Virus record (IMG/VR): IMGVR_UViG_3300044640_001869
Location: 62,001-126,000 of that record
DNA from: an uncultured virus (IMG/VR IMGVR_UViG_3300044640_001869)
Lineage: Duplodnaviria > Heunggongvirae > Uroviricota > Caudoviricetes
Reading direction: 5' to 3' (one strand)
Length of the DNA: 64,000 nt
Each line of letters opens with the position of its first letter. Positions within the stretch are counted from its first letter, which is position 1. Below, piece by piece: positions 1 to 64,000 of the stretch. The notes under the pieces were generated by a model that worked only from the letters and a program-made list of their open reading frames with translations, was not told the DNA's origin and ran no database searches. Made by a program: the position numbers and the translations under genes.

Positions 1-39
1 CATATATATAACAATATCAATTAAAAGTTAAGAAAACAA

Positions 40-603
40 TTAATTATATTTATTAAAACGTAAGAACATTTCACGAGTTTTATCTAATTGTTCCTGTAAA
101 GGTTCAATTAAATCTTCATCAAAATCACTATCTAAATGTAATACAACTTCTTCATCGTCATTTTCATCTTCAGGAAAATAAATATCAAAACTACCCTCAT
201 AATCTTCATCCTCAAACGGTAACACATCACCTAAATCAAAAAATTCGATATCATCTTCAAAATCTACAGTTCCGTGTTTAACATCATCTTGTCTATCGGC
301 AATCATATCCAAAGGTGCTCCCACACTCATATAGTTGTTTTCTTCTTCTTGAAATAAACCTGTTGATTTACCATCATGTCTCATTTCATTGATTGACTCA
401 TTAATTCCAAAGTTTTTATACCCACTAACTTCACCTCTACTGTTAACGGTTATACCTTGTTTATCATTTGCCAGGTCTTGAACTGTAATTGGGTATGTAT
501 TACCTTGTCCGTATTCAGTAACATAACCATCGTAGATTGTTTTATGTTTATCTAAAATATTTTCACGTTCTTCGTTTGTTACTTTAAAAAAATATTGGTT
601 CAT
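40..603 (-). CDS. Acidic hypothetical protein with N-terminal leader (VTNEERENILDKH)
   Basis: 187-aa ORF; TATTTAT motif upstream (619-625). Confidence 0.8.
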   Translation of the reverse strand: MNQYFFKVTNEERENILDKHKTIYDGYVTEYGQGNTYPITVQDLANDKQGITVNSRGEVSGYKNFGINESINEMRHDGKSTGLFQEEENNYMSVGAPLDMIADRQDDVKHGTVDFEDDIEFFDLGDVLPFEDEDYEGSFDIYFPEDENDDEEVVLHLDSDFDEDLIEPLQEQLDKTREMFLRFNKYN

Positions 604-636
604 AATTTTTGTTTTCTTATAAATATCGTTTATTGA

Positions 637-1482
637 TTAATAATCATCTTCGTCCTCATCATCTTCATACCCATCTTCGTAGTAATCTTCATCATCCTCA
701 ATATCATCGTATTCCGGGTAATCTTGTTGTTTAATAGGTAATGTCATATATAATAACAAGAACTGTTGTGCATCCCTCCTCATAAGTCTCTCAACAGATT
801 CAGGTGTGATTTCTTTATTAGTCTCTTCAAGACTCTTCATAGCCCCACGTATCATAATATCTCTAACTTCGCCCGCATTATCCAAAACATATTGATATGC
901 TTTTTTATTGGTCTTATTAGTGTATCTTGTTTCGTGTTCGGCTCTTTCCTCACCACAAATTAAAAAATACGAAGCTTGTAACATATTGGTAAAACTAGCA
1001 TCTCTAACTGCGGTTAAATACTTTATCAATTTAGAAACCTCGTAATTCTTAAACTTATCTTTACTCTTTTTTAGTATGTTAACAACATCTTTGGCTCCCT
1101 CAGTTATTGATTTAACTTTGTTTTTTAAATTATCAAAATCCTCTTCAAACATCCAAACATCGTGGTCACTTTCAATATTTTTAATAGTTTTCATATGGTT
1201 CTCAATTTGAGATTCATTATTTGAATTATTAATCATATTATCTAAATCTTTAAGAGTGTCAATGTTTGAAATAATGTTTAATGACCCTGATTTATCCCAT
1301 CTAATTGAATAAATTGTTTCATCAACAAAGTTAACCCCATCTTTTAATACTGTCCCTCTCGATTTTGGTGGTATAGGACTAATTGGGTCAGACATTCTGA
1401 TTAATACGATTCTATCCCCTTTTTTTAAATCGGGACAAATATTGTTATTTAAATGTCTATCTAATAATCTTGAATGACTCAT
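637..1482 (-). CDS. Hypothetical protein, DUF4314-like N-terminus, acidic tail
   Basis: GDRIVLIRMSDP...RGTV...IRWD.SGSL pattern recalls DUF4314. Confidence 0.6.
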   Translation of the reverse strand: MSHSRLLDRHLNNNICPDLKKGDRIVLIRMSDPISPIPPKSRGTVLKDGVNFVDETIYSIRWDKSGSLNIISNIDTLKDLDNMINNSNNESQIENHMKTIKNIESDHDVWMFEEDFDNLKNKVKSITEGAKDVVNILKKSKDKFKNYEVSKLIKYLTAVRDASFTNMLQASYFLICGEERAEHETRYTNKTNKKAYQYVLDNAGEVRDIMIRGAMKSLEETNKEITPESVERLMRRDAQQFLLLYMTLPIKQQDYPEYDDIEDDEDYYEDGYEDDEDEDDY

Positions 1483-1529
1483 TTTTTTTTGTTTTAATAA
1501 TAAATATATATAATAAAGTATTTATTAGT

Positions 1530-2156
1530 ATGAGAACAATAATAATCACTGAACAACAAAGGAGAGTTATTTTACGAGAAATGGCCAATGAAGAAATGGA
1601 TAAAACAATTGGTGAAAATGACAATTTAATGAAACGTATTACTAAAGAGGCCTCGGACCAAATTAAATTTGACCTATCAATATTAGCAACATTTAGTATG
1701 TCTATTGGGGGTCTAATGGGTCCTGTTGAACAGTTTTTATCGGGGGAATATCCAACCGTCTCTCCTATGGAAAGAAGTTTAATATTGGCAGGTATCGCCT
1801 TTCAGTATATTATTGATAATAAAAAACCATTAAGATTATTAATTTCAAAAATCAAAGAGAAAGGTTTATATGAGACTTATAAAGCCGGACTTCAGAAAGC
1901 CGAATTATTAAAAGATTCTTTCTTATCTTTTGTTGAAAGTTTAGGTGTTAGTGTAAAAAAAACTTCAAACATAATCGGTTACACATTTTTAATACCTTTA
2001 GTACCGTTGATATACCAAATATCTACAAGTGGGGATTTTAATGAAAATCAAATCTATGAGGTTATTAAAAGACTATCAGGGTTTGTTGCACTTAATGTTG
2101 GGGGTATTTCTTTAAAAGAACTATTAGGTTTAATTGTTAAACGTTTTAGAAAATAA
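1530..2156 (+). CDS. Hypothetical protein with MRTIIITEQQ leader
   Basis: Start moved from 1470 to ATG 1530 (leader motif, TATTTAT at 1519-1525). Confidence 0.75.
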   Translation: MRTIIITEQQRRVILREMANEEMDKTIGENDNLMKRITKEASDQIKFDLSILATFSMSIGGLMGPVEQFLSGEYPTVSPMERSLILAGIAFQYIIDNKKPLRLLISKIKEKGLYETYKAGLQKAELLKDSFLSFVESLGVSVKKTSNIIGYTFLIPLVPLIYQISTSGDFNENQIYEVIKRLSGFVALNVGGISLKELLGLIVKRFRK

Positions 2157-2226
2157 TATTTGACTTTTAAGAAAACGTTGTATATTATTAGTTCTGTTAA
2201 TAAAATAAATCAAAAATAATAAATTT

Positions 2227-2829
2227 ATGTTTTCAAAAAGAAATCAACCATTTTATGGTGGCTTAGACAATTTTTTCAACGACACTACGTTGTTTGATAA
2301 TTTTTATAATGAACTAAAAAAAATTAGTGAACCTGTAGGTGAAACTAAAACTGAAACAGGTTACAATGAAGATGGTTCAAAATGGTATAAAAACACTTAT
2401 ACTACTAAAGATGGAAATTACACACAATCAGTTTATGTTAGTTCTAATTACCCAACTAACGAGTGGCCATCTAACTACAATTACCCAACTAATTGGGATT
2501 CACTTTTCCCAACTAAAGATTGGTTAACTAAAAATGAGTGGTCTTCATTTTTCCCAACTAACGAGTGGCCGACATACTCACCAAAAAGAAAAACAACAAC
2601 ACCAACAACAAATTCTCCTGTTACTGAGTTAAAAATTTCATTAAACAAAGCGATTAATACTCAAAACTATGAAGAAGCTATCAGATTGAGAGACGAAATC
2701 AGAGATTATGAAAAAAACAACTCACAAATCAATGATTTAACAACTTTGTTAAACAAGGCGATTAATTCTCAAAATTACGAAGACGCTATCAAGTATAGAG
2801 ATAAAATTAGTAAATTGAAAAACAAATAA
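2227..2829 (+). CDS. UvrB/UvrC-motif (UVR) protein with two tandem UVR motifs
   Basis: LNKAINTQNYEEAIRLRDEI and LNKAINSQNYEDAIKYRDKI; internal PTNEWP repeats. Confidence 0.75.
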   Translation: MFSKRNQPFYGGLDNFFNDTTLFDNFYNELKKISEPVGETKTETGYNEDGSKWYKNTYTTKDGNYTQSVYVSSNYPTNEWPSNYNYPTNWDSLFPTKDWLTKNEWSSFFPTNEWPTYSPKRKTTTPTTNSPVTELKISLNKAINTQNYEEAIRLRDEIRDYEKNNSQINDLTTLLNKAINSQNYEDAIKYRDKISKLKNK

Positions 2830-2844
2830 GATTTGTTAATTAAT

Positions 2845-2874
2845 AAAAAAGGTCATCAATTGATGACCTTTTTT
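2845..2874. terminator. Bidirectional intrinsic terminator
   Basis: AAAAAAGGTCATCAATTGATGACCTTTTTT perfect palindrome between convergent genes. Confidence 0.85.
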
Positions 2875-4097
2875 TATGCTTTATAATTAAGTATTTTTTC
2901 TATTACGATTTTCACCTCATCAGGATTTAACATATGGGTTTTTTTATGAGTGTCGAACCATTCTCTAACAACATCCTCTAAAGGTAATTTCCTTAATTTT
3001 GATAAACGTTTAAACCCATAATATTGTGCCGGTATTTCATGATTTCTTGAGTAATATTCTAAATTACTACCTTCAACATCCTCATAGTTTAATTCGCCCC
3101 TATAATTTTGTTTAAGGTGAACCATTTCGTGAGTCAATACCTCGTTAATCTCACCAATTAAATCATATAATTGTTGATTAATAGTTTTTGGATTATATTC
3201 GACAACCATTTCTATAACATCTTCCTCGTGTGAGTAGGCACCATTAACACCAAACCCACCAATAATGTCATTAAATCGTAAAGTTAATTCAACACTAAAT
3301 AATATCTTTTTATTTGTTAACTTATATTGAAGTTCTCCATTAATATCTTCAGGTAAATAAAATCCACCTTCTTCATTTTGTTTAATTATACTTACAATGT
3401 CTTTAACAACTGTTCTAATGGCTAATCTATCAATCATACCTTCATTAATTGTGTGTACATCGTGTTGATTTGTTTTATATGAACCATCAGGATTTTTTTC
3501 CCAAACCCCAACAACACGTTTCACATTGTTTTTAACTGTTTTTTGTTTTTTCTTATGGTTAAATTTAGTATCAACAAACTCACTAAATGGTGATAGTGTT
3601 TTATTTTTCCATTTTATTAACCCCAATTCTAATGGTCCGGTATATTCACCTGACGAAATACTTGTACTTGATTCATCAATATTTAACTTAATTTCTTCAT
3701 AATCCCCCTCAAGTTCTGACAAAGATACTAAAACTTCTTTAGTAATTGTCTCTTTAATATTAAGTGCTCTCAACATTTTTCTGGCCATACCACCTAAACT
3801 TCTTTCAATTCCTAATTGACGTAATGGTTTTTTTACATCATAAATTTCTTTATCTTCAGTTTTATATTCAGGATGTTCTTTTATAAGAAATGATATTATT
3901 CTTTTTGCGGTATCATTAAGATTAAAAATCTTGAAATTCAATAAATAAAAGTCTTTCCATTCACCAATACTAATCAATGGTTTTATCTCACCTGTTAACT
4001 CAAGAATATAGTCAAATGAATATATTTCTGACTCATAATGATAAGTTTTTTTTGACAGTAAATTATTTATTTTTTTTATGTAAGTTTCGTTGCTCAT
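2874..4097 (-). CDS. Multi-module protein with C-terminal HExxH zincin-like domain
   Basis: LTHEMVHLKQ...YYSRNHEIPA. Confidence 0.65.
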   Translation of the reverse strand: MSNETYIKKINNLLSKKTYHYESEIYSFDYILELTGEIKPLISIGEWKDFYLLNFKIFNLNDTAKRIISFLIKEHPEYKTEDKEIYDVKKPLRQLGIERSLGGMARKMLRALNIKETITKEVLVSLSELEGDYEEIKLNIDESSTSISSGEYTGPLELGLIKWKNKTLSPFSEFVDTKFNHKKKQKTVKNNVKRVVGVWEKNPDGSYKTNQHDVHTINEGMIDRLAIRTVVKDIVSIIKQNEEGGFYLPEDINGELQYKLTNKKILFSVELTLRFNDIIGGFGVNGAYSHEEDVIEMVVEYNPKTINQQLYDLIGEINEVLTHEMVHLKQNYRGELNYEDVEGSNLEYYSRNHEIPAQYYGFKRLSKLRKLPLEDVVREWFDTHKKTHMLNPDEVKIVIEKILNYKA

Positions 4098-4161
4098 ATT
4101 ACCATATTAATATACTTATAAATACCGAAAAGGTATTAAATGTAAACTCTATTTTATTTTT

Positions 4162-4575
4162 ATGGAATTAATTTCTAGTCATCCAATCAAAAAGTCCGAT
4201 TTAGGATTTCACGGTAATTTATTTGGTGGTTCGTTACTTAAATGGATTGACTCAGCGGCAGCGGGTTACGCGATGCAATTATGTGATACCCCAAGAATGG
4301 TTACAGTCTCAATAGATAAGTGTAATTTTGAAAAACCCGCTAAAGAAAATCAATTATTGAAAATCTATGGTTTTCCGTCTAAAATTGGTAATACTTCCAT
4401 AACAATCTATATGGAGGCGAGGTCTCACAACGTTTATACAGGTAAACAAGAACTTGTATTGAAAACTAACATTACGTTTGTTAGAATCGACGATGGGGGT
4501 TCTCCAATTCCAATAAGTGAAAGAGTGAAAAATAAAATCAATAAGATTTTTGAAGAGAAAGTTGAATTAGTCTAA
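4162..4575 (+). CDS. Hotdog-fold acyl-CoA thioesterase
   Basis: DLGFHGNLFGGSLLKWIDSAA, VTVSID, GNTSI, TFVRID. Confidence 0.85.
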   Translation: MELISSHPIKKSDLGFHGNLFGGSLLKWIDSAAAGYAMQLCDTPRMVTVSIDKCNFEKPAKENQLLKIYGFPSKIGNTSITIYMEARSHNVYTGKQELVLKTNITFVRIDDGGSPIPISERVKNKINKIFEEKVELV

Positions 4576-5754
4576 TACAGTAATTGATACTTTTAGATTT
4601 CCACTTCCTTTAATAACTCTATGATACACACCTTCGGGGATGATAACACTCATCCCTTTTTCTAAATTAAACGGTAATTCATCATCAAATTGTAATTGCC
4701 AACCTTCACCTTCAATAACTTCAACTAATCTATCCTCACGGTCTCTATGCCACTTCAATTCGTGATTATCAATACTTTCAGTAAATAACCTAACTTTTTT
4801 ACCTTCACTTATCGTTTCATCGTATGGAACTTCTTTTTTCTTAGTAAATAAATTAAGTAAGATAACTAATATAGTTCCACCCGGTAAAATAAACAAACTA
4901 GCCATACCTAAACGTTTAGCCGTTCTCTTGAATACTTGTTTTAATTCTTTTGAAATTTCTTCACGTTCTTCTTTTGTTAAATCTTTTTTCTTTGTGATTA
5001 AATGTTTGAAAGCTGTTTTAGCATCATCACTAGAATTTTTTAATTCTTCTTTAAATGTGGTTTTTATTTTATCAGTGTTTTTCTTAATGAAATCTTTAAT
5101 ATCATCCATTTTACCCTCATTGATTTCACTTGGTTCGTTTTTAACAAAATCAACAGTTAAACCGTAACCTTGAATAATACCATCCATATATTCGTGTCCA
5201 AGTAGTTCAGTGCAAATATAATTTAATTCTCTTTCGATTATAGGGTTATCAACTCTTAGGATTTCTTCTTGATTTCCATTGTTTATACAGGTTGCATATA
5301 CACTAAAACTCATTCTATATCCACCAACCCAATTATTGTTAATAACTTCAACATCATCAATATTAATACTAATTTCATTACCAACAACACGTTGTCTTTT
5401 AACATATTTATCAACCTCTTCTTGTAATTCTTTTTTGTATTGGTTTGCTTTATATTTTAAAGTATCAAAGTTTCTGGGAATTATTGTATTAATAAACAAA
5501 TTAGTTTCTAATGTCTTATGTAAACCCATTGTTTTCCATACCTTATGAAATATATGTGTAAAATCGGCAAAAACTTTTAATTCAGGAATTTTAACATAAA
5601 CTTCGTATTTTGAACCTCTATGTGTTTTAACTTTATTAACTAAATCAATTGTCGGAGTTGATTCAATTTTAACGCGACTGTCATTATATTGATTATAATT
5701 TTTAACAGTCTTCTCTAATATTTTGTCAAATAAAAATTTAATTTTTTCTTCCAT
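4567..5754 (-). CDS. Multi-module protein with C-terminal cupin domain
   Basis: LKWHRDREDR...IPEGVYHRVIKG cupin motifs. Confidence 0.65.
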   Translation of the reverse strand: MEEKIKFLFDKILEKTVKNYNQYNDSRVKIESTPTIDLVNKVKTHRGSKYEVYVKIPELKVFADFTHIFHKVWKTMGLHKTLETNLFINTIIPRNFDTLKYKANQYKKELQEEVDKYVKRQRVVGNEISINIDDVEVINNNWVGGYRMSFSVYATCINNGNQEEILRVDNPIIERELNYICTELLGHEYMDGIIQGYGLTVDFVKNEPSEINEGKMDDIKDFIKKNTDKIKTTFKEELKNSSDDAKTAFKHLITKKKDLTKEEREEISKELKQVFKRTAKRLGMASLFILPGGTILVILLNLFTKKKEVPYDETISEGKKVRLFTESIDNHELKWHRDREDRLVEVIEGEGWQLQFDDELPFNLEKGMSVIIPEGVYHRVIKGSGNLKVSITVLD

Positions 5755-5755
5755 A

Positions 5756-7150
5756 TTACCAACTACTTGATGATTTTAATCCCAATTTTTTAGCGTATCG
5801 ACCAACATTACAAGACCAATACCCTGCCGTTGTTCTATCTTTCTTTTGGTCACACTTATGTCTTGCTCTAAATGATTTTGCTCGACCTTTATTTGCGTTT
5901 TTAACTCTTAAATTGGGGTCACCAAATGTCACCTTTTTAACTGTTCCTTTACCTGTCTTAACATACACCGCAAATTTCTTAGGACCACCCGGTGTTCTGA
6001 ATGGACTACCTATTTTTACATTCTTACCTCGGTGTAATGCTTCATTAATAGAATCCTCCAATTCTTCGTGTTTGAATACTGTTGAATCAAAATTTCTTTT
6101 ATCAATTGGGGAATACTCAAAAAGAAAACTATCTCTACCAAATGGGTCGCGAGCATCGACATCCATTTTTTCTAAATCTTTCTTATAGAAATTCGGTTCA
6201 TTTCTATCCATAAAGACAAAATAATCAAAATCTAAATCTAAAAATCTTTTGAAATGTGGAACACCGGTAACTTTAAAATGTCTGATAATTGTTTTAAATA
6301 AAATGTTATAAACATTACCCATTAAGAATAATTTAGTAATACCATCAAATGTTATACTAAAATATCTCATAGACCCCATTTTTTTAATGATTTTTACTAC
6401 GTGGTCTTTATCTAAATTTAATTTCTCTCTAAGTTCTCTTTCATCTTCATTTTCTTCTTCATACATTGGTGCGTCTAAGTAAACCTCTTCACCATTTTCA
6501 AGTAACACTTTTTTACCTAAATCAGATTCAACAATCCAAGAATCTTCTTCATTTAATCTGATTAAATCTCTATTATAAAGTGACCTAACTTCATTAATTA
6601 ATTTGAAATATTTCTCTGAATAAATTCTAAATACGTTTTCTGATAATGTAATTTCGTTATCTAAATGGTATTGTAAATCCTTTGAAACTTTAACATTTTC
6701 CTTCACACCCATTTTAGTTTTTTTACCCCACTTTTTACCTTTACCTTTAGTTCCACAAGCTGATGGGGTTGGTCTACAAGCCGGATATTTTGACCTATCT
6801 TCACCATCACTTCTACCACAAGATTTACAAGTTTTTTTACCGTTTGAGTCTGTTCTACAAGTGTTACAATCAACCCAACCTTGAGATTTACCTTTCCCAC
6901 CTTGTCTTGAAAACCATCCGTGTAATCCCGACTCATTTTCTTTACTATAATCTGTTTTAGTTGCTTCATCAAGTGATTCAACTTCTTCTTTCCATATTTT
7001 TCCTTGACGACATTTAACAACCGCACCTGAAGCATACGCTGACGGCCAAGTATCATATTTTTGTTTGGCTAATCTCACACATCTATCATCTTTTTTATTC
7101 TTTTTCTTTGATTCTGATAATACATCAAGAACTATTTTTTTAACATCCAT
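5756..7150 (-). CDS. Modular Cys/Lys-rich phage protein
   Basis: WPSAYASG, WVDCNTC...CGR...YPACRPT, SFRARHKCD...GYWSC modules typical of large phages. Confidence 0.7.
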   Translation of the reverse strand: MDVKKIVLDVLSESKKKNKKDDRCVRLAKQKYDTWPSAYASGAVVKCRQGKIWKEEVESLDEATKTDYSKENESGLHGWFSRQGGKGKSQGWVDCNTCRTDSNGKKTCKSCGRSDGEDRSKYPACRPTPSACGTKGKGKKWGKKTKMGVKENVKVSKDLQYHLDNEITLSENVFRIYSEKYFKLINEVRSLYNRDLIRLNEEDSWIVESDLGKKVLLENGEEVYLDAPMYEEENEDERELREKLNLDKDHVVKIIKKMGSMRYFSITFDGITKLFLMGNVYNILFKTIIRHFKVTGVPHFKRFLDLDFDYFVFMDRNEPNFYKKDLEKMDVDARDPFGRDSFLFEYSPIDKRNFDSTVFKHEELEDSINEALHRGKNVKIGSPFRTPGGPKKFAVYVKTGKGTVKKVTFGDPNLRVKNANKGRAKSFRARHKCDQKKDRTTAGYWSCNVGRYAKKLGLKSSSSW

Positions 7151-7191
7151 TATTTGTTGTTTTATATTATAAATATCACTACATTTGACTT

Positions 7192-7596
7192 ATGAATGGA
7201 AAAATTTTATATCTCTTGAGAGGTTTACCTGGAGCGGGTAAATCAACGTTAGCAAAATCTATCGGTGCTGTTTATTTTGAAGCTGATATGTTCTTTATGG
7301 AAGGTAATGAATATAAATTCAACCCCCTTAAATTAAAGGACGCTCACGCTTGGTGTCAAAACCAAGTTAGAATATCTATGAAGAACGCAAATGGTGGAAT
7401 GACACCAACAAGAATCGCAGTTGCTAATACATTCACCCAAGAATGGGAAATGGATGTTTATTATGAATTGGCAAAAGAATTCGGATTCACAGTGTTTTCA
7501 ATGGTTGTTGAAAATAGACACGGTGGTGTTAATCAACATAACGTTCCTGAAGATAAGTTAGAAATAATGAAGAATCGTTTTGAGTTAAAACTGTAA
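7192..7596 (+). CDS. P-loop (AAA_33-like) kinase
   Basis: LRGLPGAGKST, EADMFF, AHAWCQ, HNVPEDKL. Confidence 0.8.
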   Translation: MNGKILYLLRGLPGAGKSTLAKSIGAVYFEADMFFMEGNEYKFNPLKLKDAHAWCQNQVRISMKNANGGMTPTRIAVANTFTQEWEMDVYYELAKEFGFTVFSMVVENRHGGVNQHNVPEDKLEIMKNRFELKL

Positions 7597-7600
7597 AGTT

Positions 7601-7822
7601 TTACTTAGAACGATTTCGAAAGAAGAAATATAAACCAAAGAAAAACCCCGAAATACCATACAAAATTAAATTTGCTTTCATTAAACTTCCTGTTAGAGTA
7701 TAAAGATAATATTGAACCGCATCGAACCCAAAAGGATTGAAGAACATTCCCAAGACAAGACATTTCACTGCCACATTTCCCATAAATATTTGTTTCCAAG
7801 TCTTGTTTCCTACTCTCATCAT
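7601..7822 (-). CDS. Small membrane protein
   Basis: Two hydrophobic segments, FFNPFGFD. Confidence 0.6.
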   Translation of the reverse strand: MMRVGNKTWKQIFMGNVAVKCLVLGMFFNPFGFDAVQYYLYTLTGSLMKANLILYGISGFFFGLYFFFRNRSK

Positions 7823-7921
7823 CCATATATTTTAAATTAAAATTTATGCTCATTTTAGCACAACCGATGGTTAATTATAAATATTCAAATATTTATTAAA
7901 AGAAAAATAAAATATTGACAT

Positions 7922-8449
7922 ATGAAAAGAATTATAATAGACGAAAAAGAACTTAGAAAAATTATTCGAACAAAAATAATGGAACAAGTTTCTAATGGTG
8001 AACAAGATGAAGAACAAAAACCAAGATGTTTGACAAACAACGTCATTAATTTAGATGATATTGTTGGTAGTGTTAAAGACGCCGCTAGTTATTCACCAGG
8101 TGTTTATAAAAGACAAAACGGTGTAAATTCAATCGTTGATACTTTAGGTATTTTAAATAACATCAGATTATTCAAAGATATCAAAGATGGTGGTGCTCAT
8201 TTGTCATACGAAATGATGAATCACTTAAATCAATTTAGAAATAAAAATTATTATGATGAAACTACAGGTAATTGTCATAAAGCAATGGATAAAGTAATTG
8301 AACTTTACAAAGAACACGAACACGGGACAGAATTAGTTAAAGATATTGAAAGGATTCTTAATATTCAAAGTAGAGAGGATGAATTAACACCATCGGCTAG
8401 GTCTAAAGAATATTTAAAACAATGTCTTAACCTGTTAAAAGGTAAATAA
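7922..8449 (+). CDS. Hypothetical protein with MKRIIIDE leader
   Basis: 175-aa ORF; TATTTAT 7890-7896. Confidence 0.75.
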   Translation: MKRIIIDEKELRKIIRTKIMEQVSNGEQDEEQKPRCLTNNVINLDDIVGSVKDAASYSPGVYKRQNGVNSIVDTLGILNNIRLFKDIKDGGAHLSYEMMNHLNQFRNKNYYDETTGNCHKAMDKVIELYKEHEHGTELVKDIERILNIQSREDELTPSARSKEYLKQCLNLLKGK

Positions 8450-8452
8450 TTT

Positions 8453-8519
8453 TCAGTTAGGACCGTTACCGTTTCGGTAACACTGACTAGGGGGAGGTTC
8501 GCTACCATCCCCCTTTTTT
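8453..8519 (+). other. Structured intergenic element ending in terminator hairpin
   Basis: TCAGT..GTTACCG-TTT-CGGTAAC-ACTGA stem, then GGGGA-GGTTCGCTACC-ATCCCC and T6. Confidence 0.5.
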
Positions 8520-8549
8520 AATGCCTGATATTTATCAATAAAAACAGTT

Positions 8550-8828
8550 ATGAAAAAAATTAAATGGTTATTCACTGAATTAATGAATATGTATTCAGCA
8601 AGAACATCTTACTTTTCTAAAAAAAGAATTGAGTCAGGTATCGCATTTGTAATCGCACAATGGGGTATGATTTTCTTCTTATTGGAAAAACATTCGACAT
8701 TAAGTATGGGTGAATTTTTACTTTGGGCTACCGCCGAATTCGCAGTTGCGGGATGGATGATTAGTAAAATTCAAAAAGAAAAATCAACCAATACTGAAAA
8801 CACTGATGAAACAGAAAACCCTCAATAA
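8550..8828 (+). CDS. Two-TM membrane protein (holin-like)
   Basis: SKKRIES then two TM helices and a charged tail. Confidence 0.5.
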   Translation: MKKIKWLFTELMNMYSARTSYFSKKRIESGIAFVIAQWGMIFFLLEKHSTLSMGEFLLWATAEFAVAGWMISKIQKEKSTNTENTDETENPQ

Positions 8829-8840
8829 AGAGGGTTTTTT
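8815..8840. terminator. Bidirectional terminator
   Basis: AAAACCCTC-AATAAA-GAGGGTTTT. Confidence 0.75.
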
Positions 8841-9358
8841 TATTTTAGAAAATCAATAATTTTATCTTTAACTCCGGATTGTTTGATTCCTTCATTATAT
8901 GGTCGTTTAGTTTGAACGAAATTTTCTAATTTAGATAAGTCCATATCATCAACCGCAACCCAATGTGTTACTTCAGGATGGTCTTCCAAATACTTTTTAA
9001 TTTCTAATACTCGTATTTCCTCGAAATCAAGAGTCGCTTTTAATAAATGTTCCGCACCCTCATCAAAAGTCTTTAAATTAGGTGTGTAGTCAATTGGTGG
9101 TTTAATTCCACGGGTAACAAACATTTTTTTCATTTGTTCTAATGTCCCTTGTAATTTCCAATCTGATGATATAACAAGTTCACAACCGGTAATATCAACA
9201 ATACTGTTTAATAGTTTAACCGCCTTAACATCAAAGTTATCCATTCGGATATCCAATGGTGTTTCAGGGTTACTATCAAACCCCACTTTCTTAAAACGTC
9301 CACCCCAATTACTCGACAAACAGATAACTCCGTCGTGGTCTAAAAATAATACTTTCAT
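8840..9358 (-). CDS. HAD-domain protein (Swiss-Army-knife RNA-repair type)
   Basis: VLFLDHDGVI, ISSDWK, WVAVDD. Confidence 0.8.
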   Translation of the reverse strand: MKVLFLDHDGVICLSSNWGGRFKKVGFDSNPETPLDIRMDNFDVKAVKLLNSIVDITGCELVISSDWKLQGTLEQMKKMFVTRGIKPPIDYTPNLKTFDEGAEHLLKATLDFEEIRVLEIKKYLEDHPEVTHWVAVDDMDLSKLENFVQTKRPYNEGIKQSGVKDKIIDFLK

Positions 9359-9361
9359 AAT

Positions 9362-9844
9362 TTATTTAATTTGGTATGCGAAATATATCTCTTTTCTCAA
9401 TTTTATTGCGTCTTCGTAGTTACCGATAACCACACCATTCTTGATTGTGAATGCGTGTCCTTTAACTATGATGAAGAATGTTCCTTCAGGGTATTTCTTA
9501 ATGAATGTCCCAACAGTCATTTTTCTTTTAACAACCTCACCCTTTACTTTAACATCGTAATGTAATGCTCCGTATGTTCCACCAATCGGTTTAATTTTCT
9601 TGTAATTACAAGTATAACGAACTTCCGCCAATTTGTTAAGTGTTGCGAATGTACCACGAGTTCCTTGTCTTGGTTGTCTACCAAATTTCTCAGAGATAAT
9701 CTTCCACGCCTTGTCATATGGAATATCAAACGATGACGCAAATGCTCTTACAACACAATCATTAGTTTCAGATTTAGCGATTTTTGACTCGTCGTATCCT
9801 TTAATCGCTTTAGATGTTATTTCGTATGGTGCTTTCGTTTTCAT
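9362..9844 (-). CDS. Conserved phage protein (NDCVVRA family)
   Basis: ETNDCVVRAFA ... GHAFTIKNG; TATCTTTG promoter 9849-9856. Confidence 0.7.
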   Translation of the reverse strand: MKTKAPYEITSKAIKGYDESKIAKSETNDCVVRAFASSFDIPYDKAWKIISEKFGRQPRQGTRGTFATLNKLAEVRYTCNYKKIKPIGGTYGALHYDVKVKGEVVKRKMTVGTFIKKYPEGTFFIIVKGHAFTIKNGVVIGNYEDAIKLRKEIYFAYQIK

Positions 9845-9912
9845 ATCTCAAAGATATAAAAAATCCCCAAAGTAAAACAACCTTGGGGATAAATTTTTTC
9901 TAAAACTATTGA

Positions 9913-11772
9913 CTATTTCACTTCGTCAAATTCCACATCAGAAAAATCACTATCATTCACCTCATCAGTTACATTTGACTCATCATACAAGTTTTGAGAT
10001 ACTGATTGGAACTTAGTATTGACTGATTCAATTTTCGACTCCAAAACGTCTAATTCTCGTTTCTCAACAGATTCTTTTAAACTTGAAACCAATTCAGTTA
10101 ATTCTGTTTTATCAGTTTCTGAGATTTTATCTTCCAAATCTTTAATTGATTTTTCAGATTGGAACACAACACTGTCAGCTTTATTAATTAATTCAACCTC
10201 CTCACGTAATTTGTTATCGTTTTCAGCATTTGCTTCAGCTTCAGATTTCATTCTTTCAATTTCTTCTTTAGACAATCCTGAAGACGCTTCAATTTTAATT
10301 GATTGAACTTTGTTTGTTCCTTTATCCAACGCAGATACATTAATGATACCGTTAGCGTCAATATCAAAAGTTACTTCGATTTGCGGAACACCTCTTTGTG
10401 ATGGTGGAATATCAGTCAATTGGAATTTACCAATAGTTTTGTTGTCCTTAGCCATCGCTCTTTCCCCTTGTAATACGTGGATATCAACACTTGGTTGGTT
10501 ATCAACTGCCGTAGAGAATACTTGTGATTTTTTAGTTGGGATTGTTGTGTTAGATTCAATTAATTTAGTGAATACACCTCCCATAGTTTCGATACCTAAT
10601 GAAAGTGGGGTAACATCTAATAATAACACGTCTTTTACATCACCAGCTAATACACCACCTTGGATTGCCGCACCTAACGCAACTACCTCATCAGGGTTAA
10701 CACCTTTTGAAGGTTCTTTACCAAAGAATTTTTTAACGGCCTCCTGAATTGCTGGAATTCTTGTTGTTCCACCTACTAAAATAACTTCATCAATATCGGT
10801 TACTTTAATACCCGCACTTTTCAACGCACTTTCACACGGTTTAATAGTTCTGTCAACTAATGGTTGAACTAATTGTTCGAATTTAGATTTACTTAAAGAA
10901 GTTACTAAGTGTTTTGGAACACCATCAACCGGCATTAAGTAAGGTAAGTTAATTTCTGTTGATGAGGTTGATGATAACTCAATTTTCGCTTTCTCAGCAG
11001 CCTCTTTTAATCTTTGTAACGCCATTGGGTCTTTACTAACATCAATACCATTTTCATCTTTGAAGATTCCTACTAAGTAATCAATAATTGTTTGGTCGAA
11101 GTCATCACCACCTAAGTGAGTGTCCCCATCTGTTGACATTACTTCAAATACTCCGTCACCTAATTCAAGGATTGAAACATCATGCGTACCCCCACCGCAA
11201 TCAAATACAACAACAACAGCGTCTTTTGATTTCTTATCTAAACCGTAAGCCAATGCCGCAGCGGTTGGTTCGTTGATAATACGTCTAACAGTTAAACCTG
11301 CGATTTCACCAGCTTCTTTTGTTGCTTGTCTTTGTGCGTCATTAAAGTAAGCAGGAACAGTAATAACCGCTTCAGTTACAGTTGACCCCAAATAATCTTC
11401 CGCAGTTTTTTTCATCTTTTGTAAGATAGTTGCTGAAATTTCTTGTGGTGAAAATTCTTTATTATCAATTTTTACTCTTGGGGAATTGTTTTTCCCTTTA
11501 ATTACAGAATATGGAACTTTTGTAGTTTCATTCACACATTCATCAAATGATGAACCCATAAAACGTTTAACAGAATAAACCGTATTAGTTGGGTTAGTAA
11601 CTGATTGTCTTTTAGCAGGGTCACCAACTTTTCTTTCTTCATTAACAAATCCAACTACTGATGGTGTTGTTCTTTTTCCCTCACTGTTAGGGATTACAAC
11701 AGGTTCATTCCCTTCCATTACGGCAACACACGAATTCGTAGTTCCTAAGTCAATTCCAATAATTTTACTCAT
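9913..11772 (-). CDS. dnaK: Molecular chaperone DnaK (Hsp70)
   Basis: [57 protein letters not shown]. Confidence 0.98.
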
Positions 11773-11920
11773 ACTTTTTTTATTAATTTATTTATTATTG
11801 ATTGATAATATAACAAAACTATGCCAATAGGTCAAGTATGACAAATTGTCAGTTAAAAAAAATAATTTGTCAGGTTTTTTAATAAAAAAATACTTATATT
11901 TGACAAAATAATTGACAGAT

Positions 11921-12082
11921 ATGGCGAAAGAAGTAAAAATAGAACATAAGAAGTGGGAAAAAGTCCACGAGTTTGAAGATTATATCACTATTTGGAAATA
12001 TGATAGTAAAAGAAGTATGGTTAACCCATATGAAGTTGAGGTTAAATATAAAACGGTAAAAAAGGTGGTTAAGAAAGATTAA
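11921..12082 (+). CDS. Small hypothetical protein (53 aa, not in ORF track)
   Basis: MAKEVKIEHKKWEK...; TATATTTG promoter box at 11895-11902. Confidence 0.6.
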   Translation: MAKEVKIEHKKWEKVHEFEDYITIWKYDSKRSMVNPYEVEVKYKTVKKVVKKD

Positions 12083-12756
12083 TCTTTATCTTTAGTTGCG
12101 TATTTTACACCCATTATTGTCCCAACGATACTAAATGCGTTAGTTAATAGGATTCCGAACATATTACTCCAAGCTGGTCCGATTGTGTTAACTTCTTTAC
12201 CCATCACAATTGAGAATACATACATTGCGGTTGTAATAACTGCAACAAACATAATAACACCTAAGGCTACTTTAACAATATTACCCATTAATTCTGTTTG
12301 GGTTTTTTTCTGTAACAAATCTAAATCAGAAAGTGCGTTTGCTTTAGCGTGCTCCGCCTCTTCTCTTGCAGATTCAGTTCGTTTCATTTCTTCTTGGAGT
12401 TCTAATTGAATTCTCTCATTTTCATCTTTCCAAGATAATAGTTCGGTATTTTGAGATTCAATTTGTTTCTTAGATGTTTCGACATTTTCTAAGGTTATTT
12501 GTAATTCTTCTAATATTCGGGTATTCTCGGTATTTAAATTTTCAAGTTCGGTATTTTTGTTTTGAATTTGTTTAGTTATATCTAAACGTTTTTTTCTTGA
12601 TTCTTTATCTTTATCAATACAGGATTTAATGTATTGAGAAAACTCAGAATCTTCTTCAGAATCAACTACTTTCAATAAATTACCTTCAAGGCCAATATTC
12701 TTGGCCTTGTAAAGGTCTAATAATTGTTTTTTAGTATTTGCACTAAACTTTATCAT
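12079..12756 (-). CDS. Coiled-coil protein with two C-terminal TM helices
   Basis: Heptad-rich centre, two hydrophobic helices; ATGA overlap with receiver gene. Confidence 0.75.
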   Translation of the reverse strand: MIKFSANTKKQLLDLYKAKNIGLEGNLLKVVDSEEDSEFSQYIKSCIDKDKESRKKRLDITKQIQNKNTELENLNTENTRILEELQITLENVETSKKQIESQNTELLSWKDENERIQLELQEEMKRTESAREEAEHAKANALSDLDLLQKKTQTELMGNIVKVALGVIMFVAVITTAMYVFSIVMGKEVNTIGPAWSNMFGILLTNAFSIVGTIMGVKYATKDKD

Positions 12757-13190
12757 TTGTAAACTTTAAATGTTTGTGTTCTATTTTTAAAATTTGGGTA
12801 ATCTGTTCTGAACTCTTCTAATCTTGGTTCAATTTCATCTGATTTAACTAACCAAAACTGTGCTCCGGCTTGTACCGCTTTCGCTTGTTCTGATGGTTCA
12901 TTTGATGATGAAATAATTCCAATAACAACGTGGTTACCGTATTCAAAATTTATCTTTCTAACTAATTCAATCCCATCAAATGCTGAACCAATTAAATTTA
13001 AATCCACAAATACACATTCAGGTTTTTCTTTATGGTCACCTGAATCAAACCATTGTTTAAACATCCTTGCGGCTTCATCAGAACTGTTCACAGATTTTAG
13101 TGATAAACTAATATCTAATAATGAACATGCGTCCTCAAATACTAAGTGGAATAAATCCTCGTCATCAACTAATAAGATTGATTCTATCAT
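12753..13190 (-). CDS. Single-domain response regulator (receiver)
   Basis: LLVDDED, VFVDLNL, SSS, LVKS. Confidence 0.85.
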   Translation of the reverse strand: MIESILLVDDEDLFHLVFEDACSLLDISLSLKSVNSSDEAARMFKQWFDSGDHKEKPECVFVDLNLIGSAFDGIELVRKINFEYGNHVVIGIISSSNEPSEQAKAVQAGAQFWLVKSDEIEPRLEEFRTDYPNFKNRTQTFKVYK

Positions 13191-14157
13191 TACCTAACTT
13201 TTTTAAAAATTCTTTTATTTCGTTTAATTTATTAACGTTCTTTAAAACTTGAGTGTTTACTCTACTAATCAAATAATTTGTCGTTTCAATTCTTGAATCT
13301 GACATATCACTTTTACTTTCATCATCTATTGTTACCTGAACACGTAGATAATTGTCTAAGAACTCGTTACACTCATAATCAACAACTTTTGAGGTTGCTT
13401 GTGACATAACATCGGTGATTGGTTTAACCCAATCTTTTAACCCCCAGCTCTTAGTTTCTTTAACTCCTAAGTTTTCTGTATAAATACCTGTACCTAAAGA
13501 AAATAATGAGATATCCTCAACATTAATTTCACCAAACCCATAAGTATTTCTTACGACATCCGATATACCTACCAATGAGGGGTTATTTACAAACACACCA
13601 CCATCTATACAAGTTCTTAACTTACCACCATAATTCATTTCATATGAAGGTAAATAAGTTGGTGCCGCTGATGTTGCTCTACAAACATCTTTCAGTAAAC
13701 AATCATAACCTACTTCATTTGATTTACGACTTTTAAACATTACAACTTCATTATTTCTAATATCATATGATGTTACAATAATTGGTTTTAATGTGTTACT
13801 CAATTTTAATGTTTGAAAGTAATTTGACAACTCATTGTCTAATCCTTCAGGACAAAATTTAGGATTGAATACCGAATTGATTTTATTGAAGATATTATTT
13901 TTATATGGGAAAATCACATTACCTTTTGTGGTGTATAATTCAATCAATTTGTCAATTGACAATACCGGAGTTTTACCGTCTTTACTTGCGGTTAATCCAC
14001 AAGCGATTATACCACCTGTTGACGTTCCAACTATTAAATCAAATAACTCGTAAATTTTCTTTCCGGTTATTTTCTCAACTTCTTTTAATATCAATAGGGG
14101 GATTAGACCTCTAAGTCCTCCACCATCTATTGATAGTATTTTAAATTTTTTACTCAT
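13165..14157 (-). CDS. Patatin-like phospholipase
   Basis: ILSIDGGGLRG, GTSTG, ATSAAPTY, DGG. Confidence 0.92.
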   Translation of the reverse strand: MSKKFKILSIDGGGLRGLIPLLILKEVEKITGKKIYELFDLIVGTSTGGIIACGLTASKDGKTPVLSIDKLIELYTTKGNVIFPYKNNIFNKINSVFNPKFCPEGLDNELSNYFQTLKLSNTLKPIIVTSYDIRNNEVVMFKSRKSNEVGYDCLLKDVCRATSAAPTYLPSYEMNYGGKLRTCIDGGVFVNNPSLVGISDVVRNTYGFGEINVEDISLFSLGTGIYTENLGVKETKSWGLKDWVKPITDVMSQATSKVVDYECNEFLDNYLRVQVTIDDESKSDMSDSRIETTNYLISRVNTQVLKNVNKLNEIKEFLKKLGNDRINLIS

Positions 14158-15923
14158 TTTATTTTAATTGTTAATTTAGTTCCCACTTCATTTTTTTCAC
14201 ATTTAATAGTGAAACCGTGTTCGTGTAGGATTGCGATACAAATATTTAAACCTAAACCTGTACCTGATTCTTTTTGACCGTCTTTTCTATTATATGGTAA
14301 TGACAAGTGTTCAAATTCTTCTTGTGTCATACCTCTACCATTATCTTGTATTGCAATATTTTCTTCATTTTCCATAAAGATAGCAACCATTTTAGCGTCA
14401 GAATCGTTATACTTTAAACCATTACGGATTAGATTATCAATCGCGGTACAGAATAATGATTCGTTAATTTCTATTGTTGGTAACCAATCTATCGCCACTT
14501 GACTTGAATAAGCTGTTGAGGATAGGTAAGCGTTTAAGACATCTTTAAGATTATGAGTTTCCTTAGTTAAAACAACATCAGTCTTAACCAAATTGGTAAA
14601 TTCATAAACTCCCTTGTAAACTTTTTGAGTATGTTTCAAACCTTCCTTCAACATTTTAAGTGGGGCCTCCAATTTTAATGTTTCAATATCTTCAGGTTTT
14701 AATCTTCGTTCTAATGAACTAATACCTCTTGGGATGTATGTATTAATCCCTGAGTGCATATCGTGTCTTAGAATCTTCGCGGCGTGTTCTAGATACGTGT
14801 TCTTTTTATTAATTTCCGCAATGTTTTTATGGATTTCAGTTACGTCTTGTCTAATTGAGGTATAACCTTTTAGTTTACCATTATCAACATCAAATTCGGC
14901 TTTAATATATGTATCAACCCAATATAATTCACCATCTTTATTTTTATTGATAACCAAGTCATTCCAAATTTTACCTGACTTCACAGTTTTATACATATTA
15001 GACCAATATTTCTTATCGTGAATGTTAGAATTAACAATTCTATGGTCTTTACCCAAACATTCTTCCAATGACCATCCTGATACCTCTTCGAATTTTTTGT
15101 TCACATATGTAATTTTACCTCTTTTATCTGCTTTACTAACCAATACTGATGAATCAACAAAATGTTCGAACTCAGATAATTCATTTTTAAGTTCATTACC
15201 TTCTTCCACAGAATATGCGAATGAATACAATGATGATAACATTTCAGCGAAATTTACTTCCACTTTATGCCATTCTCTAACGGTATAACTTTCAATACAA
15301 ATAACACCAATAACTTCTCCCTTATAAATAATTGGAACGTCTAACATTGCTCTAATACCAAGGGGTCCTGAATACGTTTCTTTAAAACAACTTGTTGCAG
15401 GATGTAAGTCAACATCATTCGCAATAATGATTGGGTTAGTTTTTAACCCTTCGAAATACGGTTTAAAATCCTTCTCAAATATTTCAACACCTTGAAACCA
15501 TTCATCGTCTTTTTTCTCGTATAATTGTTCACAAACAATCCCGTTATTTTTTTTGTTATATAACCAAATAGAACATCTGTCGGCACATATACTATTAGTA
15601 ACTTCTTTAGTTAATAATTTAGCACCTTCATTAACATTTCCCTCATAGAATAAATGGTTGTGTGTCTGAGATATTAAAGTTTCATTTAAATTTCTAGCAT
15701 AAAAGTTTAATTTAACCGATTCTTTATTTTTTTTCACATAATCATAAATTATTTTGAAAAAAAGAGGGATAAATAAAACAAAACAGATAAATTCAGCCCA
15801 CATCACTGAATTACATAGGGGTAGAAAATTAAACACCACTAAAAGTTTTATTATCAAAAACATTGTCATCACAACTACTGAGGTGTAAAAACAGTATCGT
15901 GTGTTTTTTTCTAGTGATATCAT
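14154..15923 (-). CDS. Membrane GAF-PAS sensor histidine kinase
   Basis: 2 TM, GAF (GIRAMLDVPI), PAS (ITYVNKKFEEVSG), H-box RHDMHS, N-box NLIRNGLKY, DNGRG, GTGLGL. Confidence 0.92.
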   Translation of the reverse strand: MISLEKNTRYCFYTSVVVMTMFLIIKLLVVFNFLPLCNSVMWAEFICFVLFIPLFFKIIYDYVKKNKESVKLNFYARNLNETLISQTHNHLFYEGNVNEGAKLLTKEVTNSICADRCSIWLYNKKNNGIVCEQLYEKKDDEWFQGVEIFEKDFKPYFEGLKTNPIIIANDVDLHPATSCFKETYSGPLGIRAMLDVPIIYKGEVIGVICIESYTVREWHKVEVNFAEMLSSLYSFAYSVEEGNELKNELSEFEHFVDSSVLVSKADKRGKITYVNKKFEEVSGWSLEECLGKDHRIVNSNIHDKKYWSNMYKTVKSGKIWNDLVINKNKDGELYWVDTYIKAEFDVDNGKLKGYTSIRQDVTEIHKNIAEINKKNTYLEHAAKILRHDMHSGINTYIPRGISSLERRLKPEDIETLKLEAPLKMLKEGLKHTQKVYKGVYEFTNLVKTDVVLTKETHNLKDVLNAYLSSTAYSSQVAIDWLPTIEINESLFCTAIDNLIRNGLKYNDSDAKMVAIFMENEENIAIQDNGRGMTQEEFEHLSLPYNRKDGQKESGTGLGLNICIAILHEHGFTIKCEKNEVGTKLTIKIK

Positions 15924-16009
15924 AATTAACTATTTACTTTATAAATATTTTATAAAACAAAAAACCCCCATCAATTAAGATGAGGGTTAACAAAGATACT
16001 AATAACAAA

Positions 16010-16540
16010 TTACGCCATCACAACCTCAATAAATTGCACACTTGCAATTAATTTTACTTCATCGGATACTAATAAACCACCTTTATCGGTTGTTGCGTTG
16101 AATGTAAGTCCAAATTCTGAACGTTTAATTGTTCCTGTTAATTCAAACCCGTGTTTTTTGTTACCATATAAGTCAGTGTCATTACCATTGTATTCACCAA
16201 CCAATGTAACTTCTTTCTCAACACCGTGGATATTCAATAATCCTGTTACGTTGTATGTATTATTTTCCAATACAACATTTGTTGATTTAAAAGCTAATTT
16301 AGGGTAACTCTCAGCGTCGAAGAAATCAGGAGATTTAAGGTGGTTGTCTCTATCTACAACACTTGTTGTGATAGAATTTACGTCAGCTTCAAAACTAATT
16401 TGAGCATCTGTAAAATCTTCTTTTTCTGCAGTAATTTCTGCGGTAAACTCTGTGAAACGACCTGTAACGGTTGAAATCATTAAATGTTTCACTTTAAACT
16501 CAATCTCTGAATGGAGATTATCAATAACAAATTTAGACAT
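16010..16540 (-). CDS. yceI: YceI-family protein
   Basis: HSEIEFKVKHLMISTVTGRF, RDNHLKSPDFFDA, IKRSEFGL. Confidence 0.9.
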   Translation of the reverse strand: MSKFVIDNLHSEIEFKVKHLMISTVTGRFTEFTAEITAEKEDFTDAQISFEADVNSITTSVVDRDNHLKSPDFFDAESYPKLAFKSTNVVLENNTYNVTGLLNIHGVEKEVTLVGEYNGNDTDLYGNKKHGFELTGTIKRSEFGLTFNATTDKGGLLVSDEVKLIASVQFIEVVMA

Positions 16541-16612
16541 ATTTTAATATAGTTTTATAATCAAATATTAATCATTTCAAAAGTATTTATCAATAATAAA
16601 AACGATAAAGTT

Positions 16613-17431
16613 ATGTTAAAAATTGGTTCAACAGGGGAAGACGTTAAATTACTACAAACGAAGTTAGGTTTAAACCCCGACGGTATTTTTGGTCCAGGGA
16701 CTGAAAAAAAAGTTAAAGAATGGCAAAGAAGTAATGGATTAGTTGATGATGGTATTGTCGGACAATTATCTTGGGATAAATTAAAATTAGGAACTATGAT
16801 TAAGGAAGATGTTGTTAATCCTAAAAATACAACATTCAAACTTGATAAGTTAGTTGGTGTTGTTCCCGGAACAGTTATTAATCAAATTGATGAGGTTGCT
16901 AAAAAATTCAACATTACATCACCTTTAAGATTGGCTCACTTCTTATCACAATGTGCTCACGAAAGTGGTAGTTTTAGAGCAGTTGAGGAAAACTTAAATT
17001 ACTCATCTGACGGATTAAAGAAAGTGTTTGGTAAATATTTTCCTGGTAATCTATCTGAATCATACGCTAAAAAACCTGAAAAAATTGCTTCACGAGTTTA
17101 TGGTGATAGAATGGGGAATGGTTCTGAATTAACTATGGAAGGTTTTAAATTTCGTGGTAGAGGATATATCCAATTAACCGGTAAATCTAATTATGTAAAC
17201 TTCACTAAGTTTATTGGTGAAGATTGTGTGAGTAATCCTGATTTGGTATCAACTAAATACCCATTAGCATCTGCGGCTTATTTCTTTAACTCTAACGGTC
17301 TTTGGAGTATCTGTGATAAAGGAATTAGTGACGATGTTGTAAAACAACTAACCAAAAGAATAAATGGTGGAACTAATGGTTTAGCTGATAGACTAAAGAA
17401 ATTTAAAGAATACTATAATTTACTGAAATAA
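16613..17431 (+). CDS. Endolysin: PG-binding domain plus GH19
   Basis: DGIFGPGTE/DGIVG, AHFLSQCAHES, FRGRGYIQLTG, TKRINGGTNGL. Confidence 0.9.
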   Translation: MLKIGSTGEDVKLLQTKLGLNPDGIFGPGTEKKVKEWQRSNGLVDDGIVGQLSWDKLKLGTMIKEDVVNPKNTTFKLDKLVGVVPGTVINQIDEVAKKFNITSPLRLAHFLSQCAHESGSFRAVEENLNYSSDGLKKVFGKYFPGNLSESYAKKPEKIASRVYGDRMGNGSELTMEGFKFRGRGYIQLTGKSNYVNFTKFIGEDCVSNPDLVSTKYPLASAAYFFNSNGLWSICDKGISDDVVKQLTKRINGGTNGLADRLKKFKEYYNLLK

Positions 17432-17432
17432 T

Positions 17433-17458
17433 AAAACCCCCTTAATTGGGGGTTTTTT
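17433..17458. terminator. Bidirectional terminator (same stem-loop as 21201-21230)
   Basis: AAAACCCCC-TTAATT-GGGGGTTTT. Confidence 0.85.
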
Positions 17459-18170
17459 ATTTGAACACTATTTCATTAGTGATAGGATTCCATTCTACTT
17501 TCCAAGGTGTTTGAGAGTATAAGTATCTTTCATTCAACAATGAAGCATTGAAGTAGTGAGTGTGTCCGTCGAAGTAGTGACCGTGACCTGTGTGGATGTG
17601 ACCACATACGTGTATTTTTGGTTTGATAGATTTTATTCTTTCAGCCAACAATTCACAACCTAAGTGGTCTCCTCTTCTACCTTCAACATCATCTAATAAA
17701 CCCCAAGCTGGTCCGTGAGTGATTAAGATATCCACATCTTCAGGTATCATTTCCCATTTTGACATTAACCCAGGTCCATTTTTTGGTAAGTTAAATGCCC
17801 AATCGTAGAATTCAGGTTGCCAAGGACTTCCCCATATTTTCACTTCAGGTTTATCACCATCTTGGATAGTTATTAATTCGTCTTGTATGTAATTGATAGT
17901 TTTGTAACCTGTCAATATACCATTCACTTTCTCAGCGTTGTTTTGGAAACCCCAATCGTGGTTACCAGCTATGAATATTTTGTGAGCGTAATCTAATTTA
18001 TCAAACCAAGATGCGAATTCAGTTATTTCGTGTTCGTACCCCATAGATGAGATATCACCTGCGTGTAACAATATGTCACCACCTTTTAAATCACCTAATC
18101 CTGACTTTGGATTGTGAACGTGTTTGTGTTTGTTGTGTGTGTCGCTTATTAATGTTAAATCGTAAGTCAT
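17457..18170 (-). CDS. Calcineurin-like metallophosphoesterase
   Basis: ISDTH, HAGD, AGNHD, ITHGP, CGHIH. Confidence 0.9.
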   Translation of the reverse strand: MTYDLTLISDTHNKHKHVHNPKSGLGDLKGGDILLHAGDISSMGYEHEITEFASWFDKLDYAHKIFIAGNHDWGFQNNAEKVNGILTGYKTINYIQDELITIQDGDKPEVKIWGSPWQPEFYDWAFNLPKNGPGLMSKWEMIPEDVDILITHGPAWGLLDDVEGRRGDHLGCELLAERIKSIKPKIHVCGHIHTGHGHYFDGHTHYFNASLLNERYLYSQTPWKVEWNPITNEIVFK

Positions 18171-18194
18171 ATCTTTTGTTTTTTACAAATATAA

Positions 18195-18695
18195 TCAAAT
18201 TTCATCTATCGGTGATATCATTTGTTTATCTTCTAATAATAATTTATCATTTTCTGATAATGTTTCTTTACCGTATTTTAATATCTTATCTAAGACATCA
18301 TCTTTTGTTAGATTTTCTTGACGATATTTAAAAAAATCAAATTTCATTTCAAATTCAAAAAATCCAAACACTGAAGTATCAAATCTATCATATAAAACAT
18401 CTTCAGTAATGTCGTCAATTAGAGTATACCCACTCAAACCTTCGTGAAGTTTTTTATCAATTAATTTTATGAACTCAATTTGTGATTCTGTTAAATATAA
18501 AACATTGTAATTCAAATCACCTTCTCTCCAATGACAAACCTTACCGTTATATTTTAAATCAATAATGACTTCACTATCAACTAATTGATGAATTTTTTCT
18601 AATTCAACATCAGTTAAATTTTTTATTCCTGAATCACTTTCCTCATCATTGAATGATGATATCATTCTGTAAATTCTGTTATATTTCTCAGTCAT
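18195..18695 (-). CDS. Hypothetical protein, C-terminal DUF6576-like motif
   Basis: DDVLDKILKYGKETLSENDK. Confidence 0.6.
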   Translation of the reverse strand: MTEKYNRIYRMISSFNDEESDSGIKNLTDVELEKIHQLVDSEVIIDLKYNGKVCHWREGDLNYNVLYLTESQIEFIKLIDKKLHEGLSGYTLIDDITEDVLYDRFDTSVFGFFEFEMKFDFFKYRQENLTKDDVLDKILKYGKETLSENDKLLLEDKQMISPIDEI

Positions 18696-18879
18696 TGTTC
18701 TTAGTTAAATATATTATTAAATCATCTATACTCAATCCATCCTTTGGTTTACCAAGATTATATGTGGTGAAAGTTTTATTATCGTTTTCAACTTTCACCA
18801 TCAAATAACCCAATTCACTCAAGTATATTTTTGTTAGTTCACCCTCACCATTGGGTGTGTTTATCACTAATCCCACCAT
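18688..18879 (-). CDS. Small hypothetical protein
   Basis: ORF coupled to neighbours. Confidence 0.65.
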   Translation of the reverse strand: MVGLVINTPNGEGELTKIYLSELGYLMVKVENDNKTFTTYNLGKPKDGLSIDDLIIYLTKNND

Positions 18880-19481
18880 CCCTCAATTCTCCTTTCCATT
18901 ATTTTGAATACTAATTTACGACATCTATCTTGATTCTCGTGAGCAATCTCCATTGCAATTAGTTGTTTGTCTTTTTCTTCAATAGGTCTATTGAATCTAC
19001 TAACTTCACCTGACATTACACGTTTGTATTGACGTGGGTATTTTTTGAAGTAGTCGTCAAAATTCTCAGAAATCAAATCAACCTCTAATCTTTTGGAATC
19101 TTTATATTTTTCAGGGATATCATCTTCATCAGTAATGTCTAACCAATTAAAGTTAGATTCGTGATAGTCCATATATTCCATATCGTAGTGGTCATCTTGA
19201 CAACGTTGGATTAAACGAGAAGTTAATCTCATTAATTCAGCATCTCGTTTAGCTCTTGTGTGTCTATTGTGACCACCAATATAATCCGCTTGGTTGTTTA
19301 ATTTAACTTTGATAAGTTCATATATGAAAGAGTGGTCCCAATCACGGTCTCTCCATATCACAGGAAACCATTTCCAAAGGTTTTTAACTCCTTCAATGAA
19401 ATTTTTGTGCCAGTATCTACCATCAAATTTCCACCACAATCTTATTTTTTCAAATACTGTTATTTTATCGTCTCTTTCCAT
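18867..19481 (-). CDS. Conserved phage hypothetical protein
   Basis: WKWFPVIWRDRDWD ... GWWD. Confidence 0.75.
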   Translation of the reverse strand: MERDDKITVFEKIRLWWKFDGRYWHKNFIEGVKNLWKWFPVIWRDRDWDHSFIYELIKVKLNNQADYIGGHNRHTRAKRDAELMRLTSRLIQRCQDDHYDMEYMDYHESNFNWLDITDEDDIPEKYKDSKRLEVDLISENFDDYFKKYPRQYKRVMSGEVSRFNRPIEEKDKQLIAMEIAHENQDRCRKLVFKIMERRIEGWWD

Positions 19482-19651
19482 TCCTCAAAAGTTTTTTTAG
19501 TTTCATCATATCTCTCATAAAACGTATCCTTATTCACCCAATAGTATTTAACAAGACTAACCTTAAAAAACACCTCACCCTCAAGTTCAACGTATTTCTC
19601 AACCTCACCCGTTACTGGGTTTACAATCAAATATTCGTTTATAATCTTCAT
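19460..19651 (-). CDS. Small hypothetical protein
   Basis: Start moved to MKIINEY; TATATTTG box 19656-19663. Confidence 0.6.
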   Translation of the reverse strand: MKIINEYLIVNPVTGEVEKYVELEGEVFFKVSLVKYYWVNKDTFYERYDETKKTFEEWKETIK

Positions 19652-19781
19652 AGGACAAATATACAGAGTTTTTTCCAATAAAAAAAGGGAATCCGAAAAT
19701 TCCCTTTTGAAGATATATAGTGGCTCTCGTGATGAGAGAGATAGTAATAATAAATACTCACTAAATCTCAAAAAATCAACT

Positions 19782-20012
19782 TCAATAACTCATTGAGCTA
19801 ACTTTTTTTCTTGTTTTACTTAAAATAACCTTTTCAATCTTAGTATAAGATACCTCAATTTTAGAAAAATCAACAGAAATGTCAGTTTTTTTCCACTTCT
19901 CAACCAATCTGTTAAATAAATTACGAGATACCTTAATTTGGTCTAATGTCTTACAAGAAGATAATACATCTACCACCCAATCATACTCACTTTTAAAGAA
20001 AACCTTATCCAT
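19782..20012 (-). CDS. Small hypothetical protein
   Basis: 76-aa ORF, WVVDVLSSCKT. Confidence 0.65.
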   Translation of the reverse strand: MDKVFFKSEYDWVVDVLSSCKTLDQIKVSRNLFNRLVEKWKKTDISVDFSKIEVSYTKIEKVILSKTRKKVSSMSY

Positions 20013-20036
20013 TTTGTTTATTTTAAATTGTTAACA

Positions 20037-20414
20037 CTATTTTAAGTTATATTTCACCAATATATTATCAATGTAGTCTTTTATTGTCTTTAATACAACC
20101 ACCTTTGTCGCATCAGGGTCAATTCTATCAATATCATCCTCAACCATGTTAAAAATACGTTTTTTTATGTATTTTTTCTGATTAGTTAATATATAACTTT
20201 TATCGTCAATCACAATTTTTACTAAATCCCCTAAAAATGGTAATTCTTCGATACGTTTTTGCTTTTCTTCATCATTTAACCCCATTTCATCGACAGGTCT
20301 AAAGAATTGGAAGTTTCTTTTCAAATATGACATCACTTTGTTACTTGATTTAACATCTGAATACATATCTTTTATGTTTTTCTTTTCTTCCTCGGTTAAT
20401 ATTAATCTTCCCAT
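20037..20414 (-). CDS. Hypothetical protein with MGRLILTEEE leader
   Basis: Leader; TATTTAT 20439-20445. Confidence 0.75.
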   Translation of the reverse strand: MGRLILTEEEKKNIKDMYSDVKSSNKVMSYLKRNFQFFRPVDEMGLNDEEKQKRIEELPFLGDLVKIVIDDKSYILTNQKKYIKKRIFNMVEDDIDRIDPDATKVVVLKTIKDYIDNILVKYNLK

Positions 20415-20455
20415 AATTCTATTTATTATATATCAAATATAAATATAATTCTATT

Positions 20456-20728
20456 ATGATTACGTTTCTAGAATATTTAATTAATCATAAATTTAAGTGT
20501 GACCTTGAACTCTTATACGGTGTGGGGTCAAAGGTAATGATTAATTCGTTTAAGTATTCTACAAATGATAAATTATTTGTTATTGACTGTAAATTAATCG
20601 TTGGGGACACCACTTTGGAGGACTTAAACGAACTATTGAGGGATGGTATGGACTTTATATTAGGTAAATGTTGGAGATTGACAGGTTATAAACAAAAAAT
20701 AATGGTTATATCATCAATGGACATTTGA
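20456..20728 (+). CDS. Hypothetical protein
   Basis: 90-aa ORF filling gap before the FKBP gene. Confidence 0.6.
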   Translation: MITFLEYLINHKFKCDLELLYGVGSKVMINSFKYSTNDKLFVIDCKLIVGDTTLEDLNELLRDGMDFILGKCWRLTGYKQKIMVISSMDI

Positions 20729-20773
20729 TTATTCTAAAATCTATAATTATACTTATATAAAATCTTAAATAAT

Positions 20774-21202
20774 ATGAAAAAAGTTGAAACAGGTGATACT
20801 ATTAAGGTTCACTACACAGGTAAATTACACGATGGGACTATTTTTGATTCATCATTAAACGAAGGTCGTGAACCACTTGAAGTTGTTTTAGGTGAAACCC
20901 CATTAATCCAAGGATTTGTTGATGGTTTATACGGAATGACAGTTGGTGAGAAAAAAACAGTTGAAATTGAATCTGATAACGCTTACGGGCAAGTTATGGA
21001 ACAATTGATTAGTGTTGTACCTAAAGAACAAGTTCCTGTAGGTGTTCAAGCTGGTGAACACTTACAAGCGATGGGACCAAACGGTCAACCAATTAACGTT
21101 CTTGTTACCGAAGTAACTGAAGACAATATTACAGTTGACGCTAATCACCCATTAGCTGGTAAAGATTTAATTTTTGAACTTGAATTAGTTGAGATTAAAT
21201 AA
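20774..21202 (+). CDS. FKBP-type peptidyl-prolyl isomerase (SlyD/FkpB-like)
   Basis: VHYTGKL.DGTIFDSS, DANHPLAGKDLIF. Confidence 0.92.
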   Translation: MKKVETGDTIKVHYTGKLHDGTIFDSSLNEGREPLEVVLGETPLIQGFVDGLYGMTVGEKKTVEIESDNAYGQVMEQLISVVPKEQVPVGVQAGEHLQAMGPNGQPINVLVTEVTEDNITVDANHPLAGKDLIFELELVEIK

Positions 21203-21230
21203 AAAAACCCCCTTAATTGGGGGTTTTTTT
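21201..21230. terminator. Bidirectional terminator
   Basis: A7-CCCCC-TTAATT-GGGGG-T7. Confidence 0.85.
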
Positions 21231-21615
21231 ATTCATACATATTTTCTACGTATTCGGGATATTTCTTTTCAAACATTTTAACTAATTGACCAGCATAAGC
21301 GTTAGCTTCATCTTCATTTTTACCTCCGATATCAGGACCAATTTCTCTTTTTTCAATACTATGTTGGTGTTCGTGAACCCATTCGTGAGCAATTGTTCTA
21401 AAAATATCACGAGTCATTCTATTTTGACATAACACTTTGATATAATTAGGTAATCGACTACCTGTTGTCATCTTATCTTTTCTTACACCTAAAAACTCAA
21501 TTTTTAAATCATCTTTTAGTGGGAATTTTTTTTGTAGTAGTTTGAAAAACTTATCAAACATTTTATGTTTTTTTTTATTAATTCCTGAATTATTATGTAC
21601 TACAGTTAATTTCAT
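21229..21615 (-). CDS. Small HExxH metallopeptidase-like protein
   Basis: RTIAHEWVH...EDEANAYAG. Confidence 0.7.
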   Translation of the reverse strand: MKLTVVHNNSGINKKKHKMFDKFFKLLQKKFPLKDDLKIEFLGVRKDKMTTGSRLPNYIKVLCQNRMTRDIFRTIAHEWVHEHQHSIEKREIGPDIGGKNEDEANAYAGQLVKMFEKKYPEYVENMYE

Positions 21616-21649
21616 TGTTTTTTAATATTTATATATAAATACAATAAAA

Positions 21650-22459
21650 ATGAAGAATAGAATTGTAATCACTGAATCAGAAAAACAACAGATAAAAAAT
21701 CAATATAATATCAATGAGAATTACGTTGAAGCGTTAATGAATTTATTTGCTAACAAATCAAAAACTACTGAAAAAAAAGATGATGAATCATCCGATGATA
21801 GTACATCAAATGACGACTATTTGGATACAAAGTCTACAGGGTCAGTTGATTCTAAATGGATGAAAGTAACCAAAAAAGTTATTGATAAGTTTGAAGGTGG
21901 TTATTGGAATGGGTCAACACCTAATAACAAAAAAACAAGTAAGTTAGGTATTTGTACTAATCACCCTGAAGGTAGTATGGGAGCTTCAACTGAAACTATG
22001 TTTGGTCTTGACAGATACAATGGTACTATTGAAAAAACACCTGAAGGTAAAGAATTTTTCAGACTAATAGATAAACAGAAAAAAGACCTTGGTATGGATA
22101 AATTCTGTAAAAAATGGAAATGGCTTTATAGAGGTGGTGATTTAGAAGATAAGTTAAAGACATTGGCGGCTAAGATAATGAAACAAAGTTATGATAGAAA
22201 TGCGGGTAATTACTTTTCACCTGAACTTAAAAAACGTGTTGAAAGTAATGACCGATTATTAATGCACTTTTCATATGCAAGTTGGAATGGTCCTGGGTTT
22301 TTCCAAAAATTCGCAAAAAGTTTAAATAATGCGGTTAAAGATGGTAAGTCTGATAAAGAATTATTAAAACAAGCAATTGCTGATAGAAAAAATACCGGAT
22401 TAATTAGACAAGAAAAAGTTGCCGCGGTATTAACTGACCCTAATTTAAATTTAGCATAA
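21650..22459 (+). CDS. Putative GH108-like muramidase with N-terminal leader
   Basis: MKNRIVITESE leader; VIDKFEGGY...ETMFGLD; SWNGPG. Confidence 0.5.
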   Translation: MKNRIVITESEKQQIKNQYNINENYVEALMNLFANKSKTTEKKDDESSDDSTSNDDYLDTKSTGSVDSKWMKVTKKVIDKFEGGYWNGSTPNNKKTSKLGICTNHPEGSMGASTETMFGLDRYNGTIEKTPEGKEFFRLIDKQKKDLGMDKFCKKWKWLYRGGDLEDKLKTLAAKIMKQSYDRNAGNYFSPELKKRVESNDRLLMHFSYASWNGPGFFQKFAKSLNNAVKDGKSDKELLKQAIADRKNTGLIRQEKVAAVLTDPNLNLA

Positions 22460-23568
22460 TGAGAAAGTATGTAATGAAAGAAGAAGTCGGAGTTCCAAAA
22501 GACATTGAGAAAGCCGGTGAAAAATTATATTATGATATTTTAAATAGTTTACAAAAAGTTGATAGCTCAACTGAAATTACCAATGAGATAAATGAAGTGA
22601 TTGATTTTAACACAAATTTAGTTATTGGTAATGAAAATAATCAATTAACTATAACTGATGTTAATTTAATTCTTGATTTTGTTGAATTGAATCATAATAA
22701 AGTTGTTCTAATGTCTGCGGGTTATAATCCCCGTCCGAGTGTTGACAGAAAACGTTGGATTTTAGTTAATAATAACGACCCTAAAGAATTATATATTAGA
22801 TTATCATTTGGTTATCCTGATGCTGATGTTCAAACTACTTATTTTTCAAAAATCATTGGTTATTATACTTCAAATTCAAGACAAATCATTTCAAGTTTAA
22901 CTCACGAATTAAAACACGCATATGATTTCTACGTTAAACCTAAAGAAAGTTTAAAAGATTTTTCTCATTATCTGGGAATTACTAGAGCTAATAGGTATAA
23001 TCTTAAATCCATTCAAGACTTTCTACATTTGTTATACTTGGCAACTGAAACTGAACTTTTAGTTAAACCAAGTGAAGTTTATTCTAAAATGACTTTAGAT
23101 GGTGTTAATAAAACTAATTTTCTTAATTTTTTATTAGAAGAAGAAACTTATATTGAATTTAAAAAGATGAGAGAATTTACTTATGAAAAACTTATTAACG
23201 ATATTGTCACCGAACTTGATGATGACTCTATTAACCCTAATAATGTGTTAAGGGGGGTCTATGTAAGTATGTCTCAAATTAAATTAGATACTATGACAGG
23301 TTACGTAAAAGATTTTTTTGAGGTAATGTTATCTAAATTGCAGGGTATTGATGATAAAAGCAATGAATTTATGGAGAAGTATTTTGAAGAATTAACGAAA
23401 TATCAAGATAACCCCTCAGAATATTTTAAACAACAAGTTAAACATCTAAACAGGGTTGGTAATTATATGATTAAAAAAATTGGTAAACTCTATTCAATCG
23501 CTAAAGAAGATTCAGAAACAGGTGATATAATAAGAAAAATATATAATAAAACAAACCCCCAAAAATAA
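22459..23568 (+). CDS. HExxH zincin-like protein
   Basis: LTHELKHAYD. Confidence 0.6.
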   Translation: MRKYVMKEEVGVPKDIEKAGEKLYYDILNSLQKVDSSTEITNEINEVIDFNTNLVIGNENNQLTITDVNLILDFVELNHNKVVLMSAGYNPRPSVDRKRWILVNNNDPKELYIRLSFGYPDADVQTTYFSKIIGYYTSNSRQIISSLTHELKHAYDFYVKPKESLKDFSHYLGITRANRYNLKSIQDFLHLLYLATETELLVKPSEVYSKMTLDGVNKTNFLNFLLEEETYIEFKKMREFTYEKLINDIVTELDDDSINPNNVLRGVYVSMSQIKLDTMTGYVKDFFEVMLSKLQGIDDKSNEFMEKYFEELTKYQDNPSEYFKQQVKHLNRVGNYMIKKIGKLYSIAKEDSETGDIIRKIYNKTNPQK

Positions 23569-23581
23569 TGGGGGTTTTTTT
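23553..23581. terminator. Bidirectional terminator
   Basis: AAACCCCCA...TGGGGGTTTTT. Confidence 0.75.
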
Positions 23582-24134
23582 ATTTCATATCATCAATATA
23601 AAGAAATTGTTCATCCTTACGAAATCTTTTGTGGATAACAACATATATACAACCATATCGTCCACTTTTACTTTTTAATTGAACGTATGTCACAACAATT
23701 TTAGTAACACCATCATTATTAAATCGTTTAACTAACTCACAATCGGATAATAATTCTGTAATAATTGAATGTTTACAACTATAACAAGTGTTCTCAACTT
23801 CTTTATAAAACAAATTAGTTGTAGAATCAATAGTTATGTTATTTACCATATAACTTAATGTTTTCATAACTAATTTTTTGTTAACACTTTTACCTTTAAC
23901 AAATAAATTAGTTAATGTGTCTGACAAATAAAAATTTATATTTATATCAGTTGTTATTTGAATATAATTACCATTTTGGAGACATTCAAAAGCTTCCTCA
24001 GATTCCACTTCATAATCACTAGTTGTTATAATAGTATTATTAACGTTATAACTGTATTTATAAAATCTTTCATACACAACATCTTGCGAAAAAATTGTCG
24101 AACTAATCAACAATAAAAAAATTAACAACTTCAT
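23580..24134 (-). CDS. Secreted hypothetical protein
   Basis: Signal peptide ending FSQ (Bacteroidota-like Q at +1). Confidence 0.65.
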   Translation of the reverse strand: MKLLIFLLLISSTIFSQDVVYERFYKYSYNVNNTIITTSDYEVESEEAFECLQNGNYIQITTDININFYLSDTLTNLFVKGKSVNKKLVMKTLSYMVNNITIDSTTNLFYKEVENTCYSCKHSIITELLSDCELVKRFNNDGVTKIVVTYVQLKSKSGRYGCIYVVIHKRFRKDEQFLYIDDMK

Positions 24135-24135
24135 A

Positions 24136-24432
24136 TTAAAAAATTAAACCGTCAATACCTAAAAACTCACATATCTTACCTAACTCAGGTTTCATACTAA
24201 TTGGGTAAATATCGTATTTTAAATCTCTACCTTCGGAATCAATTAAACTAAGTTTCCCACTAACATAATTGTATATGTTTTTGTCGTTTAAGATTGCTAT
24301 TAACTCTTGATGTTCGTCAATCATCATATAACCATCTTGTGTTTTAAACGTTTTTAAAATAGGGCCCTCTGAATTCAACAATTCAATACTTGGGAATTTC
24401 TTTTTCAACAAACTTACTTCTTTCTTCTTCAT
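24136..24432 (-). CDS. Hypothetical protein
   Basis: 98-aa ORF in operon. Confidence 0.65.
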   Translation of the reverse strand: MKKKEVSLLKKKFPSIELLNSEGPILKTFKTQDGYMMIDEHQELIAILNDKNIYNYVSGKLSLIDSEGRDLKYDIYPISMKPELGKICEFLGIDGLIF

Positions 24433-24435
24433 AGT

Positions 24436-24669
24436 TTAACTTATTATTTTGATTTCACTTTCTGTTTCTATTACCACTCTTGCACCACAACTTAATATGG
24501 GTTTTTTATCCCCACTACCACAATATATTATCTTACTTGGACCAAGTATCTCAACTTCATTACAATACGTGTTCTTACGTCCTTGTTTTATCGTTATTAC
24601 CGGTAAATCGGTATCTTTTGTCTTATTTGACCTGATATGATGTTGATTAACGTGAATCCTCGTCTTCAT
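24436..24669 (-). CDS. Conserved small phage protein
   Basis: IHVNQHHIRSN...PVITIK...LSCGARVVIET. Confidence 0.75.
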   Translation of the reverse strand: MKTRIHVNQHHIRSNKTKDTDLPVITIKQGRKNTYCNEVEILGPSKIIYCGSGDKKPILSCGARVVIETESEIKIIS

Positions 24670-24692
24670 ATATTCAAATATAAGAAATTAAT

Positions 24693-25523
24693 TTAACTAA
24701 TTCTTTTAATTATGTCTTTTATTCTTGAACATATTTCAACCGCGATTGGAATAGACATTAATGATATTAAAAATTGATTAATATATGAAAACATTGCTAT
24801 AGCTTGTCCTTGACTTAAATTCGTTTTACTATGTGTAAACACAATTAAACAAATTATTAAAAAAGACCCCTTAATAACATTCATTGATACCCAATTTTTG
24901 GCTTGTAATGTTGAATTGAATATAACTAAGTCTCTTCTTCGTTTTAAGAACTGATTAATACTCTGTTCATCTTCACTATTAATAACATCAATTTTACGTT
25001 CATAGTGTGAATTACTAACCCTAATCCCTTGAGCAATCTTTTTATACAAAAAATAAACAACAAAACTAATCGGAATGAATGCGAAAAAAACAATAAACCC
25101 TGTTAATATATGTTCAAACAATATAAAAAACAAAGAACCAATAATTGACACAAATGACATTATGATATATTGAACATCGTTCTCCATAAAATTAATTATG
25201 TTTTGAGCCATTTCAGTTCTTGCATTTCTTGAAGATTTGTCAGATGTTTTATCTGACTCAAGATATTCAATAACCAAATTATTATAAATTTTACTATAAA
25301 CTTTGGTATCAAAGACCATTCTTCTGTATATGAAAAAATTCGCAAAAATCTCAACAGATATTAACACGTATACCCACATATAATCTTTATGGATTAAACC
25401 ATCAATTGTTTTACCAATAATGTATGGTTCACATAAAAAAATAGAATGTGCTACTAACATATAAACATATATTATCAGTAGAGAAGATTTATTATTCTTA
25501 AATATGTTAATTAAAAACTTCAT
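24693..25523 (-). CDS. ABC-transporter-like six-TM domain protein (no ATPase)
   Basis: PYIIGKTIDG, RRMVFDTKVY, multiple TM helices. Confidence 0.65.
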   Translation of the reverse strand: MKFLINIFKNNKSSLLIIYVYMLVAHSIFLCEPYIIGKTIDGLIHKDYMWVYVLISVEIFANFFIYRRMVFDTKVYSKIYNNLVIEYLESDKTSDKSSRNARTEMAQNIINFMENDVQYIIMSFVSIIGSLFFILFEHILTGFIVFFAFIPISFVVYFLYKKIAQGIRVSNSHYERKIDVINSEDEQSINQFLKRRRDLVIFNSTLQAKNWVSMNVIKGSFLIICLIVFTHSKTNLSQGQAIAMFSYINQFLISLMSIPIAVEICSRIKDIIKRIS

Positions 25524-26759
25524 TTAGTTTGACAGTGGGGCTTTAATTGTTGGATGTGATTGGTAATTTTTAATAGTAAACATATCTATTTCTAATTTAT
25601 CTAAATCATAATCTAAAATACCAGGGTGAATATCCAATTTAGGTAATTCAAATGGAACTCTTGTTCGTGTTGGGATACCGAACTCATCACATACTTTTGT
25701 GAATTCATCATCACTCATACCTTCTTGTAATTTACTTAAATCCAATTTATGGTTTTCATAACACATACAAACTCTTTCATCAACCCTTAACTCTCTACCA
25801 ATCTGTTCTTTGGCTTGTTCAATATGGTCTAAGTATAAGTGAGTATCACCTAAGTTTCCGATTAATTGGTCGGGAACCATATTAACAGCTTTAGCTATGA
25901 TTTCAAGTAATAAACCATATGATGCAATGTTGAATGGTAAACCTAAGAATGTATCTACAGAACGTTGATTCCACATTAAAGAGATTGCTCGTTTAGGAAT
26001 ATTGTTCATAGTTAATATCTCTTGAACTGTATTAGTTATTTTCTCATCTTCATATCCTTTTGGGTTATGCAGTTTAACAAATAACTTAATTCTTTCCTCA
26101 TCACTCAACTCTCTAGTATAAACTTGAAATCCATAATGACAAGGTGGTAAAGTCATTTGGTCCAATTCACCTACATTCCACGCATTAACCATCAATCGTC
26201 TTGAGTCTGGGTTTGTTTTAAGTTCGTTGATTAAGATAGAGATTTGGTCAATAACTGTTTGGTCCATTTCATCAAAGATTTTTTCATATGAACCATCCGT
26301 AGATAAATACATTTTCTTTTTAGTCCATCTTCTCCATTGCTTACCATACACGGGACCTAATTCACCCCACTTCTTAGCAAACTCTGTATCTGTTTTGATT
26401 TTGTTGATGAACCATTCTTTTATATTTACCATATGACTAGCATCACTAATCATTTGTTCATCTGCGTTTGGATTATGTTTTATGTAGTTAGCAAAACAAT
26501 CACCATCCCAAATATGACAATCATTATCAACAAGGAATTTGATGTTTGTATCACCACGTAAGAACCATAACAATTCAGTTACAATTCCTTTGAAAAACAT
26601 TTTCTTAGTAGTTAACAATGGAAACCCATCTTTCATATTATGACGGATTGTATAACCAAAAATGGATTTAGTTCCCGTTCCTGTTCTATCTTTCTTTTCA
26701 ACCCCATAATCTAATATGGTTTGAAGTAAATCTGTGTATTGTTTATCTAAACTATTCAT
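25524..26759 (-). CDS. thyA: Thymidylate synthase (with insertions)
   Basis: DRTGTGT, FPLLTTK, ELLWFL, LGPVYG.QWR, LPPCH, QRSVD.FLGLPFNIASY; start at MNSLDKQY. Confidence 0.96.
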   Translation of the reverse strand: MNSLDKQYTDLLQTILDYGVEKKDRTGTGTKSIFGYTIRHNMKDGFPLLTTKKMFFKGIVTELLWFLRGDTNIKFLVDNDCHIWDGDCFANYIKHNPNADEQMISDASHMVNIKEWFINKIKTDTEFAKKWGELGPVYGKQWRRWTKKKMYLSTDGSYEKIFDEMDQTVIDQISILINELKTNPDSRRLMVNAWNVGELDQMTLPPCHYGFQVYTRELSDEERIKLFVKLHNPKGYEDEKITNTVQEILTMNNIPKRAISLMWNQRSVDTFLGLPFNIASYGLLLEIIAKAVNMVPDQLIGNLGDTHLYLDHIEQAKEQIGRELRVDERVCMCYENHKLDLSKLQEGMSDDEFTKVCDEFGIPTRTRVPFELPKLDIHPGILDYDLDKLEIDMFTIKNYQSHPTIKAPLSN

Positions 26760-26760
26760 T

Positions 26761-27402
26761 TTATTTTTTCTTTTTTTTGGTTTCAGAATAAACACCTAAT
26801 GAATATCCTAACATCATTTCAAGTTTTTCTAAACTAGTGTCAGTTTTCACAGGTTTATCGTTATTATAATATATTGAACAAATAACCACTTTTTTTTGTG
26901 ATAAACTATAAACTACTTTCCAACAAATTGAAGGGATTTTCATTCCGTTTACAACAACATTTGGTGTTCCCCAATATCCACCACTATAAACAATCAATGA
27001 ATCTGTTTGAGACATTTTCCTAATTTGGGTTTCAGTTACTTTCCAAATCCCTCTATTAAGTTTTCTTGTTTGTGGTAATCTATTATAATCTCTAAAAGTT
27101 AAAGAATCAAGATGACAGTCGTAAGCAAAGTCCTCGGCATTAGCCAAATGTCCTTTATCGTATAGAGTCCCTTTATATTGATTCTCATCAACTAATTTTA
27201 GTTTTGTATCGTTCACCCAATTGGTGGCTCTTTGACACTTACCACCACCTTTATATAGTTTGTGTTTAACATATAAGGCTTGACCCAATTCTTTATTAAC
27301 GTAAGACGTGTAAGCCTCGTTTATAATTGTTGTGTCAACTTTATATTGACCTAATAATGGTAAACTTACCATTAAACATAATACTAAAAAAAATCTCTTC
27401 AT
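26761..27402 (-). CDS. Secreted DNA/RNA non-specific endonuclease
   Basis: Signal peptide; YDKGHLA, PQ..LNRGIWK..E, IP..CWKV. Confidence 0.85.
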   Translation of the reverse strand: MKRFFLVLCLMVSLPLLGQYKVDTTIINEAYTSYVNKELGQALYVKHKLYKGGGKCQRATNWVNDTKLKLVDENQYKGTLYDKGHLANAEDFAYDCHLDSLTFRDYNRLPQTRKLNRGIWKVTETQIRKMSQTDSLIVYSGGYWGTPNVVVNGMKIPSICWKVVYSLSQKKVVICSIYYNNDKPVKTDTSLEKLEMMLGYSLGVYSETKKKKK

Positions 27403-27663
27403 TTATTTTGTTTCTTCAATTGTGTATTGTCCACAAATAATAACTCTTTTATGGTCTTCGTTAATCATACTAATACAAGAATTATCAATTACCTTATACG
27501 CTATTGCGTGATATTGGTATTTATGTGAATCTACAATTAAATACTTACAATGATTGTATTTGTTTTCTTCGTGTTTAACAATAAAAACAACACCTAATAT
27601 CATTAATATCATAATGATAATACCAGCTATAGCATCATATCTACTCATATAACCACCATTCAT
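27403..27663 (-). CDS. Small membrane-anchored protein
   Basis: N-terminal TM. Confidence 0.6.
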   Translation of the reverse strand: MNGGYMSRYDAIAGIIIMILMILGVVFIVKHEENKYNHCKYLIVDSHKYQYHAIAYKVIDNSCISMINEDHKRVIICGQYTIEETK

Positions 27664-27962
27664 AATAAATCAGTTATTAATTTAACAACTTCACTCTTGT
27701 ATCCACCGATAGTCCATTCAGTTATGGATTCGATATTTGGGTTACCATATTTAGCACCGTTCTTGTAATTGTATATTTCACCAACCTGACCGTTGTCAAA
27801 TTCTATTTTCCAACTAACATCGGTTTTACCATCAGCACTTCCTTTACCGGGTTCACCAAATAACTCAACTAATTTATCGTAAGTTGTCACTAATTCACCT
27901 TTGTGGGATGCACCATTAACATTGATGTATTCGTCGTTATGTGTTCTATAGTTCATATTCAT
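27660..27962 (-). CDS. Conserved phage hypothetical protein
   Basis: YDKLVELFGEP...DGKTDVSW...IYNYK...WTIGG. Confidence 0.75.
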   Translation of the reverse strand: MNMNYRTHNDEYINVNGASHKGELVTTYDKLVELFGEPGKGSADGKTDVSWKIEFDNGQVGEIYNYKNGAKYGNPNIESITEWTIGGYKSEVVKLITDLL

Positions 27963-28039
27963 TTGTTTTTATTTACAATATTAATCAAAAAACCCCAAAC
28001 TAAAAATAATTTGGGGTTAAATTTTTTATATCCATAATA

Positions 28040-28462
28040 TTATAGAATATTTGAATTTTGTCTTGTTGTGTAAAGTATAGGTGTAACATTAGTTATATTA
28101 TAGGATTCTTCCAACCATTGAGTAATAGCCTGACCACACTGACCTGGGTAGTTAAGTTCAAAAGTATCTTCTAAAAACCAAACTAAATTAGCATAACTTA
28201 CAAATATCCTTTTGTATTCTAAACTTTCATCTAATACCATATAATTATCACCTTCTTGATATCTAAATAAGGTTAAATTCTCATCTTTTTCTGATTGAAC
28301 CACATCCAAATCATCAAATAGATGTAAGAAATCCATTGGGGTTTCTATATTGAAAACTTTACGAAAGTTCTCACCACTATTACCAAGTAGTTTAAATACT
28401 TTAACAGTTCCATTTTTTTTAAGAACTTTCTCTAATTTATTTTCTGTTATTAATACTTTCAT
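28040..28462 (-). CDS. PMDFLHLFDDL-family paralog 1
   Basis: MKVLITENKL leader; shared core with 28486, 28894, 42659, 43083. Confidence 0.8.
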   Translation of the reverse strand: MKVLITENKLEKVLKKNGTVKVFKLLGNSGENFRKVFNIETPMDFLHLFDDLDVVQSEKDENLTLFRYQEGDNYMVLDESLEYKRIFVSYANLVWFLEDTFELNYPGQCGQAITQWLEESYNITNVTPILYTTRQNSNIL

Positions 28463-28471
28463 AATTTCATT

Positions 28472-28546
28472 TTAAATTGTTGACCTCACCTAACTGTGAA
28501 GAGGTTGAAAATTGTAACCCCCCTTAAATTGTAAACCTCATCCAAC
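28472..28546 (+). repeat. Partial repeat + 16-bp insert + 36-bp repeat at gene 3' end
   Basis: TTAAATTGTTGACCTCACCTAAC (28472-94); ATTGTAACCCCCCTTAAATTGTAAACCTCATCCAAC (28511-46). Confidence 0.75.
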
Positions 28547-28884
28547 CACACCTTTATAAGTGATTGAATATCATTAAAGTTAAGGTGGAATCCCCACCCT
28601 CCCAAAAACGACCATATTTCATCACCATTGATGTAAACAACCTTTTTTTTTCTATCGTAAACCATATAATTATAACCTTTTTTGTTACGAAATAATGTTT
28701 GATTTTTATATTCTTCAGATTGAACTTGTTCTAAGTCATCAAATAGATGTAAGAAGTCCATCGGACTTTCAATATTAAATAGTTCACAAAAATTATCCCA
28801 ACCGCCTAACATATGAACAGTTTTTTTACTTCCTAATTGTTTAAGAACTTTCTCTAATTTATTTTCTGTTATTATTATTTTCAT
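28486..28884 (-). CDS. PMDFLHLFDDL-family paralog 2
   Basis: MKIIITENKL; ends WLDEVYNLRGVT + variable tail. Confidence 0.8.
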   Translation of the reverse strand: MKIIITENKLEKVLKQLGSKKTVHMLGGWDNFCELFNIESPMDFLHLFDDLEQVQSEEYKNQTLFRNKKGYNYMVYDRKKKVVYINGDEIWSFLGGWGFHLNFNDIQSLIKVWLDEVYNLRGVTIFNLFTVR

Positions 28885-28893
28885 ACTCTTATT

Positions 28894-28981
28894 TTAAATT
28901 GTAGACCTCATCCAACTCGACACATTGGAGAAAAAAGACCAATCAGTTGTGACCCCCCTTAAATTGTAGACCTCATCCAAC
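28894..28981 (+). repeat. Partial repeat + 29-bp spacer + 36-bp GTTG...CAAC repeat
   Basis: TTAAATTGTAGACCTCATCCAAC exact at 28894-916 and 28959-981; full unit GTTGTGACCCCCCTTAAATTGTAGACCTCATCCAAC 28946-981. Confidence 0.85.
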
Positions 28982-29316
28982 CAATCCTGTGTAATTCTTT
29001 GAGTCTCATAATAACTAAGACCAAATTTATCATCCAAAAATGACCATATTTCATAATAATTGATATGAACTACCTCATTTTTTCTATCGTAAACCATTAA
29101 GTTTTCACCTTTTTTATAACGAAATAACGTCCAATTTTCTTTTTTTTCAGATTTAACTTGTTCCAAATCATCAAACAGATGTAAGAAGTCCATTAATGTT
29201 TCAATATTTAATACTTCGCAAAAGTTTTCCCAACCACCTAATAGTTTAATAGTTTTCCCAACTCCGGTTTGTTTAAGGACGTTTTTTACTTTATTTTCTG
29301 TTATTAATATTTTCAT
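28894..29316 (-). CDS. PMDFLHLFDDL-family paralog 3
   Basis: MKILITENKV; ends WLDEVYNLRGVTT + variable tail. Confidence 0.8.
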   Translation of the reverse strand: MKILITENKVKNVLKQTGVGKTIKLLGGWENFCEVLNIETLMDFLHLFDDLEQVKSEKKENWTLFRYKKGENLMVYDRKNEVVHINYYEIWSFLDDKFGLSYYETQRITQDWLDEVYNLRGVTTDWSFFSNVSSWMRSTI

Positions 29317-29318
29317 AA

Positions 29319-30230
29319 TTAAGGTAGAATTGATACACGTAATTTAAATTTCAAACCTATATTATTTCGTAATTTAATTAAACGATTATAAATTATTGTT
29401 TTAAAGGATGGATGAGTATCATCTTCATCATCATTTAATTTATAACCATGCCAGAATTTCATAAGGTTTCTATTACTCATATGTCTACGTGTTTCATCAC
29501 CATAATTTGTAAAAACCTCAAATTCTTCATCTGACTCACCCATAGATTCAATATCAATATAAACCTTTATTCCCCATTCATCGGATTCTAGAAATTTAAT
29601 TTTCATTCTTGGGTTTAAGTCGGTATAGTCGGTATAAGGATTTCCGGGTTTATTTTCTAAATGTTTAATAACCGCAACCATTTTTTTGTAACCACTATCT
29701 TCATCCGTTTTTGGATTTTTGAATACGTGAATACTTTCTCTAATCAAACCTTCCCACTTACCTGTCTTATCAAGTAATTCGAAAGCTTCATTATCATCTA
29801 TAACATCATAACCTGGCCAAGTATATGGTTTACCATTGAATGATTTAATATATAGATTTTGATGTGATGGTAGATTTTCAACGTCATAAATTTCAAATCC
29901 GTGGTCATCGGCAACTGCACCAAACCATTTTTTTAATTCATATATCTCTTCACCTGATAGATTACTAAAATCAACTTTCATATCAACAATTAATTCAACA
30001 AAATCATCATCTATAATATCATAATCCAATATGTAAAAATCGAAATACGCATCAGGGTGACTAGCAGATGTCGCATATGATACACTACAACTACCTTTAA
30101 ATTGTTCTTTAATACTATCTGACCCTGGTATAGTTTCTAACAACTTCAAAAACTTTTCAACACCACCAAAATACTTTGCAGCCTTAAAAGGACCAACCTT
30201 TTCAATTATTTTGTAAATCTTTTCTCTCAT
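29319..30230 (-). CDS. Hypothetical protein with GxxKxxxxxGG module
   Basis: GPFKAAKYFGGVEKF; internal LIRES junction. Confidence 0.75.
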   Translation of the reverse strand: MREKIYKIIEKVGPFKAAKYFGGVEKFLKLLETIPGSDSIKEQFKGSCSVSYATSASHPDAYFDFYILDYDIIDDDFVELIVDMKVDFSNLSGEEIYELKKWFGAVADDHGFEIYDVENLPSHQNLYIKSFNGKPYTWPGYDVIDDNEAFELLDKTGKWEGLIRESIHVFKNPKTDEDSGYKKMVAVIKHLENKPGNPYTDYTDLNPRMKIKFLESDEWGIKVYIDIESMGESDEEFEVFTNYGDETRRHMSNRNLMKFWHGYKLNDDEDDTHPSFKTIIYNRLIKLRNNIGLKFKLRVSILP

Positions 30231-30234
30231 AAAC

Positions 30235-30666
30235 TTAATCCATTAATGAAGGTATTACCTCACTATCTAACCAATGTTCGAATTCATAGTAATATTTACT
30301 ACCCATCTCTTTTAATACGTCTTGTAATCTAACGTCCTCATCATTTTCTGAAATTACAGAAGGGAAATCAATGTCTACTAAATAACCTCTCTTATCGGCA
30401 ACAAACACACCAAAGAACTCATCACCATAAAATACCACCTCACAGTAATATTCAAATTCATTCTCACTAACTTGTGTGGTATGTGAGTAAGTTAGTTTTA
30501 ACGGCATTCCAGCAATTTCAGTTTTAAAAACCATACCTTCTTTATCGGCAACACCGTAATCCTCATTACCGTAACCGGCATTACTATACTCTTCATCATC
30601 ATAAACATCTTGTTCCAACAAGTGTTTAAATTTCTTATACTGACTTTCTGTTATTATTATTTTCAT
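30235..30666 (-). CDS. Acidic hypothetical protein with MKIIITESQY leader
   Basis: Start moved to 30666; TATTTAT 30672-78. Confidence 0.75.
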   Translation of the reverse strand: MKIIITESQYKKFKHLLEQDVYDDEEYSNAGYGNEDYGVADKEGMVFKTEIAGMPLKLTYSHTTQVSENEFEYYCEVVFYGDEFFGVFVADKRGYLVDIDFPSVISENDEDVRLQDVLKEMGSKYYYEFEHWLDSEVIPSLMD

Positions 30667-30694
30667 ATCTAATAAATATGTTATAATTAGGTTA

Positions 30695-31060
30695 ATGAAA
30701 GCTATAATCGCAGTAAATAACCTTGGTTTTATCGGTTTAGACGATAAATTACTATGGAAATCATCGGAAGACCTTAAACACTTCAAAAAACTTACCCTAA
30801 ATCAAATTTTATTAGTCGGTTTCAGAACTTTTAACGGACTACCACCACTCAAAGATAGAACTCTAATCGTTGATGAAAGAGAAGAGTATATAACTATTGT
30901 CGATTGGTGTATTGGGGGTAAAAAAACATATGAAAAATATTGTCACTTATTCACAGAATTACATATTAGTCATATAAACAATAATGATATCGGAAATGTT
31001 ACATTTCCTGACCTAACAAATATTAATCCAAACTGTATAATTACAAATTATTACTTCTAA
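30695..31060 (+). CDS. folA: Dihydrofolate reductase (short)
   Basis: IIAVNNLGFIG..LLW...DLKHFK.LT, VGFRTF..LPPL.DR, IGG. Confidence 0.85.
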   Translation: MKAIIAVNNLGFIGLDDKLLWKSSEDLKHFKKLTLNQILLVGFRTFNGLPPLKDRTLIVDEREEYITIVDWCIGGKKTYEKYCHLFTELHISHINNNDIGNVTFPDLTNINPNCIITNYYF

Positions 31061-31077
31061 TAGTAATATTTATTAGT

Positions 31078-31935
31078 ATGAAAAATACTTTAAACGAAGA
31101 AATATATCGAATGAAAACAATGATGGGTATTGTTACTGAAAGTAAAATGTCCTTACCAATGAAAATTAGCGGTGAATACACCGTACCTAATAGTGCACCT
31201 AACAAAGGTGACGCATTACACTCATTCAACCGTAGAATATCTGACGGATTTGGTGGTTATATGTTAACCGGTAATCCCCCATCTAAATGGAGTCCATATA
31301 TTAAGTTTAATCAAGGTAAAAGTATTAATCAAGCGTTAGAAGAACTATGGAATGAAGGTATTAATCCTGACATAACTAATTTAAAAATTCAAGTAGATTC
31401 AAAAACATATACTGTTAAATGGTCCGCAACCATTGATGAAAGTGATGACGGTAACGCATATATCGGGGTTTCAAGTGTCGGGTCTGCCGGTGGTAGTGCC
31501 GATTCAAGAGCCCAAGGTCAAATTGAAGGTATGAAAAGAAGAGTTACAGGTGGTAAAGATTTTACCCTTGTTCTTGATTTTAAAAACCCTACCGGTATCT
31601 ACATCAGACAATTCTTTTACAAATACACAAACCCTAGTAGATTCAAACCTCACGATGGGGGTCCTTTTGTTAAAAAGAAAATTAAGAAGAATAATGATGT
31701 GGTTAAAAAAGACAGTGACAATAAAATTAAATTATCTATTGATAATTTTTTTAAGAGTTGGAAACCTGGTGAATATAAATTAAAAACTGATAAAATGTGG
31801 ACTTATAGATTAACAAACGATAAAGAATGGGAGGCTAAAACATCGGGTGGTGATTTTGTTAATCTTAAATCGGTATTGTCTGATGAAAATTATAAAACCG
31901 CATTAGAAATCCTAAAAGACGCTACTAAAATTTAA
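31078..31935 (+). CDS. Hypothetical protein with LNEEIYRMKTMMG leader
   Basis: TATTTAT 31067-73; C-terminal WxY module similar to 45748 gene. Confidence 0.75.
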   Translation: MKNTLNEEIYRMKTMMGIVTESKMSLPMKISGEYTVPNSAPNKGDALHSFNRRISDGFGGYMLTGNPPSKWSPYIKFNQGKSINQALEELWNEGINPDITNLKIQVDSKTYTVKWSATIDESDDGNAYIGVSSVGSAGGSADSRAQGQIEGMKRRVTGGKDFTLVLDFKNPTGIYIRQFFYKYTNPSRFKPHDGGPFVKKKIKKNNDVVKKDSDNKIKLSIDNFFKSWKPGEYKLKTDKMWTYRLTNDKEWEAKTSGGDFVNLKSVLSDENYKTALEILKDATKI

Positions 31936-32315
31936 GCAACAGGTGTGTAACTTTCAATAATAAAACACATAGGGGGTCTTTTGTATTTACCTCTAAATTT
32001 TAATAAAACATTTGCACATTTTTCAATTTTAGTCATATAATCCCAATCAATCATTTTTGTTGTATTAACTGTTATGTTTAATCGGTTATAGTATTCATCA
32101 TATTCAACATCAATACGTAAATAGATTTTAATTGTTTTATTAATTAATAAGGTGAAGTCGTTAATGAATTCATCAGGGTTAAAATCGGATATAACTGATT
32201 GTGGGTGTATATAAACACCACCAATCTGAGTATCAATCTTCCTACCTGATTTCACTCTATATGAAATCATTGTAGAATTTAACTCAACCGGCATATTAAA
32301 CATATTACAACTCAT
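31932..32315 (-). CDS. Hypothetical protein
   Basis: 127-aa ORF; TATTTAT 32326-32. Confidence 0.6.
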   Translation of the reverse strand: MSCNMFNMPVELNSTMISYRVKSGRKIDTQIGGVYIHPQSVISDFNPDEFINDFTLLINKTIKIYLRIDVEYDEYYNRLNITVNTTKMIDWDYMTKIEKCANVLLKFRGKYKRPPMCFIIESYTPVA

Positions 32316-32342
32316 AATCTAAAATATAAATAATATTAAATT

Positions 32343-32370
32343 AAAAAACCACCTGATGAGGTGGTTTTTT
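32343..32370. terminator. Intrinsic terminator
   Basis: AAAAAACCACCT-GATG-AGGTGGTTTTTT. Confidence 0.8.
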
Positions 32371-32371
32371 G

Positions 32372-32560
32372 TTATGACATTAATTTTTTAATTGCCATCA
32401 TTATTTGAATCTGCTTATTTTCCAAAACTCGTATTCTTGTGTTTTGTTCATCATTCATTTCAAAATTCTCGGCTTTAACTTCTGATATTAAATTACCGAC
32501 TCTTGTATGTTCGTTTAATAACTCACCATACATTCTAGCTTTACTTTCGTTGTTCATCAT
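32372..32560 (-). CDS. Small coiled-coil protein
   Basis: 62-aa ORF. Confidence 0.6.
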   Translation of the reverse strand: MMNNESKARMYGELLNEHTRVGNLISEVKAENFEMNDEQNTRIRVLENKQIQIMMAIKKLMS

Positions 32561-32599
32561 ATTTTTAAATTTAAGTATTTTAATTTTATAGTCAATTAA

Positions 32600-33217
32600 T
32601 TATTCAAAGAATGAATCAACATATTCAATTTCAATATCAATGTCACCACTCATTTTATTAACATAGTTTTTCATCATATAATCATAAACAAGACCAATAG
32701 CACTTTCACGATAATCTTCAACAGTCTCATTCCATTCATCATCATCATCGTCACCAATTGCACTTAATACCTCACCAACATTCTCTTTATCAATAATTGC
32801 GTTATTAAGATTAAAATTTAAATAATAAAGTATAAGTATTTCATCATCAAGTCTTAATTCATTAATTTCAAATTCCAAATAATTGTCATTATCTTTATAT
32901 GTGAACTTAATCGGTTTTGTACTATCATAATACTCTGAATAAGTCCCTATATGATGTTTCATTCCAAATTCATCTAATATTGATAGATTTGTTATACCGT
33001 GTTTTTTATTCCAATCGGTAACCCATAATCTAACTAACTTATCCGGTGTAATATAGTAACCTGTTTTATTTAACCCAGGGTCATCATCAATATATTTTTT
33101 AACGTTAAATACTTTAGCCATTCTGAAGTCGTAACTAGCATACCCCTGTTTATCCCACTTATTATAGAAAATCTTTTTTAAATCTTCTAATTTACTTTCA
33201 CTTATTATAACTTTCAT
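32600..33217 (-). CDS. KWDK/YWDK-family protein, MKVIISE leader
   Basis: Paralog of 33220 and 34564 genes. Confidence 0.75.
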   Translation of the reverse strand: MKVIISESKLEDLKKIFYNKWDKQGYASYDFRMAKVFNVKKYIDDDPGLNKTGYYITPDKLVRLWVTDWNKKHGITNLSILDEFGMKHHIGTYSEYYDSTKPIKFTYKDNDNYLEFEINELRLDDEILILYYLNFNLNNAIIDKENVGEVLSAIGDDDDDEWNETVEDYRESAIGLVYDYMMKNYVNKMSGDIDIEIEYVDSFFE

Positions 33218-33219
33218 AA

Positions 33220-33837
33220 TTAATAATGTTCAATTTCAAGTTTAAACTCACCCATTCGGGATACATAGTTTTTCATAAAATATTTATGAAGTAACCAAGC
33301 AACTTCACCTCTATACTCATCATATATCTCCCAATATTCATCTTCATCTATATCATCACTAGCGTATTCGTCATTGTCATATCCATAAGGATATACTTCA
33401 TTAAATGTTCTACCGTTCCAACTTATATCTCTTAACTCACTAGTAATCATTTCAAACCAAACATCAAGTGTTCTATCATTTAGATTAAAATCCATACTAT
33501 GGATTCTTACTTTACAACTAATATTACCATCACTAACTTCAATATCTGTATATCCACCACGTCTATCAGGCCAAGTATATATATGTTTAGAAACTGTTGA
33601 ATTATAAAATGGTCCAAAATCTTTTTCTAATATAGATATGGGGGTAATATTATTGACTTCATTCCACTCATCAACCAACGCCTCTACTCTCATCACCATT
33701 TGACCTGGAATTTTAAATAACTGTAAAAATGATTTATCTGATGTAGCAAACCCTTTCTTATCCCAATATTTAAAACAAATCTGTTTTAATAAGTCATTAT
33801 TCCCAAATAATTGAGCTTCACTAATTAATATTTTCAT
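33220..33837 (-). CDS. YWDK-family protein, MKILISE leader
   Basis: Start moved to 33837; TATTTAT 33842-48; shares MKNYV..M with 32600. Confidence 0.75.
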   Translation of the reverse strand: MKILISEAQLFGNNDLLKQICFKYWDKKGFATSDKSFLQLFKIPGQMVMRVEALVDEWNEVNNITPISILEKDFGPFYNSTVSKHIYTWPDRRGGYTDIEVSDGNISCKVRIHSMDFNLNDRTLDVWFEMITSELRDISWNGRTFNEVYPYGYDNDEYASDDIDEDEYWEIYDEYRGEVAWLLHKYFMKNYVSRMGEFKLEIEHY

Positions 33838-33896
33838 ATTAATAAATATGTTATTGCTACAATAAACCAACCTAGTTTATCGTAGCAAATTTATGT

Positions 33897-34151
33897 TTAT
33901 CGTTTTATTTCCAAATCTTTGAATGAATCAGGGTTGATAAACTCACTATGTAAATGATTGATAACTGATTCAAATATCTCACCCTCAGTCTTATGACCTT
34001 TTTCACCGGCCATTCTTATCATCATACTTAAAGCTGCAACACTAACTGTTAACAGTTCTGAATAATTAGTCAAACCTTTATTAGATTTTAAATCCAAATA
34101 CATTCGCCCATCTTCACGAACTTCATACCCTATAATTAAACTATTTTCCAT
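33897..34151 (-). CDS. Hypothetical protein
   Basis: 84-aa ORF. Confidence 0.65.
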   Translation of the reverse strand: MENSLIIGYEVREDGRMYLDLKSNKGLTNYSELLTVSVAALSMMIRMAGEKGHKTEGEIFESVINHLHSEFINPDSFKDLEIKR

Positions 34152-34180
34152 AAGGTAAAAATAATGAAATTAAATTAAAC

Positions 34181-34567
34181 TTACCATTGGGGGTTACTAT
34201 CTTTTAACTCAATGTTATCACTAATCATAATAACCTGATTACCTGACCTTAAACCAAACATACGTTTTATTATCAAATATGTTATATGTTGTAGTATCTC
34301 ATCAATATCAAATCTTACTTTAGAATCCAAAATAGCATCAACCGAAATATAATAATTTGAACCGATATCATCCTTCCTCACTTGAAGGTGGGTTATATTG
34401 ATTTTATCAACGGCATCAACCCACTCAACAATACCCGATGACATCCAATCAGGGATTTCCTCATTTTCATACCATTTTTCAGCATACTCTTTTAAGTCTG
34501 CCAAAAATTTGTCGGTTAATTTTTGAAATCCGTTAATTAATTTTTGTTCGTCAATTACTACTTTCAT
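34181..34567 (-). CDS. Hypothetical protein, MKVVIDE leader
   Basis: Resembles N-terminal half of 43502 gene (FQK..D..L). Confidence 0.7.
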   Translation of the reverse strand: MKVVIDEQKLINGFQKLTDKFLADLKEYAEKWYENEEIPDWMSSGIVEWVDAVDKINITHLQVRKDDIGSNYYISVDAILDSKVRFDIDEILQHITYLIIKRMFGLRSGNQVIMISDNIELKDSNPQW

Positions 34568-35130
34568 CCATTATTTCTTGATTGGAATATAATATTGGGG
34601 TGACAAACCACACCAAACTTATCTTCCACGTTTATTTTAAGATAATCGGCAACACAGTCCTCAACCTCAGATTTAATTTCCCAACCGATTTCATCATCAT
34701 TAATAATATCCGCAAGTCTGTGTTCACTATTATCAACCATAATTAACTCAACAGTACCATCTTCATCATTAACCATAATAGTCAAATCACCAATCTCACC
34801 TATAAACTCAATATCAGGAACTTCAAATGTAAAATCATAACCACCACAATTAACGTGATGACCATCATTCTTCAAATACTCGTATGTTTTATTGATAGCC
34901 TCCTCAACACCAATATATTCTCTTAACCATTGATATAAAACCTTACGAAATTCAAAACGGTTAACGTATTTATTAATAGCAAGAACATTAACCATCTTGT
35001 TTGTTATACCAGGCCCAAATCTATCCCAATATTTAAAACAAACAGGTTTATATTTTTCTAACGAATCCATTGGAGATTCAACATCCTCAATCAATCTTTT
35101 ATATTGTGATTCGGTTATCTTTATTTTCAT
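34564..35130 (-). CDS. YWD-family protein, MKIKITESQY leader
   Basis: Start moved to 35130; TATTTAT 35135-41. Confidence 0.75.
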   Translation of the reverse strand: MKIKITESQYKRLIEDVESPMDSLEKYKPVCFKYWDRFGPGITNKMVNVLAINKYVNRFEFRKVLYQWLREYIGVEEAINKTYEYLKNDGHHVNCGGYDFTFEVPDIEFIGEIGDLTIMVNDEDGTVELIMVDNSEHRLADIINDDEIGWEIKSEVEDCVADYLKINVEDKFGVVCHPNIIFQSRNNG

Positions 35131-35200
35131 AATTATAAATAGTATTATATACAAAAAAACCCCTCACATATTGGAGGGGTTCACTATAATATTCTATTAA

Positions 35201-36109
35201 TTATAAGATAACATTTTTAGTGATTTTAGAACATTCACTAATTAATGCGAAAGTATCTTTATTTCTAATTGAAATATATGTTTCATAAAACAAAATTGCA
35301 TCTTCAAATAAACCTTGAGCAAATCCTTTAACCGCCCCATACGTTTGGCCAGCAACATCGGCAACTTTATTAGCAGCTTTCTTACCCAATTCCATCGCTT
35401 GACTACCAAGATTTTTAACTGCTCCCCAACCTTGTTTCGCTAAGTTCATCGCCGAATCCCAAGCCATACCAATTTGTTTTGATATTGCATCAAATTGTTG
35501 TTTACACCAATTCCAAACATCTTGACCGAATTCTTTAATTGTTGCGGCCATAACCAATATTTTACCATAAAACATTAAACCAAACTGTTTTAACGCTTTT
35601 AAACAATAAATCACAACTTTATATGAACCCTCAGCAACAGATTTAAAAAATGACCCTACAATGTCAATACCTGCTTTAATGGCAATCCCTAGTTTTTGGA
35701 ATATTTTAGTTACAATGTTAATAGTTGTTTCTGTAATCGCCTCAGTTGCTTTAATAACTGCTTTACCACACGCAGTTAAAAATTTAATCAACGCATTAAC
35801 AACTGTTTGAGTAATTTTAAAGGCTGCATAACCTATAAAACAAACGATACCTACAGGTGCAAACAGAATTGTAAGTGTTACTTTACCAATAGTTATTAAA
35901 GTTTGTTTAGCAACTTTTAAACCAGCCTTAATCATTTCTCTAGTTTTAAGTCCGGCATTTTGACCTCCTTGGATAGTTTTTTTCTCACCTTGTTGGAAAT
36001 TTCCCGACACATCTAATGGTGTTCCTTGTTCTTCAAGAATTTTTCTAACGTGCATCTCAAGTATTCTATCTTTTTCAACTTGAGGTATTGAATTAAAATT
36101 ATGTTTCAT
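35201..36109 (-). CDS. Amphipathic helical protein with EKDRILEMH leader
   Basis: 302 aa, long hydrophobic/amphipathic helices. Confidence 0.7.
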   Translation of the reverse strand: MKHNFNSIPQVEKDRILEMHVRKILEEQGTPLDVSGNFQQGEKKTIQGGQNAGLKTREMIKAGLKVAKQTLITIGKVTLTILFAPVGIVCFIGYAAFKITQTVVNALIKFLTACGKAVIKATEAITETTINIVTKIFQKLGIAIKAGIDIVGSFFKSVAEGSYKVVIYCLKALKQFGLMFYGKILVMAATIKEFGQDVWNWCKQQFDAISKQIGMAWDSAMNLAKQGWGAVKNLGSQAMELGKKAANKVADVAGQTYGAVKGFAQGLFEDAILFYETYISIRNKDTFALISECSKITKNVIL

Positions 36110-36148
36110 AGTTATATTTTATTAATAAATATCTATGATTTTAAAAAA

Positions 36149-36331
36149 TCACATAATTCTATTTACAATTCCAATTACAAACCCGATGATGAAACCACCA
36201 ACACAAATTGCTGGTATAATTGATGCCAACACAACTAAAGTCCAAAACAAAATGTTTTTTAGTCTACCTGCGTTCATAAATCTTTTTACTAAAAACGCCC
36301 CGATTCCTGTGATTAAAATAAATGCTATCAT
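36149..36331 (-). CDS. Small membrane protein
   Basis: Two TM; TATATTTG box 36359-66. Confidence 0.6.
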   Translation of the reverse strand: MIAFILITGIGAFLVKRFMNAGRLKNILFWTLVVLASIIPAICVGGFIIGFVIGIVNRIM

Positions 36332-36404
36332 TTTTTTATGTTTTAAAGTTATACAGAACAAATATACGGAACCTTTTCGAATAAAAAAATTTTAACTATG
36401 ATTT

Positions 36405-36893
36405 TTATAAAAAACTATCTAAATTATATTTCTCAATTATTTGTTTGAATATCTGTTTCCTACCTCGTTTACCAATAGTATTTCGTTTACTGATAAATGA
36501 ATAACCAAATCCTGAATCACCACAAGTACCAAGTACTCTCCTTAATTCTTGACCTTGATGACTTATAAATGGTGAGGACGCGTGGGCTGTGAACTTATAA
36601 TTCATACCACCACTAGTCCATCTAAAATCACCAAGTTTTTTTTCTTTCTTATTCCAACTATCTTCTAAATTAAGTGATTCAAGTAAATGATTGTCGATAT
36701 ACATATTCTCACCTGTCGAATCAAATTTATATGGGACAAAACCTGTTGATTTATAGAATTCTTTTAAATCGTTATTGAAAAGTTTTAAAAGATTATTAAC
36801 ACCACCTAATAATTTTATAACATCACCTGTTTTTTTGGTAGTCAATAAATCTATGATTTTTTCACGTTGTCTCTCGGTAATTTTAATGTCCAT
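36405..36893 (-). CDS. MDIKITE-family paralog A
   Basis: Tandem paralog of 36883 (GFGY...GKR...QI.KQIIEKYNLDS). Confidence 0.8.
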   Translation of the reverse strand: MDIKITERQREKIIDLLTTKKTGDVIKLLGGVNNLLKLFNNDLKEFYKSTGFVPYKFDSTGENMYIDNHLLESLNLEDSWNKKEKKLGDFRWTSGGMNYKFTAHASSPFISHQGQELRRVLGTCGDSGFGYSFISKRNTIGKRGRKQIFKQIIEKYNLDSFL

Positions 36894-37395
36894 TGTAACT
36901 ATCTAAATTATATTTCTCAATTATTTGTTTGTAAATTTGAGATTGAGCTCTTTTACCTAATTTTTCTTTTTGTTTTAGGTCACCATATCCAAATCCTAAA
37001 CCTAAATCATCACACATTCCAGCGACTTGCATAAACACTTGACCGTTAGAATCAATAGCTTTACCTGTTGCTACCGCATCAAACGTATACCTTGGACCGT
37101 TTTTTGTCCCAAAGATAAATTCACCTAATTTTTTTTGTTCATCAATCCAATGAGGTTTATCTTCTAAATTTAACCTATCAATTAATATTTTATCAATGTG
37201 CATTCTCCCACCATCAAGTTCGTCTATTGTATAAGGAATGTAACCTGTAAGTTCATAGAATTCCTTTAAGTCATTATTGACTATTTTTAAAAAATTATCA
37301 ACCCCACCCAATAATTTAAACACTTCTTGAGGGTTTCTGTTAGTCAATAATTTTAGTATTCTTTCACGTTGTTTTTCGGTGATTTTAATATCCAT
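36883..37395 (-). CDS. MDIKITE-family paralog B
   Basis: Start moved to 37395; TATTTAT 37400-06. Confidence 0.8.
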   Translation of the reverse strand: MDIKITEKQRERILKLLTNRNPQEVFKLLGGVDNFLKIVNNDLKEFYELTGYIPYTIDELDGGRMHIDKILIDRLNLEDKPHWIDEQKKLGEFIFGTKNGPRYTFDAVATGKAIDSNGQVFMQVAGMCDDLGLGFGYGDLKQKEKLGKRAQSQIYKQIIEKYNLDSYNGH

Positions 37396-37464
37396 AATCA
37401 TAAATACTTTTATAAACAAAAAACCCCACGGATGAGGTGGGGATAATATAATATTAATTAATGA

Positions 37465-38004
37465 TTACCAAGTATCTTCATCATCTTCTAAATCATCGAA
37501 TTCTGTTAAATCCAATTCTTCTTCATCATCAAATTCAGAGTCGTCACCACCAAAATCACCATCGTGTTGTGCAAATCCTAAATCTTCTTCTTCTTCATCA
37601 TCTACAAATCTAGAATCATCCGGATAAAACATATCATTATAATTTTCATGGTCTAGTTCATTATAAACAAAATCATTAAATTCTTCATCACTCATCCCAT
37701 AATCAGATGCAATATTAGGATTTGACCTAAATTTCTTTAACAAATGTTTCTGAATTATATTTAAAGGTTTTTCTTCACCTTCAAAATCTTCTTCCAATTC
37801 ATCTGACATATAATCAACACCAACCATTTCTTCTAATTCATCTTCGATTGAAGGTTCATCTTGTTCTACTAATGGTTTAACATTACCTGATTTACTCTCC
37901 AATAAAGTTCTAAATCTTGAAGTATCTAACTTCATTCCACCTTCGTGTTGTTCTCTAATTGAGTTTTTTTCTTCCTCACTCAAATTATTTAATAAATGTT
38001 TCAT
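37465..38004 (-). CDS. Highly acidic protein with LSEEEKNSIREQH leader
   Basis: D/E-rich; TATTTAT 38019-25. Confidence 0.75.
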   Translation of the reverse strand: MKHLLNNLSEEEKNSIREQHEGGMKLDTSRFRTLLESKSGNVKPLVEQDEPSIEDELEEMVGVDYMSDELEEDFEGEEKPLNIIQKHLLKKFRSNPNIASDYGMSDEEFNDFVYNELDHENYNDMFYPDDSRFVDDEEEEDLGFAQHDGDFGGDDSEFDDEEELDLTEFDDLEDDEDTW

Positions 38005-38093
38005 AATCTTTTTTATATATAAATATAGTTAATTCAAAAAAAGAAACCCAAGTATTACCTTGGGTCGGACCTAAAATACTATTTTAGGTGGGG

Positions 38094-39227
38094 TTATTTT
38101 GGATATACTAAACTTTCTTTATTAATTGTCACAACATTATTACCATCTGAAATTACATATCCGTAGTTTTCAAAAATATAAAAATCCTGTTTATTAGCAA
38201 AAATTAAATACTGTACTTTTTTACTATAATTTTTCATCTTATAAGTTGAGATGATAAATGATGATTCATCGGTTTTTATACCACTTAATGGTTTAACTTG
38301 GAATGTTGATTCAACACCATTTTTAATGGTAATAAAATCCACCCCTTGTTTTCTATCTCTACCTGTACCCGCACAAAATTGTTGAATCTTGTCAGGTGAA
38401 ACATTTAATTTATTTATTAAATGGTTTATGGCATAATTTTCGGTTTCAGTCCCTTTATTATAAGATTCAAAATTTAAATTAACCAACACCTTTAATTTAA
38501 TACCATCAAACAAATCATTTTGATTTTCAACTATCCACGATTTAAAATTATCAAGTGACACTTGTTGTGGGTCAGTATCATAATACCAATTCAATAATTG
38601 TTTAATTACTTTTGGATTGGTATCAAAGAAATTTAAAATCGACCAAACTTGACCGTTAACATTTGTATTATACAATGGGTCAATAGGGTTGTTAACATCA
38701 ACAATTAATCCGATATTACTTTCACACATTGCTGATGTAACAATATATTTATTCGATTTTTTATTCAGAATAATGTAATTATTAAGACCCAAATTATCCT
38801 TAAACTTTTCAAATAATAATTTTGTTATAAATTCAGGAAATCCTGAATTTAATTTTTTCAAATCATCAGGATATAAGTTTGTAACGACTTGTTTTTTAAT
38901 ATATTCAGGATAATCAGACTTTAAAATATATAAGTTATTATTCTTGCTAATATATAACTTATCACTTTCAATTTCTAAAGTATTTAATGGGTTGATAACC
39001 GATTTAAATGATATTTTAGTCGGAAGTTTACTCTGTTTAATGGAACTCAACATATCTTTATCAGATGTTGATACACCATTAATATAAATTGCACCTGTTG
39101 GCCATTCACCGTGCCTAATATCAGTAAACTCAGCAAATGGTTTAATTTCATCTTCAGGTTTATCATCAGATAAACTTAATTCTTGCTCTATTAAATCAAA
39201 TTGTCTTTCTGTTATAATAATTTTCAT
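38094..39227 (-). CDS. Leader-bearing protein with putative PD-(D/E)xK nuclease C-terminus
   Basis: MKIIITERQ; KGTETE...DRKQGVDF...FQVKP. Confidence 0.5.
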   Translation of the reverse strand: MKIIITERQFDLIEQELSLSDDKPEDEIKPFAEFTDIRHGEWPTGAIYINGVSTSDKDMLSSIKQSKLPTKISFKSVINPLNTLEIESDKLYISKNNNLYILKSDYPEYIKKQVVTNLYPDDLKKLNSGFPEFITKLLFEKFKDNLGLNNYIILNKKSNKYIVTSAMCESNIGLIVDVNNPIDPLYNTNVNGQVWSILNFFDTNPKVIKQLLNWYYDTDPQQVSLDNFKSWIVENQNDLFDGIKLKVLVNLNFESYNKGTETENYAINHLINKLNVSPDKIQQFCAGTGRDRKQGVDFITIKNGVESTFQVKPLSGIKTDESSFIISTYKMKNYSKKVQYLIFANKQDFYIFENYGYVISDGNNVVTINKESLVYPK

Positions 39228-39287
39228 ACCAATAAATAGTCTTTAAATCAAATAATTTATTATCTTTACATATATAAACAATGAGTT

Positions 39288-39806
39288 ATGAAAAAGTTAG
39301 TTTTAAGTTTAGTATTTGGTTTGGTAACGTTACTAAACGTGTTCTCACAAAAATCATCTGATAATGATAAAGTTTTCAATTCTTTAAAAGACAAAAGAAT
39401 TGACTCAATCATAAATTCAGTAACTCCGGTATATGGTAATCATTCTAATCTTAAAAAACAAATACTAAATGTTTTATACGATAAAAAATATGATATAATC
39501 CTTAGTGCAATCAACACTAAAGGTTTCAAAGGTTTATACTACCTTAACGAATATGATGGACAAGATTTGAAACCTAATACAACTCCTGACTCCGTATTTG
39601 TAAATACTCTTAAAAATTTCACAAACAAATTACCTAAAAATAAATCAAAAGTGATTTCTAAATTCACTAACACAAGTTTCATTAATGATAAAATGTTATT
39701 TGAAGAATACACATACGTGAATGATGATACTACTTACTTCTTACGTGTTGTTTACATCAACTCACAACTAAATGGAATGTATTTAAACATCCACAGTCAA
39801 TACTAA
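39288..39806 (+). CDS. Secreted hypothetical protein
   Basis: Signal peptide ending VFSQ. Confidence 0.7.
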   Translation: MKKLVLSLVFGLVTLLNVFSQKSSDNDKVFNSLKDKRIDSIINSVTPVYGNHSNLKKQILNVLYDKKYDIILSAINTKGFKGLYYLNEYDGQDLKPNTTPDSVFVNTLKNFTNKLPKNKSKVISKFTNTSFINDKMLFEEYTYVNDDTTYFLRVVYINSQLNGMYLNIHSQY

Positions 39807-39839
39807 TGAATAACCCCACTCAATTGGTGGGGTTTATTT

Positions 39840-40511
39840 TTATACTTTTTTAATGTTACCTGGAAAGTACTCGATTGATGCTGAATATATGGCTTTCATT
39901 TCATTACCACCAGCACCCCATTTATTAGAAACTAAATTAGTTGGGAATTTAGCATAAAAATCAGGACCTGTCATAGAACTAATAGATACGATTGTTTTAA
40001 AAATTGATTCGAAATTTGAGATTATACTTGAACCTAATATTTTTGCTTGATTTTGTTGTAGCAATCTCAAAGACTGTAATAAACTAATAACATTTTCTTT
40101 TGTAATATTACCATAAAAACCTCTACAAACTAATGATATAAAATCCATAGCACCTCTATCATCAATACCAAACATTTTAGCATCTTTCATAAAACCAATT
40201 TTATTATTTAACATACTAACAATTGCACTCTGAGCACCCGAAGTATTTAAAAAATCCAAAGTTAATGCGGCACCCGGAGCACTCGGAACTTGATTAAACA
40301 ATATAAAATTACCTTGACCTAATTCTGATGTTACACCACCCATTTCTGAACCAGCAGAAAACCCTGATTTATTATTGATTACAAATTTAATACCACCAGC
40401 TAATGGTGTTATATTTAATGCGGCATTTTCTGTTTGTGGTTTCACAGTAGTTTGTTCATACAAACTTTTAATATGTCGTTTATCATCTTCCGTAATTATA
40501 AATTTTCCCAT
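39840..40511 (-). CDS. Hypothetical protein, MGKFIITEDDK leader
   Basis: TATTTAT 40526-32. Confidence 0.75.
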   Translation of the reverse strand: MGKFIITEDDKRHIKSLYEQTTVKPQTENAALNITPLAGGIKFVINNKSGFSAGSEMGGVTSELGQGNFILFNQVPSAPGAALTLDFLNTSGAQSAIVSMLNNKIGFMKDAKMFGIDDRGAMDFISLVCRGFYGNITKENVISLLQSLRLLQQNQAKILGSSIISNFESIFKTIVSISSMTGPDFYAKFPTNLVSNKWGAGGNEMKAIYSASIEYFPGNIKKV

Positions 40512-40533
40512 AGATATTTTTTAATATAAATAC

Positions 40534-41142
40534 CTATAAATAACGAAAACTGTGAGTCGGACTGTAATTTACCCCAATAACATCCCTATAACTAATGTGC
40601 ATTGATTCCAATTTAGGGACTTTGAAATTTAAATCACAAAACTTTACAAATCTTACATTCTCACGATGTCTGGTTTTACCATATTCCTCCAACATACGAC
40701 AATAATAATTCTCAGGCATCCTAAAAGATTTCTCAAATAAATCCCTCAATGAATTATCAACCATCATTACACCGTTATCATCAATATAAAATAGGGGAAA
40801 TGTATTATAATAATACACATTAGCATCATTTGTCCGAAAATGATATGATTCAGCATCTTGTAATAAAATTCTAAATTTTTTAAACTTCCCAAATATCGTA
40901 AATATCTCGTCAGGATACGATGCAAATGTCTTATACAATACTTGACCCCCAATCAACTTAGTAAATCTATTTAAACCGAATTTTTGCATTACTTTACTAA
41001 TACTAGGTATCAAAACATCATAACGATATTTCTGACCCTCAGTTAAGAAAACATAATCATAATATGGTCTATCCCATCCTTCACGGGGATATGATAAACT
41101 TCTTACCGGTCTATCCCAATCATTCAGATTCTTCTTCATCAT
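40534..41142 (-). CDS. Hypothetical protein with GxxxxxxLIGG module
   Basis: WDRP duplicated at N-terminus; GLNRFTKLIGG. Confidence 0.65.
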   Translation of the reverse strand: MMKKNLNDWDRPVRSLSYPREGWDRPYYDYVFLTEGQKYRYDVLIPSISKVMQKFGLNRFTKLIGGQVLYKTFASYPDEIFTIFGKFKKFRILLQDAESYHFRTNDANVYYYNTFPLFYIDDNGVMMVDNSLRDLFEKSFRMPENYYCRMLEEYGKTRHRENVRFVKFCDLNFKVPKLESMHISYRDVIGVNYSPTHSFRYL

Positions 41143-41311
41143 TTTTCTTCTTACACTGATTCAACTCAATTTGACATAAGAATGCTGACACAGCGTAGAA
41201 AAATGCCGAAAACCAACCCAATCTTTCTTCGTAACTATTACTGTTGAATAAATTATTAACACTACCTAATACCCCAATAATATACACTACCATAAAAAAC
41301 TTACCACTCAT
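41120..41311 (-). CDS. Small membrane protein
   Basis: Two TM. Confidence 0.6.
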   Translation of the reverse strand: MSGKFFMVVYIIGVLGSVNNLFNSNSYEERLGWFSAFFYAVSAFLCQIELNQCKKKNDEEESE

Positions 41312-41652
41312 ACCAATTTTTCTTTTAATATTAATAAATCATTATCATTTAAACAAACATTGAACCCATCATCCTGATAATTTAACCAATTATTATAAGG
41401 AATATCAGGAAATAAACCGAAATCTTTAGTGTTGATTAATGTATACTTACTAAATGTGAAACCAAACAATCTCTTACATAATGACATATGTTCCTCAAAT
41501 GATATACTTTTCCACCCGTTTTCAAGAATAATATCGTGAATATCGTATATTTTTTCACTTAATAACACGTTTTTATGATAAAACGTATATCTAATCTTAT
41601 ATCTCTTGTCTGATTTATCTTTAATCTTCCGTAACTGAATAACACTTTTCAT
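41308..41652 (-). CDS. Hypothetical protein
   Basis: Start moved to MKSVIQ after promoter cassette. Confidence 0.65.
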   Translation of the reverse strand: MKSVIQLRKIKDKSDKRYKIRYTFYHKNVLLSEKIYDIHDIILENGWKSISFEEHMSLCKRLFGFTFSKYTLINTKDFGLFPDIPYNNWLNYQDDGFNVCLNDNDLLILKEKLV

Positions 41653-41656
41653 AAAA

Positions 41657-41700
41657 CAAATATAATAAAAAAACCCCACTCTTTTTAGAAATGGGGTTTT
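41657..41700 (-). promoter_or_regulatory. Promoter/stem-loop cassette (TATATTTG box + hairpin)
   Basis: CAAATATAATAAAAAAACCCCA...TGGGGTTTT on + strand. Confidence 0.7.
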
Positions 41701-41721
41701 TTATTAATCTCTTTTTTAATC

Positions 41722-42120
41722 CTATTTATCAATTTTTCCATTAAATTTCATACCTCTCCACTCAACTTCGTTTGGATATTCAAAGGTATTTCCATTGTCA
41801 ATATTAATAACACTTTTTAAGAAATCACTTAACGCCTTTTGAGCTGAATCAATTTGAGCTGAATCAATTTGAACAGAATCAATATCACCCATTTGGTTAA
41901 TAATATCATTAAATGTTTCTATTGAAAATTCAGCAATTTCTGAAATATCCTTTTTTAATCCTTCTAATCTAGATTTATCATAATTTAATTTTCCGATTTT
42001 TCTTTCTTTTTCAACTCTCGGACTCAATTTACGTGCTGGCATTTCCCCTTCTTGCTCACTAATAATACGTTTAACTAACTTAGTTAAATCACGTTCCGTT
42101 AATCTTATAACTTTTTTCAT
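41722..42120 (-). CDS. Hypothetical protein, MKKVIRLTERDL leader
   Basis: 15-nt tandem repeat encoding IDS(V/A)Q x3. Confidence 0.75.
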   Translation of the reverse strand: MKKVIRLTERDLTKLVKRIISEQEGEMPARKLSPRVEKERKIGKLNYDKSRLEGLKKDISEIAEFSIETFNDIINQMGDIDSVQIDSAQIDSAQKALSDFLKSVINIDNGNTFEYPNEVEWRGMKFNGKIDK

Positions 42121-42188
42121 ATTTTTTACTTTTATTTATAAATATTAATTAATTAAAAAAAAACACCACCAATTAGAAATGGGGAATT

Positions 42189-42461
42189 TTATCTATTATT
42201 ATCGTAATACTGTTTTAGTCTATCACCAAATATTTCCATTATTTCGTTATGAACATCTTCATTAAAATACATCTCATTCTTATTACAAGAACGTCTTACG
42301 AAGGCTGTTAAAATATATTTGTAAGTATCCCATTCAAAGTCACCAGGGGGAACAAGTAATTTTTCTTCACCACTAGTTAATTTATCAACGAACTCTTTCA
42401 TACATTCATATCTTCGTCTCATATAACGACTATATTGTTCTTCTGTAATTATTATTTTCAT
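42189..42461 (-). CDS. Hypothetical protein, MKIIITEEQY leader
   Basis: Leader motif. Confidence 0.75.
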   Translation of the reverse strand: MKIIITEEQYSRYMRRRYECMKEFVDKLTSGEEKLLVPPGDFEWDTYKYILTAFVRRSCNKNEMYFNEDVHNEIMEIFGDRLKQYYDNNR

Positions 42462-42652
42462 TTTATAATTCTAAATCGTAATAATGGTTTCCCATTTATT
42501 GTGATATCACCATTGTCATTCTTACCAATAGTTTTAACAACAACCTTCTTGTTCTTAAATTTACCACCCATTAATGTATCCCCAACTTTAATATCAAGTT
42601 TAATCATTTCATTAAGTGTTTTATATTGTTCTTCTGTTATTATTATTTTCAT
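42458..42652 (-). CDS. Small basic protein, MKIIITEEQY leader
   Basis: IKVGDTLMGGKFKNKK beta-rich module. Confidence 0.75.
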   Translation of the reverse strand: MKIIITEEQYKTLNEMIKLDIKVGDTLMGGKFKNKKVVVKTIGKNDNGDITINGKPLLRFRIIK

Positions 42653-42658
42653 ATCATT

Positions 42659-42737
42659 TTAAATTATAGACTTCATACTACCCGACAAGAGTTTTGGTGT
42701 TGGTCGTGTATATTTTAAATTGTAGACCTCACCCAAC
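42659..42737 (+). repeat. Degenerate duplicated repeat at gene 3' end
   Basis: TTAAATTATAGACTTCATACTAC (42659-81) vs TTAAATTGTAGACCTCACCCAAC (42715-37). Confidence 0.6.
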
Positions 42738-43081
42738 CACTTCTTTAATACTTCCTGAGTAACAGTATAGGTAGTATCAAATTGTCGAATCGTTTTTAAC
42801 AAAATCATCAAAATCTCAACATTATTAATGTAGACTTCCTCATTTTTTCTATCGTAAACTATATAATTATCACCTTTTTTATAACGAAATAACGTCCAAT
42901 TTTTTTTTTCTTCCGACTGAACTCGTTCCAAATCATCAAAAAGGTGTAAGAAGTCCATTGGACTTTCAATCTTAAATACTTTGCAAAAATTATCCCAACC
43001 ACCTAGTAGTTCAATAGTTTTTTTAGTCCCTGATTGTTTAAGAACTTTTTCTAATTTATTTTCTGTTATAACTATTTTCAT
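42659..43081 (-). CDS. PMDFLHLFDDL-family paralog 4
   Basis: MKIVITENKL; ends WLGEVYNLK + variable tail. Confidence 0.8.
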   Translation of the reverse strand: MKIVITENKLEKVLKQSGTKKTIELLGGWDNFCKVFKIESPMDFLHLFDDLERVQSEEKKNWTLFRYKKGDNYIVYDRKNEEVYINNVEILMILLKTIRQFDTTYTVTQEVLKKWLGEVYNLKYTRPTPKLLSGSMKSII

Positions 43082-43082
43082 A

Positions 43083-43505
43083 TTATTCTATTCGGCTAAC
43101 ATTATCCCACAAATTAAATGAGTGGATTCTATTTATACCAATATCAAGTTTATAAACATCCTCCAACCACGTTTGTATTATTTCTCTCGGTTTAAAGTCA
43201 GGTGTAAACAAATTACTACTGGTAACAAAAGTCAAAATCTCTTCATTACTAATACCAATACGATTCTCATTTATGTTATATATCATAAAGTTTTTTCCCG
43301 GTCTATATCTATATAATTTAAAGTTGGAGTTTTCAGTTGATTGAAATTCTTCTAAATCATCAAATAGATGTAAGAAATCCATCGGACTCTCAATCTTAAA
43401 TACTTTACAAAAGTTCTCCCAACCACCTAGTAACTGAATTGTTTTATCAGTACCTGATTGTTTAAGAACTTTTTCTAATCTATTTTCTGTAATTACTATT
43501 TTCAT
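43083..43505 (-). CDS. PMDFLHLFDDL-family paralog 5
   Basis: MKIVITENRL; WLEDVYKL. Confidence 0.8.
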   Translation of the reverse strand: MKIVITENRLEKVLKQSGTDKTIQLLGGWENFCKVFKIESPMDFLHLFDDLEEFQSTENSNFKLYRYRPGKNFMIYNINENRIGISNEEILTFVTSSNLFTPDFKPREIIQTWLEDVYKLDIGINRIHSFNLWDNVSRIE

Positions 43506-44251
43506 ATTACTCTATCAACTCTAAGACCTGTATTTTTTTTAAACCATTTACCAAATACTTTAAGCCAAACTGAATTGTCCCCATCAATTGAAAAAATTTC
43601 TTCCATTTGATTAAACATTTTTTGGTAAATATCTAAATGAGTTCCACCATCGTAGTGTAGTTTATATTCATACGATGGAGAATCATTAACATTAAAAAGA
43701 ATTTCACCAAATCTTTTAATCTCCTCTTTATAATCGTTGGGACTCTGCCAATCATAATCAGGATAACAATTTTCATCCAAATATTGGTATATATATTTTT
43801 CAATTTCATCATAACCCAACATCTTAATAAAATTCTCAGGCCCACCAACTAAACCAATTACTTTCTTAACCCCCTTTTTATCAATCAAGGATTTAATCTT
43901 CTCAACATTATCTTTGGGTTTATCAACCATTTCATTAATTTCACCAACAAGAGTTGGGACAATCCAAGGGTTTCCAATTACTGATAATTTTTCTCGTAAA
44001 TAATTGGTGAATGTTAGAATGTCATCCTCATCCAATCTTGAATCCCCATAAACATTAATATAAACACTAAAAGTAGGACTATTTTTGATGTCAGTAACTT
44101 TTACACTATCTATTTTACTAAAAATACTAAGATACCAATTTGACGCTGAAATTTCCTCACTACGATAACGAGCTCTTAATTTAGATAATTCTCTATCAAT
44201 TATTTTTTGGAAATTATCAATTAATTTGTTTTCTGTAATTAGTATTTTCAT
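43502..44251 (-). CDS. Two-module protein, MKILITENKL leader
   Basis: EINEM junction, then GVKKVIGLVGGPENF. Confidence 0.75.
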   Translation of the reverse strand: MKILITENKLIDNFQKIIDRELSKLRARYRSEEISASNWYLSIFSKIDSVKVTDIKNSPTFSVYINVYGDSRLDEDDILTFTNYLREKLSVIGNPWIVPTLVGEINEMVDKPKDNVEKIKSLIDKKGVKKVIGLVGGPENFIKMLGYDEIEKYIYQYLDENCYPDYDWQSPNDYKEEIKRFGEILFNVNDSPSYEYKLHYDGGTHLDIYQKMFNQMEEIFSIDGDNSVWLKVFGKWFKKNTGLRVDRVI

Positions 44252-44413
44252 ATCAATAAATACTCACCAAATAATAAATCGCGGGCGGGGGGAAAACAAA
44301 AAGACGACCGAAGGTCGGACACGGTTACCGGTATATAAGATATTTTCTTCCTTTTTTATTCCCCCAAATATATAAGCATAAAAAACCCCACTCAAAAAGA
44401 ATGGGGGATTATA

Positions 44414-44719
44414 TTAACCTTCACTATTAAATAACTTATGCCATTTCTTACCTACCTCATATGGATTCTCAACATACTTGTTAAGTTCATCCATAGCTTC
44501 AGTTACACTTCTAAATGGAATCTCCTTACATCCAACACTAATAACACATCCAACACTTAAAAAACGAAGACGTATCTCGTATTCCCTAAGTAATTCCTGT
44601 TTCTTAGGTATATACTCTTTCTTCAACTCCATTTCAGGTTCTCTATCATAACCTCTTATCGGTGCCTCCGCCATCACTCCCATATCTTGTACAGGTTCGT
44701 TAACATCATATTCTCTCAT
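44414..44719 (-). CDS. Hypothetical protein
   Basis: IRLRFLSVGCVISVGCKEIPF. Confidence 0.7.
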   Translation of the reverse strand: MREYDVNEPVQDMGVMAEAPIRGYDREPEMELKKEYIPKKQELLREYEIRLRFLSVGCVISVGCKEIPFRSVTEAMDELNKYVENPYEVGKKWHKLFNSEG

Positions 44720-44798
44720 AATCTTTTTTATTTAATTATACAGAAATTAAATGATGAGGTCAAATAAAAAACCCCACCGATAAAGAAGGGGTCGTATA

Positions 44799-45143
44799 TT
44801 ATTTATTTAATCTCTGTTCCTGATGTTTCCTTGATAACTCAATTAAGTAATCCCTAACAATTTCAGGGGGAAACATCTTAAATTCCCTCAGTCTCTCAGG
44901 TCTACCATTACTTTCATAAAAGTGTAATTCGTTATCTTCCCCAACTTGGAATTTAAATACATAAAAATTTTGTAAACCAAAGTTATTACCTCGTTTACTA
45001 AAATTAAGACATCCTGTTATAACCCTTTCATCATCCCCATTTATATAACCCGGCATAGAACGGAATTCTATATTAATATCACTTCTTTCCAACCAATCAG
45101 AAAATAACGAATTGAATCTGTTTTCACTCAATATAAATCTCAT
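44799..45143 (-). CDS. Hypothetical protein, MRFILSE leader
   Basis: TATTTAT 45148-54. Confidence 0.7.
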   Translation of the reverse strand: MRFILSENRFNSLFSDWLERSDINIEFRSMPGYINGDDERVITGCLNFSKRGNNFGLQNFYVFKFQVGEDNELHFYESNGRPERLREFKMFPPEIVRDYLIELSRKHQEQRLNK

Positions 45144-45158
45144 AACAATAAATACCTA

Positions 45159-45761
45159 TTACCACAATTTAATATATACACCACCTTGATATTGAATGGA
45201 TTTATTAGGTCCCAATCCAATACCCACCGAAAATATCCTATCCTTCTTTGTCTTTAATAAAAGGGAGGGACTGAATGATGTAAACACTGTCTTATTATTT
45301 AACCCCAACTCAGAACCCAAATAAAATTGATTCTTAGGTAATTCCTTAACAATCATCTTATCATTAATCGTAATCTTATTTATATGAGAATCCCAAACTC
45401 TACTCAATATACTATTATTGGATATTGTATCAGTAACTGATACATACCCCAAACTATCCTTCAACTTTAAGGTGTCCTTATAAACAACCTTACTGTAATA
45501 ATCTTTTATAACCTGAACCGTATCTATACGACCCGGTAACTCAACGTATATTGGAATATCCCTATATATATCTTTCCCCCTCTTATAGACCGTTTGAACA
45601 GTGGGGACATATAAAGTATCCACCGTGTGTTTAATAACCTCATACGGTTTACCATCAATAGTCACAATCTTACCATCAGGTTTAACATTACAAAACCTTA
45701 AACAGAATATGGTTATAATAAGACCAACTATTATAATCAATTTTAAATCAACCTTTTTCAT
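45159..45761 (-). CDS. Membrane-anchored protein with DT-rich stalk and beta-rich C-terminus (spanin-like?)
   Basis: N-terminal TM, VDTLYV/IDTV/KDTL/TDTI, C-terminal aromatic strand; start at MKKVDLK. Confidence 0.6.
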   Translation of the reverse strand: MKKVDLKLIIIVGLIITIFCLRFCNVKPDGKIVTIDGKPYEVIKHTVDTLYVPTVQTVYKRGKDIYRDIPIYVELPGRIDTVQVIKDYYSKVVYKDTLKLKDSLGYVSVTDTISNNSILSRVWDSHINKITINDKMIVKELPKNQFYLGSELGLNNKTVFTSFSPSLLLKTKKDRIFSVGIGLGPNKSIQYQGGVYIKLW

Positions 45762-46320
45762 TTTCAATTTTCTTCGCAGCATCCAATGATGACTTATAGT
45801 CGTTTAATCGTTTTACGGTAGTAGGGTATTTTGAAACATCATATTCTTTTTTACTTGGGTCACCCATTTTTCTACCAAACCATTTACCATCTTTATTTTT
45901 ATATTCCCAAACAGTATCTTGAGGTATATTCATCCAATCATCACTATTTGGTTCTTGTTTATCACCACCTTTCATTTCCTGTTGTAATTCATAACGTATC
46001 TTACTATCAGTAGTATAAACAACACCATCTTCATCTTCAGGACAATAATTATCACCTGTTTTACAATACATCGGTGTCCCACCTTTTTCTGTAATATACT
46101 TTACCATCGCATCATTAAAACTTTTATCTAACCAATTACCATCAACAGGAATCTTGAACTCAGGATACTTTTTATTAAAAAATTCTTGTTCCTTTTTTAT
46201 TTGTTGAGATTTAGGACTTCTTAATCTCTCAGGTCCCAACTCAGGTAGGTTATTCACATTCTCTTCATATAAACCCATTATATGTTTTCTTTCTTCTTCT
46301 GTAATAATAAATTTTTTCAT
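45748..46320 (-). CDS. Hypothetical protein, MKKFIITEEE leader, possible PG-binding segment
   Basis: QEFFNKK...VDGNW; TATTTAT 46335-41. Confidence 0.65.
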   Translation of the reverse strand: MKKFIITEEERKHIMGLYEENVNNLPELGPERLRSPKSQQIKKEQEFFNKKYPEFKIPVDGNWLDKSFNDAMVKYITEKGGTPMYCKTGDNYCPEDEDGVVYTTDSKIRYELQQEMKGGDKQEPNSDDWMNIPQDTVWEYKNKDGKWFGRKMGDPSKKEYDVSKYPTTVKRLNDYKSSLDAAKKIENEKG

Positions 46321-46345
46321 ATATACTTTTTCCTATAAATACTCT

Positions 46346-46942
46346 AAAATTTTTCCAGAAATTTTTTTTCACTATTAACCCCTTTTTAGATATGTCGATT
46401 TTTTTAGGAAATTTAAACATATAACAAAAAACCCCTCCGTTGAAGGAAGGGTTTAATATCAATCAATTTCTTTAATTGATTTCTTATCTAACACATTGTC
46501 TATGTGGAGACTTAACCTTTGAGAAATTGGGGTTAGGTCTTCAATGTCTTCCTCATTATCACCAACAATATCAAATGCCGATTCAATAAATGATTTTAAA
46601 TATACACTCCACTCATCTTTTTCTTCTTGTGATAAATTAGATGGAACTTCGTGAGTCAATTTAAGTATTGCAACTTGAAGTTGTAGTTTAGCTCTTTCAA
46701 GACGAGTTTGTACTTTAGGTTTCTCACCACTAAAAAAAGAACCACCCCCAAGTAAATAATCGTCGTTATTAAATTTAATTATATCATAATCATCAGACTC
46801 ATTAATAACCCTCTTTACTATTCGAATCAAATCAGACTCAGTTAATCTTATTATTTTTTTCATATATAATTTTTTATTATAAATACACCCCCGTTTAAAT
46901 AGGAGGTCCCTTTTCCCCCAAAATTTTTCCAGAAATTTTTTT
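46346..46942 (+). repeat. 23-bp exact direct repeat pair
   Basis: AAAATTTTTCCAGAAATTTTTTT at 46346-68 and 46920-42. Confidence 0.75.
46459..46863 (-). CDS. Hypothetical protein, MKKIIRLTESDL leader
   Basis: TATTTAT 46879-85. Confidence 0.75.
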   Translation of the reverse strand: MKKIIRLTESDLIRIVKRVINESDDYDIIKFNNDDYLLGGGSFFSGEKPKVQTRLERAKLQLQVAILKLTHEVPSNLSQEEKDEWSVYLKSFIESAFDIVGDNEEDIEDLTPISQRLSLHIDNVLDKKSIKEID

Positions 46943-47319
46943 AGAGTTTTTAGTTACACGCTTTCTCAAAGGCATTATCCCCCCTTTTTGACCCCCAAAA
47001 TAGCCGGAAGGGGAGGGGGGATACGTAGGGGGGAGGGGTGTATAGGGGTATAGGGGGGTGGTAGGGAGTATATCTCCCCCTGTCTGACTGTTTAAACCAA
47101 ATTACCCCTCCCTGTCTGTAACGTTATGTATGGGGGTCAAGTCAAATAAATGATATATCCAAATAGAGTTATTAACCTGACAGTGTGTCATAGTGGAGTT
47201 ATTAACAGTGGGGATGTTGATAACTTCTTGGGGGTGACAGTGTGTCAGTTAGTAAGATGTTAATAACTATGATGGGGGAATGTAGTGCGTGGTATGATAA
47301 TAATTTGTATCTTTGATAA

Positions 47320-47500
47320 GTCAATGGTAATACCGAGACGGGTCAGGGATAGAATGAATCTCTAAGAGGGTAGACTCCAACCTGCCTTATAGTGTAGTAA
47401 GACTTGGGGGTTATAAGCAGGTTCCCTTAGAACTCCCCACACTAAGTATATAGTCCGCCCGTCTTAACTACTCCCGTAAGTGACGGTACTAAGTTACGGA
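47320..47500 (+). ncRNA. Candidate structured non-coding RNA
   Basis: TATCTTTG box 47308-15; nested stems AGACGGG/CCCGTCT, TCTAAG(A)GGG/CCCTTAGA, AACCTGC(C)TTATA/TATAAGCAGGTT. Confidence 0.5.
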
Positions 47501-47541
47501 TAATAATTGATTCCCCCACTATAAATGTTTATATTTTAACT

Positions 47542-47697
47542 ATGAAAACATTTCTTATAGTGATTGGTCTTATCTCCCTGATAATCATATCGTTCATAGT
47601 GATTGAGTATATTGTTGGGAGACTACCTGAAGACCACAGGTTTGTATTGTGGTGGAGGAGACACGTTGTTGGAGTTAGTGACGACGACCTCTTCTAA
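47542..47697 (+). CDS. Small membrane protein (51 aa, not in ORF track)
   Basis: MKTFLIVIGLISLIIISFIVIEYIV...FVLWWRRHVVG. Confidence 0.65.
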   Translation: MKTFLIVIGLISLIIISFIVIEYIVGRLPEDHRFVLWWRRHVVGVSDDDLF

Positions 47698-48005
47698 GGT
47701 AGAGTAAAGAAATTAATTAGTTGAGTCAGGGAATGAGTCCTGATTCCCATTTGGACCTCATTGAACTTCTCTGAAGACAGTGGGGTTTTCTTATGTATAT
47801 ATTCTAATACATCCCCCATATCTGAATGGGTTAATAGATATATGTTTCCTGATTGAAGTTTAGACAGTGGGGATGTCTCTGTATATACACAGGTCCCTGA
47901 ATAGTTCTCTAATGAATAGACCACTTTATATATTGGGGATTCATTTACTATCTCTATGTTGAAGTCATTTAGTATTTCCATATCATTAAATATAGTTATG
48001 AACAA
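47694..48005 (-). CDS. Hypothetical protein
   Basis: 103-aa ORF; start uncertain. Confidence 0.45.
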   Translation of the reverse strand: MFITIFNDMEILNDFNIEIVNESPIYKVVYSLENYSGTCVYTETSPLSKLQSGNIYLLTHSDMGDVLEYIHKKTPLSSEKFNEVQMGIRTHSLTQLINFFTLP

Positions 48006-48780
48006 TTAAATAGTGTATTGGTTCATATTAAATCCCCACACCCTGTTGATAACTTTTTAGTCTGACACTATGTCAGGGGGGAATTGTTAATAACTTTTTA
48101 TGTTAAAAAACTTGATTTTGTCAGAATGTCAGTCGTGTTTGACGATGGGGATAATCCTTTACCCCACGCTTGACGGGGTTTTGAGTTCCCACATCTTACC
48201 ACATTCATATAAATTTAACACTAGAAGTTTAGTTGTTGATAGTGTCAGGACCAATTTATTACCCCTGATGATAGTGTTAGAGGTAATTTATTAGGTATAT
48301 ATAAAACCCAGCGAATAAAGATAGTTATGGTGTATAGCCGGGGGACAGTCCTTTAGGACGTTATAGTATAACTTCAACGGGAACGTCAGTGGTAAAAAGT
48401 GGGACATAATAAGACCCCCGTCATTAGAGACTATATATAAAATCACTATAAGGTTTAGTAGAATAAGTTATAATATATCCTGTAGTAAGATGGGGTTTAC
48501 CCCAATATAGGAGGATAGAATAGTAACTTAAAATAAAACCACTATGAGAAGGTTTCGTTATTAAATGGATGTCATATACCTTCACGTAAGTGAAGTGTTC
48601 TTAAATCCATTGTTTAGTGGGTAAACCTGTGATAGATTACCTCATCAAAGTCTTGTCATAGAATGGGGGACAGTTATAATGGGGGGAAAATATATATAGG
48701 GTTATAGTATGAATGGATAACGTAGTGGAGTGTTAACGGAACGGGAGTTAGGAATGAATAGTGTAATCCCTATATATATT

Positions 48781-49347
48781 TTATACTAAGAACTTCTTAG
48801 GGTCATACCAAAAACAACCTACACAAGTTCCTTCATAATTTATATTACCTTGTACAACTGAAACTGAACAACCTCTTTCTTTTGCATCATATCTAATGTT
48901 AGTCTTAGAACATTTTAGACAGTCAGACCTTTTTTGTTTATTAAGACTTTCTAATAGTGGTTGGAAATCATCTATAGTTTGTTTATCTAAATTAAGTACA
49001 TCATCAGGATATCTCCCATCTTTATGGTCTACTTCTATTTTGTGTCCGTTGTTTAGTTTAAGATTAGTAATAACACAGGGTTTGTTTCTAACTTCATCCC
49101 ATATATCTTTTCTGATTCTTCTTGTTCCGTTGTTATCTTTATACCCATTGAATCTCCATTGGGTTTCGTTATCTACAATACGTTTTTCGAATATATATTT
49201 TTTAAGACCGACGTTTCTATACCAATGGTTTCCATTCTTTGGGAATAGTGTAATATATTTCCCCACGCATTCGGATTTGTTCACCCATCTTGATACACCA
49301 TTTTGGTCGGGATTAAACAGTTCTATAACTAATTCGGTATTATTCAT
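48781..49347 (-). CDS. IceA1/NlaIII-like HNH restriction endonuclease
   Basis: PDQNGVSRWV..SE.VGKY, IEVDHKDGR, DDFQPL...NKQKR..C..C, CVGCFWYDP. Confidence 0.75.
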   Translation of the reverse strand: MNNTELVIELFNPDQNGVSRWVNKSECVGKYITLFPKNGNHWYRNVGLKKYIFEKRIVDNETQWRFNGYKDNNGTRRIRKDIWDEVRNKPCVITNLKLNNGHKIEVDHKDGRYPDDVLNLDKQTIDDFQPLLESLNKQKRSDCLKCSKTNIRYDAKERGCSVSVVQGNINYEGTCVGCFWYDPKKFLV

Positions 49348-50119
49348 ATTTGTTTATTCTATCAATTGAGTATTCCACTTGTTCTTTACTAATTTCACTA
49401 CCTATATAGTTTCTGTTATTCATCTTACAGGATAAACCTGTTGTCCCCGTTCCCATAAATGGGTCATATATAATATCTTGTTCTTTTGTATATATGTTTA
49501 TTAGTTTGGTACAGAGTTCTGATGAGTATGTTGCTTTATTAAGGTTAGTTGATTCGTCATTATTTTTTGCGGTGATAAAGTTATCAATTACTTCATAGTA
49601 GTTCTGACCTTTCGGGGATGTTTTGGTAATTTGTTTATTACAGTTAAACGTTTTCACCTCATCTTTCCTGACGATAACAAAAATAAACTCTACGATTCTG
49701 TTTAATCTATTGTATGATGCTGGGTGAGGAATACTATTACTTTTCTTCCATACGATAGTATCTACCACCGTGAACGGAGTATTGTTAATGATATGTGCTA
49801 TCATTGTGTATGGTAGTGCGGGATTTTCTATTGAGTATGAGAAGTTATATAGTATAGTTCCGTTATTGATTAGGACCTTATCTATATTATTGAATATCAT
49901 TGAAGTCCACGTCAGGTATTCTTCTTCGGTTTTCCAATCAACGTATGTATCGTATCTATTTTGTTTATCTGCATATCCCCCTTTTCTTTTGGTCATATTG
50001 TATGGTGGCGACGTTATCACGCAATGAATGGATTTTGGTTCCATTCTATTCATTGTTATTATGCAGTCCTCGTTATATATTGTATTAATCATATCAGTAA
50101 TATAGTAATTATTTTCCAT
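49340..50119 (-). CDS. Beta-class N4-C/N6-A DNA methyltransferase
   Basis: TSPPY near N-terminus, DPFMGTGTT near C-terminus, IGSEI. Confidence 0.92.
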   Translation of the reverse strand: MENNYYITDMINTIYNEDCIITMNRMEPKSIHCVITSPPYNMTKRKGGYADKQNRYDTYVDWKTEEEYLTWTSMIFNNIDKVLINNGTILYNFSYSIENPALPYTMIAHIINNTPFTVVDTIVWKKSNSIPHPASYNRLNRIVEFIFVIVRKDEVKTFNCNKQITKTSPKGQNYYEVIDNFITAKNNDESTNLNKATYSSELCTKLINIYTKEQDIIYDPFMGTGTTGLSCKMNNRNYIGSEISKEQVEYSIDRINKYE

Positions 50120-50165
50120 AAATTAAATACGGAACGAATAGTGTAATCGTATATATTTATGATAT

Positions 50166-50504
50166 ATGAATAAGGAATTAGAATCTAAATCGAAAGTAAT
50201 AATTAAGTTTATTGATAAGATATATAACCCAACTAAGATTGAGGTTGATACTCTTCGTAACTATGATACAGTAGAAATTGTTATTGATGTTTTCTTTGAT
50301 GATATTGATGATAAGTATAATACTAATCCCCTCAACAATAATATTAGACGACTGAAGGAAACTAATTTTGGATTAAAGATTAGGAAAGACATACATAAAT
50401 ACTTTCGTATTATGACATCAGGTTTATCTCTTGAGGGGTTTGCACCATATAAACATCATGGGATAACTATTAAGGTTCATTTAAACATCCCTGATGAAAA
50501 TTAA
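50166..50504 (+). CDS. Hypothetical protein
   Basis: TATTTAT 50154-60 five nt before ATG. Confidence 0.7.
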   Translation: MNKELESKSKVIIKFIDKIYNPTKIEVDTLRNYDTVEIVIDVFFDDIDDKYNTNPLNNNIRRLKETNFGLKIRKDIHKYFRIMTSGLSLEGFAPYKHHGITIKVHLNIPDEN

Positions 50505-50627
50505 ATCATCGCTATGATAATATTTAGTACTATCAATCCTTTCCCAAATATCTAATTTATCATTATACTGAACATAAAATGTTTCATCAGAATATTTTGT
50601 TTTAACTAAATTAGTTTCCATACTGTA

Positions 50628-50960
50628 TTAAATAAAACCGTTATGTGACCCCTTTCTTAATTCATCGGCCAATATGGTTATAGTATCTTTTACTATTGGG
50701 TGATTCTTATATGGTTTACCGAATACTAATAAAGTTCTTAATATCCCTCGATTAGTTTCGTTGGTATATTTCATCAGGTATTGGTTATATTTAGTCATTA
50801 CCTCATCGGATGGTGTTCCTGATTTCTCCCCCGTGAATGGTTCGAGATATTTTGATGCTCCTAATATTTCTATACAGTCTTCTGTTATATCGTGGAAAAC
50901 TTTCATATTATCGTTAGTTTCCTTGGAGAACATTGTCTTGTATTCGTATTCTTCTCTCAT
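50628..50960 (-). CDS. Hypothetical protein
   Basis: 110-aa ORF. Confidence 0.65.
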   Translation of the reverse strand: MREEYEYKTMFSKETNDNMKVFHDITEDCIEILGASKYLEPFTGEKSGTPSDEVMTKYNQYLMKYTNETNRGILRTLLVFGKPYKNHPIVKDTITILADELRKGSHNGFI

Positions 50961-50961
50961 C

Positions 50962-51153
50962 TTATTTTGAATTATTAATGATTAGTTCGTCAATTTCTTG
51001 AGCAGTTTGTGTTACCTTGAATCCACCATTGTTGTGTGTTGTAATACCAACAATTGTTACTTTATCAGAACTATTATAATAATGTCCGATTTGGTTAATA
51101 TTCATTCTAATTTCGTTACCCGCAACTGTTGTTAATTTTATAAACCCTTTCAT
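50962..51153 (-). CDS. Small protein, FlbD-like pattern
   Basis: FIKLT...NINQI...FKVTQTAQEIDELI. Confidence 0.55.
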   Translation of the reverse strand: MKGFIKLTTVAGNEIRMNINQIGHYYNSSDKVTIVGITTHNNGGFKVTQTAQEIDELIINNSK

Positions 51154-51179
51154 ATATCCTTCTGTTTTTTAGTGTAGAA

Positions 51180-51216
51180 CAAATATAATAAAAAAAGGGA
51201 TAACTTTCATTACCCC
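51180..51216 (-). promoter_or_regulatory. Promoter/stem-loop cassette
   Basis: CAAATATAATAAAAAAAGGGATAACTTTCATTACCCC, near-identical to 60876-60914. Confidence 0.7.
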
Positions 51217-51256
51217 ACGTTAATAGTTTTAAAATAATCGGCAATTGACTTTGATA

Positions 51257-51739
51257 CTACCATATACTCAGGACCTCTACGTAATGGTTGTAGATTATCA
51301 TATCATCTAACAGTCCTGAGTGTTTCCATTTTCTGTTAATATCATCCATATCAGAATAAGAGATTGGTTTTTTCTCTGATAGTTCGGGGATGTGTTTATA
51401 GAACCATTTAGTAAATATTGATTCTATTTTGGTATTATCAAATTGCATAACCCCTTTATAGAAATAGTTCCATATATAATCATCAACCGTTACAATATCT
51501 TGGTTATCTTCATAAATAAGGAATATATTCTTTTTTAAGTAATAGGTCCACGCTTTTTTAACATAACCACTAACATCCATTGGAACTAGGTTATCAATTA
51601 AGTAATCAAGATAAGATTCAGGATTATCAATATATGCTTGTCTGATAATATCTTTATTATTCCCGAATAAATTTATGGCTTTAGGTAGACCGTGAGTGTT
51701 AACGGTTTCTCTTACTTTATCTATTTGTTGTTGGTTCAT
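51257..51739 (-). CDS. Hypothetical protein, distant relative of PMDFLHLF family
   Basis: GLPKAINLFG, IYE...VDDYIW, IFTKWF. Confidence 0.65.
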   Translation of the reverse strand: MNQQQIDKVRETVNTHGLPKAINLFGNNKDIIRQAYIDNPESYLDYLIDNLVPMDVSGYVKKAWTYYLKKNIFLIYEDNQDIVTVDDYIWNYFYKGVMQFDNTKIESIFTKWFYKHIPELSEKKPISYSDMDDINRKWKHSGLLDDMIIYNHYVEVLSIW

Positions 51740-51921
51740 TATGGTAGATATGTTAAGGTATAATAAATCCCCATTGCAAATGAGTTAGATATTGCGATTA
51801 CTAATAACATTAACCACAGTTTTGGGTCTTGGTCAAATATATCGTAGTTACCATATAGTTTTTTAAACCTCATCAATCCGAAGATTGAGTATAATGTTGA
51901 AAGTATTGTTATTGTTATCAT
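51739..51921 (-). CDS. Small membrane protein
   Basis: Two TM. Confidence 0.6.
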   Translation of the reverse strand: MITITILSTLYSIFGLMRFKKLYGNYDIFDQDPKLWLMLLVIAISNSFAMGIYYTLTYLP

Positions 51922-52157
51922 TGTTTTTTATTTAGTTGTATTAATAATAAATCCACCCCTCTGATTGCACGTTCTGCAGCATCTTCAGGTGAGTAACCAT
52001 TTGTGATTAGTCCTGACATTATTTGTGTTGCCATATATTCTCTTTTGGTCATACCTTTATTAGGATAACCTGAACCTGTATGTAATGGGAATGCTAGTTG
52101 TTTCCCCACTTCCATTGCTTGTTCTTTGTTTAAGTTGTTTGCGTCTTCCTGTGTCAT
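51918..52157 (-). CDS. Conserved small phage protein (AFP...GMTKREY)
   Basis: AFP...GMTKREYMATQIMSGL...D.LL..L. Confidence 0.75.
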   Translation of the reverse strand: MTQEDANNLNKEQAMEVGKQLAFPLHTGSGYPNKGMTKREYMATQIMSGLITNGYSPEDAAERAIRGVDLLLIQLNKKQ

Positions 52158-52214
52158 AATTTCAGATGTATTTATTACTCTCGTTTATATTATAGGGGTA
52201 AGATTTACCCTCGT

Positions 52215-53292
52215 TTAATTTAATGTTTCTTCCACCTCATCTTCGCAGTCATCTAATAGGGACCACGTTGAGTCTACCTTACAATTTAGGGTATCTTCTA
52301 CCCTCAAGAAGCGTGTGTTTCTTCCACAAAAAGTTGAATCTACCTTACAATTTAGGGTATCTTCTACCCTTAAAGGAAGCGATGATTGAATATATGATGT
52401 TGAGAGTACCTTACAATTTAGGGTCTCTTCCACCTGTGTTCTATGTTTTCCGTTAAACCAATTTACCTCATCAACCTTACAATTGAGGACCTCTTCCACC
52501 AAAATTTCATCGTTTTGAAAAACCCCAAGTGTTGAATCTACCTTAAAATTTAGTGTATCTTCTACCACACCACGATTTTCATTTTCATCAAAATAAATTG
52601 AATCAACCTTACAATTTAGGGTCTCTTCCACAAGTAATTCATTCCCATCTTTGTACCATTGGGCTCTGTTTACTTTACAATTTAGGGTATCTTCCACATC
52701 CCTCGGAATAAATTTATTAATACTTACTGTTTTTACTACATTAAAATTTAGGGTCTCTTCCACCTCATCTTCGGTTAATTCTCTACCCGCCCATGTTGAG
52801 ACTACCTTACAATTTAGGGTATCTTCCACCCCCTGGGCAGAATCTCCGTAACCCATTCCCGTTGTGTCTACCTTACAATTTAGGGTATCTTCCACATCCC
52901 TCGGAATAAATTTATTAATACTTACTGTTTTTACTACATTAAAATTTAGGGTGTCTTCTACCCCAGAACGCTCCAAATCGAGAAGATACTGCGTTGAGAG
53001 TACCTTACAATTTAGGGTGTCTTGCACCCAGGGGTTAATTGTTCCAACCACTCCTTGAGTTGAGTCTACCTTACAATTTAGGGTGTCATCCACCGGAATT
53101 GGTAAATATGAATCTCTGGAAACTGTTGAGTCTACCTTACAATTTAGGGTCTCTTCCACCTCAAAACGAGGGGCATTCCCATATCTAAAAGTTGAGTCTA
53201 CCTTACAATTTAGGGTGTCTTGCACCGCGGTATTTTCATCTAAGTTGTGTAATTCAGTTCTACCTACCTTAGCATTTAGTTTATTTTCCACC
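52215..53292 (+). CRISPR. CRISPR-like array (36-bp repeat / 30-bp spacer) embedded in an ORF; no cas genes in window
   Basis: 16 repeats starting at 52267 every 66 bp to 53257, plus partial 52215-36; consensus GTTGAGTCTACCTTACAATTTAGGGTNTCTTCCACC; 16 spacers of 30 bp; repeats degenerate. Confidence 0.55.
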
Positions 53293-53537
53293 CATTCAGA
53301 GATTAATTCCTGAAACACCTCACTAGTCATTGCTAGCAAACTTGTAATCTTTTTGAAGTAATCATATCTCCACCACAGGTAATTGGTTTCAATTTTATAT
53401 TCAAGGAACCAATATTTTCTTTCTCGGTTAACAAACCAAATCCCTTTTGTGTTTGGGTTATATATAATCTCACATTGATTGAGTTCTTTCTCAATACGTT
53501 TATAAAACCCCTCTTTATATTTTTCGGTATAATTCAT
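52215..53537 (-). CDS. Protein with N-terminal domain and 16-17 22-aa repeats (VEDTLNCKVDST + variable 10 aa)
   Basis: 440-aa uninterrupted ORF, ATGA-coupled to upstream gene. Confidence 0.8.
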   Translation of the reverse strand: MNYTEKYKEGFYKRIEKELNQCEIIYNPNTKGIWFVNRERKYWFLEYKIETNYLWWRYDYFKKITSLLAMTSEVFQELISEWVENKLNAKVGRTELHNLDENTAVQDTLNCKVDSTFRYGNAPRFEVEETLNCKVDSTVSRDSYLPIPVDDTLNCKVDSTQGVVGTINPWVQDTLNCKVLSTQYLLDLERSGVEDTLNFNVVKTVSINKFIPRDVEDTLNCKVDTTGMGYGDSAQGVEDTLNCKVVSTWAGRELTEDEVEETLNFNVVKTVSINKFIPRDVEDTLNCKVNRAQWYKDGNELLVEETLNCKVDSIYFDENENRGVVEDTLNFKVDSTLGVFQNDEILVEEVLNCKVDEVNWFNGKHRTQVEETLNCKVLSTSYIQSSLPLRVEDTLNCKVDSTFCGRNTRFLRVEDTLNCKVDSTWSLLDDCEDEVEETLN

Positions 53538-53803
53538 AATCCGTTAGTGATTTTCACATTTAATAATTCTACATTAAACTCATTAACTAATGATAGTAAA
53601 ACCTCATCAGTCTTAGCCAATTTCGATAATTTACCCCAAGTTGTTTTGGAGAATTCTTTACCGAATTTCCCCAATATATTATTCGGTGACCCGAAAGATT
53701 TATCAGGATAGTTAGTCATTACGTATAATTCAATTTTATCTTCTATGTCTCCAAGTTTCATAGCTTGTCCGTAATTCAATACCATTCCTTTGGTCATACT
53801 CAT
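53534..53803 (-). CDS. Hypothetical protein
   Basis: 89-aa ORF coupled to neighbours. Confidence 0.65.
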   Translation of the reverse strand: MSMTKGMVLNYGQAMKLGDIEDKIELYVMTNYPDKSFGSPNNILGKFGKEFSKTTWGKLSKLAKTDEVLLSLVNEFNVELLNVKITNGL

Positions 53804-54021
53804 AATAGTTTTTTAAATGATTCTACAATATAACAAAAAAACATAATAAACACAAATACAAATGACGTGATTATTGCAAATGGTGGTATGAACAATATAA
53901 TCTTAACTATTTTATTTAAATCACCGTCACCCCAATCATCCATTAAGGAATTAAACACTACTGTATTAGCAAGTAACACTGATAAGAACGCCAAAATAAT
54001 TGAGATAATAATCATAACCAT
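53800..54021 (-). CDS. Small membrane protein
   Basis: Two TM; start moved to ATG 54021. Confidence 0.6.
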   Translation of the reverse strand: MVMIIISIILAFLSVLLANTVVFNSLMDDWGDGDLNKIVKIILFIPPFAIITSFVFVFIMFFCYIVESFKKLL

Positions 54022-54039
54022 AGTTTTTATTTGTTTCTT

Positions 54040-54077
54040 CAAATATAATAAAAAAACCCCAACTTATCATTGGGGTT
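54040..54077 (-). promoter_or_regulatory. Promoter/stem-loop cassette
   Basis: CAAATATAATAAAAAAACCCCAACT...TTGGGGTT. Confidence 0.7.
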
Positions 54078-54082
54078 GTTAA

Positions 54083-55381
54083 TTATTTCTTTCTTGTTGG
54101 TATAAGACATAATTCATCAAATTCATCTTTTTGGATTTTCCAATCAAATTTATTATCTAAATAAAATGATTTATAACTAAACAAACCAAAAACTCTTTTA
54201 CCAATAAGTTGTCGCTCATTTAATTTATATCCGTCACCTAATAAATTATCAAAATTAATACTACCATCATCTTGTTTGAGGTATTTTGACAATATTGATT
54301 TTTGTTTATCATTTGAAGCAAAAAACATTTCATTAACTTCTTCTTTTGTTAAATCAATATAATTTTCTAATGGATTTCTATATCCAAAACTCTTCAATTT
54401 ACCTTGCCATTCGTCACAAGCGACCGAATATATTTCTTTTAATCCTTCTCTTGATAATTTTTGTGTTTCCATATTTTTCTCTTCTTTAATAATTTCAGCC
54501 CATTTTCCATTTGCATATATAAATCCAAAACCTCCTTCAATACAACTACTTCCATATTTGGGGAACATATTAATTTCTTTAATGAATTTATAAGGAACCC
54601 CATTTGAATTTAATGGAATGTATTTTGTCCCAATCGGGTAATGTTTTTTGGTGTGATATATTCTACCTTCAAGGGTTGTTAAATCAAATTCTTCTCCTTT
54701 AATAATTTCAGCCCATTTTCCATTTGCGTATATATAACCTTCCCCACCTTCTAACATCCCTTCTAACATCCCTTCAGGATGTAATCTGATATCATAATTA
54801 ATGGACCTAATATTATGTACCCCCCAACTTTTACCTGTACTATATAATGGAATATATTTTGTTCCAATTGGATAATGTTGTCTTGCGTAAGCCAATCTTC
54901 CTTCAATGGTTGTTAAATCAAATTCTTTATCCATCTTAACTGTTAATTGAGATTCTTTTGAAAATTGTTCCCCACCATTTATATGTTGTTGTGATTCCAT
55001 ATAATCAATATGATTAATCATATCATCAATATGGATTTCCGTTCCGAATGGTATTTTAATGCCCCACCCTTCATCATTAATAACACCATAATAAGGTCTA
55101 TCAGAATTGAATATCCGACCACAAAAATCGGTATTATAATTTTTATTCAACCATTGAATATATTTCCCCCATTTAATTCCATCATCGCAGCTTTTAACAC
55201 AGAATGATTCAGGTAGTTCGGTGATGACAACATCATCATTAAATAAACAATGGTTACCATTCTTTCCTGTAAAACACCTTTTAGGTAATCTAATGTCATA
55301 ATAAACATCAATAATCTGATTATTTAAATATCTGTTATACCAAGTTGATTTATTATTTGAACTTAATATTTTAACTTTCAT
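54083..55381 (-). CDS. Multi-domain hypothetical protein with internal duplication
   Basis: EFDLTT.EGR...HYPIGTKYIPL...IYANGKWAEIIK twice; start at MKVKILS. Confidence 0.75.
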   Translation of the reverse strand: MKVKILSSNNKSTWYNRYLNNQIIDVYYDIRLPKRCFTGKNGNHCLFNDDVVITELPESFCVKSCDDGIKWGKYIQWLNKNYNTDFCGRIFNSDRPYYGVINDEGWGIKIPFGTEIHIDDMINHIDYMESQQHINGGEQFSKESQLTVKMDKEFDLTTIEGRLAYARQHYPIGTKYIPLYSTGKSWGVHNIRSINYDIRLHPEGMLEGMLEGGEGYIYANGKWAEIIKGEEFDLTTLEGRIYHTKKHYPIGTKYIPLNSNGVPYKFIKEINMFPKYGSSCIEGGFGFIYANGKWAEIIKEEKNMETQKLSREGLKEIYSVACDEWQGKLKSFGYRNPLENYIDLTKEEVNEMFFASNDKQKSILSKYLKQDDGSINFDNLLGDGYKLNERQLIGKRVFGLFSYKSFYLDNKFDWKIQKDEFDELCLIPTRKK

Positions 55382-55677
55382 ATTATATTTTTTGTTAGGA
55401 TTAAACAACCATCTTCATCTAATGCGGGTATAATATCACAGGAACATTCTTTTTCAGGTTCAGTACAACCATCAGGTAACCCACAAGACATAACAACCCA
55501 AACATCCCATCCATCCAAATCATTTTTAGGAACATCACGTTCAATATCTTCGCAGTTATGTAGTGATAGTTTATATTTAACTAAATCAAAATTTAATAAC
55601 GGTCTTGTTGTCCCTAGTATAACTGTGTTAACAAACACGTAATAACCTTCTTCTTCTTTATATAAAATCCCCTTCAT
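55378..55677 (-). CDS. Hypothetical protein (paralog of 55674 gene)
   Basis: LSL.NC..IE...WDV...PALDEDGCLIL. Confidence 0.7.
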   Translation of the reverse strand: MKGILYKEEEGYYVFVNTVILGTTRPLLNFDLVKYKLSLHNCEDIERDVPKNDLDGWDVWVVMSCGLPDGCTEPEKECSCDIIPALDEDGCLILTKNII

Positions 55678-56183
55678 ATTCTTCTCAGGATTAAACAACC
55701 ATTTTCATCTAAAGCAGGCTCAGGAACTGCATAAACTTTATCACCACAAATATCCATTACAATCTCAACATCCCATTCAGTTTGTTGTAGTGATTGGATA
55801 TGTGTATTATACTCGTTTCTTGAGATTGCATTGTCTAAATTAAACCCAAGTTGGAACATGAATTTTACATCCTCCTCACTAAACTTCTTATCACTAAGAA
55901 TTTCAAGTGCTTTTTTGAAACCCCATTCAGCACCATTTGCGTTACTTTTTTTAATCATTGAATTAATTGATTCATTAGTGGTTGGTCCATCACCCAATTC
56001 ACATTCAAAATCTTCATCAGCAAGTTTCCTTATTTCATCCAAATCATAACCATTCTCAATAGCTTGACAGTTTTTGAGTGATAACATTCTACCCACCATT
56101 GTTCCTGATGTAATTCCTAACACAGTTTTGTCTTTGGAATATAATATGTAATCGTTTCCTGTCTTAACTAATTTCTCTGTCAT
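55674..56183 (-). CDS. Hypothetical protein
   Basis: LSLKNCQAIE...EWDVEI...PALDENGCLIL. Confidence 0.75.
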   Translation of the reverse strand: MTEKLVKTGNDYILYSKDKTVLGITSGTMVGRMLSLKNCQAIENGYDLDEIRKLADEDFECELGDGPTTNESINSMIKKSNANGAEWGFKKALEILSDKKFSEEDVKFMFQLGFNLDNAISRNEYNTHIQSLQQTEWDVEIVMDICGDKVYAVPEPALDENGCLILRRI

Positions 56184-56184
56184 A

Positions 56185-56565
56185 TTATTTCTTTTTAACT
56201 AATTCAATTAATTTATCAATTGATGCGGATTCGGCGTCACCCCAACTATCAAACCTATTAGGAAATTCGTGGGTGATTCTATCATCAGATAACGTCCACT
56301 CAACTATTTTAACTTCATAATCATCTAAATAATCTTCAATAACCACCGTTAATCTATAACCCCTGAAAAATTCAAACACTTGTGAACGGAGTGGTGCGAT
56401 ACACGCGTTATTTTTATCACCGAATTGAGTATTAAGGTGTCCTGAGTAAATATTTATAACCCATTCATCACTTTGTTTTGTATCGTATTTACCCATACAA
56501 GGTTCATCGAAGCCTAACTCTTTCAAAGCTAATGATTGTTCGTATGTTACAAAATGTTTTTCCAT
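56185..56565 (-). CDS. Conserved phage protein (FVTYEQ..ALKE family)
   Basis: Paralog of 60464 gene. Confidence 0.75.
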   Translation of the reverse strand: MEKHFVTYEQSLALKELGFDEPCMGKYDTKQSDEWVINIYSGHLNTQFGDKNNACIAPLRSQVFEFFRGYRLTVVIEDYLDDYEVKIVEWTLSDDRITHEFPNRFDSWGDAESASIDKLIELVKKK

Positions 56566-56573
56566 ATCTCAAT

Positions 56574-56623
56574 TTGTTTCTTCAAATATAATTAAAAAAC
56601 CCCAACTTTAACAGATGAGGTTT
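56574..56623 (-). promoter_or_regulatory. Promoter/stem-loop cassette
   Basis: TTGTTTCTTCAAATATAAT shared with 54031; AAAAAACCCCAACTTTAACAGATG shared with 59316. Confidence 0.7.
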
Positions 56624-56643
56624 CATTTCTTTTTATATTAATT

Positions 56644-57336
56644 TTACTTGATTGGGTTATGTTTATTATTAACATACGACATTTCTTTATGCACATCATT
56701 ACGGTATAACGAACTTATTTGATTTTTGTGAATTCGATTACAGATTAAGACATCATTAATTACTACAGGTAACCCATATTTTATATAAAGTTGATAATAC
56801 ATTTCACAATCCATCAACATAACTAAATTCTCATCAAATAAACAATCACAATCTTTTTTAAATGACAATACTGACGGTGAACTTATTGTATTAACACCTG
56901 AAAGAATATTTTCATTCCAATGAGGTATCATATCACCAGAACATACCACACCATCGTGAGTTTGAGTACTACCGTTAACCACCCAACCACAATTATCATT
57001 ATTAAATGATTGAACAATCTTATCTAATGAGTTGTCATTTACAAAAAAATCATCTTGAAACATTATTTTAATAATGTCACCGTCAGAATTTTTAATGGCG
57101 TTATTTGTGTTATGAGGACCATTCCCTAATTTATCATTGTTTTTAATATAAATAATTTCAAATTTATCCCTATATTCATTACAAAGGACTTCAATTACGT
57201 TAGTTATACTATGGTCGGAGATTACGACATTAAAATTTCTATAACTTTGTTTATTAATACTTTCAAATAATTGAGTTAAAAACTCAACACCTTCACCATA
57301 ATATTCATAAGTTGGTATACAAATAGATATTTTCAT
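56644..57336 (-). CDS. Family 2 glycosyltransferase
   Basis: ISICIPTY, VVISDHS, NNAIKNSDG..I..MFQDDF. Confidence 0.85.
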   Translation of the reverse strand: MKISICIPTYEYYGEGVEFLTQLFESINKQSYRNFNVVISDHSITNVIEVLCNEYRDKFEIIYIKNNDKLGNGPHNTNNAIKNSDGDIIKIMFQDDFFVNDNSLDKIVQSFNNDNCGWVVNGSTQTHDGVVCSGDMIPHWNENILSGVNTISSPSVLSFKKDCDCLFDENLVMLMDCEMYYQLYIKYGLPVVINDVLICNRIHKNQISSLYRNDVHKEMSYVNNKHNPIK

Positions 57337-57416
57337 AATTAAACATTTATTAATATATATTTTAGAATATTATTTATTTTTATATTCTTCAAACCAAACA
57401 TTGAAGTTTGCCGTTC

Positions 57417-57632
57417 TTATAATTCTTCATCGTAATTAAATGTTGTCCAATTATTAATACAATCTTGTTTATCCCACCCTTGTAGGTCCATAAAGATTGG
57501 TTCACCTTCATCAGTTCTAATAACAATCCAATCTTCACCTTCGGCTTCAATAATACTACCTGTTAAGTCATATCTTCTACCTGCGAAACCATTACAGAAG
57601 AAGTCCTTAATTTCTTTACCGATATTACTCAT
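57417..57632 (-). CDS. Small hypothetical protein
   Basis: FCNGFAGRRYD...IEAEGEDWIVIR. Confidence 0.7.
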   Translation of the reverse strand: MSNIGKEIKDFFCNGFAGRRYDLTGSIIEAEGEDWIVIRTDEGEPIFMDLQGWDKQDCINNWTTFNYDEEL

Positions 57633-57852
57633 CGTTTTTTTCTATTTTAATTGTTTGATAGAACTTTGGGTTAATTGCTTTTTTTGAATACAGGTGAGCG
57701 TTCTTCAAATATTTTGGTTTAATGAAAAAATGCTTAATCTTCAATAGAAGATTCTTCCATTTATTATCATACCAAACAGTTTCCCCATTAATATCCGTTC
57801 TTACTATTTTGGTTATATAAGGTAACCAAACATATCCTTTTTCTTTACTCAT
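57625..57852 (-). CDS. Small hypothetical protein
   Basis: Coupled ORF. Confidence 0.65.
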   Translation of the reverse strand: MSKEKGYVWLPYITKIVRTDINGETVWYDNKWKNLLLKIKHFFIKPKYLKNAHLYSKKAINPKFYQTIKIEKNDE

Positions 57853-58157
57853 AGTCTTTTAGATTTATTTTTAGACCACCAACTAAATTCGGAATAATTC
57901 CACCAACCTATTGGTTTAGCATAAACAAATTGTCTTTTAAAAATATCCCATTTCCTTTTGCTCGCATTTTTTTTGGGGACCTCACCTGTTGCTGGAATGG
58001 AATAACATTCGTGATTATCACATTTCGGATAATGAGTGTGGGAATGACTTGAAATACAATGACAGTTCACACAAAACCAATTGGCTTTCATATGTTGACC
58101 ATTAGATTGAACATTAACTGTCCCACTAATTTCTAACTTACTAAATTTCCTTCCCAT
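57849..58157 (-). CDS. Small Cys/His-rich protein
   Basis: CVNC...PKC; PKKNASKRKW. Confidence 0.65.
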   Translation of the reverse strand: MGRKFSKLEISGTVNVQSNGQHMKANWFCVNCHCISSHSHTHYPKCDNHECYSIPATGEVPKKNASKRKWDIFKRQFVYAKPIGWWNYSEFSWWSKNKSKRL

Positions 58158-58338
58158 ATTTCTCACTAGCTTTTAATGCACTTGAAAGATAATCCCAAGC
58201 ACCATCATTAACTTCTTTACCATTAACAGACATTACCGTGTATGCCCATTCATTATAGTGATTTTGTTCGTGAATAACAACATTATCACCTTTATCATTT
58301 TTCAGATGTAGTTTTTTATATGATACGTGTTTACCCAT
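58141..58338 (-). CDS. Small hypothetical protein
   Basis: Coupled ORF. Confidence 0.6.
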   Translation of the reverse strand: MGKHVSYKKLHLKNDKGDNVVIHEQNHYNEWAYTVMSVNGKEVNDGAWDYLSSALKASEKYGKEI

Positions 58339-58339
58339 C

Positions 58340-58549
58340 TTATAAGTCGTTGTAATCAGTTAATGTAATACTTGTCCCGTCAACACATCTAACCTCAGCA
58401 ATATCACCAAGACTTGTTGGTGTGAAGCACACAGTATAACCACCACCGATTGCCGTTGATTTTAATTGTTTCTCTTTCGCCCATTCCGAGAATTTTTTAA
58501 CTTGTTCTGCGGATAAGGTGAATGTCATTTCTTTATATTCTTTATTCAT
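58340..58549 (-). CDS. Conserved small phage protein
   Basis: TAIGGGYTVCFTPTSLG...LTDY. Confidence 0.7.
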   Translation of the reverse strand: MNKEYKEMTFTLSAEQVKKFSEWAKEKQLKSTAIGGGYTVCFTPTSLGDIAEVRCVDGTSITLTDYNDL

Positions 58550-58805
58550 AAATCAAATTTTCTTCTCGTTCATACCATTCCTCACCATTCTCATCTTCAA
58601 AAAAGTAGATATACTCAGCACGTCTAAACCCTACTTCAGTTACGGTTATCACATTACCTTCGCGTGTTTTAACAACGTCACCTTTGTAATATAATGGTAA
58701 TAATACATTGTCAGGTATTAAATCTAATATCTCACCAACTTTATCGGAATTACCAAGTAGTTCCCTTAACTTTCGTTCAAAACCCATTGTATTTTCGTTT
58801 TCCAT
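58542..58805 (-). CDS. Small hypothetical protein
   Basis: YKGDVV SH3-like tail; start at MENEN. Confidence 0.6.
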   Translation of the reverse strand: MENENTMGFERKLRELLGNSDKVGEILDLIPDNVLLPLYYKGDVVKTREGNVITVTEVGFRRAEYIYFFEDENGEEWYEREENLIYE

Positions 58806-58895
58806 AATATCTTTTATAAGAACCAAGTTATAATATACAATATTACTAATGGTGAGATTATAATCAAAGCAATCTTCGTTATTAATTTATTCATA

Positions 58896-59096
58896 TCAAT
58901 ATTTAATTACTTGGTCTCTTAAATAAACATTACTAATTTCCATCCCGATAATATTCGTACCAACACCAAGATGAACTTGTTTACCATCTATTTTGGTAAT
59001 CTTACCTGAATCTTCAACTGAACCTGTAATTCGGTTAATTACTTTAACATAATCACCTACTTTGATGTCTCTCCCGTTTTTATCTGTCGTTTCCAT
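58896..59096 (-). CDS. Small SH3/KOW-like protein
   Basis: DKNGRDIKVGDYVKV; TATATTTG 59101-08. Confidence 0.65.
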   Translation of the reverse strand: METTDKNGRDIKVGDYVKVINRITGSVEDSGKITKIDGKQVHLGVGTNIIGMEISNVYLRDQVIKY

Positions 59097-59114
59097 AAAT
59101 CAAATATAATAAAC

Positions 59115-59285
59115 TTAATTTGTTTCAGTATGTGTTCTTTCTTGTTGGTCAACTTTAAGTGCTTGTAACTTTTTCATAATTAAATCGTTAGCACTTTCTG
59201 GCATCCCTTTACCTGTCACAAAGATTGTTTCGATTTCATCAATAATCTGTAATTTTTCTTCGATAGTCAATAATCTGTTCATCAT
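59115..59285 (-). CDS. Small hypothetical protein (56 aa, not in ORF track)
   Basis: MMNRLLTIEEKLQIIDEIE...; follows promoter cassette. Confidence 0.55.
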   Translation of the reverse strand: MMNRLLTIEEKLQIIDEIETIFVTGKGMPESANDLIMKKLQALKVDQQERTHTETN

Positions 59286-59304
59286 ATTTCGTTTTAGTGT
59301 TCAT

Positions 59305-59343
59305 CAAATATAATAAAAAAACCCCAACTTTAACAGATGGGGT
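59305..59343 (-). promoter_or_regulatory. Promoter/stem-loop cassette
   Basis: CAAATATAATAAAAAAACCCCAACTTTAACAGATGGGGT. Confidence 0.7.
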
Positions 59344-59349
59344 GTGAAA

Positions 59350-59565
59350 TTAATCTTCAAGTTCTAATTCTGACGCTTCATCACATTCACTACAATCAGT
59401 CGCTTCAATTTTATAATAAGGTTTACCATATTTGGTTAAAGTATCTAAAATCAATACTCGATTATTATATAACTTATATTTTGTTACATCACCAATATCG
59501 TGTTTGAACTTACTATTACAGGAGAATAATATTCCCACTAACATTATTACAACTAATTTTCTCAT
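59350..59565 (-). CDS. Small lipoprotein
   Basis: MRKLVVIMLVGILFS-C lipobox. Confidence 0.7.
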   Translation of the reverse strand: MRKLVVIMLVGILFSCNSKFKHDIGDVTKYKLYNNRVLILDTLTKYGKPYYKIEATDCSECDEASELELED

Positions 59566-59566
59566 A

Positions 59567-59809
59567 TTAATGTATTTGATTTAGTTCAACTTTATATAAC
59601 TTGTATTCTTCAATAACTCGGTGAGAACCAGTACCACTAACTAATTTATAACATTGTTCATTATTTTTAGTTATAGTATCTTGAACTACTAACAACCCTT
59701 TAACAAGTTTTTGTTCTACCAAATCCCCTCGTTTATACATCCATTCTTTTTGGTCACAATTACAGGATAGTAATATCCCCACTAAGATTACTAATATTAA
59801 TTTTCTCAT
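59567..59809 (-). CDS. Small lipoprotein (paralog of 59350)
   Basis: MRKLILVILVGILLS-C lipobox. Confidence 0.7.
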   Translation of the reverse strand: MRKLILVILVGILLSCNCDQKEWMYKRGDLVEQKLVKGLLVVQDTITKNNEQCYKLVSGTGSHRVIEEYKLYKVELNQIH

Positions 59810-59814
59810 ATTAT

Positions 59815-60165
59815 TTAATCTCTAAACGTTGAAGTGGTAATTTTAAACCCACCTGTTTTTGTATAATCTTCGTCAATTACACCTGTTTCTAACCAAGAAT
59901 CTTCACCATCCCAAGCGGAGTTACTATATTCGGTCCATTCAGGTTCCCACATTTTACTTAGTTCAGATAATACATCCTCATCTATTTCTTCATAGATAAC
60001 TTCATACAGTTCATACATATTCTCTTCTAAGTAAGCTAAAAACTCCTCATCAGTTTCACCTTCAAAAGGGATTGATAAGTTTTTAAAGTCTTCGGGATTT
60101 AAGTTGGCAACTTCGGTTGAATTAAAAACCGTTACTCTTTCACATTTTCTAATTTGCATAATCAT
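59815..60165 (-). CDS. Acidic hypothetical protein
   Basis: 116-aa ORF. Confidence 0.7.
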   Translation of the reverse strand: MIMQIRKCERVTVFNSTEVANLNPEDFKNLSIPFEGETDEEFLAYLEENMYELYEVIYEEIDEDVLSELSKMWEPEWTEYSNSAWDGEDSWLETGVIDEDYTKTGGFKITTSTFRD

Positions 60166-60477
60166 TTATTTATAAAACCATTTATCTTCTTCATCGTAAT
60201 AATATGATTTTGAATCATAATTATCAAGATTCAATATCTCACAATACACCTCGTGTTCTTTACAAATTTCTTCACACAGGAATGTATCAGGACCATCAAT
60301 ATCATCACCTTCTAAATCAAAGATTATTTTAAATTCTTCCTCTTCCTCATCAAAGTCATTTTTAACCTCAGCATCAGGATAATCCACATTAAATCTCTCT
60401 GCGATTTTAACGGATAATTCTTTTCCATAACTTGGTTCATCGCTAAACCCGTAAAATATTACACTAATTCCCATCAT
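60166..60477 (-). CDS. Acidic hypothetical protein
   Basis: 103-aa ORF. Confidence 0.7.
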   Translation of the reverse strand: MMGISVIFYGFSDEPSYGKELSVKIAERFNVDYPDAEVKNDFDEEEEEFKIIFDLEGDDIDGPDTFLCEEICKEHEVYCEILNLDNYDSKSYYYDEEDKWFYK

Positions 60478-60871
60478 TTATTTTTTGTATTAAATAATTA
60501 ATTAATTCCGACTCAGGTTCTTCACGAGTTCTATATAAAACCGAATATAAACCATCTTTCCACCCCCATTCTTTTTCTGTTAAATCATTGGGATTACCAA
60601 AGAATTCGTATACAACATAAGAAAACTTAGGTTCAGTTGTACAATCAATATGAACTTCTCCGTATAATTGGTGTTTATCTCTAAACCATTGGAGTACTTC
60701 TGTTTTAAGTGGTGCGGATATATAAGTTTCATCCCCAATTCCGTTCATATAGAACGTATGTTTACCATTTGATTTATATAATGAACATTCACTACCAAAC
60801 CGCGAATATTTATCATACCCAATTTCTTTTAACGCTTTTGCTTGTTCGTAAGTAACAAAAAAATCTTCCAT
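60464..60871 (-). CDS. Conserved phage protein (FVTYEQ..ALKE family)
   Basis: APL...V..WFR; paralog of 56185 gene. Confidence 0.75.
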   Translation of the reverse strand: MEDFFVTYEQAKALKEIGYDKYSRFGSECSLYKSNGKHTFYMNGIGDETYISAPLKTEVLQWFRDKHQLYGEVHIDCTTEPKFSYVVYEFFGNPNDLTEKEWGWKDGLYSVLYRTREEPESELINYLIQKINDGN

Positions 60872-60875
60872 ACAA

Positions 60876-60914
60876 CAAACATAATAAAAAAAGGGATAAC
60901 TTTCATTATCCCCC
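60876..60914 (-). promoter_or_regulatory. Promoter/stem-loop cassette
   Basis: CAAACATAATAAAAAAAGGGATAACTTTCATTATCCCCC. Confidence 0.7.
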
Positions 60915-61115
60915 TTTAAATTTATTTAATGTTTCAATGATTTTATTATCAAGAGTAACCATTTTATCTTGGTCAATATTATTGGTATAAATTCTATTAT
61001 CACCCAATTCACGATAAAGAACACCTCGTTCTAATAACCCGTTGGGGTAATCACCTTGTTTTATACCGTGTAACGCTAATACCTCTTTAAGAAGTTCTAT
61101 TAATTCATTCTCCAT
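60906..61115 (-). CDS. Small hypothetical protein
   Basis: 69-aa ORF. Confidence 0.6.
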   Translation of the reverse strand: MENELIELLKEVLALHGIKQGDYPNGLLERGVLYRELGDNRIYTNNIDQDKMVTLDNKIIETLNKFKGG

Positions 61116-61247
61116 AATACGAAATTATGAATTATGTTTAATATATTCAATAGCTCTTACTAGTAAATAAATATTAAGTAAACATTAAAAATTACCGAAC
61201 ACTGTTATTATTTATTTAGTGAACGTTTATTTTCTTGTAGGTTCATA

Positions 61248-61847
61248 TTACCACATATTTCTTTTATTAATTATTTCAATAGATTCAAAATCGTTACAAG
61301 CGATATTAGTTAATCCCTCTTCTAATGTTACAAAACCATAATAACCTTTAGATTCAATAAAATCTAAAAACTTATCAGTTTCAATTACCGCCCACGAATC
61401 ATTCCATTTTGTAATAAAATAATATAATAAACCAACCATATCATCTTCATCACCATTCTTATCACTCACAAAATATTCCATTACTTCTTCAACACTGTCA
61501 ACACCCGTTCTATTCCATTCATCAATAAAATAGTCAACATTATTTTCAAATAAATCTAACACCTCATCTTTGTATTCTTCTAAAGTATATTTGATTCCAT
61601 AATCATTAATATGTTTGAATGTGTTGAATACCCTATTTGGGTCAAATTTTAATTTAACCTCATATGTGTATTTTCTATCAATGAATGTATTAGGCTCGTT
61701 TGAGAAAAATAAATAACTATTTTTCTTTCTGTTTCTAAGTTGTGGTTTGAATAAATCAATATTATAGTCTGAATTGTGATAAAAAATGCCACCACCATAT
61801 TCGGATTCTTCCCTTATTATTCTTCTTATAGTTTCTTGTAGGTTCAT
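61248..61847 (-). CDS. Putative ADP-ribosyltransferase-fold protein with LQETIRRIIREE leader
   Basis: FYHNS...LFFS...YEVKL...GYYGF..LEE pattern. Confidence 0.45.
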   Translation of the reverse strand: MNLQETIRRIIREESEYGGGIFYHNSDYNIDLFKPQLRNRKKNSYLFFSNEPNTFIDRKYTYEVKLKFDPNRVFNTFKHINDYGIKYTLEEYKDEVLDLFENNVDYFIDEWNRTGVDSVEEVMEYFVSDKNGDEDDMVGLLYYFITKWNDSWAVIETDKFLDFIESKGYYGFVTLEEGLTNIACNDFESIEIINKRNMW

Positions 61848-62329
61848 ATCATATTTTGTTTAATCTTATCCCCCACTTTTTGGAAGAATTCAAGTAGACC
61901 ATCTTCAAGGTCAACATTCAGGTCAACAAAATCTTCACCATCGTGTATATCAAATGAATGAACGTTTAAATCTTCGTCGGTATACATTGTTCCATAATAT
62001 TCTTCATCATCATAAAAGAATTGTCCCATATGTTTAAATTCCACAGGGTCATCATCCCATTCTTCTGAACCATCATAAATGAATCTAATATCGACACCAT
62101 CAATATTATCATTAAATTCATAACCTGTATCAATACTAGCAATGTCAGAAACCTCATCATCTTCAATGTCCTGAGATTTGTTATCAAGAAATCTTCGTTC
62201 CATTTTACTCAATGAATCAATCCCGTAACTATTAATCTTATCTAATATACGATTAGTTAGTTCATCGTTTTCATTTAAACCTTGAACCTCTTCCCTTAAT
62301 ATTCTTCTTATTTTATCTTGTAACCTCAT
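61844..62329 (-). CDS. Acidic protein with LQDKIRRILREE leader and DUF6576-like motif
   Basis: RILDKINSYGIDSLSKMERRFLD. Confidence 0.65.
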   Translation of the reverse strand: MRLQDKIRRILREEVQGLNENDELTNRILDKINSYGIDSLSKMERRFLDNKSQDIEDDEVSDIASIDTGYEFNDNIDGVDIRFIYDGSEEWDDDPVEFKHMGQFFYDDEEYYGTMYTDEDLNVHSFDIHDGEDFVDLNVDLEDGLLEFFQKVGDKIKQNMI

Positions 62330-63438
62330 ACTAAATCAACATTTATATACATATTATCTTGGTCCGTCACCGTAGTCATATTCCATATATAATTCATTGC
62401 TTCATCATATAATTCGTCTTGGATATAATCAATATATTTATCACCATTACTACCTTCGTTTAAGAAATCATTTAACTCATCATCCGATAGTTCAGTTACT
62501 TGATTATCATTATTAGTTAATTTAAAATTAGTTAATCTCGCATTAATAGTTAAGTTAACTTCACTACCACTAACATTAACCCAGAACTCATCTGAACCTA
62601 ATTTAACATCACCAATTAAATCAACTTTTTTATTGAAGTATTTAATTCTAAACTTTTTAACATTAACAATACTTTGTCTAATATTGTCGTAATCAGTTTT
62701 ATTAATGTAAAATTCTTCGGGTGTGTTAACTATAAGGTAGGAATCAAACTTAAATTGAATTTTAAATCTATCAAGCCCAAATATTTTAATAAATTTATTA
62801 AACATTTTATCAATATAATTTTCAATAACCGCTTGACTGTAAGATAAATCATTTGGATTATCAATATTAAAGATTATTCTTTTTTGACCATCGTCTTCTA
62901 ATTTAGGTTTTAAAATTATCCCCTTGAAATTTATTTCCCCCTTTTTAGTTAATCGTGAGTAAAAAATTTCAATCAATTGTTCATTACTAATTCTTTGGGT
63001 TTCCTCGTTTAATACTCTTTTGATTGATTCCTGTAATGACATTTCCTCGTCATCCTCATCCGATTTAAATGTTTCACTATTAATGAATATTTTACATTCG
63101 GGATTATATTTAGACCAAGAAGGTTCAACTTTAAACGGAACGTATTTATTAATCATATTACAAAAATGACTATCAAACCAAGAATCAGTATTAACAGCAG
63201 TTCCAGGATTAATATGTGGTTTAATAATATAATCACCATCATTTCTTACAACCTCAATAAATAATGCCTCAGTTAAATCATTGAAATAAACAAAATTTTT
63301 GGTTATTTCTAACTGAGTTTCAACATCTTCCCAATCTTTACCTAACATAGATAATATCTTATCCATAGTTAATCCTGTGGAATCTATTAGTTTCTTATAA
63401 CCAATTTTATTAACTATTTTTTTAACTTTTTCTTCCAT
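62326..63438 (-). CDS. Two-module protein with internal leader (MSLQESIKRVLNEE)
   Basis: TATTTAT 63446-52. Confidence 0.75.
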   Translation of the reverse strand: MEEKVKKIVNKIGYKKLIDSTGLTMDKILSMLGKDWEDVETQLEITKNFVYFNDLTEALFIEVVRNDGDYIIKPHINPGTAVNTDSWFDSHFCNMINKYVPFKVEPSWSKYNPECKIFINSETFKSDEDDEEMSLQESIKRVLNEETQRISNEQLIEIFYSRLTKKGEINFKGIILKPKLEDDGQKRIIFNIDNPNDLSYSQAVIENYIDKMFNKFIKIFGLDRFKIQFKFDSYLIVNTPEEFYINKTDYDNIRQSIVNVKKFRIKYFNKKVDLIGDVKLGSDEFWVNVSGSEVNLTINARLTNFKLTNNDNQVTELSDDELNDFLNEGSNGDKYIDYIQDELYDEAMNYIWNMTTVTDQDNMYINVDLV

Positions 63439-63460
63439 TATATCTATAAATACTTTACCA

Positions 63461-63493
63461 ATAAAAAAAAGGGATAACTATTTAGTTATCCCC
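63461..63493 (-). terminator. Intrinsic terminator
   Basis: A-run then GGGATAACTA-TT-TAGTTATCCC. Confidence 0.8.
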
Positions 63494-63513
63494 AATATAT
63501 TTAGATTTTTAAA

Positions 63514-64000
63514 TTAATACCATTTATCACTAGTATCTTTCTCATATTGTTCCATAACGCCATCAATCAATTCGTATAAGTGAATTGTTTTTAATAATGG
63601 TTTTTTATTCACATCCATATCATCGTACTGAACTGATGTTGAGTGAACCTCATGCCAATCATCAAACTCATCTTTCTCATAAACATTCACATCATAACCT
63701 TGTTTAAACAACCCAGTTAAATTTATTAAATGGTCTTTACCTTTTTCTAACTCAATTTCTTCTAAACCAATATTATTTAAACCCAAATAATTACGAGCAT
63801 TCGGTTGATTAAAATAATCTTGAATTGTTTTAAGCATACATTCACGAGTTAAGTAGTCAGTTCCTTTTAAAATCTCTTTTAGGTTTTTATAACCACCAAC
63901 TAATTTAGAACCTTTAATTAACCCATTGTTTTGAATGTAATTTAATAATGTTTGAGTTTTTTTATCAATCTCTTCAGATAATATTCGTTTAATAATATTC
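63514..64000 (-). CDS. 5'-truncated hypothetical protein (runs off window)
   Basis: Frame stays open past 63837: NIIKRILSEE...NGLIKGSKLVGGYKNL. Confidence 0.7.
   Translation of the reverse strand, partial: NIIKRILSEEIDKKTQTLLNYIQNNGLIKGSKLVGGYKNLKEILKGTDYLTRECMLKTIQDYFNQPNARNYLGLNNIGLEEIELEKGKDHLINLTGLFKQGYDVNVYEKDEFDDWHEVHSTSVQYDDMDVNKKPLLKTIHLYELIDGVMEQYEKDTSDKWY

Follow-up and report, generated by a model that had tools for sequence, protein, structure and literature searches.

Diversity-generating retroelements of phages alter the C-terminal segment of a protein in a programmed way and act on paralogous targets, and the gene family described here resembles them in both respects. In Flavobacterium columnare, according to the accessible part of the published account, a 36-bp VI-B array owes its spacers, of 28-32 bp and many of them from the host, to the Cas1-Cas2 of a II-C system acting in trans (PMC8092290); the arrays reported here share with it the 36-bp repeat, the spacer size, the lack of a cis cas1 and the tolerance of host-derived spacers, and their repeat is 23-24/36 identical to VI-B repeats. 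Huge phages carry Cas-less CRISPR arrays that are likewise short and without cas1 or cas2, with some spacers matching bacteria of the same habitat, and the available portions of two accounts assume that host Cas is used (PMC7162821; PMC12607003). Repeat-like phage units relying on host Cas are also known as viral crRNA-like RNAs and RNA anti-CRISPRs (10.1101/2024.10.29.618823; PMC10651486; both available in part), and spaced peptide repeats resulting from an array are known from spurious ORFs over CRISPR arrays (PMC7673337, available in part).

In the phages studied here, fragments of host chromosomal DNA are found between copies of a 36-bp repeat that is itself the coding 3' end of a gene. 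Our literature search, in which subscription journals were thinly covered, returned no paper on translated in-frame arrays, Cas1-driven protein diversification or coding-sequence mini-arrays, and the capture of inserts behind a gene-end repeat looks like an undescribed way of diversifying proteins.

Repeat-insert units at gene ends

The window, i.e. the whole stretch of 64,000 nucleotides analysed, comprises bases 62001-126000 of a linear 126-kb virus record with a completeness rating of 42%. In the first 62 kb of the record, before the window, genes resembling those for portal, protease and capsid were recognised by eye, and a bS21 gene without a counterpart in a complete 296-kb relative (G001) was found there on the opposite strand, between the portal and prohead protease genes (G000:19358-19510). 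The same layout is reported for bS21-encoding freshwater huge phages, in which bS21 lies amid the portal, protease and capsid genes and is encoded on the other strand; their predicted hosts are Bacteroidetes (PMC9723584, accessible part). The sequencing runs containing this stretch are lake metagenomes. Elsewhere in the window we observed a run of sensor kinase-like, response-regulator-like and patatin-like genes (12079-15923, named by eye) and an N6/N4 DNA methylase gene adjoining an IceA-type nuclease gene (48781-50119), likely a restriction-modification pair.

The earlier note on this DNA, made from its letters alone, had placed repeat-insert-repeat units at the ends of three paralogous genes (starting at 28894, 28486 and 42659), and all three were found in place (Table 1). 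Base by base, the 28894 gene was verified to end in a perfect GTTG...CAAC 36-mer, a 29-bp insert and an exact 23-bp partial copy. Also borne out were the reading of the repeat on the coding strand as G, 11 codons and AC after an invariant Trp codon, in a phase identical to that of the repeat in the 52-kb gene; the likeness of the 28-kb and 52-kb DNA repeats (21/36 identical); and, in an alignment of five window paralogs, similarity up to the repeat and not beyond it. An exact 23-mer duplicate at 50-80-bp spacing has a chance expectation of about 1e-6 in the window, and the repeat pattern with up to 3 mismatches gave 0 matches in 100 shuffles. The 16-bp insert is probably an eroded older one. 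Contigs from the lake runs carried the window's insert unchanged in two runs, with one run lacking cover there. One lake run (X20) contained, at window 28950-28984, a contig with two repeat copies around a different 31-base insert, and also a variant of the 28894 gene stopping at the repeat.

Table 1. Features of the window that belong to the two array-bearing gene families.
Feature	Position	Strand	Observation
140-aa family gene	28894..29316	-	ends within second (partial) repeat; ORF, homologs, AlphaFold pLDDT 86
36-bp repeat, codons LDEVYNLRGVT(T)	28946..28981	-	GTTG/CAAC ends; last-helix end and last-strand start
29-bp insert, predicted translation DWSFFSNVS	28917..28945	-	antisense fragment of a 691-aa Flavobacteriales chromosomal gene, 28/29
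Exact 23-bp partial repeat	28894..28916	-	copy of the repeat's last 23 bases; gives WMRSTI and stop codon
132-aa paralog	28486..28884	-	ORF and paralog alignment
Repeat copy	28511..28546	-	33/36 identity to the 28946 repeat
16-bp insert	28495..28510	-	sequence unit between repeat and partial copy
Partial repeat	28472..28494	-	19/23
Paralog, protein motif present, no clear duplicate	28040..28462	-	best copy 15/23
Paralog with decayed unit	42659..43081	-	repeat 42702-42737 (24/36), 20-bp insert 42682-42701, partial copy 42659-42681 (18/23)
Array-less paralog	43083..43505	-	homolog comparison
Distant member of same domain family, array-less	51257..51739		E 8e-6; adjoins 52-kb gene
440-aa gene (52-kb gene)	52215..53537	-	~95-aa domain, then 16 repeats and a partial one, 16 in-frame 30-bp inserts (15 distinct)
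Insert FCGRNTRFL	52303..52332	-	30/30, antisense strand of host dihydroorotase (pyrC); sole exact match in GTDB collection
Insert VSRDSYLPI	53095..53124	-	29/30, antisense strand of host aminopeptidase-N-like gene
Insert QYLLDLERS	52963..52992	-	27/30 and 26/30, antisense strand of host M14 peptidase gene, two genomes
Insert ELHNLDENT (first)	53227..53256	-	27/30, host FAD-binding-domain gene, sense, own frame of source

Pattern searches returned 43 loci in viral contigs with a 27-base pattern and 11 in metagenome contigs with a 31-base pattern. When 1.37 Mb of these phages were scanned with a detector anchored on the Trp codon, 48 distinct insert sets emerged; leaving out three leucine-rich protein repeats and two 52-kb-type sets, we retained 43 distinct gene-end arrays of the 140-aa family with 1-5 inserts each, mostly of 27-35 bp. 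The protein family has at least 1593 members, and the complete relative encodes nine array-bearing and seven array-less homologs. Insert lengths clustered, with 63 of 69 at 29-32 bp and a peak at 31 bp (25/69). Among the best 120 of 1593 homologs, near-identical orthologs of the 28894 gene ended in at least 8 different tails, the kind of variation among orthologs that the proposal of repeated insertion had called for. Most of the lengths in this family break the frame, and the downstream repeats are non-coding yet identical. The arrays consist, as CRISPR arrays do, of fixed-length direct repeats with unique spacers of similar size.

Related arrays of the 140-aa family had their distal inserts in common and differed in the gene-proximal ones in three array pairs (inserts number 2-5 in common in L005/L009; the last in L014/L016 and in G001/L042), and this gene-distal position of the shared inserts is as for polarised acquisition. 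Polarity in the 52-kb family is not strict because both end inserts are common to strains, the best host match adjoins the distal end, and some inserts recur at different positions. The layout first described for the 52-kb array held, with its content corrected to 16 inserts (15 distinct) among degenerate repeats. We found 30 proteins of this family among those of 57-182 aa, with 1-4 in-frame units in that range; unit counts rose to 8 in two loci and 16 in the window gene, and the insert length was 30 bp in 27 of 27. Kinship between the 52-kb gene, whose array the earlier note read as the expanded form of a family-wide C-terminal diversification system, and the 140-aa family is moderate by profile (52% probability, E 1.4e-4 for the domain) and good by predicted structure, in which both show one order of four strands and two helices and the last helix terminates within the repeat. 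The repeat-peptide chain was modelled at pLDDT <30.

Copies of the domain were also observed in other settings. At G001:240193-241716 (L060:193-1716, minus strand) a family domain with a repeat-insert end follows an Fe/Mn superoxide dismutase in one fusion protein, and at G001:30782-31879 another copy stands at the end of a 365-aa protein. A phage-group contig with a two-insert array (L045, G039:C129) was binned in a Flavobacterium MAG, which has a Cas1 at a contig end with no array in view.

Host chromosomal origin of the inserts

Host matches with 0-3 mismatches were observed for 11 of about 48 distinct inserts searched, including 5 of the 16 from the window, where different arrays were compared with different genome sets, all incomplete. 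Each match spans the insert end to end and the sources are ordinary chromosomal genes. Seven matches were antisense and four sense, with one in the frame of its source; since seven are antisense, their peptides are new. The search for protospacers that had been proposed returned host genes and no phage, and the inserts derive from many unrelated genes rather than from a single ancestral event with later drift. Spacers captured from other DNA, a further mark of CRISPR arrays, are therefore present.

Four inserts of the 52-kb gene had matches in one genus at 27-30/30. An lpdA piece in L017 matched 11 GTDB genomes at 28-29/30, titled mostly Crocinitomicaceae or Flavobacteriales, and among 151 genomes of that family one (G873) matched three inserts of the 52-kb gene at 30/30, 29/30 and 26/30. 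The M14 peptidase insert matched at 26/30 in G873 and 27/30 in G896, both antisense, and the pyrC 30-mer occurred once in a 596-Gb collection. Compared with 16 genomes of the genus of G873, the 29-bp insert (28917-28945) matched G896 at 28/29 (E 2.8e-8, antisense); the source gene there adjoins valS-like and thiolase-like genes, and its G873 ortholog matched at 22/29. Further sources included mnmG (in six genomes), a chemoreceptor gene and a methyltransferase gene for three inserts of L047 (27-28/30), purC for an insert of L009 (29/31), and ribosomal protein L16, named by eye, for an insert of L068 (26/29 in three genomes). Ordinary chromosomal genes surround each match in G873, which, though titled actinobacterium, is probably a freshwater Flavobacteriales genome of the Crocinitomicaceae, to judge from its 33% GC and the Flavobacteriales family from which it was drawn. 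Titles at odds with the family drawn from or with the gene sequences were seen in two cases (L257/G873, actinobacterium; L162, Chryseobacterium).

As a control, shuffled inserts were compared with 364 kb of G873, a part of one genome; the best of 320 had 5 mismatches, and the real inserts had 0, 1 and 4. The main matches have per-genome E values between 1e-8 and 1e-4 and are found again in orthologous genes. No clear match emerged when L068 was compared with 301 genomes of the genus of G039, the insert at 28.9 kb with the 151 family genomes (its match came from the genus genomes), L046 with G873 and five genomes of the genus (best 26/30), or L042 with five genomes. No source was found for the 16- and 20-bp inserts in 1.1 Mb of host loci.

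Phage DNA as the source was rejected for lack of full-length matches in the phage sets searched. No insert matched at full length in G000 or G001, or in 1.33 Mb of masked related phage DNA, where partial matches of 20/20 and 23/24 were seen and one equally good shuffle match arose in ten rounds; the annotated phage collection contained no insert match, and one insert compared with viral contigs found only itself. Beside the protospacers, ACT occurred at -4..-2 on the gene-facing side for 4 of 7 52-kb-type inserts (p ~0.017 after the offset scan) and was absent for 140-aa-type inserts, so that no PAM is common to all matches. An A at +2 on the other side was present in 9 of 11 matches, which come from relatives and not from the exact host.

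Reading frame and predicted protein tail

Detection imposed no open frame across the insert, and the stop counts cover inserts of 25-36 bp, with near-identical ones counted once. The first stop never occurred before codon 6, in 39 of 39 first and 30 of 30 later inserts, where shuffles predicted stops in codons 1-4 for 10.5 and 7.6 of them, respectively (p 3e-4 each). Because the later, silent inserts passed the same stop filter, they would once have been first. None of 27 inserts of the 52-kb family contained a stop (13.5 expected). Frame-shifting lengths, for which the next repeat gives the stop, were open in 44 of 49 cases versus 11 of 20 for in-frame lengths (p 0.002). Early stops may be absent because the last strand of the predicted structure (residues 123-127) spans the junction of repeat and insert, and the constant 23-bp trailer is explained in part because its TAA ends the gene after 29- or 32-bp inserts. 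These counts show selection acting on the predicted translation of the inserts.

The repeat codons are rare in the phage and fixed in ~95% of the 43 genes, with a GC3 of 0.53 versus 0.18 upstream. GC3 of the motif was 0.50 in 19 array-bearing and 0.25 in 17 array-less homologs, the latter writing it in AT-rich codons. Close kinship and gene conversion could contribute to this fixation. Selection on the frame means that the tail matters; it does not mean that changing the tail helps. The C-terminal diversification system put forward in the earlier note is supported, in that host DNA is captured and the inserts are filtered by frame; the resulting change may be adaptive or just tolerated.

The 140-aa family was assigned to no Pfam, NCBIfam or PHROG family; it had no relative in the phage collection, its atlas matches were below 0.9, and the fold search gave no clear solved fold (best Z 4.0), only uncharacterised viral models. 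Its N-terminus, MKIxITE, fits the L/I-X-E cut site of gp21, the T4 prohead protease. T4 internal proteins with L/I-X-E propeptides are packed and ejected, and one blocks a restriction enzyme (PMC9026906, available in part). Similar starts were counted in 22/188 window and 27/336 ORFs, and the MKIxITE start is absent from the 52-kb protein. By analogy, the N-terminal I-x-E motif suggests that the family may be head-packed proteins with a variable tail. Starts of the MKIIITE or MKKVIRLTE type were also present on unrelated window proteins (for example 32600-33217, 38094-39227, 42189-42461, 46459-46863) and are possibly head-targeting propeptides.

Candidate writing enzyme and competing explanations

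No Cas1 was found in 39 phage records, one of them rated complete, custom Cas1/Cas2 profiles found none in nine of those records, and no cas gene was found in the complete 296-kb relative. Among its scanned ORFs (142 of 336 in Pfam, 56 in PHROGs) no Cas, reverse transcriptase or integrase family was observed; the PHROGs scan did identify a phage exonuclease and a UvsX-like recombinase. Cas1 was present in 45 of 151 genomes of the host family and in 1 of 11 tested in the host genus, there with an internal stop. In that host-genus II-C locus (L291, G859:C47:16486-18662) the cas1 internal stop is a TAA and two repeats have the same 22-bp insertion. Host-family II-C repeats are mostly 47 bp (46-50), with a few of 36 bp, and have only the terminal GTTG/CAAC in common with the phage repeat. 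Their spacers are 30 bp in 486 of 579 cases, with 29 far commoner than 31, and the best match of the 579 to the phages was 26/30, below acceptance.

A relaxed repeat pattern occurred in 14 Bacteroidota genomes; in most of them a 36/30 array adjoins a gene of the size of Cas13b, and Cas13b was confirmed in 5 of 6 tested. The phage repeat matches these VI-B repeats at 23-24/36 in exact register (p 0.0006-0.002 in end-keeping shuffles), with a pattern that was relaxed with such a repeat in mind. The comparison with Bacteroidota CRISPR repeats that had been suggested gave a likeness to VI-B repeats in length and identity and none beyond the ends to host-family II-C repeats. The 52-kb repeat retains a VI-B-like hairpin, formed by the strand that faces the coding strand of the gene; the hairpin is lost in the 28-kb repeat, which folds at -0.7 to -5 kcal/mol versus ~-12 for VI-B repeats. 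Cas13b was found in 0 of 5 incomplete host-genus MAGs, where the control was silent too, and a generic array pattern in the host genus scored equal to its control. In three bacterial VI-B arrays (L078, L082, L086) the end repeat consists of its last 23-26 bases only, like the partial trailer of the phage. The Cas1-type target-site duplication first proposed is supported by the 36-bp duplication and the size clustering and not by the enzyme searches or the host-family repeats; the geometry points to Cas1-Cas2 as the integrase.

We favour, at a probability of roughly 0.6, the writing of host fragments at gene ends by a Cas1-Cas2-type enzyme acting in trans, with translation and selection of the fragments as protein tails. 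The 3' end of each family gene would be the target of such a spacer-writing integrase. During infection the enzyme would take a double-stranded fragment of ~30 bp from the host chromosome, possibly supplied by host DNA breakdown, and the fragment would enter at the gene-proximal repeat with duplication of 36 bp, the gene body standing in place of a leader. The newest insert would then be read as the tail, and selection would discard inserts with early stops, the last beta-strand continuing from repeat into insert. Older inserts would be pushed downstream as a silent reserve, which recombination between repeats could restore or delete. Inserts of the 52-kb family would survive only if they were stop-free 30-mers, giving a chain of repeat-peptide units. 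The tails may form a variable interaction surface on head-packed proteins delivered to the host. At even odds, phages would have turned spacer acquisition into a protein-diversifying machine, with random 10-residue peptides, mostly antisense and hence new, drawn from the chromosome of the dying host and displayed on head-packed proteins against changing host defences, and with a silent archive of past winners, written perhaps by an unrecognised integrase.

A rather unlikely alternative keeps the capture and translation and assigns the writing to another integrase, encoded by phage or host and too divergent for present profiles to recognise. The rare Cas1 in the host genus, the 47-bp host repeats, the wider length spread and the many 250-400-aa unknown ORFs in the complete genome would suit it, but the VI-B-like repeats agree in exact register (23-24/36, in a pattern partly chosen with that repeat in mind), and MAGs often lose CRISPR loci. 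To our knowledge, moreover, a 36-bp duplication around a 30-bp insert is made only by Cas1-Cas2. It is unlikely that the arrays work as RNA, i.e. as phage-borne guides that direct host Cas proteins against host genes or sequester them, with the tail a tolerated by-product: the 28-kb repeat folds weakly, the 52-kb repeats vary mostly at third codon positions, the sources are without strand bias (7:4), the targets are scattered housekeeping genes, the MAGs gave no Cas13b (with a silent control), and even silent inserts bear the mark of translation. All identified sources are nevertheless host genes, as expected if phage-matching guides were purged, the 52-kb repeat keeps its hairpin, and Cas-less huge-phage arrays with host-matching spacers are on record (PMC7162821, available portion).

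The arrays might also be accidents, in which a protein motif happens to be repeat-like, host Cas1-Cas2 misfires and purifying selection cleans up, or decoys for the host adaptation complex. We regard this as improbable. Synonymous change would be an easy escape, yet the rare codons persist in 43 genes; two distant sub-families with different repeats keep the same phase, and in-frame units have risen to 16 in the 52-kb gene; a decoy would be expected to catch phage DNA too, and no insert matched the 1.33 Mb of related phage DNA at full length. In its favour, tail composition has no strong positional pattern beyond the absence of early stops, array-less homologs are many, and some units, those with inserts of 16 and 20 bp, are decaying. 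If the units were a common type of protein repeat of 22 residues, or if recombination alone reshuffled the peptides, the open frame and codon-like variation of the 52-kb gene and the reuse of some inserts at other positions would be accounted for. The chance of this is close to nil: the inserts have matches in host genes, most of them antisense or out of frame, and the frame-breaking lengths and identical non-coding repeats of the 140-aa family do not fit it. Host matches refute both as the source of the inserts, with recombination staying as a second process. Two further candidates were rejected, namely a tandem protein repeat (LRR/FNIP-like) whose variable part comes from the unit itself, since the variable parts are antisense host DNA, and a diversity-generating retroelement, since the inserts are mutually unrelated, derive from host genes and show no template copying; no reverse transcriptase was observed among the 142 of 336 G001 ORFs scanned.

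Should the reading of capture and translation hold, CRISPR-style capture of DNA would here, in nature, write protein and not guide RNA, and the system would have its place beside diversity-generating retroelements and cassette systems. It would let one see how non-coding (antisense) DNA becomes selected peptide, and would offer in the inserts a record of the hosts infected by a phage lineage (the inserts here naming a host genus), a test bed for a Cas1-Cas2 or new integrase recognising a site that must also code, and possibly a tool for building peptide libraries in vivo.

Diversity-generating retroelements differ from the present system, which has no template repeat or adenine-specific mutagenesis and replaces whole segments by captured foreign DNA. 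Compared with the VI-B arrays of F. columnare as described in the accessible part of PMC8092290, the phage has no Cas13b, the 28-kb repeat has no hairpin, the length mode is 31 versus 30, and the product is a protein. The huge-phage Cas-less arrays, for which the available portions of the accounts (PMC7162821; PMC12607003) describe no translation, differ in that the repeat here is a conserved protein motif, the gene serves as leader, the inserts are selected as peptide, and the arrays stand on up to nine paralogs per genome. Viral crRNA-like RNAs and RNA anti-CRISPRs act, according to those parts of the sources that were available, as RNA with fixed guides, whereas the inserts here turn over and would be translated. 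Unlike the spurious ORFs over CRISPR arrays, the genes described here have a folded, conserved N-terminal domain, more than 1500 homologs and selection on the frame, as expected of real genes.
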